Shown: piece after piece, positions 1 to 64,000 of the stretch
Position numbering within the stretch: the stretch's first letter is position 1
Layout of the letters: every line of letters begins with the position of its first letter
NCBI GenBank assembly: GCA_025603075.1
Contig: MU626260.1
Span: 124,001-188,000 of the forward strand
Reading direction: 5' to 3'
Source of the DNA: Neoconidiobolus thromboides FSU 785
Lineage: Eukaryota; Fungi; Entomophthoromycota
Length of the DNA: 64,000 nt
Made by a program: the position numbers and the translations under genes
Notes under the pieces: model-generated
Database searches by the model: none
What the model was told of the DNA's origin: nothing
Seen by the model: the letters and a program-made list of their open reading frames with translations, nothing else

Positions 1-229
1 TAAATTAATATTGAATATTATACAGCAGTTAAGTAATATTAATATTAATACGGTTTTAATTAGATGGAAAACGTTAGAATTTTTATTTTTTTATTTATTA
101 CCTGAACATGACCGTAGTCAAAAAATGGATCAATCTTTGATCAAAAGCAGTGAAGAAAAGCAAGAATTCATTGCTCAATTACTAGGTCAAGTATTTGTTA
201 ATGAATTACAAAAAATCTTTTCATTTTAA
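1..229 (+). CDS. 3' end of a gene (last exon 64-229), probably the septation-initiation-network Cdc14 (S. pombe Cdc14/SepM family, not the phosphatase)
   Basis: Acceptor ttaattag at 61-63, then RWKTLEFLFFYLLPE...KSSEEKQEFIAQLLGQVFVNELQKIF*. This resembles the family C-terminal K-x-x-EFL-x-FYL-x-x-E...EEKQ motif as I recall it. The 5' part lies outside the window. Confidence 0.5.
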   Translation, partial: KLILNIIQQLSNININTVLIRWKTLEFLFFYLLPEHDRSQKMDQSLIKSSEEKQEFIAQLLGQVFVNELQKIFSF

Positions 230-467
230 AAAAGAAATTCAGTTTTTTTAATATCTTTTATTCTTCTCTTTTGTTACCTTCTTTTCTTTCCACTTTTTTC
301 TAATTAATACTCCCTATCCTGTTAATCCTCTTATTGTTTTTTAGATCTTTTTTAGAGCTTATTGCTCGATTCAAATTTCAATTTTTTAAATTGTTCAACT
401 TCAATAAGGAAATAAACAATATAAAAAAGACGAAATCCTTTAATTTTATTTCACTTTATCCAAAAAA

Positions 468-3400
468 TTAAATTTCAGCCCAACGTTTCATAAAATCCAA
501 GATACAATTTTTAGCTTTGATAATATTTAAGATTCTTAATCTTTCATTAGCTAAATGCGCTTGATCGGAAGCTTGTCCCATTGGATAATGTAATGCTGGC
601 GCTTTAAAATGAGTTTCCAACCATGGTACAGTGGGAATGGAACCACCTTCTCTTATATTTATAGGGGAATAGTTCCATTCCTAATAAAGTAATATTTAAT
701 AACATTATCAATTTGTATCTATTATTGCTAGCTTACCTTCTTAATAACTTCCCTCATTAAATTATATGAATTATTGGATTTATCACCTAACCACCAATTG
801 GAACTTTGTCGAATTGTAATCTAATTGATATTATTTGTTCAATTCACTATCTTATTGAATAAAAATTATTTCTTTGTTACCTCAATTTTATTTTTACTAT
901 TTAATTGTGAAAATAGTTTTTCAATAAATTCAATAAAACTTTGACTAATAGCATTAATATCTTGATCCGGCACAATTCTCATGGATACATCCGCTCTTGC
1001 CCAATTCGGTATCACAGTACTATGTGTTTTAGGTCCTGAAGAATCCATTTTATGGATGGTGAATGTAGGCTCACGCCATTGTTGTTGTATATTACTTATA
1101 TTCACTTTTTTGTTTTGTTCGATTTTACTAGAATTATTTAAGTTAATATAAAATCTTAAGACGAAATAACAAATAGCAAAATTTACTTAAATATTTCAAT
1201 TAACTCTTTATATTCTTCCGACTCTTCATCAGTTATTTCTCTTACTTTAGCATAAAATTCTATTTATTATTATTATTATTATTGTTAGGTATTAAATATT
1301 TATAATTATTACCAGGTATTAAAACCTTATTATCTTTATCACTAATTAATTTCGATAATAAATGGGTAAGATCAATCAATGGCTCTGCAATAACTCCACC
1401 ATAGACCCCAGAATGAGAATCGTTTTGATTATTATATATCTAGTTAATGTTATTAATGTTAGTATTATATCATATTAAGTTACCTTGATAGAAGCATGAA
1501 TTACACCTCTTAAACCATAAGTTAAACAGGGAATGCTCTCTCCCAACCAATAAGAATTACTATTTTAAAATCATTAAAATTATTATATTTTTTATACTTT
1601 TTTTTTACCTTAATAAAATTAAATCAATGTTTCCAAGTAAATTAGAGATAGAAGCTACCGATTCATAAAATCCAATACTACCGGACTCCTCTTCTCCTTC
1701 AATTAAAAAGTGAACATTACTTTTTAATTCTTTTTTCTTAAATAAATTAAAGATCGAAAATATCATTGTAATTATTGGTCCTTTATTATCTGTGATTCCT
1801 CGTCCGTATAAATATCCGTCTTTACCTATTTTTTTATATTAATATTGTATTATTATTATTATTTGAATTATTATATAATTAATAAATTACCATTTAGTAT
1901 AAATGGATTGTTATTATCCCAATCCTTAGGATTGGCAGATACTACATCGTAATGGCCATAAAATAATAAATTTTTAACTATATCAGTATTAATAGTGTTA
2001 ATGCAATTAGCATTGAATTTGGCATAAACAATGGGATTTCTTTGACTATTGTTTTTAATAATTTTACATTCAGCTCCTAAGTGTTTTATTTATATACGTT
2101 AGTTTAAATTATTATGACATAATTTATATGGAATGTATTGTTTACCTAGTTGTAAAAACAAATTCTTTAAAAATTTACTAGCTAATCGACAATCTTCTTG
2201 ATGATGAATTGACCCACTTATACTTGGTATTAAGATGAATTTTTCTAATACATGAATTATATTGTCTAGTTAAAAATAAAACAAGTAAGTATTAAATAAA
2301 TATATAATAAATACTATCTTACCAATTAAATCATCTTCAAATATAATTTTATAAGAATTGTTATTATTGTAATTATTTAATTCATTATTAAAATTTAATG
2401 GGGAGTTAAAATTGTTAATTTTCCAAATCTATTTAAAAATTTATACAGAAATTATTAATATCATTCCGTTTCTCCAAAATGAAAAAAAACTACCTTAATA
2501 AAAGAATCTGAACTTGAAGAATATAATGTAAAATCAAAGTCTGATATTAAACATAAGATACTATTTTCATGACCTTGCATTGTTCCTATACATTCTAAGT
2601 TTCGGTTCCATTTCTACAATAACAATAATAATAATAGTATTATTAATAACATTTCATTAAAATTCCATTCAATAATAGTACTCACTTTAATAAACCCGTT
2701 AGAACAAGCTGAATATAATTCGTTATTTAATATCGACATGGCCATAATATCATCCTAAAATAAACTCATAAATCGATTTTCAATTTATCAGCATAATAAA
2801 TATATTTACATAATGCCCAATTAATGTACGGACCTTTTGAAATGTATCTAAATCCCAAACTGTAATCGTACCTGTTTGAAGTCCAGCAAATAAAAGTCCA
2901 TTTTGTATTTGTAAACAATAAATTGACAAGATATCTTTCTTATTTTCATTTAATATTTTATGCTCAAATATTAAACTTGGATTATTGTTATTAATTTTCC
3001 ATATCTAAGCTATTATTACTGTCATTGTTATTATTAAAACTTAATTCCTTACTTTAATACTACCATCAGCAGAGCCTAAATATTAAATTATTATTAGAAA
3101 CCATAAATCAAATACTTTTTATATAATTAAATTACCAGAAAACAAATATTCATTCTCATCATCTGGTAAATTATCAATAATTAATGAATAAACAGCCCCA
3201 TGATGAGCAAAGGAATGAATTGAATTGGAATGAATTTGATAAAAGCTATTATTCTCCTCATTAATATTCTCCTTATCTTTTAATTCTTCTTGTTTTTGGT
3301 TTAATTTAAAAAAAGATTTTAAATTACTATTTGGTGGTAAACCAGGTATATTTTTAAAATCAAAATTACTCTTTCCACTTTCACCTCCTTCTTCACTATT

Positions 3401-4261
3401 CTTCTCTACTCCTGAAATATTGTCAAGGCAAAACCACTAATCATATAAAAATTTACTGTTAAAACAAAAAGAAAAAATATTGGAAACACCTACTTGAATA
3501 CTAGCATTTTGACAACCAAAAAACAAAGTGTTTGATAATGGATGATAAACCATAGATAATATATCTCCTACTTGTTCATATGTATTGATAATATACTTTT
3601 GTGTTAAGGTTTTTAAATCCCAAACCTAAAGAAAATCATCAATCTCTCATTTAAACTATTAGTTATTGATTGATTAATATTGACTTACTCGAATAGTGTC
3701 ATCGCCTATCAATAAATAGAAGATAAAATATTAAAACATTATAATTATTTGAAAACAGTAAAAAACTTACTTGAGCCTGAAAACAATAATTGGTCTTTCT
3801 CATTAACACACAAACATAATACTGCTCTGCTGTGTCCGATCAATTCTTTTTCTAATAAATAACTATGTTTGTTCCAGACCTAAATTAATAAACCATTAAC
3901 ATTTTCATTCATTCATTATAAATTAAAATTAAAAATAATTAAGAATTAAAAAATAAAGTTTACTTTGATATTTCCTTCTTTACACCCTGCAATAATATAT
4001 TGTTCATGAATTACTAATGATAAAAAGATGGTATCATTACTCAACTTTTGATAGCACTGTAAATTAGTATCATACCGTTTATCACTAATAGGTTTATTGA
4101 TATAACCTTGGGCTTGAAGAATAAATGTTCAATTGAATTATTGAAAAAGATAGAAAATATTGAATTAATATTAAATAAAATTTACCTTTTCTATCTCCTA
4201 ACTGATCAATAAAACTGGGAAAGGGATCTGGACTACTACCATATAATGGAAATGAAGTCAT
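468..4261 (-). CDS. DUG2: WD40 + M20 peptidase, glutathione degradosome subunit (multi-exon)
   Basis: N-terminal WD40 repeats (VWDLKTL, VWDLDTFQKVRTLIGHY). M20 motifs FYGHYDVV, YLYGRGITDNKGP, FLIEGEEESGS, TYGLRGVIHA, REGGSIPTVPWLE, MGQASDQAHLANER. Stop TAA at 468-470; the start ATG at 4261 is inferred. Confidence 0.9.
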
Positions 4262-4563
4262 TTGTTATTATTATGTTTTATAAGAAAATTATAAAATAAA
4301 ACAAGTAATAAATAGTTCAACCTACATTTTGGGTTTTTATTTCTTTATTCTTGTTTCACCACTGATTTGAATGATTAGGAATTCAATGATATTATTTTCT
4401 TTCAGTTACTGTTACTACTTGAATTTGTTACTGAACTAAATTAATATAGAATGGTGTAATAATCAAAGACAATGACGTCATCTGGTTTATGAAAGGATGC
4501 TATTGAAAATAACAGTAAAATTTAAATAGAACATAAAACAAAAAAAATAAATAACAGCAATTT

Positions 4564-5025
4564 TTATTTGTTAAAATGAGGATCAGAAGCGATGGCCTTA
4601 ATTTCAATCAAAAGATCTGGATTAGGCAACTGATACACAGCCACAGTAGTTCTACTCGGTCCCGTTTCCTTTTTAAAAAATTGATTATAAACTTGATTAA
4701 ACTCTTGATAATATTTCATATCTGTTAAAAAAACAGTTAAATCAATCACATTATCTAAGGTACCATGCGCTTTTTTAAGTATTTTTTCAATATTTTTTAG
4801 GACTGCTGAAGTTTGTAATTTAATATCAAGGAACTTAGTACCATCAGGTTGCACAGTAACCCCTTCATAGCTATTGTCTTCTCGACGACTGCTAATACCA
4901 GATATATAAATTAAGCCATTGTGCTTACGTGCATGGGGATAATGGGCTAATGCTTGAGCCGCATCTTCGAGGATGATGGGGGTACCATTGCTGTGTTGAT
5001 CGAGATGTTGTTTTACAGGTAACAT
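4564..5025 (-). CDS. RidA/YjgF-family protein, 2-aminomuconate deaminase-like subfamily (intronless)
   Basis: Motifs AHYPHAR, ISGISSRREDN, LDIKLQTSAVLKNI, VFLTDM and GPSRTTVAVYQLPNPDLLIEIKAIA; the catalytic Arg is retained. Confidence 0.85.
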   Translation of the reverse strand: MLPVKQHLDQHSNGTPIILEDAAQALAHYPHARKHNGLIYISGISSRREDNSYEGVTVQPDGTKFLDIKLQTSAVLKNIEKILKKAHGTLDNVIDLTVFLTDMKYYQEFNQVYNQFFKKETGPSRTTVAVYQLPNPDLLIEIKAIASDPHFNK

Positions 5026-5277
5026 TTTATATAAAATGAAAAGAAATATTAAAAATAAACTTAGGAAAAAGGAAGGAAATTGAATTTTAAGGATTATTGA
5101 ATTGCAATAAAAAAGATAAATTCATGAATGACTTGATGGATGATTTATGAGAATTATTTGTTACGTGGCCATTATTGGAAATTTTGGGAAGTGGAGTTTT
5201 ATTGGTAGAGGGCTTTTTAGAAGAGTTTTGAGTTTTTTGGAAAAAACTGAGCGAGAAATGAGAATACTCTTTTTTTA

Positions 5278-7917
5278 ATGTTTAAGTTTTATACAACGAG
5301 AAATGAAGAAAGCTTTGGAAATATACCTAAGATACCATACTATTTAATCAACCATCAATGTAAAAAGGGTATTGAAGAGGAAGAGGAAGAGGAAATAATT
5401 CGGAAGAATAAAAGGAAGAAGTTGAATTCTAGTGTTAATAGGCAGGAGAAGCATCTGATTTATACTACTGTTCCTCAAAATGAAGAGAATGAGAATACGT
5501 TGGTTAAGCTAGAACTATATAATGAAGTAGATAAAGAAAGCTATTTGGATCTTAATTTGTTTTATTTAAAAAATGAAGAAGTTGACGAGATTAAGATTGA
5601 CAATAGTATCAATCTTAATAAAACTAGCTTTGAATTAAAAAATGATTCTAATTTCAAATATACTCTAGAAAATTATCAACAAGGTAAGCTCATTATAGAC
5701 AATAAAAAAATGACTCATTTCAATTTTATTAGATAATTATGAAGATATTGAATTAGTTTTATTTAAAATGAATTCTATCGATGATAATAGGTAATTTTAT
5801 TTATTACCTTTTATATGTAATAATTAATAAAAAATAACAGTCCAATACCAACAATAATATTAAACTATAAGAAGATGCAACATATAAGAATAATCACATT
5901 CGATATTAAACAAAATGAAATTAAAATGAAAATGGATTATAAATTTTCATTAAAAAAAGAAATTCAACATTTAGGTTATTTGTATCAACTACAATTAAGC
6001 TTATTAAAAAACAATTTATTTATTAATTTCGTCTTTTCATATCAGTGTAACAACTGTAATTATTTATCTTACTTTTCATCATTAATTAACTATGATTTAA
6101 AACATCGTAAAGTTCAGTTTATTGATAAAAATATAAATAATAATAATCATTATTATTATTCTGTTGTTCAATTTAATCAACAAAAATATTGTTTAATTAG
6201 TAATAACAATGAAAAGAATGAATTAAAATTACAAACTATTATTCAATTTGAAATTCAATCCACACAAAGTATTATTAAACTGTCAAGGAATGAAAAGATA
6301 GAAAAAGTACTAGTTAATGACAAGAAGATAGATTTTAATTATATTCAAGGATATATTATAACTAATAACAATTCCATTTATTATTTTGAAAATCAAGATA
6401 ATCGTTTAATTAGCCCTCCTTTATTTCAATTCGATAATATTCAAGATCTTTTTTCAAGATCTTTAAATATAAATAATGAATTTAAACTATTTATTTATTG
6501 TAATGATATTATTTATTTAATAAATAAGAATCAAAGTATTCAAAAATTAACATTAAAATTAGAGAACCTTCTTTTTATTTGGAATGAATTTATAGTTACT
6601 ATTTATAGTCAACACTTCAATCCCTTTTTATCATTACTTAATTTCAATGAACTCATCTATTGGTTGGAGACAAAGAATAAAAATAATAAGATTTTGGATG
6701 AAATTAATAATAATAATAATAATAATAAAATTCAACAACAAGTACTAAATCAAATACAGGAGAAGAGAGAGATGATGGTTAATGATATTCAATATATTCA
6801 ATCTCAAATTCAACTTAAAAAAAAATTGTTAAATGATTCAATAATAATTTTCAATGAAATTTGTAATAGAAATACATTTAATGAATTAATAGAAAATAAT
6901 AAAGAAAGTAATATTAATAACAACAGTAATTATTCGGATTTATTATTGGGGAACTTATTAATTAATCAAGCCAATTCTACGTTGAATTATTTAAAGATTG
7001 AAAAAATAGAATATTATAAAAAAGAGGAATTGAATTTTTGGTTGAAAATCAAGGTTACAAATGAATCTAAGTAAGTCAATTATTGAAATTAAATTAAATT
7101 TTTTAATTTTAAATGTTTAGTTATTCAATATATAATATTAAAGCTATTATTAATTTAATTTGTAATGAAAATGAATCATCGATTATTAATAATCAAGATT
7201 ATTTAATTTATTATATACAATATGAAAACAATCAAGAAATTATAAAATGTCAAGAAAGTAAAATTGTTTATCTAAAAATTCAATTAAATAAAAAACAGGC
7301 AATAAATCAATTAACGATCAATTCAAATCTACAATATCAATTAAATTTTTCGTATCAATTATTGAATTACAATAATAAAAATTATACATTTCAATCTAAT
7401 TTAATTTTATTTAAATTAACGGAATTAAATAAAATCACTTTATTTCAGTTGATTTCTACAACATTTGAGTGTACTTTTGAGTATAATTTTAAGGCTTTTG
7501 ATATAGATACATTGGTCTGTTTACTGAATAATGTATTAATTAATCAATTTTACTTTATTGATATTAGTTATCGTAACAATATAATTGATGAGTATAACAA
7601 AGAAGTTGAAAACAATATTGATAATAACAGTAATAAGATAGACAATAACATAAACCATATTAACAGTAATGAACCAAATAGCATCCAAATTATTAAGTAT
7701 TATGAGAATGAAGACTTGGAATTAGTATTAATAATACATTTCAAATTAAAAAGGATTCAATTTAAAATTCAAAATTTTTATAAATTTCAAAATTTCATTA
7801 ATTTATTTCTAAATACATTGAATAGGAATTATACAAATTTAAGTAAGTATTTTTATTAATTAGAATTGTAATATTTATAAACTTTTTTTAGATTTTAAAA
7901 TGATTTCTAATAGTTAA
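5278..7917 (+). CDS. ~830-aa N/I/K-rich uncharacterised protein with a beta-rich N-terminus, central coiled coil and beta-sandwich; possible FANCB/FAAP100-like fold
   Basis: Three track ORFs join in frame through introns ~5684-5732, 5791-5840, ~7072-7124 and ~7847-7891; final stop TAA at 7915-7917. The functional assignment is speculative. Confidence 0.7.
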
Positions 7918-8635
7918 TATGGGTCGAAAGATGAGATCACAATAAAATAGGAGAAGATTATTTTTACTTATTATTTTTACTTATTATTTTTAGTATTAAA
8001 ATAAAAATATTTAATGAGTTGAAAAGTTATTGTTACTAATCGCAACTAATTTACAATAGTTGATAAAGTTTAAAAAAGTTAAACTTGTATGAGTTATAAT
8101 ATTGTGTATTATCAAATATATATGTTGAAGATTGAAATTAAAGTGACTAACATATTTAAAAAATTTAATGTAATTAATTTAATATAAATTAAGAAACCCA
8201 GTTTAGTATAGTATTCAAAAAAGTTATAAATAAATCATTAATATTAACATTAATATTATATTTATTTAATATAAAATACTATTATTATCTTTACTCTTAA
8301 AAAATCTTATTTAATAAAATAATTTTTTATTTAGTAAGCATTTTTAAACGATAGATATTAACTTTTTATATAAAAAAATAATTTACAATTAATAAAAAAA
8401 GTAATGAAATTAAAAAAAATACTAGCTTAAACAGATTTAAAATTCTAAGTTATTGAATTATGTTCCAAAATTTGTTTCTAGATGTTCCATTCATAAGCTT
8501 ATTTGTAGAATTTTTATCTTAAAATAAATGATAATATAGGAAGCAAGTGTACTTTCGAAAGTTTAATTCATTGTATTTCTTTCTATCGGGTATACCACTC
8601 CCGCTTTCTTAACTTTATTTTATTAAAATTAAAAT

Positions 8636-8742
8636 ATATAGGGATATATTTTTGTGTTTAAGAACTTTATTAACAATTTTTCCGCTCAAATATGTTTAAA
8701 AAATGGAAAAACTGATGAAATAAAAAAAACCACACCCATATT
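8636..8742 (+). mobile_element. ~107-bp MITE-like dispersed repeat, copy 1
   Basis: atatagggatatatttttgtgtttaagaac...aaatggaaaaactgatgaaataaaaaaaaccacacccatat, clearly similar to the copies at 12.6, 12.9, 32.1 and 40.9-41.2 kb. The ends are imperfect inverted repeats (ATATGGG...CCCATAT). Confidence 0.7.
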
Positions 8743-9504
8743 CTAAAAGAACATAACAACCGGAACTCCCTACTTTATAGAAACTATACCAAATTTAATC
8801 CATTGCTTTCACATTATGTCCTTGGGTTTAATAATTTATTAAGTTCAAAATAGTAAGGTTCCGATTTGGTCTAACAACAGGTAAGAGTTAGTTCTCATAT
8901 TTAAATTAAACGTTCGATACTATAATAGACAAAATGTTTATATTGGACAAATTATAGGCCCAAAATTACATTAAACGAAATGTTGATATTGAAATAAGTA
9001 ATTTACTTTTTTATAACGAGAAAAATCTACATTGAAGAAAATATTCAATATTGCGATAAGCTAAACACCTAGAGCCATGATAAATAAACTATCTTACGTT
9101 ACAATCAATTAAATTCTTAACATTATAATAAATAGACTATCTTCAATTATAAATCAAATATTTGATATCGTAAAAGATGAAATATTCTAAATTGTGATAA
9201 TTAAATGTCCAATATTAAGACGAATAAACTACCTTAAATTCCAATAAATTAAATTGATAAATTATAATAAACATAATATCCGCAATCAAGTAAACTTCGA
9301 TATTTTATGTTAAAATAAAGGAAGTGTTCGACATTAAAATAAAATAAATGTTCTACAATAAGGTAAATTAAATGTTCAGTTTTGAAAAAAATTGGTTGAT
9401 GATAAAAAAATAGTATATAAAGGAGGAATTTCTATAAAAAAAGCAATACAAAATAATCTATTGTATCTTAGAATAGGACTAAAAAACGATAATTAGAAAG
9501 TGAA

Positions 9505-12393
9505 ATGTATAACAGTATCTTTAAGGATAAAATTTTAAACTTTTTTAAAAGATATATTTCAGTCGCAACGTTCTGTTTAGCTGTGATAATCTACATCTCT
9601 ACCTTTCAGCTTATGCTAAACTTTTTAACATTGTCAGAGAAATCGCCAAGCTATTGGAAAGAGTGGCAAAATAATTTTTTAAACAATAAGATAAGTTTAC
9701 CAGCGATTGAGACTGAGGATAATATTTATAAGTATAAATTTAATTTTGATGAATTAAGGAAATATAACGAATTTAACACTGATTTTGCGTATTCCCATTT
9801 AATGAGATTCGGTACCAAGGTACATTCCTATAACACCGATGAGATAAAAGATGTAGAAAGTTATATTCTATCCTACACTGAAGCTTTACAAGAGTTATCC
9901 ATGAAGTTATATGAGAAAAATATAGTTGAAGTAGATTTTGATCGTCGAACTAGTACATTAGCTGAAAAAACATTAAGTAAAATTACATCAAGAAGTGGTT
10001 TTCACACTACCTATTTTGAATCAAGTAACATTTTAGTAAGGGTTCATCCACTTTCATTTACTTTACCGAATAACAAGAATAGTAACAATACTATCAAAAG
10101 TTATGGAAAGCCAGCCTTACTTTTATCTGCCCATCATGATTCACAATCAACTAGTCATGGTGCAAGCGATGATGGCATTTCAGTAGTGTCATTATTAGAG
10201 TCATTAAGATTAAGCATATTGAATCCACCAAAAACTGTTGACCTTATTTACCACTTTAATTCTGGAGAAGAAAAGGGAATGCTTGGATCAAAAGCATTTT
10301 TATTACATGAATGGAAAAATGATGTTAAGGGATTTATTAATATGGAAGCCTCAGGTATTGGAAACAGAGGAATGATATTCCAATCTTCAAGTAATATAAT
10401 TAATAAGGCATTTTCAAAGACACCCCATCCACATAGTTCAGTTATTGCATTTACCGGCTTTAAATTAAGAGTAGTGAATTCTAACACGGATTTTCAAATC
10501 TATAATGCTGCTAATATTCCAGGAGTAGACTTTGCTATTTATTCAAATAGAGCGTTTTATCATACTTATAAAGATGATGCTTCTAACATGCATTTTGAAT
10601 CACTCAAAGTATTTGGTGAGACCGTGTGTTCAGCAATCAGTACTTTAGGGAAATCAAACGAAATTGATAAACTGGGCGACTCAGAAGATGGAGGTGTATT
10701 TTTTGATGTTTTAGGTTATTTTTCAGAGGTTTACTCATTCAAGTCGTATATTATAATATGCTCAATAGTAGCAACTTTGCAATTTATTTCAATTGTACTT
10801 ATTATAATTAAAACTGTTTATCTTAATTTAAACAAGAATGAAAATAATTTATCTCTAACTATAAGATTCACATTTCTCCCTATTCTTCGTGGACTTATTG
10901 CCATTATAGTAGGTATTTTATTTTATGTTGCCTTGGCAGTTGCATCCAATTACTTTTGGGTTAGCGGTGAAGGTATGGCAGCACATAGCAAATCAGATTA
11001 TGTGTTTGGATCTTATACATTCCTTGGATTAGTATGCTTGAGTGTAGCAATTTATTTATGGTCGTGGTATGAAAATGGCCGACAATTGGATTTGATTGAG
11101 CCTATTTTAATCCAATCAAGTGGTATATTTTGGTTGGTCTGTAACATCCTTAATATTGTACTATTGACTAAAGGGTTAGGTCCATTATATTTTTTGAGCA
11201 TCCTATCTATATTTAATTTTATATATTCAACAATACATGGTTTATTATTTAAGTATAATTATCCAAGCTTAAGTATTAATAATTATAAGAAATGTGCTAT
11301 GAATTTAAGTGACAATAGCTCTAATGACGATATCTCTAATGGTAGAGTCTCCAATGATGTTGCTTCCAATGATATCATCTATAGTAGTAACAAATATAAC
11401 CGCTATGTTGATGTTTTTAATAATTTATTACTATTTTTAATTATAATATTGTCCAATTTATTTTTCCAAGAAATAGTAATAGCGGTATTAGCAGGATTAA
11501 CACAAACAATCCCAACTGGCGGCAAAAAGACTGTTGTTTATTATTTTATTTCAAGCTTGGGGGGAGTATCTACTTTAATATCAATCAATTTAATACCAAA
11601 AGTAATTAAGAGAATTCCGATTAAGATGATGATTACCTTTTTAGTTATATGGATCATCATCTCAATTTCAGTATTTTTTAGTTTCCCAGTGAATGAAAAA
11701 GCACCATTAGTATTTCAAATTGGACAAAATAAATGTATTTCAGAGGAAATTGGATGTAATTTAATGAGAGAAAATATAGATCCGTTTAGTTTTGATAGTA
11801 ATGATAACTCTTACGGTTCAATTACTTCTACTTCTTATTTAAAAGAAATCATTAACAGTATTCCATCTGCAAAAGATAATCCTTTATCGAGTATTAAGCC
11901 TATTGGAGATCAATATGTTTATCACTATTCTGCCCCTGAGCCTATCTTTCCAATTGAGAATTACAAACTTATTAATGCTACTTTAAAAAAAGGTACATCA
12001 GATAATAATGACCTTAAACTAAGGGTTCAACTTAACGCATACAGAAGTAATATATGCTTATTAAGTTTTTATAAACAAGATGTCACAAATATAGCCATTA
12101 AGACAATTAATTCTAAAAATAAAAATGAGAGGTTAGTTATAGACAGTTATAACCAAAACGAAATTGTTTTAATGAGAAGAGATTACAATTTCCCATTCGA
12201 AGTATCTTTTGATTATTTAAAAAATAATACATTCCCAGCTATTATTAAATTAGGCATTTCATGCTTCTATGATGATCCAAAGTTCATCCCAGCTGTTCAA
12301 GAGATCAATGAACATATGCCTCGTTGGTCTACAGTCTCTACTACTAGAGTTGGTGTTTTATATCTCTTTAAAGATTTCGTCTTTGAACTTTAA
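9505..12393 (+). CDS. PFF1: M28-family multi-pass membrane metalloprotease (Pff1/ERMP1-like), single exon
   Basis: Zinc-ligand motifs SAHHDS, GASDDG, GEEKG, FINMEASG, SNTDF and YHTYKDD, followed by about 8 hydrophobic segments and a soluble C-terminal domain. Confidence 0.85.
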   Translation: MYNSIFKDKILNFFKRYISVATFCLAVIIYISTFQLMLNFLTLSEKSPSYWKEWQNNFLNNKISLPAIETEDNIYKYKFNFDELRKYNEFNTDFAYSHLMRFGTKVHSYNTDEIKDVESYILSYTEALQELSMKLYEKNIVEVDFDRRTSTLAEKTLSKITSRSGFHTTYFESSNILVRVHPLSFTLPNNKNSNNTIKSYGKPALLLSAHHDSQSTSHGASDDGISVVSLLESLRLSILNPPKTVDLIYHFNSGEEKGMLGSKAFLLHEWKNDVKGFINMEASGIGNRGMIFQSSSNIINKAFSKTPHPHSSVIAFTGFKLRVVNSNTDFQIYNAANIPGVDFAIYSNRAFYHTYKDDASNMHFESLKVFGETVCSAISTLGKSNEIDKLGDSEDGGVFFDVLGYFSEVYSFKSYIIICSIVATLQFISIVLIIIKTVYLNLNKNENNLSLTIRFTFLPILRGLIAIIVGILFYVALAVASNYFWVSGEGMAAHSKSDYVFGSYTFLGLVCLSVAIYLWSWYENGRQLDLIEPILIQSSGIFWLVCNILNIVLLTKGLGPLYFLSILSIFNFIYSTIHGLLFKYNYPSLSINNYKKCAMNLSDNSSNDDISNGRVSNDVASNDIIYSSNKYNRYVDVFNNLLLFLIIILSNLFFQEIVIAVLAGLTQTIPTGGKKTVVYYFISSLGGVSTLISINLIPKVIKRIPIKMMITFLVIWIIISISVFFSFPVNEKAPLVFQIGQNKCISEEIGCNLMRENIDPFSFDSNDNSYGSITSTSYLKEIINSIPSAKDNPLSSIKPIGDQYVYHYSAPEPIFPIENYKLINATLKKGTSDNNDLKLRVQLNAYRSNICLLSFYKQDVTNIAIKTINSKNKNERLVIDSYNQNEIVLMRRDYNFPFEVSFDYLKNNTFPAIIKLGISCFYDDPKFIPAVQEINEHMPRWSTVSTTRVGVLYLFKDFVFEL

Positions 12394-12591
12394 ACGTTTT
12401 CTTTAAAATAATAAAGTATCACACTTTTTAATATTTTTTATTAACTGAATTTTGCATTTTTAATAATTTTGTGGTATTTTTAGGATGTTTATAACTATTC
12501 ATATATGCTTTTTTTTTAAAAATACGAGGAATCACTTTGTTTAATCATTTCCAATGCTAAATAAATATTAAAAGGCTAATACCCAAACATG

Positions 12592-13000
12592 ATATGGGAG
12601 TGTTTTTTTTGACTTCATTATTTTTTCCACTTTTTAAGCGCTATTTGAGTGGAAAGATTGTAGTAAAATTCTTAAACACAAAAATACATCCCCATATTCT
12701 ATAAACACCTTTCCTCATGTAGATATTTACTTGCTACACTTTTTTATTAAAAAAAATGCAAAATATTTAAAATAGCAATATTTAAAATAGATCTAATTCA
12801 ATATTTCATTCACTATAAATATTGTGTTTAATCATATATGTTAATTCAAATGATAATATAAATAATCTTCTTTACGATTTTATTATTTTATAATATAGAT
12901 ATGGGGATGTATTTTTTTGTTTAAGAATTTTACTACAATCTTTCTACTCAAATAGCGCTTAAAATGGAAAAATAATGATATTAAAAAAATAGCCCCATAT
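12592..13000. mobile_element. Two inverted copies of the ~110-bp repeat (12592-12702 and 12894-13000) around a ~190-bp spacer; foldback/MITE-like element
   Basis: The reverse complement of the left arm aligns to the right arm along its whole length with only scattered mismatches (shared core tttaagaattttactacaatcttt(c/t)..actcaaatagcgcttaaaa). Confidence 0.8.
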
Positions 13001-14055
13001 TATTCATTCGAAAGTACAACAACACACTATTAACTTAGGATAGTGGTAACTTTAACACGATATTATATGCCAAATAAATCTAACTTGTAAAGCTATATTA
13101 TAATCGAATAAGGTTAATTTTTATAAATTTTAAACTCATTGATTTTTTACTATTGTAATATGACTGTTTTACAAAGTGTTGTATAAATCGTAAGTATATC
13201 ATAATTCATTTTTATTATAAAATAACTAAAAATTTTAATAGCTAATTTATTGTTTCTAAACTACTTTTTTTAAAGAATCTACAAAGTTTAAGTCAGTAGC
13301 ACTCTATTTCTATTTATAATAGATAAATGTAATAAAAAATAAAATGTGATTTTAACAGTTATTAGCTAAAGTTTTTTATTGAAATAACAATATAGGCAGG
13401 TGCCTTTTATCCTTCAATATTAGCTGTTATTTTACTTTATTCTATTTTACATTATAATAAGTACACTAAAATATGATAAAAGAATTTTCCCACATAAATG
13501 TTTTTTAAAATTAAATTATTTTTAAAATAAGCCACCAAGAAAAAATAATTTATTTCAAAACCACATCACTTCACATAGAATGACTTATTGTAATGTTAAA
13601 AATTGATGCAAATTCATTTTTTTTGTATGTGTACTTTAATATTATCAATATTTAAACCTTATTTAATTTCAAAATAAAATAAAATAGTATTTATCTAGCT
13701 AAACTTCAGAATTTATCATATTAAGTTTAAAAGCCGGTTAAAATCACTAAAATCTTTTGATAATCTCATCATGGATCAAAATTGATTATATTTTTGATTT
13801 GATTCTTTAAAATTTAGCCAACCAATTAAACTATAAAAATCGACTAATAAAAAACTGAAGCAAATAAAACATAAAAACAAAAATGCGAAATGATTTGTTT
13901 CTCGAAATCAAGTAACCAATCAAAGCAAGTGACTATGAAGATGCAGAGATTAGATTAAATAAATTTAATCTAAATTATATTGATTTAATTTTTAACTGTA
14001 TGTACTTTTGAAGCAATCAAAGTCAAGCTTCCACTTATAAATTACAATACAAATC

Positions 14056-16281
14056 ATGATGCGTTTAAATTCAAAATCGATATCATTACGCTATATAAAT
14101 CACATTAGTAAAGGTAACTATCATTAATGGTAAATGAATTTTTTTTAATCTTTAAATAAAGGTTTGAGACAATTCTCCACCTCAAAAAGTAGTAAAAAAG
14201 AAGTAGAGATCTTTATAAATGGAAATTCTATTAAAGTTGAAGAAGGCTCAGCACTTATTCAAGCATGTGAGAAAGCTGGAGTTGACATTCCAAGATTCTG
14301 CTATCACGAACGTTTAGGTGTAGCTGGTAATTGTCGTATGTGTTTAGTTGAACTTGAAAAATCTCCTAAACCAGTTGCTTCATGCGCTTTCCCAATTATG
14401 CCGGGTATGAAAGTTCATACTGATACTCCACTTGTAAAGAAAGCTAGAGAGGGTGTTATGGAATTTTTACTTTCTAATCATCCTTTAGATTGTCCAGTTT
14501 GCGATCAGGGAGGAGAATGTGACTTACAAGATCAATCTATGAGATATGGTTCCGATCGTTCTCGTTATCTTGAACCTGCAGGTAAACGTGCTGTAGAAAA
14601 TAAAAACTTTGGTCCTTTGGTTAAGACTATCATGACTCGTTGTATTCACTGTACTCGTTGTGTACGTTTTGCTAACGAAGTTGCTGGCGTTTCTGAACTT
14701 GGGACTTCTGGACGTGGTAATGACATGCAAATAGGCACTTATATTGAAAAAACTTTGAACTCAGAAATGTCTGGTAATATTATTGATCTTTGTCCCGTTG
14801 GTGCATTGACCTCAAAACCATATGCTATGACTGCTCGTCCTTGGGAATTGAAAAAGACTGAGAGTATTGATGTTATGGACGCTGTGGGCAGCAATATCAG
14901 AGTTGATTCTCGTGGTACTGAAGTTATGCGTGTCCTCCCACGTTTAAATGAAGAAGTCAATGAAGAATGGATCTCAGATAAAACTCGTTTTGCTTACGAT
15001 GGTCTTAAGAGACAACGTTTAACTTTACCATTAGTTAGAGAAGGTTCCCGTTTTACCCCTTCAACATGGGCTGATGCTTTAGAGATTATTGCATCTAAGA
15101 TCAAATCAGTTGATCCTAAAAGTATTAAAGCCATTGCAGGACAACTTGCAGATGCTGAAAGTTTAGTTGCTCTTAAAGATTTATTCAACAAACTCGGATC
15201 AGAAAACTTAACATTAGAAGGAAACAATGGAGATAAGAAAGCAGTTTATGAAACCGATTTCCGTTCCAATTATATTTTCAACTCTTCAATTCTTGGTATT
15301 GAAGAAGCTGACTTAGTTCTACTTGTTGGTACTAATCCACGTCATGAAGCACCAATTATCAACTCTAAAATTCGTAAATCATATATTAACGGACAGCTTG
15401 ACGTAGCATTAATTGGAGAAGAAGTTAAACTTACATGCGATTACAGTTATTTAGGAAGTGATGCAAGCACTATTTCTGAACTTATATCAGGAAAGGGTGA
15501 ATTCGCCAAACGTTTAGCAGAAGCAAAGAAACCTATGATTATTGTTGGTTCAGGAGTTGCTGAATCTGATAATGCTGCTTCCACTTTCTCAGAAATAGCC
15601 AAATTAGTTGAAAAATATCAATCCAAGTTCATTCAAGAAGGATGGAATGGATACAATTTACTTCAACGTGATGCTAGTCGCACTGCTGCTCTTGATATAG
15701 GTTACTCTTCTAACCCAGCTAACCAAACTGAGCCATCTCTTGTTTACTTATTAAATGCTGATAATATTACCACTAAAGATGTTCCAAAGGGCGCCTTTGT
15801 AGTCTATCAAGGTCACCATGGTGATGTTGGTGCACAATATGCTGATGTTATTTTACCAGGCTCTGCCTACACTGAAAAGAATGCTACTTACGTCAATACT
15901 GAAGGAAGATCTCAACAAACAAGATCTGCAGTTCCACCTCCAGGAGCTTCCCGTGAAGATTGGAAGATTATTCGTGCATTATCTGAAGTTGCAGGAGCTA
16001 CATTACCATATGATGATATTGTTGCTTTACGTGATCGTATGAGTGATGTATCCCCAACCTTAGTCTGTTATGATGAAATTGAATCAACAAGCATCTCACC
16101 ATTATTAGGATTAAGCCAATTAATTTCCAAAGATTCTAAAGCTTCTGGAGCTTTATTAAATCCATTAGGTGACTTCTATCTTACTAATCCAATTGCTAGA
16201 TCATCTCCTACTATGGCTAAGTGCTCCACCGCATTCACAAAAGGCGAAACACTAGATGAACCTCAAGCAGCTTTTGCTTAA
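14056..16281 (+). CDS. NDUFS1: NADH:ubiquinone oxidoreductase 75-kDa Fe-S subunit (complex I), mitochondrial
   Basis: Exon 1 at 14056-14113 (presequence), intron 14114-14161. Fe-S motifs [45 protein letters not shown] and DLCPVGAL. Confidence 0.97.
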
Positions 16282-16625
16282 ATTTAATATAGTAGTACTT
16301 TTGTTTCCTTTATCGTAGTATTGTCTAGTTGGATTAGATATTTTTATTAAAAATCAAACTTAAAATTAAGATATCTCATTTCATGCTTTCCTATTTTTAG
16401 ATTAAAAAATCATAATAAATTCAATTTGAATATTAGTTTAACTGTATTTAAGCATATTTTATATACTATATTATATTAGTTTTATTTTAAAATATCATAT
16501 TTACTATACTAGAGCAATGTAATAAACTAAATTAATCCCATAAATTAATTGAGCCAAAATGAATTTACTTAAAATAATAATCTAAATAATGAACAAAATT
16601 TATTTTAAAAAAATATAGAATCAAA

Positions 16626-17058
16626 ATGCCATTATATGAATTATCATTAATAGTACGACCAAAATTAAATCCAGTAAGATAATTAATGATAATGTGTATT
16701 ACAATGAGTTAACAAAATGATTTAGAATAATATCAAGGATTTAATGAAAAGAAGTGTACAAACAATATGGAACCATAAAGGAGTAGTCACTGAAATTAAA
16801 GATTTACATCAAAAAACTTTACCATATCCTATGAAGCGTCATCAAGAATATTTTCATGCTGGGAGGTAATTTAAAATATATAAGAAGAAAGGTAAATATT
16901 GATAGAATTTACTTTTGTATAGATATTATTTGTTAAATTTTCATGCTAATCCAAACGCTTTGGTTGATCTTGGTAACAAATTAAAAGTAGATCCTAGAGT
17001 TATTAGACATGGTATCATTAAAGTTGCCGATAAAATTGATACTGAACCTAGAGCTTAA
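16626..17058 (+). CDS. MRP17: Mitochondrial ribosomal protein bS6m (3 exons)
   Basis: MPLYELSLIVRP...TLPYPMKRHQEYFHAGRYYLLNFHANP...KLKVDPRVIRHGIIK; two GT-AG introns; not in the ORF track. Confidence 0.9.
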
Positions 17059-17513
17059 TTTTTGTTTTTTATTAAAATAGCAATTAGTAAATAAATTATT
17101 TTTAATCTAGATTTTGATTAGAATGTTTAATGCTTATATAAATGGGTTTTTTTAGGTCAATTACGCCAGTAAATATAAACAAAAGCATCAACTACAAAAA
17201 TTATCTAATAGGAATTTTATTCTCAGATTGCAAGTCAAAGCACCAAGTTTAATACTTTAATTGGATTATTTGAACTGTATATATATGTAGAAATTTAAAT
17301 AATAATATAACTATATTGCTTATTTCTATTAAATATTTAGAAATAATGCTTCAAATATAGAGTTCAAATAAAAGTCAAACAAATCTTAATAAAAATTTAT
17401 TTGAGTAGTTTTTTATTTATATTAAAATAAGTCTAAAGTTTGAAATATGAACTTGTTTAATAAATAGCTGTAATGAACATAAAAATAACAAACTAGTGGC
17501 AAATACTGCTAAC

Positions 17514-18712
17514 TCATATTTTCTTCAAAAAGGCAGCTATTTTGTCTTCAGTTAAAGCTCTACCGCTTCTAATATCTTCTTGAATTCCATTTAGTCGCTT
17601 CTCCCTTAACTTTGCAACTTTATTAATTCTTTCTTCAATCTTACTTTTCTTTATGTTTTGTATAGAAGTGTGTAAAGATCTTTTCAGCTCAGTCTAAATT
17701 AAATAAACAAATGTTTACTTAAGTATTTATTATATTACCTCTTTTCTTAATTTAGTTAATTCTTTAATTTGCTCAGCTCTCTCATCTTCATCTTTTGAAA
17801 ATTTATAAAACCCAACTCCCAAATTTCTTAACTCTATGATTATTAGATCAAACCAAGTAAACTATTTAATCATTACCTTTGTCCCTATCAAAATGTGTAT
17901 ATTCTAAATAAATTAAAACCTATATCGATAAAAATATTTAACAATATACCATTTGCATTTTCTTCTTCCATCTCCTTTTCCCATCTCTGTCTTTCTAACT
18001 CCCTTTCCATATCTTTAGATAATAGCTCAGGCCCATCATTTCTTGGCTTCAGAGATTCAACTTCTTCTCTTCTGCCAACTCTCGTTCTTCCAAACTCATC
18101 AATATATTCGACCCAAGCTTCAGAATCTTCATCTTGTTTCTTATTATCCTATAAAAAGTTAATCTCAGGAAATCTTCTAGAGATCGTTAATTACTGTTTT
18201 TCCTTCCTGTTCCCAAGCCTTCTTTTCAAAATCAATTAACATATTGTCATCCATTTCATTGAACTCTTTTCCTTCTAATAAAGTTAAATTATTTTTAATA
18301 TTACAAAGAGTTGATTACCTTCTAAAAGCTTTTCATAAATCTTTGCTTTTTTTTCAAGTGTTCTTTTTGACAATTCTAAACGTTCCAAGTCTTCCAACGA
18401 TCTTGGGTCTTTATTAACAGCATCCATAGCTTTTCTTTTTTCAATACCAACGTTAGACTTGTCAAACACATCTTTTTTCTTTAAAACTATTTAATTAATC
18501 AAAATATTTTTTAATTTTAAATTACCAGTCCTTTTTTGGCTGGCTTTACTCCTGTAATTTTAAAAACTTCATGCTCTTTTTTAGCCTCTTCTTCACGCCT
18601 AGCTAATTCGGCTTTCAAGTCAAGTATCTAAATCTTCTTAAAACGGCTTTTTTAGTACGTATAAATTACTTACTGTTCCTGCATTAAGTTCAATAACTTT
18701 TTTATTTGACAT
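17514..18712 (-). CDS. CCDC174/DUF4078-family nuclear protein (multi-exon)
   Basis: LDLKAELARR, SKRTLEKKAKIYEKL, AWVEYIDEFGRTR and the TLGVGFYKFSKDEDERAEQIKEL motif typical of DUF4078. Confidence 0.75.
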
Positions 18713-19506
18713 TTTTTATTAATTATATAAAAAGCAAATTTTTACAAAGCACCTGTCATCAATTTTAATTGTTTTGTATAAATTTCATTTTCCCAACTTG
18801 GCTAAAAAACATTATAGGCATTTTCATTTGAAAACTTACTATACTTTTTAGAAAGATTTAACTTTTTATCAATATGCAATGTCTTAAAAAAATCACTGTT
18901 AACATTTTTCACTTTCAATAACCTTGGACTTTTATAAGCAATATGAGGTTTTTAGTTGTAATATATTCAAGTCCATAATTTGTATTACTAAATATACTGA
19001 TTTGATATAATTTAGAGGATTTCTTTTGAGTATTTTAATTTAAAACAATGAGTTTTAATTTCGAAAATTTAAGTTCTTTTCTGTATATTATAAAAAGTTG
19101 ATTACATCTTTCAAAAAGTTAATTAGGTTTCAATGAAAACCTTGGCAGTAAATAAACTATAAATGAAAAATGTAGTCGTTTTATAGATGATTAAGAATAC
19201 TTCGGTAAGAATGAATGTTTTCTTTAAAAATGCATAAATGCTAAGTAGGCTTGTATTAAATAGTTTAAAGTAAAAAATTTATGATAATTCAAGTAATTTA
19301 AACAACTTAAATGATATATTAAAGTGCTTCACTTGAATGCATTTCTACCAGTATTTCAAATGTTACTTGATGTAGCAATTTCTTAGTAATTAGCTATATT
19401 AAGTAATAAAGAATTAAATAGACTTAAACATTTAGCAAATGATTGGCTTAAGTATTAAATAAACTGTGAGCAAAAAAATCGAATTTATACCAGCTTTTTA
19501 TTTAAA

Positions 19507-22500
19507 ATGAATGAAAACCCAATAACAACAGAAGAAATATTGACGATAGGAAGAAATAGAGACTTGGAAGAAATACAATCAATATGGAACCAAAGATATG
19601 ATGAGGTAAATGATATCAATTTATATTTATCTTAAATGTAAATTTTGATTAGGTTTGTATTTTCACAAAAAATACTTTGAATAATGAATTGGCTTTGTTT
19701 TCTCAACAAGATATAGCTGACCTATTTAGCTTCTTAAAATTAACAATGAGTGGTAAATAAGTAATAAAAATGAACGATATTAAACTTAGTCTGATTTTAG
19801 ATAACAAAATAGAAGATGATTTAAGAACAAAGGTTCACATATTTATTTTAGATATATTTGTTAAATGGTAAATTTATTGATTGAAATAAACACATTTGGC
19901 TTAAACATTAGGCTAAACAAAAATGAAAACGAAAGCTCATCGATATATGACACAATTTCCTCAGAAATATTGTTGTGCATTGAAGTATATTATTTATAAG
20001 TTAGTTGAATTTATACTAATATTTTAGATGGAATTATTTTGTCTTGATGCACTAACTTATTTCTTTGATAAATTATTGGAAGATTTGGATAAAGAAAACA
20101 ACATCAATACAAAAATATTTTCGATATTTTCTCAATTTTTAAAATCAATTCAAAACAGTAAAGAAGGCAACGATAGGCTTATTGATAATCCTTCAAAATC
20201 AGATGAATACCTTAACAATATTATTAAGGATTTTTGTACCACTACTAAATGGCCGTCTTCCAAGGCTTCATTGATTATTAATTCATTTAATGAAATCTTC
20301 TTAAGTCAAGATAATTTAAAATTAATTGTAGCTAAAACTGCAAGGTAATGGTTTTTTAAAATAACCTATTTTTTAATAATTTTAAAGTATTTGGTATGAA
20401 ATTGAAATTGATGAGATACCTCCTTTTGTTTATCAATTACTTTTATTGAGCAAAAAGGTAACATTCGTAGTTATTTTATTTTATCTTGTAATTGTAAAGC
20501 GAACAGGGTTTAAAAAATCAAATAATATCCCAAATTATTTGTTATTTTAACAACTATAACATGCCAGAAAAAGATGATAAGAATCAATTTATTGAGAATG
20601 ATAGTTTTACTTACAAAAATTCAGTTGAAGGGACTATTTTATTACATCTACTTATGGCAGTCAAACAAGACCAGGTTTGTTATTTGTTACTGTCAAATAA
20701 ATTTACTTATTGTTTAGAACCTTGGGTTATTCTTAATTAAATTTTTAAAGCTTGGTAAAACTTTATATTTATCGCCGTTTACGCTTTCCATATTATTATC
20801 ATTATCAACAATTCAACGATTTGAAGATGAAGTAAGTATTACACTGTCTATTGGCTGTTATTAAAATTTAGATTTTTAGCTACCTTAAAACATGTTTGCT
20901 TAGCTATTTTGATGATTTACAAAAAATAGACCAATTGAAAGGTAAACAATTACTGTTTAATAATTTTTGTTTATCATGGTAATGATTTATTAGAAATGAA
21001 ACGTTGCTATAATTTCTCATCAATTTCGGAGCTATTTAATATTTTACTATTTAAATCTAAAAATGGGTGGGACCAAGTGAATCATGGTTTAGTTGAATTC
21101 TTTATCTTTATTCTAGATACTGTACCAAAAGCATTTGGTCAAGTTATAGGTAAATAATATGCAAATTAAAAGTCATCTAATCTTTAAAAGAAACTCAGAA
21201 AATACCACCACAAAATGGCTATATGTCTTCTTTAGATCAATCACATTCTTTAGCTAAATTCATCCTTTTGAAAATTTATACGGTAAACCTATCTTCATAT
21301 AATTACTATTATATAATTATTCTTTACTTAGAATATTGAGCTATTCCAACCCACTATATTCGAAAAGATAATCACTAGAATACTGTCTAATTCTGATTCA
21401 ATTCAACAGTATATCAAACTATTTAGTTTAATTATAAAGTCAAGTTTGCATCAATTGCCAATACTTTCATCAAAAGTTAAAGATTTAATACCAATTATAA
21501 TATCTTTATCTCTTTCCACGGCAATGCCTTTGTTGAAAGCATGGATACCAATTATCAAAGTTGTTCCTCCTTTTTTGGACAGTTTAATGATTGTGCTTAA
21601 AAAGGGGGTTTTTACAAGGTAATATCTATAATATTAAGCCAAGTGTTGTACTAATATATATATCAAGATCTCAAGAAAGTCGTAGGGTGTCCGTATATGG
21701 ATTAGTACTTCTACTCAAAACTGCACCATCAGATACTTCAATGAAGACAGAGAATAGCGAGAAAGGGAATGTAAATCCAATTTGTTTAGAAATTTTGGGT
21801 AAGTATGATACAGTAATAGCATATTTTTATAACATGATTTAGGAATTCTAAGTCGCTGCTTATCTCAGCAATCTTCTATTAAAAATGAGCTTTACGAAGG
21901 ATTAATACAATGCTCAAAAGAATGTGAAGTTCTTAAACCATACATTGGCGAGTTTTTAACTGACCACGTAATTTGTTTTACTTTAGTATAACCCAATAAC
22001 TTATGAATTAGGCATTCAACTATCTTAAACTAAAACAAGAAAGTATAACCATTGGAAAGATTAAGCAATGTATTAAACTAAGTAACAATAAGGAATCTAC
22101 TATTATTGAACCCTTGCCGATGCTTTTAAAAGCAATTTTATCATGTATGATAAATAATGCAAACCATCAAAGTATGCTAACTTTATATTTATTAATGCTT
22201 TATTAATATATTTACTAAATATCAAATAGATTATTCGTATATGCAAAAATCAAAACAAATATTTGAGGACCTAGATTTACTACTTAAAGAATCGACATTA
22301 GCTACTCTTGGGTTTGATAAAGAGGCCTTATTCAGTTTAGCAACAACAGAAGGTCGTTTCAATTATTTGCAGCTTTCTCTCATTTTGGGCATATTTGAGG
22401 TAACTATAGCTATTTGAACTGCTATCAAACTAACAATTAAGAATATTGTTGATTACAAACTAAGATATGAAGAAGAAAGTGGATTGGATAGTATCTCATT

Positions 22501-24730
22501 GCTCATTAAAAAATTCCTAAGCTTTTCAGAGAATACCAAAAATAGCAATAAGCAAGAAAAAGGGAAGATAATAGCTAAAAAAGAAACTGAAACAACCTAT
22601 CTATCTATAGACAGTGCCACTAGATTGTTTGAGTTAGCCGCAACTCCATATTCTGATGGTGATGAAAATGGATCACCTTTATCAGAAACTAAAATAATAC
22701 ACTATGTTTTAGAAATATTCAATAGACATTTGGATAAAGTAAACTATTGTTAAGTTTATTTGACAGTACTAAAAATAATAGATTACGAAAAACTTTAGAG
22801 AGGAGATCGATAGTGAACAAAATCCATTACAGATATTTGCTCTTTTAGTCACTGTATTTATTTCAGATACAAAAGATACTTCAATATTGGTAAGCAGTGT
22901 TCTATTTTTTATATAAAATGCTAATTAAGTTAGGATGAAGAATGTCATCGGCTTGGTTATGAGTCAATACTAAAATCTTTAGTCATATTTTATGATTATG
23001 ATTATAAGTTCCAAGAGAATTTTAAAGTGATACTAAATACAGTGTTTAATTATGTAAATATAGATGATTCATTCGAAATAGAAGAAGTTATTTTCCCATT
23101 TATCGGAGACTTAATAGTAACAATATTTTATCTAAACCAAACCATTTTAATATTTTTTAGAGTCATATTAAATATTCAGATAAAAAACTGGCAACGTGTC
23201 AACTTAATATTGTGAATAAATTACTTAAAATATTACTGGATAAAAAACATCAATATAGCTTAAAAGAAGAGCTTATTGAATTGTATGTAAAAAAGATAAA
23301 AGACATCTTTACTGAGACGTTCAAAAATTCAACTGCTACTGATATATCAATATCCAAAGAAATCTTGAAATTTAAACTGAATTTGGGCTATTTCGGTTCT
23401 GATTTTACTATCTTACCTCAACTTGCAGATTGCTTTAGAAATATTCTAAGCAAAATTCGAATTGAAGGAGAGGAATATGAATCCGATGATGAAGAAAATA
23501 GTTATTGCTGTTTGGGCTTCCAACTGAATATTAACCTGAATCTTCCTCCTTGCTTAAATACTATGCTGTTACACATTAATGCTGAATTAGACAACTTTGC
23601 ATTTTATATTCAGTTTATTCACTTGCAGAATAGTTTAGATAAAGGTAGTTAGTATTTTTAAAGCTGAACATTATTAATATTGTTTAAGAAATATTTTTCT
23701 TGATTCAAAATGAAAAAAGTTCGATTCAAGTTGAAAAAGCTATATGTGCCAAACTAAGTGTGTTTGTAAGTGCCTTTAAACTATTAGCAGAGACCCATTT
23801 TAGCGCTAGTTCCACTGAAGAGGTATTAGGATGTTTAAGCAAGTTTTTCAAATTTATGAATAGTTTTATTAAATTCGTAAGTGTTTTTTTAAAATTTGAT
23901 CTCTAATATTGATTTAAATTTATAGAAAATCGCTGCCAAATTGGTATATAATAAAGATATGCTTATTAAGTTATGTGAAAGGATAGGTGAAACCCTATAT
24001 AATAAAGTGTCAACCTTCCTTACACATTTGCTTTCTCTGGATAAAGCAAACGCTACTAAGAAAAGAAAACCTAAATCTGCTGCGAAATTACCTAGGGGCA
24101 AATTTAAAAAAGCAAGTAATAGCAAGGAAATCCGAATTGTATCCAGCTTGGTGCTTAACATTGAAAACTTTGAAAATAGTATGATTCAAATAGCAAAAAT
24201 ATTTAAGGTAATATGATTTAGATTTAATAAGGTACTCACTCAGTTTTTGATATAGCTGGATATTATGCAAAAATTTAAAAGAACAGTAATTAGAGATTAT
24301 AGAATTAATAGGGATATATTCTTAAGATCCCCATCTCCAGAAATAAATTTAAAAGTAAGTTAGTTACAATATGTTAGGATATACCTAAATGATATTATAG
24401 GAGGAAGTAGTATCAAATGAAAATAATGATGACAGTGAAAACGAAGAAAATGATGTAGAGAGTGTTAGCAACAGCAACCATGAAACCCCATCTATAGTAT
24501 TATTGAGCGATAACAATGAAAAAATAACTTCTCCGTCAACTAATGAAACTATTAATAAAAAGAAAAAAAGAAGAAAGAGAACTGTTTCTACCTCTAATGA
24601 AAATGATAGCGATCAAGGATCTACAGAAGAAGTAAACAATGTAGATACTATAGGATTTGAAGAAAATTATGAAGATTATGAAGAAAATGATAGATATGAT
24701 TCAGATATGATAGATGATTCGGAATTGTAA
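19507..24730 (+). CDS. FANCI: Fanconi anaemia group I protein homologue (many short introns)
   Basis: Solenoid-type exons with recognisable FANCI segments: VYQLLLLSKK, VEGTILLHLLMAVKQDQ, LSPFTLSILLSLS, GWDQVNHGL, RVSVYGLVLLLK...ICLEILGILSRCLSQQ...LYEGL, IVSSLVLNIENFE; acidic/basic tail. Confidence 0.85.
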
Positions 24731-24818
24731 TTTACACTTACATTACGATAATAAATATTGAATAATGCTTTATCAATTTAATATTTTATTTTATTATAAT
24801 ATTTGTTAAATACTTTTA

Positions 24819-26060
24819 TTACCCAGTAATAGAATCATGGGTAGGATCAACCCCATGCCTCATTCTATAATATTTTATGTATTCTAAAGTAATTTGATCC
24901 AATTCTTCCATAGTTAAGGCTATGCACTTTTTCTTAGTATCAAAGGTCAAGTTTTTTTTCATCATACTAACACCTGGTGCAATAGATCTAAGAAAAGTTT
25001 ATATTGTACTATGCCTATAATTATTTATACTATGCTTACTCTAAACAATTAGCAATCAACTGACTTTTTCTATGCATTAAACAAGTGGTGACATAAAAGA
25101 AGGTAGAAAAGGGACCTAAAAATAGATTTAATATGATAAAAAAAGGATTAGTTGACTTACTTTTTATATTTGGCGTTGGTGAAGGAATAAATTTAACTAA
25201 ATCAAAGCCATTCTTTATAAAAAAAGAAATGTCAAAAACTCAAAACTATAAAACAAAGGTTACCTTAGGAATAAAAGAGTCTTTATTTAAAGAAAACTGA
25301 TACTCCATTTGACCCATCGCTTTCAATGCAAACCCTAGCAGTGAGGTTTGATTATAAGACTAAAATTATGTCATTTATTTCTACCAAATATATTTAATGA
25401 TAATACCTTAATAACTTCGGGGGCGCATAGGGTGTATAGAGGGAACCTACCATACGAGAAGAAGCCTTCTCTTGATTCCAAAAAGTGAGTGATAAAATAG
25501 TAAAATTGAAAACTTTCTGAAATCCCTGACATGATTCCAAAAAATAATAGATCGGGGTGAACTAATTAAAATTACGAATATAAAATTAGACTTATTTGTA
25601 ATAATAATATTAAACTTAAAGTTTTACCATTTTCAAAAGGTACATTATCAATAATAATTTTATTCCTGTTACTCTTTGAAACATCATACAATAAATTATA
25701 CAACTTAGAACTTGTTCTCAAATTAAAATGTTCGTGCAATACAGGTATATTTGCCACTTTCTCTAGTTCTTCATAAATTTCAATAAAACTAGACGATGGT
25801 TCTAACGGTATTAAACTTTTACATCCATGGTTCAAAAACTGCCTTGTCATTAAACCAGGGCCTGGTAAAAACTCTAATATTATTTTGTCTTTTATTTTAT
25901 CTTTTCCTATCACTTCAGTCACTCTACTAGCCTCTTCTTCGTCAATAAAATAGCGTCGTTTCTTTTTACCAAAAGATTGGATCTTGGAATATTTTTTTAA
26001 CTCCGTTGATGTTAGCATACGTGGGAAATCGAACTTCTTTAACAGTTGAGTTAGTTTCAT
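24819..26060 (-). CDS. KsgA/Dim1-like mitochondrial transcription factor / rRNA dimethyltransferase (Mtf1/mtTFB-like), multi-exon
   Basis: Basic N-terminal presequence, ILEFLPGPGLMTRQFL SAM-fold motif, IPLEP, SFIPK, and C-terminal LTMEELDQITLEY; stop at 24819-24821. Confidence 0.65.
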
Positions 26061-26460
26061 TGGGAGTCTATTTTTCTACTTTTCTATTTTTGAGTTTATT
26101 TAAAAACCATGATTTTAATTTTCAGGCTTAACTTTGATAGTATATTACATTTTTAGTATATAAGGGTCTTATTGGCTTGAAGCTTTAGAATAGAATCTAA
26201 GTGTAAAAATCAAAAATTAGCATTGAAAATCCTAATGCCGTAGCAGTTGTGATACAAAATAATCAAATGATCTATATGACTACAATTAATTCCTTTAACT
26301 TCATATTAACTTTACATTGAAAATATCTCTATATCAAGAAACAGTATTTACTACTTTTAAGTAATATCTGTAACTGAAATAAAATTTCAACTAAAAAATA
26401 AAAAAAGCATTATTTCATATAAAAATAGTATAAATTTATTATAAACCCAATTTAATATCG

Positions 26461-28515
26461 TTAATTCCCACTAGTATAAGAAGGCATCAAATATTTAGGC
26501 ATACCAACAACAAATCATTGACTGTAAGTTGCCAAGAAAGTACCTTAGTTTCCTTTTTAGTTTCACTTTTACATAACCCTTCAAGCTCCGGATAAAGCGT
26601 ACCTCGACATAATGGGCATGAATTACTATAGTGAAGCAAGTTATTTTTCAACCGACTTTGACAAGCACTATGACCACAGCGGGTAGATATAGGTTCATAG
26701 ATGGTATCTTAGCAGATAGGACAGATAAATTCTACACACATAACTGTATCTAAAAACTCGGTCATTGCAGAGTGTTCCTTTTCCAATATCTTTTTCCAAG
26801 TTCTGAAATTTAAGAAATCTTTTCCAACTAAATCTAAAATTTGTTGATCTGGTTTATACAACGCAGCTTTTGGTTTAGTATCGGACTTTTGCTTTTTTGA
26901 CACTGGTTTTTCTTCATCCTCTTTTCCTCTTTTCCTCTGCCTTTCTTTTTTTTACTACTCGGTTTTTTAGTTGCTGCTTTACTATCCTTAATAACATCCC
27001 CACCTGAATCATACATAACTAAACCTAATTTTTCAATTTTTTTACCTTCTAGCTTCCAATGGATTGACTTAGAGCCATCTCTATGGAACTTGTATCTTCA
27101 AACAATAAACCATTGTTGTCCCGTTTCTGGCCAATAACAGACTAGTCTGTAGAGGTCATTATAGCATATTCCCTTAGCTAGTGCGAACTCTGAGAAATCT
27201 CCATTTAATTTGTAACTACGAGATACGCGAACTGGTGAACTTTTTTTCCAATATGGTGATATATCCGCGTTTTTAATGTTTATTGGCCACTTCATAGTGG
27301 TAGATAAGAGTAAGCTGGTGTATGTGAGTCCTTAATCGCTTGATTGTATAGCGGCACGTTTATTTCCAGAAAGATCTCTACTCCCGAACTTGTATAGTAA
27401 AAATGTTCATCAAAATCCTTGTCATACTCATAACCTCCGGCAAGGACAATTTGGTAAAGATAGCCTTTTCCTTAGCCATCAATTCCTGCTACATGTGGCT
27501 GAAACTGCTAATTCAGTAAATAAAGTATTGATATTGTATTACCGACGAACCCCATAGGTAAATGGGCTCGACAACAATAGCTAGACCCTATAGGCACATC
27601 AAGAATGGAACCTATATGATCCGACTTGACAATGGTACGTTTTTTTTATTAGCACTAGCATAACCCATCCCGTTATCCTACTGCCTTAATATCTGTTTTT
27701 TAACTTGACTTTTACCCTTTTGACCACCATTGAGAACAACATTTAGATAATTATAATAACTAAAGAAACACCTTTGAAATTCGATTAGAGTTTTAAAGGT
27801 AGACAAACCGAACTACTAGTTACCTTTTGGAATTTTTTCTAAAGGTTTGAGTAAACAAAAGATATGAAAGTAATATCGACATTCATCACAGATCAAAATC
27901 AATTCTTCACACAATTTTTTATCGCGCATATTGCATTCACCTTCTTTACAATCTGCTTCTGATGTATTGTTACATTTTTTGTAACCTTCACCTACTTGCG
28001 GAATAACTATCTCGTTATTATCTTTATCTACAGTAACAATGTTGCCTGCTTCATCAAAAAACATTGAGTTGTCTACTTGATATAAAGTAGGCTTCTTCTT
28101 TGGAACAGTGTTTCCATTAGTATCTTTGTTTTTATTATACAACTCCAATACCTCCTTTTCTACTTCGGTTTCTTCTATTGCTTCTACCTCTTTATTTTCC
28201 TCTATTTTTTTATCAACTACTTTTTCTGTCTTGATTTCTTCATTTGAATTTTAGTTGAAACTAAAATTGTGCCATTATCTCTGACATTATAACCATATAA
28301 AGTAAAGCCATCTTCAAGCTAGAAAGTTAATTAGCCAACTATTATTTAATATAGTATATCTTCTCATTACCTGTTTATCAAGGTAGATAAGGCGAAGAGC
28401 CACTTTCGGTTTTTAAAATTCCTTGGATATCAGCCCTTTAATCTTACTTACACTATTGTTTATTAAAGTTGAAAGATGCCTTTTCTCCGGTTAAAGTTTA
28501 TACTACGCAATACAT
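26461..28515 (-). pseudogene. UHRF1: Decayed UHRF1-like gene with UBL-PHD-SRA(YDG)-RING architecture and no tandem Tudor domain
   Basis: UBL (MYCVV*TLTGE...LRLIYLDKQ|LEDGFTLYGYNV), PHD (LILICDECRYYFHIFCLLKPL), SRA (HVAGIDG*...IVLAGGYEYD...RDLSGNKR...WKKSSPVRVSR...YWPETG...V*RY) and RING (CPIC*D...CGHSAC...CPLCR). At least 8 in-frame stops and at least 3 frameshifts. Confidence 0.9.
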
Positions 28516-28617
28516 GTTAACTATTGAGTATTAGGAAATTTTAATGTCAATTTTGAAAAATTTTAAATCATTGATCAATTTTGTTTTTTTGTGTAACTAA
28601 TCATTTAAGCTAAAAGT

Positions 28618-28646
28618 AAACGCGCTCTAGTGTACTTGGCGCGTTT
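28618..28646. promoter_or_regulatory. Inverted pair of CGCG elements (MCB/E2F-like G1/S sites) upstream of the UHRF1 pseudogene
   Basis: AAACGCGC-13 nt-GCGCGTTT, a perfect 8-bp inverted repeat about 100 bp upstream of the UHRF1 ATG in otherwise very AT-rich DNA. Confidence 0.45.
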
Positions 28647-29110
28647 CGAAGTGAGCTAGTAAACTTCAATGCTAATGTTCGGTTTTATTAAGTACATAAT
28701 AAATTTAAATCTATAGAGCATATTAAAAATTATATCTTTTATTTTAAATTTTTTAACAAATTTTATATAAATTGTATTTTAGTTTTAAACAAGCTTGTAA
28801 AGCTACAAATTTGTTTCTATATAAATAGCTTGACTATGTTTTTAACTATAAATTTTAAAAATATCTTAAAAGGTTTGAATAATTCGAGGTGATTTTTAGG
28901 AACTAATCAAATATTAAGTTTAGTCAACTAAAAAGTTATAAGTACTCAGTTTTATGAATTGTGAAGTAACAAAAGCAACTAAATTGTTAAAAAAATTAAG
29001 ATATAAGACATCTTCTGCTAAAAAATCTATTTACTTTCTAGTTTGTCTTACATAATTTAACTAAATGTATTTAAATAATCATCTTATAAAATTTTTATTG
29101 ACTATTTGCA

Positions 29111-30336
29111 TTAAGGTAGACGTCCAGACTGATTCCAAGCGACACAATCCTTAAACAAAACTTTATTTCCACCAAAAATATCCAGAGCACTATAGTATAG
29201 ATTAATGAAATTCAACATTTATTTATAAAAATGATTTACCTCCCAAAAGTCAAATCAATTTTACCATTTGATACTTTGTTTACTAATTCTAAATCCTTGA
29301 CACCTTAAATCAAATCTCAATAAAAATATATTTAAAAAACTAACTTCAATTTACTTGATGCTCCTCCAGCATATGTTGTAGGTATTGTAACCCATTTTGC
29401 TAACACTAAAAGGCATTAATTTCTTCCATTTAGTCAAATTATTTTACTTTCTATTAATTCAATATCTACTCCTTGGCATAAACCTTCTACATCAGCTGCA
29501 TGAATAAGGAATTCACTAATGTTGCATTATTACTATTTACATTTTGTCTTTTATGGCATTACCTGCAATAGTCTTCCAACTTCTGTAAATTGACTAAAAA
29601 AACTTAAATATAATTATATAAAAAACCAAATAAACTAACCCTGATTAATTTCCAAGTTTGTAATTGTTTGCCATTTGTTTATACATACAAACCAGGAATC
29701 TCTCACTTTTCGGCAGCTAAAAACTATATAAAACTATAGTTTAAAGCTATATTTACTAATTACCTCAAATCTACTACCAACTTATCCTTTCCGATTTTGT
29801 CACAAAGTGATTTTAATCGCTTATATGATAACTCTCCATTTTGAAATAACCAACTAGTTACTATTACCTATATAATACAAATGTCAAATTCCAATCATAA
29901 AACATTGAAATTGCTCTACCTTTGACGCTCCTTTTTCTAACCAATAGCTTGCATTATCTATTGTTATTCCTCCCCCTATCTGTATATGATCTAAAATCAT
30001 CTTTAACCAAAATATTTTTAAAGCATTAATTTTATATACTTACTCGACCACTCATTCAACGCTTCCAATGCAGCTTCGTCATTACCATTACCAAGCTTTA
30101 TCAGATGTGTACCAAGTAAATTTTCTTGCTTGTATATGCTGGCGAAATAGCTTGATGGTTTACTATTAACTGAATTAACATTGTATATTATAGTTCATAA
30201 TGATGAAATACTCGGCAACAAAATTCGTTCTTAACTCTTGGGAATCTTCTTTTAAAGTACCACCAATAATCTGCTTCACTTTGCCTTCATGTAAATCTAT
30301 GCATGGCCGAAATTTACTGTAGCTAGAAGTTGACAT
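29111..30336 (-). CDS. HIS6: ProFAR isomerase (HisA), eukaryotic type, multi-exon
   Basis: [63 protein letters not shown] and SALDIFGG. Confidence 0.93.
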
Positions 30337-30797
30337 TATTGTATAAAATGAATGCGGCCCACTTAGCTTGCTTTTGTTTTATAGAGTTTTTTTGAATTAG
30401 TCATTCTTACTCTGACATCACCTAAAATTTGGGATCTGTTCCTTAAAATTTTCTAAAATTGGAAAGTCAAATTTTATTTTTTTAAATTATAAGCTCATTA
30501 TTAAGTTTAATAAAAATAATACTGTAAACAAGGATAGACTTGGATTTTTCATCTTAGTACATCCATCTTTTAGAAAATACAAGTGTATTACTTGAGGTTA
30601 TTTAGAGTAGTAACTTATATGGTACTATAACGATGACCTATATTCCTCAGTTGTAAAAAAAGCTGCAATTTTTAAAAAAGATACTTAATCAGGAAAACTA
30701 TGCACAAAAAATACTCTAACGTTAATTTTGATTAAATTGAACCTTTTGAACATTTATTTTTAAATTAAATTAAATTATCTGATTCTAAATAACAAAA

Positions 30798-31106
30798 ATG
30801 TCAAGCTGGCCCCTTTGGATCGTAACTATTTTGGCTATTGGACTTGGATTTGCTCTGTATTTCTTTCCAGTAAAAGGCGTAGATCAAACGTAAGTTTTAA
30901 TAACAAAGCTATTTATTATTAAACTTAAATTTATCAGATTGTTCCGTACCATGTCTATAATGACCTTGGTTAGTATGTATTTGATGTAAGTTTTGTTTAA
31001 ATATTATTGAATTATTACTTATTAATTCAGGTGGTCTATAACTTATTTGGCCCAACTTCACCCACTTATTGCACCAAGAAGAGGCGACTTGAGAGAGGAG
31101 CTTTAG
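30798..31106 (+). CDS. VMA9: V-ATPase V0 subunit e (3 exons, ~71 aa)
   Basis: Two hydrophobic helices followed by YLMWSITYLAQLHPLIAPRR, the hallmark motif; missed by the ORF track. Confidence 0.9.
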
Positions 31107-32054
31107 TTAATGAATGACTTTAGAAAAGAAATAATCTAGGAACTTTTATATTCAGTAAACTCCATCCATTTTATATTTTAATTAAAGTTGTTTATTCAAT
31201 TGCTATTTTATTTCAAATAAATCTAATTGTTTTAGAACTCAGCGGAGAATTATCTTAGAATTAAATTAGAATTAACTTTTAACAAATTTATTTAATGGGA
31301 TAGATTATTGTTGGATGACACTCGATTATTATTTATCATCATTTATTATTTATTAATCTATAACGCGAATTTCAGCTTTAGTCAAAGATTAAGTTTATAA
31401 GGCTTTGAGATTGTTCTAATATAATTCAAATGTTTACAATATATTATACAAATAATTTTATAACTTTAAGTCCAAGCTTTATTCTGCAATATAACATTTG
31501 TTATTTTAGTTAGTGTGGCATCAAATTAAAAGATCAAATCAATAAACTTAAGAAAACGATTGTAACTTTCAATCCATATAAATTTCCACTTTATCATTAT
31601 GTTATTAACAATATTCACCAACATCAATAAAAGGTACTTGTTTATGTAAGTTGATTAAGTTGTATATGGGGTTAGTTTAAAAGCTCATTTAAATTTTGTT
31701 CAATTTGATTTTTAACAAAATCGCAAATTAAGCGCAAAGTGCTACAAAAATAAGTTGCTCTTTTGCTTGATTTTAGAATAACTCGTGTTGAAATGTTTTT
31801 TCGTTTGGTTTTGCTTAATAGTTTTTAATTTCCTACTACAAAAAATGGACAAAAAAGAGTGAATTAGAAATTTTTATTTTTAACTCCAACAGCTTTTAAA
31901 CTTAATCATATACTATCAACTCTTTATATGAAAATTAGAAGTAAAATTGTCTTGAAAAGCTACTCCCAAATCACTTTTCTTATATTGCTCAAATTTGTTC
32001 TAAATTCAATAAACAATGAAATAAATTTTAGTCTAAATTATATAAAAAACTTTA

Positions 32055-32157
32055 ATTTGGGGAGATGTATTTGTCTAAAAATTTTACTGGTAGCTTTTTA
32101 TTTAAATTGTGCTTAAAAAATGGAAAAAGTGATGAAATAAAAAAAACGTCCTCATTT
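32055..32157 (+). mobile_element. Degenerate copy of the ~107-bp MITE-like repeat
   Basis: tttggggagatgtattt...aattttact...gcttaaaaaatggaaaaagtgatgaaataaaaaaaacgtcctcat matches the family consensus. Confidence 0.6.
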
Positions 32158-32570
32158 GCTATTTTAAATTTAAATATTGTTAATTATTATTCTTCTAGTA
32201 ATGGTAAAAAATAATAAGAATATATTAAATACTTTTTAAAATAACTATTTATGACATCGGGGATAACATAACTTTCAATATATGCGATTAGGAAGCAAGG
32301 TTGATCCGAACATTCCTATTGTAACGATGTTCAATGTAATGTGGCTTATAAAAATTCTTCAAGAACTTTTAAATCCTATGTTAACCTTACTAACTTTTTC
32401 TGGCCAATAAAATGGATTGTAGATAAAATTATCTTACGATAAAAGTAAGTGGTTTGTTCAAATGTATAATTGGACGAGCTTTTAATTCTTTTTCCGACCT
32501 ATTAGTTCTGTATTCTATTATTCTCTATCTTTAATAGCATTACTTTGTATCTTTTTACTAAAAGGTTTGG

Positions 32571-32675
32571 CTCACTTTTATTTCATCACTTTGATCTTAT
32601 TGGTCAAAACGCGACTTGAATAGGATATTGTTTTGTAAAAATCGGAGTTGACAATAAATACAAAATAAAAGTGAG
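32571..32675. repeat. 105-bp segment bounded by a perfect 13-bp inverted repeat
   Basis: CTCACTTTTATTT (32571-32583) and AAATAAAAGTGAG (32663-32675). It also shares ttttatttcatcacttt with the repeat family. Confidence 0.5.
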
Positions 32676-32808
32676 AACGAAAGGCTAACAATAGCATTTT
32701 TAACCCAATTAACTTCAAATTTTGTAAATATAAGCTACATAATTTTTGTATATCATCACTTAATAGTACTTTTTTTTTAAAATAATCTAATTAAAATTAA
32801 AGTTGAGA

Positions 32809-32986
32809 GTGGGTGATTGCTTTTAATTAATTGGATTAAGTTTTTATGAGTGAAGCCTTAAAATTCCAAATAAGCAAATTTTGATTTGCTAAAATTTAAC
32901 ATCTAAATCAAACAAGATCAAATGGGAGAGTCAGTGGCCAATCAAATCCAATAAAATTCGAACAGGGTGATAGAAATAGTATAAAT
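32809..32986 (+). promoter_or_regulatory. Putative DHCR7 promoter with SRE-like sites, CCAAT boxes and a TATA box
   Basis: GTGGGTGAT at 32809-32817 (reverse complement ATCACCCAC), GGGTGAT at 32965-32971, CCAAT at 32830 (reverse), 32938 and 32948, TATAAAT at 32980. Confidence 0.35.
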
Positions 32987-33021
32987 GCTTTGAGTTTAAC
33001 ATTAAAAAGGTTGTTTTTAAA

Positions 33022-34557
33022 ATGGACACTGAAACTAAATCATTACTACCAAATCATAATACGGTTGGTACTAACTATACAGAGACTGGCTCAGTTAAAT
33101 CTAAAGCTACTCAGAGAACAGTAAGTAAACGCTCTGCCTCTGATGATAGTGGATCAGATGCTGGAACTTTCATTCCTGAAAATGATACCTGGGGTAGAGA
33201 AAAAAGTAAGATTATTTGGCTATAAATTTGTGATGAATTGACAATTTCTTTAGATGTTAGCTTTTTGAACATTTTATTCGTCGGGTTAGTCTTCTTCTTT
33301 TCACCATTTATCGTCATTTACTTTTGGATCTGCCTTGAACATTTTGAAGGATCCCTCTTTTATCCATTGATTGAAATTTACTATAGATACTCATTAGATA
33401 AATTAACGGTTGAATGGCTTACAGGATTACTTCCAGTCCCTACTCGAAAAGGCTTTTATCTTTATTTCGGTTGGTTAGCTTTCCATGGTTTAGCTTATCT
33501 TTATTTCCCAAGTAACATAGGTTATGGTCAAGAAACTCCAGCTGGTCATGTTCTTCCTTATAGAGTTAACGGATTCCGTATATGGATTTTGACTCATGCC
33601 TTATTCTTTATTTTCACTTTAGTATTCCCTGTCTTTGATGGTGCTATCATTGCTGAAAATTGGGGAGCCCTTTTAGTAGCAACAAATGTATACGGTTATT
33701 TCTTAACTTTCTTCTCTTATTACAAAGCCCAATATTTCCCAACCCATCCAGAAGATCGCAAATTTTCAGGCTCAAAACTTTATGATTTAGTCATGGGTAT
33801 TGAGTTAAATCCAAGACTTTTTGGTATAGATTTTAAATTATTCCATAATGGACGCCCAGGAATCACTGCATGGACTTTAATTAATATTTCTTTTGCTTAT
33901 GCCCAATACAAGAATTTAGGTTATGTTACTAACTCTTTAGTTGCACTTATTATTTTACATGGTATCTACGTAGTTGATTTCTTTTACAATGAAGATTGGT
34001 ATTTACGTACCATTGATATTGCTCATGATCATTTTGGTTATTACCTTGCTTGGGGTGACTCTGTATGGTTACCTTTCATGTATACTCTCCAATCCTTCTA
34101 CCTTTACCGTAACCCAATTGATCTTTCTATTCCTTTCTTCTGGGCTATTATGGGCTTAGGACTTGGAGGTTACTTTATTTTCCGTGAATGTAACAATCAA
34201 AAAGATATTATTAGAAAAGCAGGAGGTAAAGGGAAAATTTGGGGATATGAAGCCAATGTTATTACTGCCAAATATAAGACTAGCGATGGAGAAACTAGAG
34301 TATCGTATTTGTTAGCTTCAGGCTACTGGGGACTTGCACGTCACTTCAACTATTTTGGAGATTTAATGATGTGCCTTGCATTCTGTTTGACTTGCGGTCT
34401 TGACTCTTTGTTGCCTTACTTTTACTTCTTTTATATGATAGCCCTCTTAGTTCATCGTACAATGCGTGATCAAAACCGTTGTAAAGGAAAATATGGACCA
34501 TATTGGGATAAATATTGTGAGTTAGTACCATATAAGATCGTCCCATATATATTTTAA
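33022..34557 (+). CDS. DHCR7: 7-dehydrocholesterol (sterol delta-7) reductase, ERG4/ERG24 superfamily; 2 exons (intron 33206-33253)
   Basis: Delta-7-reductase-type motifs GQETPAG, MGIELNPR, DFKLFHNGRPG, VDFFYNEDWYLRTIDIAHDHFGYYLAWGDSVWLPFMYTLQ, GYWGLARHFNYFGD and RCKGKYG. Confidence 0.85.
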
Positions 34558-35252
34558 AGTAAGCATTTGAACCATATCATACTTTATCATCAGTTAAGAA
34601 TTAAAAATAGCTTAAATTAAGTACGCTTAAATTAATAAATAAAATTATATGCTTTTATTTGGCAATTAATACAGCGTCTCAGTTTTATTATAGTGTATTA
34701 TCTATAGTTGATAAGTGTTATTTTGAATTCTATTACTTTTACATCATAATTTATATGTTAAACGTAAGTATACAAATATTTAATATTATAAGGAGAAATT
34801 TAAGAGTGGTATTAACCTTATGTTTAAATACAAAATAAATAACGATGTTTAATCAAAAAGTAAGCTTTATACTATCAAATTCTTTTTAAAAATACATTAA
34901 TGATATATTCAAAAGTGAAAAAAAACTCAGCTATAAATAACTAAAGGCAACTATGGAACGTTTAATTCAATAATTGTTATTTTATAAATATTAGATTAAA
35001 ATATATACATCTATAAACTTTGATACCAAATAAAAATAACTTCACTTAATGTTAAAACATTGGGTATTAAGTTTATTACAAAATGAATATAGTGATTTCA
35101 ACAAAGTCTATTAAAATATTAAAACTATAAACTTGATAAAACCCTAAGAGCACATTTGATATACAGAAATAATAAAGAAAAAATACTACTAAGTGAAAAC
35201 GATCAAAAATCAAAAGTTTATTATTTTAAACTTAAAAAATAAAACTTTAAAT

Positions 35253-35837
35253 TTAACGATCATCAACCCAAGCATTTTCTCTACGATTCTTTTCTTCTTC
35301 TTCAGGCGTAAAATCATTTTCAATATTAAACGTCTGTCTAATTTGTTCTGGTGTTTTATTTTTTATCATATTTGCTATTATTTTACATGTCAAATCTAAT
35401 AGTGAACGAACATCTAAATAGTTAGCTGCCTATTGATTGTATATTTAAGTGAGGTTTTTCTATTATATTTATAATTATATAACTTACTAGTATTAAATCA
35501 TATAATGTTCCCTGGTCAACCTTACAAAATTCTTGGTCCCAAGCATCAATCTCATCTAAGTTATTATTACCTCCTTCCTCATACTGACTTATTGGCTCGT
35601 CTTTATGATGGGTACAATACTCAATAATTTTAGTTAAAATAGGGGCTGACACATTTGGTAATGGAATCTCTATTATAAAATAACTAAACGCTCTTCATTA
35701 AGAAAATAAGTCAAATTACCATAAGTATCACATGCTTCTACATCTTCAAGTATATTACGAATAAGTATACTACGGGTTATTATTTCTCTATCAACGCTAA
35801 ACTCGGTACCTTCAGATGACTTAAGTTTTATAATCAT
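35253..35837 (-). CDS. SKP1: SCF complex adaptor Skp1 (3 exons)
   Basis: [78 protein letters not shown]. Confidence 0.93.
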
Positions 35838-36780
35838 TTAATTGAATACAATAATTAATTTTGACCAAAATCTGCCTTTTTTTTCTTATCGTTACACCTT
35901 TTTTATTTTAACCAATAAATTTTATCATCAGTAATAAAGCAAATGTTATTGGTACTCATTTTCATAAGCACAAAGTGGTTGCGTTTTAAATTTTAGAGAT
36001 GGTTAAAAATAGGTTAAAAAATTAGTTGCTAAATAAATATTTTACTATTATTATTTACTAAAATTTATCTTGCTTTCCTACTTTTTGGGATGAGCTCTTG
36101 ATAAGCTTGCTTTTTATAATATAGTATAGTATGATATAACGTAATAGACTATATTACACATAAATAAAAGCTTCGTTATTGAAGCTTTCTGGTATATATT
36201 AAAACAAACTGGCTAGATAGTATAGATTTAATAAATATGGAGCCGAATAAGGCTATTCCCAATAATTATATAATACTAAACAATCAAAATGACTTGTAAC
36301 AATTATATTTGAACTAGCATCATTATTTAGTTGTTTTTTATTTTGTTATTCTTTTATTTTAAACTCAGTCTATTTTAATAAAATCGGTCGCTCTGGGTAA
36401 ATATTTCCAAACTTGCCCAAATATTAAAAAAACTGATCCAAATCACTATTTAACCAATGAAATTAGGCTTTGCATCCATAAAAAAATAATTAATGCCCAA
36501 TACTGACTTAATTTAAGTTTTACAACTTAGATCAATTGCAAATCAGGTAGGAATGATTCTAGATACTTGATTTTAATTTGCTGCTTTTAAGATAAAAGAA
36601 TATTAAGAAAATTAAGCTTGAATAATTTTAATTGAACAAAGGTTGAAAAGATTGATAGATAGAACTCGACAAACTACTAACTTAAGATTAAACTTCCCTT
36701 TTATTATCATTGAACGTAGAACCTGCATATTTATATAGTTTACAGACCTATTACTTTTACCTTTTATCACAGCTCCATCA

Positions 36781-39700
36781 ATGTTATTAAATTCAACTAA
36801 AATGGTTGTGGAGATACAAGACAGCCACACTATTGGCAACTCGAAAGAAAGGTAACTATCTATTATTATTATAATTTACGAGTTTTACTAATTATAAAGC
36901 TGTGAGACATTATCTGGAATTACTAGCTCAAACCTATCTCCAGAAGGTAATTAGATTTATTTTAAGATAAACATTTATTAATTTAATAATAGACCCGAAC
37001 CAAACTACAGAGCTTAATAAGCTAACTTCAAATTCAAAGAATGATTTCGCGAATGAATCCAATAGTGATCATGAAGACGACTTACCATCTACATTCAACA
37101 ATGCAGACCCAGAACAAAAACAACTTTTGAGAAAAGCATTAAAAAAGTTTAACTATATAGAGTCCAGCGTTTATTTGGGTTCAGCAAGAAATGAAAGTAA
37201 AGAAGAATATATGCCCTGCCTTTGTAAACTTGTTAGAAGTAATATTTCAAAATTAATGATAATGATAACTAATTTTAAATTAAAGATGACGACGGAACTA
37301 GATCCTCCTGTGATGCTGATTCAAATTGCATAAATCGTATGCTCATGCTTGAATGCAAGAAAGGCGTTTGTGCTGGAGGAAGACATTGCAAAAATCAAAG
37401 GTAAGGTTACTAATAAACAAACAATTATTTATTAAACTGTATTGATAGATTCACTCGTAAAGAGAATTCTCCTTTAAAATTAATTGAAACAGAAAAAAAG
37501 GGATTTGGATTGGAAGCCACTGCTGATTACAGGCAAAATCAATTTGTAATGGAATATGTTGGCGAGGTTATAAGCCACGGCTCATTTATTAGAAGAGCGG
37601 AAAAATATCATGAAAAAGGTCATAAACATTTCTATTTCATGAGTCTGAAAGCAGATCGAATTATTGATGCTACTACGACTGGTTCATTAGCTCGCTTTAT
37701 AAATCATAGTTGTAACCCAAACTGTATTTTACAAAAATGGATGGTTGGATCCAGGGTTAGGATTGGAATCTTCTCGAAAAGAGCTATAAAAAAAGGTGAA
37801 GAGTTAACTTTTGATTACCAATTTGAACGATATGGCGCTGAAGCACAAATCTGCTATTGTGGCGAACCAAACTGCAAAGGTATATTAGGTGGAGAGAAAC
37901 AGACTGAGCTTAGAGGCTTTGAGAATTCTGATGAGGATGAAATAGAATCCAAACATCGTGGTTTATGTAGTGATGATGAGGTTTCAAAATTAGCTAGTTT
38001 ATTAATGAGGATAAGCCAAGAGGATAAAAACGCAAATAGGGCGCTTATGTTAATTAAAAAGATGAAACTAACCGAAGATAAAAAGTATTTGAAGACATTC
38101 TTAAGGCTACATGGCCTCACGTCACTTAAAGCTTTGCTTGAATTGTTTAAGGATGACGACATCATATTCGATGGATTATTAGATGTACTAGATATGCTTC
38201 CTATCATGAACAAAAACAAATTAGTCGATTTGAAAATATTTGAAACTTTAGAAACCAACATAGAAACATGCTCCCCAGAGATCAAATCAAAAGCAAATCG
38301 ATTGCTTTTAAAATGGGATCCATTGCCACTTAAATACATCATCCCTCGACTACAAAAAGTGGATGTGTCAAGTGCTGTAGCTACCATACAAGGTGAAAGC
38401 GATAGCCCTAGCTTGCTTCTGAAGAAATTTTCAATAACTGATTCTCAATTATCTGCCCAGAATTCACCCTTTCATGTTAAAGCGGCTTTGCTTAATGCGG
38501 ATTCAAATGGCCCTGGTACACCTCAAGATCCTTCAGAATTAAAAGTATGCAGTCAAACTGGTGAACATATCAAAGGGAATATACGTAGATGGGAGGACTT
38601 ACTTGTTGAACCTTCTCCATCTGGTGATTCCTTGAAGAATAAGGGTCTATCAAATCAAGATTCTAATGCAAATAACGTCGATGGTTCTCAATCATCCACT
38701 ATAGCACTCAATGCTCAATCTACCTCCTCTCTTAAATACCATTTATTTAATACACTTAAAAGCACTAATATACTAATCAGGTCTCAATTCGTAGATGAAG
38801 AAGAGCTTAAAACTGAAAATGAGCAGGAGGCTTCATCAAATCTCAATGATACACCCTCTTCTAAAGCAAATACTACTAAAGTCAATCCAAACTTCAAAGC
38901 TGATCAAATCCCATTAAATACTAGCTCTATTGTCAATCCTAGTATTATCAATTACTTCCAACCACCATTACAAAATGGAGCATTCCCAGTTAGCACCCCT
39001 TGGGCATACAACAGCTATTCTCAAGGGACAAGTACACATCCTGCTATAAATCCAGCATTGGCACATAGTACTTCAATTCCACCTTATAATATTAACTACA
39101 CTGGTCAAGTCCCACACACTTTTATACATAACCATCATGAAGCACCTCATCAACCTATAGCTCCTACAACAAATGACCTCCCACCTGGTTGGTGTCAAGC
39201 TATAGCACCAACAGGTCAACCTTACTATTACCATTCAGTTACTAGGATGACAAGGTGGGATAAACCAAAAAATGAAGAAAATATTCCTCATAATCTAAAC
39301 TATCCTATGAATTATAATTATCTATCACAAACTTCCCTTAATATGGATTATTACAATTACTATTCTGGAAATGGTCATGCTCCTTCATCTGTTAATACTC
39401 CTTGTTCATTACCTACTTCTACTCCTATTACTGATTTAAATCAAACAAATATATATGATGAAAAGAAAGGAAGTTATCCTTTAATATCTGTTAAAAACAG
39501 TGAGTATACAACTGAAATTAGTATTAAAAACCAAGGAAAAGAGTATAAGGCATCGCCCGTTAAAAGACAGGCTACCAACTCATGTGAATATTTACTAAGC
39601 TCAGTAAAATCACCAAAAGAGGGTAGTTTAGGAAAGTTGGAGTATAAAAACATAGGAGAAAGTAATAAAATACGGAAATATAAATATTCGGATTTAACAG

Positions 39701-40178
39701 AAATAGAAGAAAATGAGATAGATAATAAGCAATACAAATCGATGGATGCTAGAGATAAAAGTGTATGTAAATTTGAAATATCCGAAAAAGCTTATACTCA
39801 AGATGAACTAAAATCTAGATGTAAAAATATGGTATGTTGATTAACATGAATCTATAATTTAACATATTAATCATTGCTATTTAGATTGCAAAAGTAGTGG
39901 TGCATTATTTTAACCCATATTATAAATATTTTGAAAAAGAATTTTTTAAAAAACATGCTGAAAGGGTGAGCTTGATAGTGAATTTTTCAAGAATTTTTAA
40001 TTAATTTTTTAAATAGATGACAACAAGTTTAGTTACCAAAGAGATGCGACAAGAATGTTATAAAGAAGGACGAATGAGGATAATGAATGAAGCATTAAAA
40101 AAAATGGTGAAAGGGTTTGTTATTGATTATGCTAAAAAATTAGTAGCTAAAAAAGAAGAATATGAAAAATCAAAATAA
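36781..40178 (+). CDS. SET2: Histone H3K36 methyltransferase (AWS-SET-postSET, WW, SRI)
   Basis: AWS (CDADSNCINR...CKNQR), SET (EYVGEV, ARFINHSCNPNC, ELTFDYQFERYG), postSET (CYCGEPNCKG), WW (LPPGW...YYYH...TRWDKP) and a C-terminal SRI-like exon set. The start (36781 or 36802) is inferred. Confidence 0.93.
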
Positions 40179-40894
40179 TCCAAATTACATTTTTACTGAG
40201 TTGATTTTATAAGAGATTGACATGTGTATAAAAAATAATGGTTGATTTTTTTTCTTTTAAATATTTTATTTTTATTAATTTATAAAATTTATTATCCGTG
40301 TATTTAGTTTACTAATGTTCTAAGTTCTCTCTCGCTTTTATATCCATTTTTTTAGTATACAAAAAAAGCATACAATTGTAATGTTTTTTAATACTTGTTT
40401 AAATATTTTTTAAAAAATAAAGAAATGTTTTATTGCTTTGATGAGTTTTAACATATAAAATATTTTATTTTTAAATTCAACTCAGAATTGTAGATATTAT
40501 TGAATAAAAAGAATGAAATAAAAGATAAGGTAATGTAATGTAAAAGTAAAGTTTAAAGTGCTTTTGAACAAAGACATAACATTGCATGTAAATGAAGCCA
40601 AATCTTTTAATAAAAAATTATTCTTACTTTTTAAACATTGTTTTATTAGCCTTTTTTTACTTTAGCTAACTTTGATGTTCAGTTGAAATTAAACCTGGCT
40701 TTTGCAAAAATAAAGCCAAATTTGAATATTTTAATAAAAGTGGCAGATTTCAATTAAGCTATAAAATCCCATTCAGTTTTAATATTAAAACTGATTAAAA
40801 TAGAATTTGAATTTATATATTCATTTCCGTTACCTTTGTAAAGCTTTAAACTAACTATAAAAATACTCTTTAAAAGTAATCTTCATACTATAAT

Positions 40895-41211
40895 ACAAGG
40901 ATGTCTTTTTGGCTTATTTTTTCCATTCTCTAAGCACTATTGAGCGGAAAACATGTTAGTAAATCTCTTAAAGAAAAAGAAAAATCTCCATATGGGAATG
41001 TGTTTTTTGTTTAAGAGCTTTACTAATAATTATTTTACTCAAACACCACTTAAAAAATTAAAAATTAAAAAAATAATAAAGCCAAAAAAAACATTCCTAT
41101 ATATTAAAGTGGGAATGTTTTTTTGGTTTCATTACTCTTTCTATCTTTTAAGGCCTATTTGAACGGAAAAATTGTTAATAAAATTCTTAAATACAAGGGT
41201 ATACCCTCATT
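40895..41211. mobile_element. Array of three abutting copies of the MITE-like repeat in alternating orientation (-,+,-)
   Basis: Units at ~40895-40993, ~40990-41102 and ~41108-41211; the first junction is the palindrome CCATATGG. Confidence 0.7.
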
Positions 41212-41320
41212 AATCCATTAAATATTTACTCAAATCAACAACGATAACAAAATAAGAATTATAAGTCAATTTATTGTTCAATTTAATATAGCAAACATGG
41301 ATATTTTAACTATTAATATC

Positions 41321-43744
41321 TTAAAATTTGAATTTATTCGCTTTATCTTTAGCATTTTGCTCTGCTTTAGCTTTACGTTTACGATCCACATTAGCTATAT
41401 GCTCGGCTGCCATATCACCAAGATCTTCTTTAGCAATCGATTGATTTTTTTCCTAAAACAAAAATAATAAAATATAAATACAATACTTAGCTATTGTTAT
41501 TATTATCAATTTACCTTAACAGCCCCATTATATTTCGATTGTAAATAATTTTTATCATTAAATTTATCCATTTCAGAGGGATCTAAAGCTACTTCAATAT
41601 CTCCCATTTTGCGACGCTAATATATATAAATTAATATTAAAATGATTTATACAAAATTAAATCAAGAAAGCTGGACTCTTACTTTGGTGTTACTATCTTG
41701 TCCAAGTTTACCACCTAACTCATATTTATATTGTGATCCCATAAAACCTGATATTTGTGTATCTTTTTGTTGTACAATACTAAATAATTCCTTGGTACTA
41801 TTATCTTCTTCGACCCTAAAAAAATTAGTAGAATTAATAGCTATTCTATTTCATATATCAATTTATAGTGATTTACCTTCTAATATCTTTGCGTAATTCA
41901 ATATCTAATGGCGTTTCAAATCCACTAACAACAGTACTTGGCGTTTCCATACCATCAAGTCGTTCACCATCAGCAGCTGTTTCATTTCCCCCTTCCTCTT
42001 CTTCTTCTTCCACCTTTTCCTCTTCTTCTTCTTCTTCTTCTTCTTCAACTGTAAAAAATAGAAATTTAAAATAAAAATTACATTTTATTGTATATGCTAT
42101 TTTACCTTCTTCTTCTGATTCCATATCTCCCCATAATGTTCTATCAATAGGTTCATAATTCTATATTATAAAATTAAATAAAATAGTTAATTTGAACATT
42201 ATTGTAATTACCTCATTAATACCCTCTAATGCACTGGTACCAAAAACATCACCATAGAGTGGACGATTAAACTAAGAAAATTAAATATCAGTTCATCAAT
42301 CAATGATATAACACTTACTTCATCTACTGGAGGTTTACCCCAACCACCTGGATGATATCCCCACATAGCCCTAAATAAAATTAATATATTAAAAATTTTA
42401 AAAAAATAAAATAATTTACCCTTCCGGAATTGGTGCATTTAGCCCTGGAATAGTTAAATTAGGATAGGATGGTGGTGGTCCATAACGTTGCATATTTAAT
42501 AACCAAGGAGGTGGAGCTAACGGTGGCATATTTAATGCTGCTTTTAAACTTTCTGATAAATCTCCAGGTTTTCTTTCTTTAAATTTAGTTTCAAATTCAC
42601 GACCTTCATAATACCTAAGTTATACGTAAAAAGAAAAAAATTGATTGATTAGTTATTCATATACGAAGTTATGCAGAAATATTAATAAAACTTACAATTC
42701 TCCATGTTTAGTTAAATAAGGTTTAGTTTGAAATCGAAAAAAAGCGTCATGTAAACGTTGATAATCAATATCTAATTTACCCATTTTGGGATGCATTTTA
42801 GCTCTTGCTTTTTGTTTTAATGTAGCAGTTTCTTCTTTTTCATTAGTTGAATCTCGCATTTCCATAATACCAGTCGCTTTGATAAAATCTATAAAAGAAT
42901 TTTATTATAGTCATTAAATATTATTATTTACATCATATTGATATTAACTCACCTGGAAGTTCAAAAGGTGGTTTTTCAATACCCCTTTTACCTTGTAAAT
43001 ATTTTCTTTTTTGCGACCAATGTTTAGGTATTGGTATAGTATTACGGTACGATTTAAGGTGTACAAGTAATTGAGGATCACTAGCAGTTACATCTACCCA
43101 CTTTAAAAAAGTATTAGTTTAATCTAATATAACTATATTCTTAAAAAATAAGATACCTCTACCACTTCCGGTTTTTTAGCCGTCTGTTTTAATTCTGCAA
43201 TACTCATCCTATTTAACTTTCTTAATTTTTTCTTTGATATAGTTCCATTTTCATCAGTTTCTTCATCAGAGTTATCACTATCATCAGAGCTTCCTTTGTC
43301 TTTGTTGGATTCTTCAATTATTACCTATATTACTTCTAAACATCCATTTATCTTAATCTTAAGAAAAATAATTACCTCTTCTTGTTCAACCTCTTCTTTT
43401 CCAGAAAATTTATTAAATATTTTTGAAAACTCTTCATAATTAGGATCTTCTTTTGGTATATCTATTTCTTCACCAACATATACAATCTCAATATCTTTTT
43501 CTTCTTCATCTTCCTTATAAATTATTAATTATTATTTAAGCGAAATCAATTTAAAATTAATTACTTTTTTTGAAACTTGGTTTTGATTACTTTTTACTTC
43601 AACTTCCTTCTTTTTCTTTGGTCGACGTTTCTTTTTATATTCTTTTTTCTTCCCATTTTTTAATCCAACTCCTTTATCTATTCTTTCCTCTTTAATAGGA
43701 TCATGTTGAATATGCCCATTTAGTATATTGGATAATCCTGACAT
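41321..43744 (-). CDS. SF3B2: Splicing factor 3B subunit 2 (SAP145/Cus1), multi-exon
   Basis: MSIAELKQ...PEVVEW.DVTASDP, PIPKHWSQKRKYLQGKRGIEKPPFELP, LDIDYQRLHDAFF, YYEGREFE, PPPWL.NMQRYGPPPSYP and GYHPGGWGKPPVDE. Confidence 0.95.
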
Positions 43745-44089
43745 TGATTTTTTATATTATTAAAAAAACAATAAGAAAGATAAACCAATAATCGATTCAA
43801 AATTTTATTTTAAAAAAATGTTTTTACTGGAATACACATAATTTGATTTATAAAATATTGGGCTAAAACTTTGAATTTTTTCTAAAAGATTTGCTTAAAA
43901 ACGACACTAATTAATAAGTTCTATAGTTAACATTCCTAATTTAAGTTAAGTTAGATAAAATAACGTAAGTCAATAAAAAAAATTTTTTATCTTGTTAAAA
44001 ACTGATTTTTTTTATAATAGAATAAAAATAAAAAAAAGTTGTATACAAAACTGTTACTAATACGATTCTCTTTCCATTTTATCAAAATC

Positions 44090-45958
44090 ATGCAAAGAGG
44101 TATTATTTATTATTTATTGTATTTTGAAATTTATTGATTGAATATCCAGGAATGCCAAACAAAGCGAAAAACCAGGCACCAAAAGGTATTTAAAAGCATT
44201 TAATTCTGCATCATCTATTTGTTAATACTATTTCAAAAGCCAATTGGTCTTCTGTCATTAACCAAGCCAATTTACGGAATAGTCCACAAGGGTATGCAGC
44301 TCAATTACAGTCTTATTCAGATACTTCCATCAATAGTGAATTGAATAAAAGTAAAGAAACCAATGGAGTTCATACTGATTTACCAAACGCCCAAGCTTAT
44401 AGACAATCTAGAGTTACAAGGCAAGAAGACTTTCCTGCTTTACCGTTGCAAAGAGCTTCGTCCCATCAAATTCAACCTAAACCCAGTGGTATGATTAATG
44501 ACAAAACCACTCCAACTCAAAAACAGTTGAATAACTCGAATATGATAGCTACTACATCGGAACAAGGGGGTAAAAGTAAGATTTTTATTGTTTTCAAATG
44601 AAATGAGTATCAAATTCATCATAAACTAGATACACGTAATCAACCACGGTATACAATAGAAACTCAAGCTCAGGTAGAAAAAAAAGAAACTTGTTAAATT
44701 TTATTATAACTTATTAACAGATACATAATTCAATAGGGGCAAAATAAACAGAAGAATAATAAAAAAGAAGTTATTAAGGAAACACTGCCACTAAAGCCTG
44801 AAGAAAAGTATGGATTACCAAAAATTTTAGATATTTTATATAATAAAAAAGAAAAAACAGAATATTTTTTGGCTACTGGGATACCCCTAGAATCCGCTAA
44901 ATTAAATTTAAATGATCCTAGGTAAGTTTCAACAATAATAATAATTTTATATAAAACTTATTAATACTATCTTATTTTAATTAGACCCATTTTTAATACA
45001 TTACTATCTCCTTGGATATTAGAACCTTCTACTTATAGCGGTTTATCTAAAATACCGGATAATGAATTACCTAAAGATTTTCAAGATAATCATCCAATGG
45101 TATCTCCAATGAAACATATTAAAAGATATAAAGATCGAACATTATTTTATATATTTTATACGATGCCAAGAGATTTAATGCAAGAAGGAGCTGCTCATGA
45201 ATTGTAAGTATTTGAATTAATAACAATAATAATAGATTTAATAATAATAAATTTAAAGGCATAGTCGAGGTTGGAGGTATCATATTAAACGTCAATTATG
45301 GATGATGCGAGTCGAGAATAATGAACTAACAAGTCGACAAAATGAAAATTCAGACATATTTGAAGTGTTTCATCCAAGGAATTGGGAAACAAGAATTGAA
45401 AGGGTAGCTTTTGGTAATGATACATTTGAAACAAGACAAGTGTATAATATCAATCAAATTAGTTATACTAAAGAACAAGTGATCAATAACAATAATCATC
45501 ATTTAGTTGATAATACATATGGTCCCATAGGAAATCCAAATAATCCATCGAATGGACCAATGGGAGTTATGAATCCACAACAGATGTATAAACAAAATTT
45601 AGCTATGGGATACAATCCAAATAATAATACAACAATAACACCAGGACATATACATGGAGGAGGAGGAATGAATGGAAATTATTTACCACAAGCTCATTTA
45701 AATCTAGGATTAAATCAGCAACAAGTTCAAATGATGAATCTACAAGCTCATCATTTACAAAATAATCCTCATTTACATCAACAACAACAAAACCTTCCAC
45801 CTCAAATGTTTAATGCAAATATTCATCCCAATATCAATAATCCTCATTTTAATCCAAATCAATTGCAATTGAATCAAGCTTATCATTTGCAAAATATTCC
45901 TCAACATATGTTACCTCATAATCAACATCATAATCAATCTAGAATGAAAGATTATTAA
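44090..45958 (+). CDS. NOT2: CCR4-NOT subunit Not2-like (NOT-box) with a long N/Q/H-rich C-terminal extension
   Basis: KYGL...LATG...LNLN, LLSPW, TLFYIFYTMPRDLMQEGAAHEL, RGWRYH...LW; multi-exon, start inferred. Confidence 0.75.
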
Positions 45959-46261
45959 ATATGAAAGCTGAAGTTTTATTGTCGTAGGAATTAAATTTTT
46001 TATAATTTGTTTTATGTAAAATAAGGTTCATTTTTATTTTATTTTTTATTTTATTTTTATGTTTGTTATAATTAAATAGTGTGAGATATTTGTTATGCTA
46101 ATAGGCAAAAGTTTTATTATTTAATACTATTAAGATAAAGTTTTTTTTATAAATATTAAAGCTTAGATTTTATTTTTATTTTTATTTTTAAATATTAATT
46201 TTACCCTTCCCTTCCCTTACATTACATTACATTAAATGAAACTCTAAAAAGCATCAAAAAC

Positions 46262-47706
46262 ATGAATACTTTATTTTTTGAAATTTTTAAGTACTTTAAT
46301 CAAATGGGTAAATTTTCCCACCCTTTTTAATAATCTACAAATAAATACTAACTATATCATATATTGAATTAGAAAAAGATATATTAGTTGATATTAGTAA
46401 AAAACTACAAAGGATACAATTAGTAAATGAAGAGATTAATAAAGATAAATTACATTCTAATAGTATAAAAAATAAGAGCAACAATAAGAATAAAACTAAA
46501 AAGAGGTATATACGAGCCAAATGATAAATACAAGAGACTTTATTTTAATTTTATTATATAGCACCAAGGATATATTAATCAGTGTAGAAAAATTAGAAAG
46601 TATAAGAGGTAATAATTAATTTAATTACTTACTATTATTGAGATGATGATTCCTCAGATAAAATAAATCTCAAATTATCTGATAAACAAGAATATGATGA
46701 CCATTTGGTAACTAAGTAGGTTATAAAATATTAAAATTAAATAACACCATTTTAATACTTAATAATTCTTTAGTTTATTAATCATTATGAGTGCATAGTT
46801 TATTAATGTATTCTTTATTAAATGAAGGATAAGTTAAATATTCAATTTCCAATTAAAAAAGAAAATGAAGGAAATGAAGAAAACAATTTTAATAATCAAG
46901 TAAGTTGGTTCATTTATTCGACTTTTGTTTTATTTATTAAACAATAATTTAGAATAGCAAAATAAAGAATGAACAAGACATATTCATAAAAAGTAATTCA
47001 ATGACTATCATCTAAAAATTAAGTATTAAACAACTCATTGAACTTAGCTCCCATATCCGATCCAGCCTCTCAACTGTTATTATTAAGACAAAGATTAGAA
47101 CAAATAGAAATTGAAGCTAACTTTTCCTCTCTTGAAATGATTAAAGTGAATAATTACAAATGTCATAAAATATTAAAAAGATATTAATATTCAACTTAAT
47201 AATAATAGGAAACAGTCTACCCAGATTATAAGAAATTATCTAGAAGTTATAAAGATGGCATGAAATTATATAGTTATATTAATGGTAATATTCAGGCTAA
47301 ATATCAAGACAATACTATTCAAATTTGGTTTCCTAATGGGGATTGGAAAAAGGTAATTGGATTTTTATTATTATTATCATTATTATTGTATAAACATATG
47401 ATGTATTTTTACTTTTATTTATTATTTTTATTTTAATTCTATATTTAATAGTTAAAAGATAATTATCTATACTATTATTATTCTAAAAATCAAGTGACTC
47501 AAATAAGTCATTGTAATGGAACAAATGAATTTCATTATCCAGATGGTACTATTGAACGTTATCCACCTAAAATGAAGAATAGTGATATAAAATCCACCTT
47601 CATTAAATTAGAGATTTGGTTACCAAATAATACTTATAAAAGAATTATTTGTAAATCAAAATTTAATAATAATAATAAAGCTGGTGGAGATTTAGAAGTA
47701 AGTTAA
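46262..47706 (+). CDS. Small (~300-330 aa) protein ending in a SAS-4/CPAP-type TCP10_C (G-box) domain
   Basis: The last two exons (47209-47352, 47452-47706) translate to ETVYPDYKK..YKDG..YINGN...TIQIWFPNGDWKK|LKDNYLYYYYSKNQVT...GTNEFHYPDGTIE...EIWLPNNTYK. The 5' exon structure is less certain. Confidence 0.7.
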
Positions 47707-47729
47707 AATAGAATATAAATAGAATATAA

Positions 47730-47760
<31 letters not shown>
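47706..47760. repeat. AT-rich simple repeats: (AAATAGAATAT)x2 followed by an (ATA)n microsatellite
   Basis: Read directly from the sequence, between two convergent genes. Confidence 0.8.
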
Positions 47761-47940
47761 CAATTTAATTAGGAATTTTATCCCAATATAACTTATCCTA
47801 ATAGGCCGAATAAACATTAACTTTTAATTTATTTAATAAAAAAATTTAAAAAATAAAAACAAAAAATTTAAAAAAAACTAAATTTAGATAATATTAATAA
47901 TTTAATTTAATTAAAAAAAATCTTCTTAATTATATTTAAA

Positions 47941-49962
47941 TTAACTCTCTTGATCTCTTAATTTTGATTTTTCAAATAATTGATTATCAATTAAACATTT
48001 GAATTTTTCAACTTCTTTTTTCAGTTCCATTATGTTTTCATCTTTTACTATTATTTCTGCTTGACTTTGATTTACTTTGTCCGTTAAGTTTTGATTCTTA
48101 GATTCTAACTCATTAACCTATTTAGAATAAAAAATAAAAAATAAATTAATTAAAATAAATTATAATCAAAAAATATTAAATTAATTCCTTACCTTTAATA
48201 ATAATTTTTGACGTTCTTCTTCCTTTTGTTTCATTTCAATACTAACTTCTAAGTTCAAATTCATCTGTTGTTGATTTTTATCTTTTTCATTTTGATAAGC
48301 TTCCCATAAACTGTTAATACTATCCAACTCGCCCGTATTAAAACAATTAGCCCTAAGAATAAAAGAAATAATAAATTAATATTTAACTCGTAATGTTTGA
48401 ATAACTGATAAATCAATATTTACCATTCGATTGATTTTGAATTGACTGTAGCTAATGTCTTTTCCATCTCTTCAATATAATCTTGTTTTCTTTTGATTTT
48501 ATTTTCTAAAGATAAATAAGATTCCTTTAATAATAAATGCTGAGATTGGGAATAGTTAATGAATTCTTTTTCTTTTTTTAATAAGATATATTGTTGTTCT
48601 AATTTATTATGCTTTTCTTTTAGAACTAATTCAAAGTTTATTAAGATGTTGTTTTATTGTTATCTAAGTTTATGTTTACCTTGATACTCTTTAACAACTA
48701 ATTCCAAAGTTTTTGGATCATCGGAATCTACTTGTGTATTTTGATTCTTTTCTAATTCTAGATTAAGTTTCATTAATTTGGTTATTTCTTCCTCTTTTGA
48801 AATGAGTTGAGATTCTAGATTATCAATCTGTAGTAAATTATCAATTATTATATAAATTAAACTATTTTAATAAGTCACTTACTTGTTCTTTAAACTCTTT
48901 ATCTTTATTATTTAGTTGTAAATTTAATAACTCAATATTTTGTTGGCTTTCTTTTGATTGAATTTCTAATATAGAAATCGTATGTTTTAGACTTATAATT
49001 TCATCTTTTAACTGATCTATTATTATTTTATCATTTTTACTATTAACTTTTTCCTAATATTTACTTATTAATATCACTTTGTCAAAATAATAAATTATTT
49101 AATACCTGTAAACTTTCAACTTGTTTCTTTAATTCGTTAATTTGTTCTTCCAATTTTTCATTATTATTTTGTTTTTCAGTTATCTGTTGTTTCAATTGCT
49201 TTTAAAAAATTAATAATTTGAATAATAATAAGTATTAGGAGTTTAAACTTACATTAATACAATACTCTTTCTCATCAATTTGATTCTGTAATTTTTCCAA
49301 TCTCCTTTCACTAGTTAATTTTAACATTCTGTAATCTGTGGTTAAACTAGTATAATTATATTTCATTTCATTATAATCTAAAGATAGCTTTTTATCTAAT
49401 ATAAAAACAAAAAGTTCCTATTAATGATTAATTTTCAAGTAATAATATTAACTTACTTTGCTCAACGATTCCTTCTGGGTAAATAGGTACCATAGCTTTA
49501 ACTTGTTCTTTAATTTTTTGTAATTTATCTAAGTCAAAGATAGATGACTATTAATGATTTAGCTTCAATTACTTCAAGCTACTTAATAAAAAAATAGCTT
49601 ACAAAACTTTGATCTATTTAAATACAAATGTTAAAATTCAAATCGCAATTTAAAAATTTAATATTACCTTTTACATCCTGAATACTCCCTTCTTTGTCCC
49701 CAGAATCCAACTTTAAAAAATTATTACCATGACCACTATCCTAAAATATCAACTTAATCTTCCCTCTCGTTTTCAAAATATAATTTATAATTCTCACCTT
49801 ACTTCTCCTTTTACCACTCATATCCGAACAAACAGTGATATCATCTCGATCAGTTACTTCAGAATGTTGACTTCCCCCTTTATTACTATAAGCTAAGGAT
49901 AAATGTGATCGACTACTCCCTCCTTGACTCCTAATCCTCTTTTTAGCTCGATTAGCAAACAT
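47941..49962 (-). CDS. Long coiled-coil protein of unknown function (multi-exon)
   Basis: Ser/Arg-rich disordered N-terminus followed by continuous heptad-like K/E/Q/L-rich exons separated by GT-AG introns; stop at 47941-47943. Confidence 0.75.
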
Positions 49963-50658
49963 TGGAAATTTGAATTAGGAAAAAATATGAAAATGATTTT
50001 TCTGAGACTAAAAATTCAACGTAATAAATTTGGACTTTCTTAGAAACCTTAAATCATTTTTAAAAAATTGAAAAAGTTAGAATAGATAGCAAAATTGATA
50101 TTATCCTTAGTTAAAAGTATAGTGATAGAAGGAGTTATATGAAAAAAATTGTCCCAAGTAAAAACTATTCACATTAAATAATTTATTATCAAACGTTCCT
50201 TAAAAAACTCTATTTTAAACCTTTAGAAACTTAAGTATAAATACGAATAGTTGAATATTGCTCATTGACTTTAAAAATTATTTCGATAAAATCTATACAA
50301 CTCTAATTAATTGTAAAATTGAATACTTGAACTGATAAATAGCATAAAAAAGGATACACAAATAATAATACAACTAGTAAGAGATATAGTTTAATCATTA
50401 TCAAACTAAAAAAATAGTAACAACTAATAGTCATTATACTTTTACAAATTAATATCATCATTGATTTGTCTTATTTCAAAACCTAAAACCATCTATATCA
50501 ATACAAATAAAATTAAGTTGAATACTAACTCAATTACCTATATCATTATTAACTTGTCTTAATATTCCAATTATGAATTTTAACCTTATAATCAACATTT
50601 TTCTATTTTTACAAAAATTTAGATTTGATAAATACAGTTTAATCTTAATAAATTTATA

Positions 50659-50740
50659 GGCAACTTGCCCGAGAGGTCTAAGGGGTCAGGTTTAGGCCCT
50701 GATATGGAAACATGCGAGGGTTCGAACCCCTCAGTTGTCA
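50659..50740 (+). tRNA. tRNA-Leu (anticodon UAG), intronless, long variable arm
   Basis: Acceptor GGCAACT/AGTTGTC, anticodon stem TCAGG-TT TAG GC-CCTGA, T arm GAGGG-TTCGAAC-CCCTC, and a downstream T6 Pol III terminator. Confidence 0.95.
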
Positions 50741-52127
50741 TTTTTTAAAAATTAAAATAAATGTTTTTTAATATTTGATATCTCTTGATAATAAAAAAAT
50801 TATTGTAAACTTTTTTTAAATCATTTTTAGATTAAAAACTACGACTGCTAATTGCTATTTAAGTGTTTTTAATTTTATTAAAAAATCATAATCAAATATT
50901 AAATATTAATATTAGATTAAATAATTATTACTATTCTGAGACCTAACACTTATAATCAGCATTGATAAAACATCTTATATCTTTATAACATGAAAAACAA
51001 ATAGCTATAAAGTACAGCAACAAAGAAAATATAGTTAATTTTATTACTATAAAATTTAAACATTTTTTTTAAGATTTATTTTATTGAATTCAACTCAACT
51101 ATGGTCAATTTAAATTGATTTAAAATATTAGTTAAGACTTTTTTAGGACAGAAAACCTTTATTAACAGTTACACTCAAATTTAGCAACATTTTCTTTAAG
51201 ATTCAATTTATTAAGTGGGGAAACTGTTTCAATGTTTTGTCTAATTTTTAGTACCATTATTATCTTTATAATATAATAAGCTTTAAGTTTCATTTTGCAT
51301 CACCTAAAACTTAATTAGACTGTCTGTTACATATTAGTTTTGTGTTTATTCTTTTATTTGAAAAAAATATAATTTAAAATACAAAAATCAATAAAAGAGT
51401 CAAACCATTATTCTATCCGCTAGGTTCTTTGATATAAATTACCATAGGTTTTTTTAATTGAACTTTTAATGCATTCATTTATATAATTTTTTTTGATGTA
51501 AATCAAACATTCTAGTTTGAGCAAAAAGGCCATAGTATAAAAAGGGGTATTATAATGGATAATGATGTTTTAATTTATAAATTTATTTAGAACGTTTGAA
51601 TACTTTGAAAATTCTGATTTTAAAACAATATCAATTAAGAATTTAAAATCAGAATATAAGTTAACTTAGCATTTATTTTTAGAACCATAGAAAATCACAA
51701 TTTACTAAATAGAACACAATCTTAGTATATAAATTCCTTATATTCTGGATTTTATTACCTTCAGTGAACTTCTGGCCAATAGGATATATCAATAGTACTT
51801 GAATCTATTTATATCATATACTTTAATTCTTTATTATAATTTTGTGGCTCCCTAGCTCGTTTAATATAAAACTAATTACACCATTTAATTGGCCAATTGA
51901 CTTCATTAACAAATCAAATCCCTAAAAATGTATTTGAATCCAAATATGGAGGATTAATTTGAATAGTTTTTATGGTACAAAAGTTCCCCTTATATTATAT
52001 ACCTGAGGTACCTTCAGATGACCAAATTATGATGATTCCATTGGTTTACCAGAAGACTTATATTGCATATCCAAACATCAATATTCTTCCATCCTTTTCT
52101 ATCTAATTAATTCAACTAATTTCTAAT

Positions 52128-53147
52128 ATGAGGATATTTAATTTTTTACTTATAGCTTTAATCTTTTGCTTAACTGTTGTATATACCCAAGATCAAGGGG
52201 GTGCCTCTGGTAATCCTAATGATGCTCAAAAGACTCCTGAAAAGGTAGAGGACCCAAAGCCAAGTGGAAACCCTCCTGCTGGTCAAAATGATGAAGATAA
52301 AAAGAAAGCCGAGGAAGCTAAAAAAGCTGAAGAAGCTAAAAAAGCTGAAGAAGCTAAAAAAGCTGAAGAAGAAAAAAAGAAGGCTGATGATGCTAAAAAA
52401 GCTGAAGAAGACAAAAAGAAGGATGATGGAAAGAAAGATGATGGTAAAAAAGATGATGGTAAAAAGGACGATGGAAAAAAAGATGATGGAAAAAAAGATG
52501 ATGGAAAAAAAGATGATGACAAAAAAGATGACAAAAAGAAGGAGGAAGATACTCCAGAATGGGAAGAAATTGATATGGAGAAATTCAAGCAACCTAAAGA
52601 TAGCGATGATGTAATCCTTTATCCTGTCTACCCAACTGGTGATAGTAGAACCGTTAAATCTGGAGATCAAATTAAAATTTTATGGTATTATAAAACTCCA
52701 CAAAACGATAATGAGAAAAAGAATTTTATCTTTAAGCTGAAAGATATTGAAAAGATTCAAATTGATTATATGACTGGATCTGATATGCAAAACGCTTTTA
52801 TTGAAAAAGTTGGTGATTTTAAAAGTGGAACTAGAGATGCCAAATATACTATTCCAAAAACCAAATATAAGGGTGAATACTTTTTCTTCCGATTCACCCT
52901 CGTTCCTAAAGACAAAGATGCTAAACCTGGTTTATCTTGGACTACTCGTTTTGATGTTTTCAATACTGATAAAGGAAAATTCCTTGAAGCCACAAATGAC
53001 GATCCTTCTACATCAACTACAGTTGAAACTTTCAAAGGTGTCAAAGAAACAGCTAGTACTTATATTGGCAGTTTCTCCATGGTATCTGGACCCTCTACTT
53101 TATTAGTCATTTTGATTTCTGGATTAGCTTCATTATTGTTTATTTGA
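52128..53147 (+). CDS. Secreted, probably GPI-anchored surface protein with KKAEEA and DDGKK tandem repeats and a Kre9/Knh1-like Ig-fold domain
   Basis: N-terminal signal peptide and hydrophobic C-terminus; 18-bp and 15-bp coding tandem repeats; YPTG...GDQIKILW...YTIP...WTTRFDV pattern. Confidence 0.75.
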   Translation: MRIFNFLLIALIFCLTVVYTQDQGGASGNPNDAQKTPEKVEDPKPSGNPPAGQNDEDKKKAEEAKKAEEAKKAEEAKKAEEEKKKADDAKKAEEDKKKDDGKKDDGKKDDGKKDDGKKDDGKKDDGKKDDDKKDDKKKEEDTPEWEEIDMEKFKQPKDSDDVILYPVYPTGDSRTVKSGDQIKILWYYKTPQNDNEKKNFIFKLKDIEKIQIDYMTGSDMQNAFIEKVGDFKSGTRDAKYTIPKTKYKGEYFFFRFTLVPKDKDAKPGLSWTTRFDVFNTDKGKFLEATNDDPSTSTTVETFKGVKETASTYIGSFSMVSGPSTLLVILISGLASLLFI

Positions 53148-54256
53148 ATATAAGATCCAAATAAAGTGTAATTAAAGTCAAAAAATTTGAACTTTGATTT
53201 TAAATTGTATATTTATTTTTTTATAACTTATTAGATTATTTTTAAAGAGATGGCTCTCTTATTTTCTACATAAAAGTAATGTAAATTAAAATCGGGCTAA
53301 AACCGAAAATTAAATAGCAGTAATTCATTTTTCAGCCTAGAATTTTTATTTCGTGGCTTAAAATTAAACTTTTAGGTTTAAAAAAAATTCAAATCCATGT
53401 ACATGTCAAAATCCTTTATAGTTCAAATAATATTTTAATATATGAAAATCTATTGCTCTTAATCAAATTCTTGTCATTTATAGTCAAGTCATTTCAAACA
53501 TTATCGTACTGTTCTCATTTATTTGTATTCAACATTGCCATGAAAAGTTCAATACTAAAGTTATAAATTAAACTTGCCCTAAAAAAGCCACAGTTATCAC
53601 GGCACCGAAGTTTATTAAAATGTGATCACAAAATGACTTAAAGTAGCTTAGTTTCAATATACAAAATTAAAACTTAACTTAATATAGCCCTCAATACCGT
53701 ATTTATAGTAAACTGGGTATCTAATTAAGAAAAAAAAGCGATGTTGAGATTTTTAAGCTTTTAAAGCCCAAGATGCATAAATAAACGTTTATAAAGAATG
53801 ATCCTTTGTCGAGTATTCTTTAATTATCTTTGATCCTGTCCTCTTGAATTGGACACACAAGAATATTTTTAAACTTTTGTAACTAATATAGTACATGGAT
53901 TTACAGCTTTGAAATTTTAAATAAAGATCAAAAAACAAATCGTCTAAACCAAAATATTATTATTAATTTTATTTAATTTTATTACACTTAGACAATAAAA
54001 GAAAAAAAATAGTATATTTATATTGAAACATTATAGCAAACAATATATTAATGTTACATTCTAATTTTATATAGCAAATATAAATATTATAGATCTAATG
54101 CTGCATATTAAAATTTTATTAAAAAAATTTGGAAATACTTAATGAATTTTATTAAAATCTAATAAACAGAAAACTAAAATATGCGTTGTTTTATTATAAA
54201 ATAGGTATATAGTTATGGTTTATAAAATTAGAAGATGGTACTACTTTTTATTGCGT

Positions 54257-55936
54257 TTAATCTCTGATACACTTTCCTCCTTTTTGTCCTGGGAAGTTGT
54301 AGCAATTGAATCCTTCATTACAGGTTTCTGAAAGAGTCCATTTTCCTCCAATACATTTAAGTACTACTTTACCAGTTTCTTTGTGGGTACAAGCAAATTC
54401 CCATGGATCACTTCCACAAGGAGTTCCTTCCTTACGGTTGAATGGGGAATATTGTGGGTTGTTTGGGTTCATTGGATCATCACTTGGTTCTGGAACAGTT
54501 GAAGTGGTAGTAGTGGTAGAGGTAGTAGTTGAAGTACTTACTGGAGTAGTGCTAGTACTAGTGGCAGTTGAGGTAGAGCTAGCACTGGTTGAAGTTGAGG
54601 TAACAGCTGAAGTTGAGGTAGAGCTGGCACTGGTTGAAGTTGAGGTAACAGCTGAAGTTGAGGTAGAGCTGGCACTAGTTGAGGTAGAGGTAGCACTTGA
54701 TGAAGTTTCAGTTGATGAAGTAACAGCTGAGGTAGAGCTGGCACTGGTTGAAGTTTCAGTTGATGAAGTTTCATAAGTAGAAGTAGCATCGGTAGTGGTA
54801 ACTACAATGGTGGAAGTAACAGTGCTTTCACCGTCGGTAGAGGTAACTACAACGGTGGAAGTGGATGGACCAGCAGTTGAGGTGCTATAGCTTGGTTCTT
54901 CATCACATTCAGTAACAGTTAAATAAAGATCTTCACAGTCACCTGAAGTAGCTGGGGTAGATACAACTGGGGTAGTTTCGTAGGTTGGAGTAGAAACAAC
55001 TGGAGTAGAAACAACTGGGGTAGATACGACTGGAGTAGTTTCGTAGGTTGGGGTAGATACAACTGAGGTAATAGCTTCGGTTGATGAAGTAATAGTGTAA
55101 ATTGGTGTAGAAACNNNNNNNNNNNNNNNNNNNNNNNNNNNNNNNNNNNNNNNNNNNNNNNNNNNNNNNNNNNNNNNNNNNNNNNNNNNNNNNNNNNNNN
55201 NNNNNNNNNNNNNNNNNNNNNNNNNNNNNNNNNNNNNNNNNNNNNNNNNNNNNNNNNNNNNNNNNNNNNNNNNNNNNNNNNNNNNNNNNNNNNNNNNNNN
55301 NNNNNNNNNNNNNNNNNNNNNNNNNNNNNNNNNNNNNNNNNNNNNNNNNNNNNNNNNNNNNNNNNNNNNNNNNNNNNNNNNNNNNNNNNNNNNNNNNNNN
55401 NNNNCTGGAGTAGATACAACTGGAGTAGTTTCGTAGGTTGGAGTAGAAACAACTGAGGTGGTAGCTTCAGTTGATGAAGTGATGGTGTAAGATGGAGTAG
55501 AAACATTGGTGGTTGAGGCAGTACCAGTAGTTTCAGTTTCATCGCAGTCGTCAGTTGGATAACCAGTAACAATTGTAGTTACTTCATCATCACAATCGTC
55601 TTCTGAGGTGGTAGAGGTTGTGTATGATGGGGTGGTGGTTGAAGCACTTGATGATGTTTCTGAGGTTACAATGTAAGTCTGGGTAGACTCAGTACTTGCT
55701 GAAGTGGTTGAAGTAATAGCGCTGCTAGTGGATACAGTAGTTGAGGATGAGACTGAAGAGCTTGATCCAGTGTTATAAGTTTCAGAAGTGGTTACTGGAG
55801 TACTTACTGAAGAAGAGGAAGTGGCAGTTGGAACTGAGTATGATGGAGTTGTTACTGGTTCAGTGATAGCATATTCTGCGTGAGCAGAGATAGCAAAAAG
55901 AACGGCAAGGGTAACTGGAGTAAATTTAGCGAACAT
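54257..55936 (-). CDS. Secreted Ser/Thr-rich mucin-like protein with a C-terminal Cys-rich CBM19-like (putative chitin-binding) module
   Basis: Signal peptide, VVSTP(TYETTP) and TSASST(S/SAV) repeats, and C-terminal C-x7-8-C...KC.GGKW...C..G..C. The frame is preserved on both sides of the N gap. Confidence 0.75.
   Translation of the reverse strand: MFAKFTPVTLAVLFAISAHAEYAITEPVTTPSYSVPTATSSSSVSTPVTTSETYNTGSSSSVSSSTTVSTSSAITSTTSASTESTQTYIVTSETSSSASTTTPSYTTSTTSEDDCDDEVTTIVTGYPTDDCDETETTGTASTTNVSTPSYTITSSTEATTSVVSTPTYETTPVVSTPXXXXXXXXXXXXXXXXXXXXXXXXXXXXXXXXXXXXXXXXXXXXXXXXXXXXXXXXXXXXXXXXXXXXXXXXXXXXXXXXXXXXXXXXXXXXXXXXXVSTPIYTITSSTEAITSVVSTPTYETTPVVSTPVVSTPVVSTPTYETTPVVSTPATSGDCEDLYLTVTECDEEPSYSTSTAGPSTSTVVVTSTDGESTVTSTIVVTTTDATSTYETSSTETSTSASSTSAVTSSTETSSSATSTSTSASSTSTSAVTSTSTSASSTSTSAVTSTSTSASSTSTATSTSTTPVSTSTTTSTTTTTSTVPEPSDDPMNPNNPQYSPFNRKEGTPCGSDPWEFACTHKETGKVVLKCIGGKWTLSETCNEGFNCYNFPGQKGGKCIRD
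55115..55404. other. Assembly gap (290 N) inside a coding tandem-repeat array
   Basis: Run of N flanked by near-identical STP/TYETTP repeat units. Confidence 0.99.
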
Positions 55937-57653
55937 TATAAATTAGATATAATAAACAAGGAAAATTTTAAAAATGAAATTATTTAAATATTAGATGAGC
56001 GTTCCAAGAAGTGAAGGAAACAAAGAATAAATTTTTAATTTATGTGTCCACCACCTTAATTTTTAAAGGTGTTCTATTTAAAGCTGTGTTGTTCTTAGCA
56101 GGAATTAGGAATAACTCCAGCTTTGATTAATTAATTAGACAGAATACTAGTTTTTAATAAGATATCCCGGAGTTTCCAGTTTAATTATAGAATTTGATGA
56201 TATTAACCTTCTTAAAAAGTAAAACCCACTACTGGTCGCCATAGATGATTGGTTACGATCTTGGAATTAGCACCATTCCCAAAATTATGCCCAAAGCTAG
56301 AGCCAATAAAGGAGATGTAAACCTCGAAATTTATTATTAGAACAATAAATTGTTGAAATAGATAGAATACAGCGCAATAACAAAAATCATAGATAACTCA
56401 AGAATTGAATACTAATATTTTACAGAATGAGATCATGATGAGTAGAAACCTATTTATTTTTAGAAATTACACTATTAAAATGAGCTATTAGTTAGAATTG
56501 TTTTTGTATATTCCATCTATTAAAAATCAACAAAATTAATAAGTCGTTGTATTCAAGCTCTAAGCCATATTCTCATATATAATAGGACAATAAAAATAAT
56601 TTATTAATGAGTTCTATTAATTATTTTTAAATTCATTTTATTTAAATTTAGAATTAAGATATTATAAAGTATCATTGTTAGATAACAATTACAATTATTT
56701 ATTTATTTGTACTTATACTTATACTTGAAGTATTTAATGATCTTGATATTGTTTAAAACGTTTTTATCTTTAAGCTTACAGTACCTTTTAATTTGACGTG
56801 GTAAGTGGTTCAATCCACTTATGCTTCAATTCAATTTTAATTTAATGTGCTTAAATTGTAACGGTATCAAATACTGATCATTTTGTTTAATAATATGGTA
56901 ATATCATGCAGGCGAATTCATTATATACAAATACTTAATAATAATTAGACATTATTAATATAATGAAAACAAAACGAAAATAACTAATAAGATACCAAAA
57001 TCTTGGTCATTTTGCCTGGCTTTATTCTAATGTAATAAAAACTAAGCACCCCTTTTTAGCTTTCGGATTTTAATTAACTCAATTTTAGCTAAAAAATATC
57101 CTTTACTATTAAGTTATACTCCTTAATATCTTTACTAGTTTCTTGTTTTGATTAAATTGCTAAAACAACTAGATATTGTTGCATTATTTCATACCAAAAG
57201 TTAATTTATTATTAAAAATTAAAACAAAATTGAAGGCTAACTCATTCTATTATATATATTTTTTTGATGAGTTATTAAAAATTTACTGATAAAGTTTTTT
57301 TAACTTTATTAAACTAGCTAAAGCCATAGCATAACCAAATAACTTATAAGCTTATAAAAAATACAATTATATATAAAAAATACTATTAGCGAATATAATG
57401 TACATTCTCCATCCGATTTCAATGTTTTAGAATAATTTATTTTCAATTTTAGTTAATATGTCACAATTTCCTTTTATAGATCATCCATGACTGATTCTAA
57501 AAGTTGACTCTTTGATCACATTTTTAACTAAAAAACAGAATTCAAAGTTCGTAGCTTAAAACTTTATGTGATTACAGCGGGTTTGTTTTAATAAAGTGTT
57601 GTTAAATAAGGTCAATAATTATATGATAAAATTTTTGATTTATTATTTGTTTA

Positions 57654-60119
57654 TTATTTACCATCCCACTTTACTTTAAACGCATAAAAGCTCTGATAAA
57701 ATTTTGACTCCTTATGGGTTTGTTGTAACTCAGGATATTTAGTTTGAATCAAATGGATAATTTTTATCGCAACTTTAGAATCCTTGTTGCTAAAATAATG
57801 GTCCAAAATAGAGAACAGCCTGTCCGCTTCCAACAATTGATTTCCAAGAATCATTTTTTTGATAATAATAATAATGTCTTTGTTATCTTTCTTCTTAATC
57901 CTGAACAAAGAATCTATCACTTCTAACTGTTGCTGTGAGGTATAACGTCGAGTAATTTGGCTTAGTTTATACACCAATTTGCTATCTAATCGAGTATTAA
58001 ATCTATTCATTGTTAGAATGAAAAACTGCAAATGGTTTGAAAATGCATCGAAATCAGGTTTGTTTCTAATAAAATAATCCAAATAGATATTAAACAAATG
58101 CTCGTTAAACTCAATCTTCTTATAATAAAGGTACATTACTTTATCTATAAAATATGGCAAATCATATCGTATCATTAACTGTAAATATAAATTATAAAAC
58201 TCTAAATGAATGGTTGGCATTTCATTCTTATATCTTTCTTCTATTAATTGTATATCTATTTTACTATTATACTTTCCTGCAAGCTGCAACATTAGCATAT
58301 AATGCTCCAAATTAAATGGGATAGCCTCATTTAGTAGCTGTCTTAAATAACTATTATCTTGTAAATTTGCTAAAACCATACTTTTTAATAAGAATGTTAC
58401 GATATCCGGATCTTGGAATTTGATGCTATCAACAGTACTCCATAATTTCTTCCAAATTGGCATAATGTCCTTATCTTTATTGTTTCTTAATATGTAAATA
58501 TAATAACATCTAATTAGTACTTTATAATTCACCATATCTTTAAACTCTGGATGTGCATCGAATATAGTTTCAATCTTCCACAGAACTTCTTCTGAAGATA
58601 TCGAATTTTTATTTAATAGCTCCAAATAACCCAGTAATACCATGTTTAATTCATTCTTATTTCTGATTTCAATTTGATAGTAATATTCTTGCACCAAAGC
58701 AGGTTTGTTTAATTTGGCAAACACTTTAATCATCTTCAATGAAATTAATTGATCTGGTTGTACTATTTGGAATTTATATAGCTTATTCAATTTCTTTTTC
58801 TTTGTTAGTTGTAAATAATAGTATTCTACTTTATCATACCGCTCGAGTTCACTAAACTTCTCAATAATTGTGTCCAATACAATCCTATCCAATAAATTTT
58901 TTTCACATAAGGTTAATATCACTTCTTCCATTGACTCAACCTCTTTCAATGATGCATAAATTTTAAGTAATTCATTATATCCCTGTACATTTAACTTGAT
59001 CTCTTTTATATTAATCAATAAATTAAACTCTTTCAAATAATACTCTTTATCTAACTTTAGCAAGATTCTAAAAATAGAAAGTAAGATGGCATAACTATAG
59101 TCATCGATTCCAACATAAGTCTCCTTCATCTGCTGTACAATCTGCTGAATCTTAGTTAAATAATATTTATTACTTACTTTATCCTTGTTGATTAATATAA
59201 GCTGATGATAATTCTTAAGCATTATGTTAAATAGAGTTATGTTAGGCTCCAATCCTCGGATAGTCATCTCATTAAAAAAATGCAACACATTATTCAACTG
59301 CTTCTTATCTTTATACCTACTGAAATAAGTGATAAATGAGATATACGTACCTTTATTAAACTTGTACTCTTTTTCTTTTAATTTAAGGTATAAATCCATA
59401 GCCACATCCTGCTTGTTAGATTTCAGAAGCCTAACAAATACTTGATGAACCAGCTTTTTGTTTGGTGTATAATCTACTATCATTTCATTCAAATACTCAA
59501 TAACCAACTCTAACTGGTCCATTTCCAGACTACTTTCAATCACAGCGTAATATGACTCTTCACTATGAATATCATTAATTATCTTTTTACACAACAACTT
59601 ATGTTGGTATTCTTTGTCTTTAAATACCGCCAAAATATGTTTAATCTCATTTCTATCGCCTTCAAACTTTAAAAACAGAGTATCCTTGCCCAAAATTCCT
59701 TCTAAAAAGTTGGTTTCCCTATTTTTGTATTGTCTATTGAGTAGCTGAATCACCCCGCTACTCAACATCAGTTGTATAATATTCACCTTTGGATTTAACG
59801 GTACCGGCTGTTGTTCTTTTAATAGATCTTCAATTAAATTATTTACTCTCTTATTTTCATCGGCACTATCCTTCTTTAGTATCATCTTTAATTCCTCAAG
59901 CTTTGACTTAATCACATCTTCTTTATCTGTGAGTATCTCTGTACTTTCTATATGTTAAGGTTTATTATATGATTTAATGAGTAAATGTGCCTACCTTTTT
60001 TGGACGCTACTTAGAAGGCGTTTACTATTTACCTCTTGTTTAGTTACACCTATTTGCCTCAGTTTGGTCCTGACTAACAGTTCATGCTTTATGATTCCTT
60101 TGTGGAGTAATTTACTCAT
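57654..60119 (-). CDS. Pentatricopeptide-repeat (PPR)-like helical repeat protein, probably mitochondrial
   Basis: PPR-like units (TYISFITYFSR...VLHFFNEMTIRGLEPNITLFNIMLKNY; GYNELLKIYA). An upstream basic exon (ATG 60119 to ~59995) joins in frame via a short intron. Confidence 0.65.
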
Positions 60120-60570
60120 CCTTTATTGCCGAGTAAGGATTAAAATAGGAAGCTCATAGAAGTAAACAAATAAATAGAAGCTTATTATTGGTCCAAATTT
60201 TAAATGCTTTAGTTTCGAAAAAATCGTGAATTTATAAATCGAGGGATAAACAAGACATGTTATAAAGCTTTATTTTTTATCTCCAGTATTATTTTTTAGC
60301 CTGTACCTTAAAGTTGCTATATCCACCCCGTTTACTGTATGGGCCATATAAGCTCCTACTTTATAATTTAGTTTAAATCATAATACTCTCCTATGGCAAA
60401 ATAAGGAGATTAATTTAGACTATTCCAATCAAAATTTAAAGTAACCCACATAAAAACTCAAGAAACTCTTAAAAAGTAGAAAATTTAATTCAAACAAGAC
60501 TATATTTCAAACGTAGTAAAAAATAAGAAAACAGGAAAAAGAGTATATAATTATACTCAAATCAAAAAAC

Positions 60571-63500
60571 CTAAAAGTCATCTTGCGTAAGCATCGAAAA
60601 TCCAGGATTGTAGTCCACCTGAATTACTTCATCTTCCTGATTCAAGCTTTCATTGGTGTCATCAATCTGATTATACTCTTCAATATGTGTCTCTCTATTC
60701 TCTTTGTACTTAGATTCATGAACATTAACTTGGGCAGGGCTTTCTCCCTCTGCCTCTCCGTCTGTCTCTACCTCTACCTTTGTTTCTAGACTCTCATTTT
60801 GAATATAAAATAAATCTACCCTTTCCATAATATTAAAGACCATTGTTTGGATTTCATGGGAAAGATGACGATGCTTCAAGGTTTTAATAATCTCTTTACT
60901 GTTGGGTCGGAACACGGTTTTAAACTAGAAAGGACAGAGTTAGCTTTTTGTAAAGATATTATAATGAGCTGAGTTTTACCTGTTGTCCTTGCGCAATACA
61001 TAAAAAGTTACCAATCCTTAGTACAACCTCATGCCACAATTCGTAAATGTTTTGTACTCCAGGAATCAATGGGTAATCCGATAAGGAATTGAAAGAAGTG
61101 AATGAATCTTTGCATAGCCTAGAAAAGGATTAATAAATGTATATACACATGGATACAACCACTTACGGTATAAGTCTATGTTCAATTTCACTGACATGTG
61201 GTTTAAATGCTGGATTATCGGAGGTATACATTTTTAGTAATACCTTAATCAAACATACTAAACAATTCAATTCTAAACTTAAAGAAGTGGCTGCAAATCT
61301 TTCTAATTTGTTAACAGCTAAAAAAATTAAGTTAAATATATTCTGAATTAATTGAGTAAACTATAGCTATTTTACCTTGTCTCTCTATAGCACCAATAAG
61401 ATCAAAATCGGCATTGATATGCTGAGTTTCTAAATAAGCTCTCTCAACCAAATCTAAAATAAGGAATACATGCTCAGGCTTTATTTTTCTAAATACTTTA
61501 TCGTTTTGCAAGAACACGTCTTCCACAATCGAAATCATGGTTAAACACAAATTCAATTGCTGGGTAGGTGTTTTTGGTAAGTTTGGTATCTGAGATTCTT
61601 TCATTATCTTTTCAAAGCTTTCTAATTGAGATTCTATTACAAAGAAATTAGCGTTACAATTTATATGGTTTTTTAGAAAAATTACTTGTATTAATTTTAT
61701 CCTTAAGGGTCAAGTTCTTTTTCGTTTCATCAGAAGAAACTCGACTAGAAGCTGTAAAGAGACGAACGGTTATCCCAATAAGCCTTTCCCAATCCTTGGT
61801 ACTCAAGCGATCTACATTATTTTCTACCAAGCTCTTAAAGCAATCAGACCCGATCTTACAAAGAGATGGATTCTCTAATAATATATATAAGTAGCTAATT
61901 TAAAAAGACCAATTAGGATTTACCTTGACATAAACAAACAGAGAGGAGGTCCAATAAGCCATCTAAAAACTGGAATACCTTTTCATAATAGTCCGTGAAA
62001 AGTTGAACAAATTTACGTAAAGCATGAATGAGAGTAGTAGAAACCCAGATGATTGAATCTTCATGAGAAGCGAATTGTAATTTAGATTGTCTATTTGAAT
62101 CACCCAAATTAGAAAAGATAGGAAATAACACTTCACTCAATAAATAATGCCAGAAGCTATCTGGGAATTCTTTTCCGCTTTGATTAAGATAGCCAAATAA
62201 TTGATCGATGGCTCTGGTTCTTGCCTCAAGGTCAAGGACTTCCGACACCATTTCTAGGAGTCCATGGAAAATTGGGATCCAGAAGTTTAATTCAGGGAAA
62301 CTTTCATGACTTTTAGCGTAAACACCCTCCTTAGCGAATCCCTTTGATGAAACAAGCTCTGGATGGAGTTTTGAAAACTCAATCATGCTATCAGAAGCTT
62401 GACGATATACTTCAAACGCCTGTAATCCAACCTTATTATACCTATCATTTTTTGTGAATTGAGCCACGCAAATCAAAAAGCTTCCAAAGTTTTCTGGCTT
62501 GGTTATTACATCGTTAAAATGGTCTTGATAAATCTTTTTAACTAAATCAAAAGATAAGGCAACAATTGCTTCATTATCATCTTGTGCTGCTTCTCCCAAA
62601 ACAGCAAACATTGTTTTCCAACCAGATACAATATGACGCGAGCTTGATTTAATCATCTGTTTAAGACATTGTAGCACCATATCCTTAATAGTGAGAAGTT
62701 TGGTATTTGAAATAATGTAGACAAAAGGAGAAAGGAATTCCTTTTGGAACTTGAAGTTAGATAATTCTTCCTTGTCCAAAAACTTGGAAGCCAATTGGCG
62801 CAAAGAATCGATCACATATGAAGCAACTGCTTCATTACTATGACAACCTATCTTTTGGAACAAAGGCGAAATTATTCCCCATATCTCTTTCCACTCTAAA
62901 CGAATACGGTTCATATTATAGTAAGCTACCTCCACTAATTTTTGTATAGCAAACATACGGGGCGAGGTTTGTGCTTTGCTCTTATCAAATGTAGTAGGTA
63001 TATCTTCCAATTCGTCCCAAGCAATTTGGGATAACGCTTTAATAAAATCTACAATACCACTTCCATTCAAATGAACAGAATAGGCAAATACTTTATCGAC
63101 GGAAATCAACATAGATTGGGAGTTACTCTCAACTAGTGCAATTTTAGTGAACCTTTTCGCTTGAGGATCTCTATGAGCCACTAATGAACGATCTCTGCCA
63201 TTGCTAGTAGCAGAAAAGTTAGGGATAAGCTGTAATCTAACCAAATGATTGACAATCTGCAATATATCCGTCCAACAATTTTTAAGATTGTTACCTTCTT
63301 CTACAGAGATATCTAAAATGGTACGTATGGCTTCCAAGTTTTTTGCTTTCATTTCCATGATATTGGCTAAAAAGCAGAAGTTGCTTAAAGCATTAATTAA
63401 GGCATTTCTAGCTAAGTCCAAATCAAAGAAACTAGCGATATGAATTGCATGTCGGAATCCATCCAAACAATAAGCAATAATCTTTGGATTGTCATTTGAT

Positions 63501-64000
63501 TTAAGTAAAGCTGAAAAAGTAGCTAAGCAAGCCATCCAGCATACTTCAAACATGGGGCGAACATGTTCATAATGAGAAGCACTATAAAATACTGAGGTGA
63601 TACCAGCACCGTTTCTATTGGCTTTACGGCTGATCATCTTTTTCAAAATTTTTTCAGCGTTGTTTTGTAATTGTAAGGAGCTGGCTTGGGCATCTTGGTT
63701 CTTCTTGTTACGTGTGCCTAAGATGTCGAATTGAGCAGCTAAGGTAGCTGGGGTATTAGAACGGCTAGCTGCACTAGAAGTTTCATAAGGATCATCTTTA
63801 AGTTTAATTTCTTTTGCAGAAATCTGATGATAAATTTCATTTAAAAATTCTTCGGGGATATCTGCCCCATCGTCAATTCCACGATTGTTTTTTATAAAGT
63901 CTTCTTGAGTCATTCTCTTTTTAACTTGAGGGTTATATAAATCAGTATTTAACATAATAACTGAGTAACCTAAAACGTAGGCGGTATCTGCGTTTACAAA
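60571..64000 (-). CDS. SEC7: Large ARF guanine-nucleotide exchange factor (Sec7/BIG), 3' part; the gene continues beyond the window
   Basis: End of the Sec7 domain (ADTAYVLGYSVIMLNTDLYNPQVK.RMT..DFIKNNRGID), HDS1 (EHVRPMFEVCW), and YYNMNRIRLEW, DSLRQLASKFLDKEEL.NFKFQKEFL, SGWKTMF. Confidence 0.95.

Follow-up and report, generated by a model that had tools for sequence, protein, structure and literature searches.

A decayed UHRF1 orthologue between two transcribed genes

The window, a 64-kb stretch of Neoconidiobolus thromboides FSU 785 DNA (contig C3, positions 124001-188000, from a fragmented assembly of 24.6 Mb in 799 contigs), is eukaryotic DNA with 27% GC and short introns. Genes neighbouring the locus described here are open in the standard code, with ORFs of up to 962 aa, and both flanking genes yield spliced RNA contigs; one is HIS6-like, a label that comes from an N-terminal motif read by eye in the ORF, and the other we take to be an mtTFB-like gene, following an earlier note made on the bare sequence. 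Between them lies a decayed orthologue of UHRF1, an E3 ligase whose SRA domain reads hemimethylated CpG.

A frame-aware protein-to-DNA aligner was used to compare the spliced relic sequence with the proteins of intact relatives. The closest of all matches are two intact ORFs, the UHRF1 of Entomophthora muscae (P0062; KAJ9066628.1, annotated as 'E3 ubiquitin-protein ligase uhrf1') and an Entomophthorales-like UHRF1 of 613 aa (P0063), which the relic resembles in domain order from Met1 to the ...IPSY tail, with 49-51% identity over 429-591 codons, and from which it differs by at least nine in-frame stops, seven frame changes, and the loss of zinc ligands and SRA core residues. Against P0063, 591 codons align at 49% identity, with seven aligned stops and seven frame changes, and the colinear stretch runs from Met1 (ATG 28515) as far as the C-terminal tail, near 26470; P0062 aligns at 51% identity, and an Acaulospora orthologue (P0011) was aligned as well. 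The extent of the relic and its domain remnants are as follows.

26461..28515, minus strand: fungal UHRF1 orthologue (UBL-PHD-SRA-RING), read here as a unitary pseudogene; end-to-end frame-aware alignment, from ancestral ATG to ancestral stop
28515-28247, minus strand: ubiquitin-like (UBL) remnant; alignment with residues 1-69 of P0063 and with the ubiquitin region that Pfam marks in P0011
27935-27753, minus strand: PHD finger remnant; Pfam PHD and alignment
27618-27071, minus strand: SRA remnant; Pfam SAD_SRA (PF02182) on pieces, genome scan and alignment
26726-26604, minus strand: RING finger remnant; Pfam zf-C3HC4_2 and alignment

In the public annotation this locus is represented by KAI9298931.1 ('hypothetical protein K502DRAFT_361935'), which is 93% identical to part of it and whose 637 aa combine stop-free pieces of the relic with the downstream mtTFB-like gene; this chimera conceals the relic, and surveys of gene presence and absence would be misled by it. 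Upstream of the relic, an ACGCG...CGCGT palindrome persists at 28618-28646.

Domain remnants and lesions

The four domains are preserved to different degrees. In the UBL remnant, 21 of 53 residues are identical to the ubiquitin region of P0011, and the remnant is interrupted by a frame change near 28455 and by TAA codons at 28500-28498 and 28415-28413; its stop-free pieces of 32-33 aa give no Pfam match, being too short. The PHD finger is matched in a stop-free piece by PF00628 (E=3e-4, 21.2 bits, under the cut-off of 24) and is identical to the P0011 PHD at 21 of 43 residues, with its final Cys pair gone, the WYCPDC of the intact finger aligned as FF--SY, and a frame change just past intron 2. 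The SRA remnant agrees with the E. muscae SRA domain at 94 of 166 residues, has three stops inside and keeps a readable NKR-finger motif (SGNKR); its pieces score 15.3 and 19.2 bits in Pfam, and the genome scan gives 29.7 and 22.5 bits, relative to a cut-off of 30.7. It is damaged by a TAG-bearing insert of 39-42 nt, by the stops TAA 27474, TAA 27334 (formerly Gln) and TGA 27100 (formerly Trp), and by a frameshift of 1 nt at 27386. The RING remnant is matched by zf-C3HC4_2 in its second half only (26.2 bits vs a cut-off of 27) and shares 25 of 41 residues with E. muscae; its first Cys pair is followed by a TAA (26711), and at 26654 Arg takes the place of a zinc-ligand Cys.

The tandem Tudor domain (PF12148) finds no Pfam match in the 144-aa piece that links UBL and PHD in the relic. 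Intact fungal orthologues (Basidiobolus, many Kickxellales, Glomeromycotina) likewise lack it and carry ubiquitin, PHD, SRA and RING domains, so the relic inherited this lack from the fungal form and did not acquire it by decay, in agreement with the earlier note, which had called this a fungal variant of the architecture. Animal UHRF1 (ICBP90/Np95) shares the UBL-PHD-SRA-RING order of the relic and matches a fungal orthologue with E about 1e-116, but differs in carrying PF12148, which is found neither in the fungal orthologues nor in the relic.

The stops and frame changes assigned by alignment to the intact protein are listed here.

28500-28498, minus strand: TAA stop, aligned to R of the intact protein
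28415-28413, minus strand: TAA stop, aligned to K
27680-27678, minus strand: TAG stop, aligned to W
27474-27472, minus strand: TAA stop, aligned to S
27334-27332, minus strand: TAA stop, aligned to Q
27100-27098, minus strand: TGA stop, aligned to an invariant W; reference lineage only
26711-26709, minus strand: TAA stop, aligned to H
~28455-28465, 28182-28258, 27768, 27646, 27386, 26916-26960 and 26497-26509, minus strand: frame changes, from the frame-aware alignment

We find that the relic carries at least nine in-frame stops in total, together with the seven frame changes. The earlier note had described four domains in UBL-PHD-SRA-RING order, broken by eight stops and four frameshift zones; the order holds in Pfam searches of stop-free pieces (PHD, SRA and RING) and in the frame-aware alignments, and all eight stops are present in the minus-strand sequence, although only one of two possible frame paths brings the TAA at 28253-28251 into frame. 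The UBL and PHD frames disagree on either path, with no intron between them. All four frameshift zones are real (~28455-28465, 27386, 26916-26960 and 26497-26509), and there are lesions besides: three frame changes beyond those listed in that note (28182-28258, 27768 and 27646), further stops within a 77-nt unalignable stretch (28182-28258) and within the 39-42 nt insert (27505-27546), the latter including an in-frame TAG that the note did not list.

Decay extends to residues that other fungi keep invariant. Of 115 columns that are invariant among five intact fungal orthologues (Entomophthora, Acaulospora, two Entophlyctis and Kickxella), 36 (31%) are altered in the relic, three of these being stops, and the lost residues include zinc-ligand Cys and SRA core positions. 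Single-step changes at invariant codons (n=30) include 12 G>A and five C>T, and 23 of them go from G:C to A:T. As a rough estimate from sequence comparison, 31% altered invariant codons would translate into some 0.1-0.16 substitutions per neutral site.

Spliced transcripts and independent assemblies

Contigs from four public runs were placed on 25300-29300. Two are DNA-like: X2 is identical to the reference across the relic locus, and X4, which bears another organism label, has 23 differing positions and two indels over 26314-29131. The other two, X3 and X7, are RNA-like, and we infer that they derive from RNA because they skip introns exactly at GT..AG boundaries in the relic and in both neighbours and have zero depth in both intergenic flanks.

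26413..28490, minus strand: extent of the spliced transcript; RNA-like X3 contig, 1997 nt, 0 mismatches to the genome
28319..28370, minus strand: intron 1, 52 nt, GT..AG; skipped in X3 and X7
27772..27823, minus strand: intron 2, 52 nt, GT..AG; spliced in X3, retained in X7

Exactly two introns, both of 52 nt, are gone from the X3 contig, which bears out the earlier reading that splice sites are still visible at this locus, and the presence of introns establishes that the relic is non-processed and no retrocopy. Every stop and every frame change is present in the spliced relic RNA, whose longest ATG-started ORF is 89 codons; with so many stops and frame changes, no UHRF1 protein is possible from it. 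The absence of any difference between DNA and RNA in the X3 contig indicates that RNA editing is absent. Pseudogene status, as first proposed from the bare sequence, is thus borne out by lesions shared among independent DNA (X2, X4) and RNA-like (X3, X7) assemblies, which also answers the concern over assembly error: no intact ORF occurs in the RNA, and the stops stay in its mature form. Extra short introns were considered as a source of the lesions, and the candidate GT..AG pairs at about 28455-28425 and 27545-27511 are unspliced in the RNA contigs; removing the latter would leave the frame unrestored.

Variation among strains and the age of the decay

X4 and X7 are diverged from the reference by ~0.8-1.0%, and all lesions but one are common to them. 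The exception is position 27098, where both have T>C on the plus strand and so read TGG (Trp) in place of the reference TGA. Each also has lesions of its own: private to X4 are a CAG>TAG stop at 27501 and a frame shift in the Lys/Glu-rich linker, where TCCTCTTT is inserted behind 26916 as one extra copy of a short tandem unit, and private to X7 are a stop at 26531 (CAA>TAA) and, in the RING, a replacement of Cys by Tyr at 26662.

26917..26940, minus strand: gaggaaaa 8-nt tandem unit in the Lys/Glu-rich linker; one extra copy in X4 shifts the frame

The 23 scorable strain differences fall at codon positions one, two and three in the proportion 9/7/7, with 17 non-synonymous and six synonymous, a split that is expected without selection and fits neutral drift of the relic; strain divergence within it (~0.8-1.0%) equals that of flanking intergenic DNA. 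Since ~31% of invariant residues are gone and nearly all lesions are common to strains ~1% diverged, the loss of coding is old on the population scale. The loss of UHRF1 coding function is complete and far predates the strain splits, and the decay goes on.

Other UHRF1 copies and DNA methyltransferase genes

A scan of the whole assembly with the SRA family PF02182 returns four loci (C3, the relic described above, and C44, C12 and C126), with stops inside every match. Frame-aware alignment identifies C44 and C12 as PHD-SRA-RING relics and C126 as an SRA fragment, each with several stops (often at Trp codons) and frameshifts, as read in the reference assembly only, and with scores far below that of the C3 copy, which is the best preserved of the four and the nearest to E. 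muscae UHRF1. The four UHRF1-like copies share only ~30-45% protein identity. A search of the whole assembly with E. muscae UHRF1 adds no further SRA-bearing locus, the remaining matches being RING-only. No intact UHRF1 paralogue is present in the assembly, which is fragmented, and a copy could lie in unassembled DNA. Several UHRF1 copies seem normal for the clade, to judge by a related AT-rich metagenome contig (L018) with three tandem SRA-RING genes and by C. coronatus, for which three adjacent UHRF1 accessions are listed (eLife RP86721 source data).

The corresponding scan for DNA methyltransferases (PF00145, whole assembly) returns C175, C208 and C40 only. C208 and C40 match DNMT2/TRDMT1 tRNA methyltransferases. 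The C175 match scores 46.9 bits and contains stops, again as read in the reference assembly only, and two of its stop-free pieces match, among solved structures, DNMT1 only (E 1e-8 to 1e-9). A weak BAH match (17.7 bits) accompanies it, and upstream on the same strand, at C175:31057-31230, lies the sole RFD match in the genome (19.8 bits, cut-off 22, with a TGA inside), so that RFD, BAH and MTase stand in an order that fits DNMT1. Motif I of DNMT1-type enzymes is usually FSGCGG; in C175 it reads FSEYRS in three-frame translation, frames and motif X are disrupted, stops stand at Gln positions around motif IX/X, and frame changes and an inserted copy of an abundant ~100-nt MITE-like repeat are present. 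We read C175 as the relic of a DNMT1-type gene, which on sequence grounds would leave the genome with no working member of that type. The PF00145 scan of the assembly returned no gene of the DNMT5, Dim-2 or RID type; MT-A70 genes are present and intact.

The search for an intact paralogue or methyltransferase that the earlier note had proposed therefore ends with four SRA loci that all contain stops, a sole DNMT1-type gene that is itself a relic, and no DNMT5 or DIM-2 type. That note was right that a UHRF1 gene is dead here, but where it saw a single gene there are four related UHRF1-like relics and, in addition, a relic of DNMT1. Its proposal of pathway loss gains from the lack of an intact paralogue in the assembly and from the DNMT1 relic, the loss of 5mC itself being a probable consequence; its wording 'mid-loss' and 'recently' goes too far, given the replacement of 31% of invariant residues and the sharing of lesions among strains.

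Alternative explanations

It is scarcely credible that the UHRF1 gene is functional and that its lesions reflect unseen introns, assembly or sequencing errors, stop reassignment, readthrough or RNA editing. Short introns are numerous in this AT-rich genome, and several TAA codons stand at Gln-like positions and TGA or TAG at Trp positions, resembling some variant genetic codes; the lesions nevertheless agree in four independent assemblies, the RNA contig drops two introns only and retains all stops without a single difference from the DNA, recoding cannot account for seven frame changes, and the changed invariant residues include zinc ligands. Neighbouring standard-code ORFs run to 962 aa and the strain differences have no codon-position bias; a variant genetic code is excluded by these long ORFs, by the frameshifts and by the TGA/TGG polymorphism at 27098. 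A very improbable reading is that the locus is only a dead duplicate, with an intact and expressed UHRF1 paralogue elsewhere keeping the function and the pathway not lost. The multi-copy state of UHRF1-like genes in the clade (three tandem SRA-RING genes in L018, three adjacent accessions in C. coronatus) and the fragmented assembly speak for it; against it, all four SRA loci of the whole-assembly scans have stops, the copy nearest to E. muscae UHRF1 is also the best preserved, and the DNMT1-type partner is a relic too.

The mode of decay and the persistence of a transcript admit two further readings. Repeat-triggered C-to-T mutagenesis of the RIP kind, rather than relaxed selection after pathway failure, could have killed the four paralogues, and the death of all four copies, the origin of stops from Trp and Gln codons, and the spectrum of single-step changes (17/30 G>A or C>T, 23/30 G:C to A:T) point that way. 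RIP, however, needs high nucleotide similarity between duplicates, and copies that share ~30-45% of their protein sequence lie far under it; seven frameshifts and several transversions are not its products, the PF00145 scan matched no RID- or Dim-2-type methyltransferase, TpA and CpA+TpG observed/expected in the relic are near the window average (in a context unpolarised by an outgroup), an A:T-biased spectrum is expected anyway at 27% GC, and the single-copy DNMT1 relic decayed in the same manner. We regard RIP as quite unlikely. Also unlikely, if a little less so, is that the coding function is gone and the spliced transcript has been kept for a non-coding or regulatory role. Transcription and splicing in two RNA-like data sets with different strain labels, and the upstream palindrome, favour such a role, as does a contig k-mer depth comparable to that of the neighbouring mtTFB-like gene, where nonsense-mediated decay would be expected, although contig depth does not measure expression. 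On the other side, the relic diverges between strains by as much as flanking intergenic DNA (~0.8-1.0% in both), one strain retains intron 2, and it is simpler to suppose that the promoter of a young relic has kept some activity.

A probable collapse of the DNMT1-UHRF1 module

The reading that we prefer, with a probability of roughly 0.86, is that the locus is a transcribed unitary UHRF1 pseudogene in a collapsed DNMT1-UHRF1 module. The module would comprise the four UHRF1-like relics (C3, C44, C12 and C126) and the single DNMT1-type relic (C175), leaving two DNMT2 genes; failure of one partner may have relaxed selection on the other members, which then decayed, and the promoter and both introns of the C3 relic still work and give rise to spliced RNA. 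CpG maintenance methylation would, on this evidence, be absent from N. thromboides. The balance tips slightly towards the more far-reaching statement that the whole module collapsed within Entomophthoromycotina, with every component a datable relic and the canonical UHRF1 relic still transcribed and spliced.

The cytosine methylation machinery has disappeared on many occasions in eukaryotes, and to our knowledge such losses are nearly always inferred from missing genes, which are silent on order and timing. UHRF1 is the established licensing factor of DNMT1 (PMC9614205, PMC5887372), and co-loss of DNMT1 and UHRF1 is recurrent across eukaryotes (Funabiki et al., eLife 2023, RP86721). As in those cases, writer and reader vanish together in N. 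thromboides while relatives keep both; the survey differs in scoring presence or absence of annotated proteins, whereas N. thromboides keeps both partners as datable relics. Its source data list Conidiobolus coronatus (DNMT1 KXN74494) and Basidiobolus meristosporus with DNMT1 and UHRF1, and C. coronatus is the only 'Conidiobolus' that searches of the survey returned. Our search of the literature on N. thromboides found no account of 5mC machinery, UHRF1 decay or UHRF1/DNMT1 relics. DNMT1/UHRF1 co-loss is thus known as a type of event, and what is new is the N. thromboides example, with five readable relics and intact relatives. A further fungal relative of UHRF1 tied to maintenance methylation, like the family of the relic, is the 'stripped-down' homologue of Cryptococcus neoformans, which assists DNMT5 (review PMC13297926); N. 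thromboides differs in that its relic has the full UBL-PHD-SRA-RING architecture and its genome lacks a DNMT5-type match in the PF00145 scan.

If the collapse is as proposed, the order in which writer and reader are lost and the pace at which a genome relaxes after 5mC disappears become tractable. Comparison of Neoconidiobolus with Conidiobolus could date the collapse, show whether writer or reader failed first, and test for takeover by 6mA or other systems. At the E. muscae UHRF1 locus, the only other gene call within 10 kb is a split one for its own UBL exon, which leaves no gene order to compare with that of N. thromboides. In the N. thromboides window, CpG observed/expected is ~0.60 vs ~1.13 for GpC, and the low CpG value could reflect earlier methylation whose imprint is fading.

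Annotation and transcription of the UHRF1 relic

We find that the public FSU 785 annotation places a 637-aa 'hypothetical protein' (KAI9298931.1; window 24819-28064) across the UHRF1 relic, and that this model joins the stop-free fragments of the relic and the downstream mtTFB-like gene via invented introns. KAI9298931.1 is a chimeric mis-annotation, one that surveys would score as 'UHRF1-like present'. At window 25300-26016 the mtTFB-like gene is overlapped, in the DNA-like public runs X2 and X4, by a second set of contigs that lies 5-8% off the reference, e.g., 18 differences in 231 nt, pointing to either a second haplotype that has diverged or a paralogue of this neighbouring gene.

Contigs from two RNA-like runs, X3 and X7, both stop at window 28485-28490, an end that lies downstream of the ancestral start codon (ATG, 28515), with the X3 contig reading into Illumina adapter at this end; the present-day transcript may start within the former coding region. 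Upstream of the relic, at 28618-28646, is a palindrome (ACGCGCC...GGAGCGCGT-like) with two MCB/E2F-like ACGCG half-sites, which may be a reason for the persisting transcription.

Repeats and other UHRF1-like loci

A MITE-like repeat of ~100 nt is abundant in the about 124 kb examined (at least 28 copies, 71-84% identity), with copies inside the DNMT1 relic on contig C175 and the UHRF1 relics on C44 and C12, and none in the window relic. Some of the copies, together with a low-complexity tract, are listed here:

Repeat and low-complexity features
L015:5275-5385 (C175), MITE-like repeat copy
L012:5722-5816 (C44 region), MITE-like repeat copy
Locus L013:5620-5718, MITE-like repeat copy
Window 8644-8732, 12601-12697, 12897-12972, 32061-32159 and 41115-41191, MITE-like repeat copies
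L012:6525-7064 (C44:16524-17063), Asn-rich low-complexity tract

The last of these, 540 nt long, separates the SRA and RING parts of the C44 relic. Some relatives have UHRF1 as a small tandem family: L018, a fungal-looking contig of 28.5% GC from JGI metagenome 3300042649, carries three UHRF1-like genes with SRA and RING calls in tandem (5201-15207).

CpG composition and remaining candidate methylation-associated genes

CpG observed/expected is about 0.60 throughout the whole window and loci L011-L016, in genes, relics and intergenic sequence alike; for GpC the value is about 1.1, and for TpG+CpA about 1.0. This even CpG deficit could be the fading imprint of past CpG methylation, or could reflect context-dependent mutation bias. 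Alongside dead DNMT1 and UHRF1, the assembly retains one intact zf-4CXXC_R1 (CDCA7-like) match and intact MT-A70 matches (together C257:9314-9517, C236:2906-3477 and C204:21362-21538); these persisting matches are candidate parts of either a 6mA or an RNA m6A system.

Follow-up and report, generated by a model that had tools for sequence, protein, structure and literature searches.

A gene of the non-flagellated fungus Neoconidiobolus thromboides FSU 785 (Entomophthorales) encodes, in its C-terminal ~145 residues, what is very probably a G-box (TCP/Tcp10_C domain) like that of SAS-4/CPAP/CENPJ, in a shortened and divergent form. Taken as a whole, the locus is on balance best explained as a transcribed gene for a reduced SAS-4/CPAP-type G-box protein, which would descend from SAS-4 and serve as an adaptor or scaffold at the nucleus-associated microtubule-organising centre (MTOC). 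The gene lies in scaffold MU626260.1 of assembly GCA_025603075.1, within the 64-kb stretch of DNA that we analysed as a whole (the window, to which all positions below refer), which has a G+C content of 27% and in which introns are short. Contamination was ruled out, as the locus as fetched is found letter for letter in the window and the 339-kb scaffold around it has the same composition. A flagellated chytrid was likewise ruled out as the source by the identity of the organism, in agreement with an initial annotation of this DNA that had supposed a non-flagellated fungus. Within the 64-kb window the gene has no paralogues, with tblastn matching the G-box gene alone.

The JGI annotation places two genes on the + strand of the locus, at 46262–46947 (131 aa) and 47260–47820 (128 aa). 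The second corresponds to GenBank KAI9298941.1 (P0001), a "hypothetical protein" of 128 aa, which is the spliced product of the three 3' exons and starts at an internal Met at 47260. The peptide quoted in the initial annotation is encoded exactly as written by exons 8 and 9 (Table 1), which are joined across a GTAATT...AG intron (47353–47451), with a further intron (47698–47772) leading to the last exon, and P0001 uses both of these splices. Of the limits first proposed for the gene, 46262–47706, the first is an ATG, at which the upstream JGI model begins too. The second falls short, as the last exon had been missed and the gene stops at 47820.

The upstream JGI model continues past caaGTAAGT (at 46900), the best donor of the locus, to an intron stop at 46947, while the start Met of the downstream model removes 17 residues whose counterpart in CPAP is the beginning of the TCP domain. 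Because G-box homology reaches 17 codons 5' of this Met and ends at a good acceptor (47208), one or more upstream exons are implied. Using dynamic programming we obtained a phase-consistent splice path through linking exons between the two models, which runs from exon 5 to exon 8 with introns of 53, 55 and 63 nt. Furthermore, in the interval between the models (46948–47208) RNA run X5, which is from the source organism, contains 7 of 19 sampled words (0.37). The share expected with exons 6 and 7 alone present in RNA is 0.34, that for an untranscribed interval 0 and that for an unspliced one near 1. Transcription, on which the initial annotation had made its proposal depend, was evident across the locus as a whole (46200–47800), with RNA-type runs containing 0.28–0.46 of the sampled 31-mers. 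Given the splice path, the homology extension and the RNA word share, as distinct from junction reads, we consider that the two JGI models probably represent one predicted gene of 10 exons and nine short introns, coding for 312 aa and ending at its C-terminus exactly as P0001 does. The exons of this merged model have a G+C content of 0.24 and the introns of 0.165. A protein of ~300–330 aa, as suggested in the initial annotation, is plausible on this model, although JGI has separate 131-aa and 128-aa models. The current GenBank/JGI annotation of the locus (46262–47820) is corrected by the present analysis.

Table 1. Predicted exons of the merged gene model, given in window positions.
Feature	Positions	Strand	Encoded sequence	Features and basis
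Exon 1	46262–46307	+	MNTLFFEIFKYFNQM	Phase 1; ATG shared with upstream JGI model; ORF and donor tggGTAAAT at 46308
Exon 2	46373–46505	+	EKDILVDISKKLQRIQLVNEEINKDKL...	K/N/E-rich, helical-looking; frame-consistent splice path; no Pfam family at E ≤ 10
Exon 3	46562–46608	+	STKDILISVEKLESIR	Inferred from splice path
Exon 4	46643–46707	+	DDDSSDKINLKLSDKQEYDDHL	Inferred; preceding intron only 34 nt, least certain boundary
Exon 5	46828–46899	+	DKLNIQFPIKKENEGNEENNFNNQ	Ends at caaGTAAGT, best donor of locus
Exon 6	46953–46992	+	NSKIKNEQDIFIK	Phase 1; linker between JGI models; dynamic-programming path and RNA word share
Exon 7	47048–47145	+	TPISDPASQLLLLRQRLEQIEIEANFSSLEMIK	Helical segment directly before G-box; highest G+C of locus (0.33); no Pfam family
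Exon 8	47209–47352	+	ETVYPDY...NGDWKK	Start of G-box, aa 168–215; F208 at 47329–47331; PDB phmmer and Pfam Tcp10_C (19.1 bits)
Exon 9	47452–47697	+	LKDNYLYYYY...GGDLE	G-box strands; YYYY strand with Y223–Y225 at 47473–47481, Y244, E250 at 47554–47556, then EIWLPNNTYK
Exon 10	47773–47820	+	EFYPNITYPNRPNKH	Last hairpin-like motif and stop codon; from P0001 sequence

The homology to the SAS-4/CPAP G-box that the initial annotation had recognised was borne out by searches of sequences of known structure. Using phmmer against 177,635 PDB sequences, with exon 8, exon 9 and P0001 as queries, we found that the significant matches were to CPAP/SAS-4 G-box chains only, and this domain (PDB 4BXP, 4BXR and 4LD1 from zebrafish; 4BY2 and 4MPZ from Drosophila) is thus both the best and the only significant PDB match. 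The five best matches of P0001 were all chains of this kind (E 1.4e-6 to 1.4e-4). Exon 8 (48 aa) matched Drosophila Sas-4 with an E-value of 1.2e-8 and zebrafish CPAP with 2.5e-5, and exon 9 (80 aa) matched CPAP/SAS-4 G-box chains with an E-value of 5e-3. Residues 7–47 of exon 8 align to residues 11–52 of the CPAP chain, with residue 11 being where the TCP domain of the crystal structure begins, and the in-register alignment covers zebrafish residues ~943–1040.

At the centre of this alignment, P0001 and zebrafish CPAP residues 969–1026 form a single in-register block of 57 residues with one gap and ~30% identity. Here TIQIWFPNGDWK is aligned with CPAP TVKVMFFNGDVK, YLYYYYSKNQVTQISHCNG with CPAP VIYYYAEAQTTHITYPDG, and YPDGTIERYPP with CPAP FPNNQTEKHFP, and the block also includes a feature that is not part of a repeat (YLYYYYSKNQVTQIS versus VIYYYAEAQTTHIT). 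The similarity fades past EIWLPNNTYK (compare EITFPDQTVK). Counted from the acceptor of exon 8 up to the stop codon, the G-box measures ~145 aa, short of the 188 aa of the zebrafish construct (residues 937–1124), and ~100 of the 145 residues are confidently alignable, while what would normally be the last third of the domain is either missing or unrecognisable; an earlier description of the domain as "half-length" was therefore roughly right.

In zebrafish CPAP the residues F978, Y994, Y996, H1003, T1005, F1015, Q1019 and E1021 contact STIL, the edge of the G-box binding a PRxxPxP motif of STIL/Ana2, and the substitutions F978V, Y994V, F1015V and E1021V cut STIL binding 8- to 37-fold (Cottee et al. 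2013, PMC3776556). When residues are numbered by reference to the E1021V mutant chain 4bxq (chain index + 932), four of these eight contacts are identical in the N. thromboides protein, F978 corresponding to F208, Y994 to Y223, Y996 to Y225 and E1021 (human E1235) to E250. Two more are conservatively replaced, F1015 by Y244 and T1005 by S234, while H1003 is aligned with Q232 and Q1019 with T248. The YYY strand and the glutamate to which the initial annotation had drawn attention are hence kept in register when P0001 is aligned to the published contact residues, and the four mutationally validated positions are all identical or aromatic-conserved. Judged from sequence, the putative proline-motif binding edge is largely kept. 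It can also be argued to have been under continued selection, since the contacts (4/8 identical and 2 conservative) are better kept than the rest of the aligned region, for which the identity is 30% overall.

Predicted structures gave a similar picture. For the exact P0001 sequence the ESM Atlas provides a model, with a pLDDT of 0.80 and a pTM of 0.75. The Atlas feature matches nearest to P0001 were Tcp10_C clusters, with scores of 0.89–0.91, and such clusters made up 22 of the best matches listed; from ~0.9 for Tcp10_C the feature score drops to 0.49 for MORN_2. Likewise, the nearest structural neighbours in the Atlas were Tcp10_C clusters, namely a 197-aa chordate cluster (TM 0.68) and an arthropod cluster that also carries Tubulin-bind_CPAP (TM 0.67), with MORN clusters reaching a TM of 0.50–0.54 only. 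AF2 run without an alignment produced a poor model (pLDDT 42), and Foldseek with this model placed four CPAP G-box entries within ranks 1–5, at a non-significant E of ~0.1. As a separate observation, 56 of the 100 nearest Atlas feature clusters have no Pfam family, and the best of these 56 (0.87) has Nucleocytoviricota members; G-box-like hairpin repeats may also be present in these giant viruses.

The initial annotation had looked to Pfam Tcp10_C (PF07202) for confirmation, and this was indeed the sole family matched by P0001 (E ≤ 0.01), but its score of 26.6 bits (E 4.7e-6) is below the 36-bit cut-off, and exons 8 and 9 scanned separately scored 19.1 bits each. Taken alone, this match is weak evidence for a G-box because the Tcp10_C model cross-reacts strongly with Rib "YPDG" repeats, with P0002, a bacterial LPXTG-anchored Rib-repeat protein of 1934 aa, scoring 126 bits. 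An origin of the domain by chance or convergence, as a beta-hairpin repeat of the MORN, Rib or WG kind ("x-Y-P-D-G-x") in an AT-rich genome with no homology to SAS-4/CPAP, would be in keeping with the sub-threshold Pfam score, with the short beta-hairpins and aromatic-P-D/N-G turns that the protein has in common with MORN and bacterial Rib repeats, with the presence of MORN clusters among its structural neighbours, and with the YPDGT of exon 9, for which there were 22 matches in one bacterial Rib-repeat protein (E 1.5e-10) and also a match to a MORN/Tcp10_C-like bacterial protein. We nevertheless regard such an origin as improbable, since the CPAP block is long, single and in register, includes non-repeat features beyond YPDG, and has no counterpart in MORN or Rib repeats. 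Moreover, no Rib or MORN chain was found among the PDB matches and P0001 has no Pfam match to MORN (PF02493) or Rib (PF08428), which speaks against the generic MORN-like repeat contemplated in the initial annotation. The N. thromboides protein is set apart from generic hairpin repeats by the length of the in-register block, by PDB matches confined to CPAP/SAS-4 and by the Atlas ranking, and its membership of the G-box superfamily is supported at the level of sequence.

Upstream of the G-box, the predicted N-terminal ~167 residues are of low complexity and K/N/E/D-rich, with heptad-like helical stretches as judged by eye. Scanning of the N-terminal exon pieces one by one, which has limited sensitivity, gave no Pfam family at E ≤ 10, including PF25779 Tubulin-bind_CPAP (PN2-3). 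The protein thus differs in several respects from SAS-4/CPAP proteins, which are ~900–1340 aa in length compared with 312 aa here (128 aa as annotated). The short part that precedes the G-box showed no PN2-3/A5N region for the binding of tubulin or microtubules, the G-box itself lacks recognisable distal strands, and, unlike the hosts of SAS-4/CPAP, N. thromboides has no centrioles. What it shares with them, besides the alignment, is the aromatic edge for the STIL proline motif, the microcephaly glutamate, and a helical segment immediately N-terminal to the G-box. In overall architecture it is also similar to mammalian TCP10/TCP10L, which are small and combine a helical N-terminal part with a partial Tcp10_C domain and no tubulin-binding part. 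Mammalian TCP10 genes are duplicates of CENPJ, and TCP10/TCP10L are homologous to the CENPJ C-terminus, so this likeness would reflect parallel reduction and not orthology.

Searches for closer relatives returned little beyond the protein itself. HMMER with the 80-aa exon 9 against 1.84 billion representatives gave P0001, two bacterial repeat proteins and one low-complexity match, a result that is uninformative on absence from other fungi because animal CPAPs were missed as well. A word-based homologue search with P0001 in a length window of 70–224 aa, which excludes full-length CPAPs, returned P0001 only, and a metagenome scan found no relative. In the literature we found no prior report of a Tcp10_C, CENPJ or SAS-6 protein in zygomycete taxa. 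Surveys have not found orthologues of CPAP, SAS-6 and CEP135 in fungi outside the chytrids and other flagellated groups, including in Coemansia, a zygomycete with a spindle pole body that contains a centriole-like ring (PMC6070874). Likewise, delta-, epsilon- and eta-tubulins are absent from zygomycetes (PMC5381371), and the mitotic organelles of relatives of Neoconidiobolus such as Basidiobolus have microtubules in them and are not centrioles (PMC6492006).

The most economical origin would be from the SAS-4 of a flagellated fungal ancestor, by vertical descent and with loss of the N-terminal two thirds. We consider vertical descent from an ancestral SAS-4 reasonably probable, although not demonstrated because no relative was found in other organisms. 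Alternatively, a G-box fragment could have been gained horizontally, from a donor such as an arthropod host or some other eukaryote, and have later adapted to the fungal genome. In favour of such a transfer, the gene looks isolated among fungi in the present searches, exon 8 has Drosophila Sas-4 as its best match, and N. thromboides is an insect pathogen. The sensitivity of the searches is, however, too low to call the gene isolated, and the whole product scores higher against zebrafish than against fly and has no clear arthropod affinity. As the base composition is also that of the host (24% G+C in exons), the nine short introns are of fungal type, and ordinary fungal genes flank the locus on both sides within the 339-kb scaffold, we judge a transfer very improbable.

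It is also conceivable, but in our judgement unlikely, that the gene is a true G-box relic with no centrosomal or spindle-pole role, fast-evolving and lineage-restricted, and either drifting to loss or re-used in some unrelated interaction between proteins, perhaps as a G-box-only product of 128–150 aa. The lack of relatives detected elsewhere in the searches made, the truncation of the G-box with loss of the tubulin-binding part, the two separate JGI models and the low-complexity N-terminus would all be expected of such a relic. Against it stand an ORF that is intact over up to 10 exons, the transcription of the locus, and the better conservation of the ligand-binding residues compared with the remainder of the domain.

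For the reduced SAS-4/CPAP-type protein that we favour, the following mode of action can be proposed. The G-box would fold as an open single-layer beta-meander, and its aromatic edge (F208, Y223, Y225, Y244 and E250) would bind the proline-rich motif of a partner, as CPAP binds STIL CR2. The N-terminal ~167 residues, in which PN2-3 is not recognisable, would probably serve in self-association or targeting only, and in keeping with the lack of a tubulin-binding part we propose an adaptor or scaffold rather than a builder of microtubule walls. The most likely place of action would be the nucleus-associated MTOC. By way of analogy, when fission yeast is made to express Drosophila SAS-4, this protein localises to the spindle pole body and co-precipitates with the conserved pericentrin Pcp1 (PMC6559791). 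A role of the N. thromboides protein at the spindle pole, for which this analogy speaks, is tentative, and it is more doubtful still that the Entomophthorales, which have neither flagella nor centrioles, continue to run a reduced STIL–CPAP-type module at their nuclear MTOC. The vestigial centriole module at the spindle pole body that was envisaged in the initial annotation is an attractive hypothesis. If such a module were still at work, the protein would be the first centriole remnant known at the molecular level from a fungus without flagella, and would open a direct way to study the replacement of centrioles by spindle pole bodies. A kept and expressed G-box with an intact partner-binding edge would offer a defined protein for localisation, deletion and pull-down experiments, with which the old morphological idea of a spindle pole body arising on a degenerating centriole would become testable. 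Should the protein be unrelated to the MTOC, it would still exemplify a delayed and piecemeal loss of the flagellar/centriolar toolkit.

The neighbourhood of the gene showed some further features. Its 5' neighbour, at 45302–45958, is a Not2/NOT2_3_5_C protein in the JGI models (PF04153) with a long N/Q/H/P-rich tail, and 300 nt separate the end of the Not2 gene from the start of the G-box gene. On the 3' side there is a convergent gene with short exons on the minus strand (47941–49962), for which the JGI model spans 48420–49493 and codes for 265 aa with no Pfam match on record. The last intron of the G-box gene has a G+C content of 7% and is mostly filled by a pure (AAT)n microsatellite (47729–47760), variation in the length of which would leave the protein unchanged.
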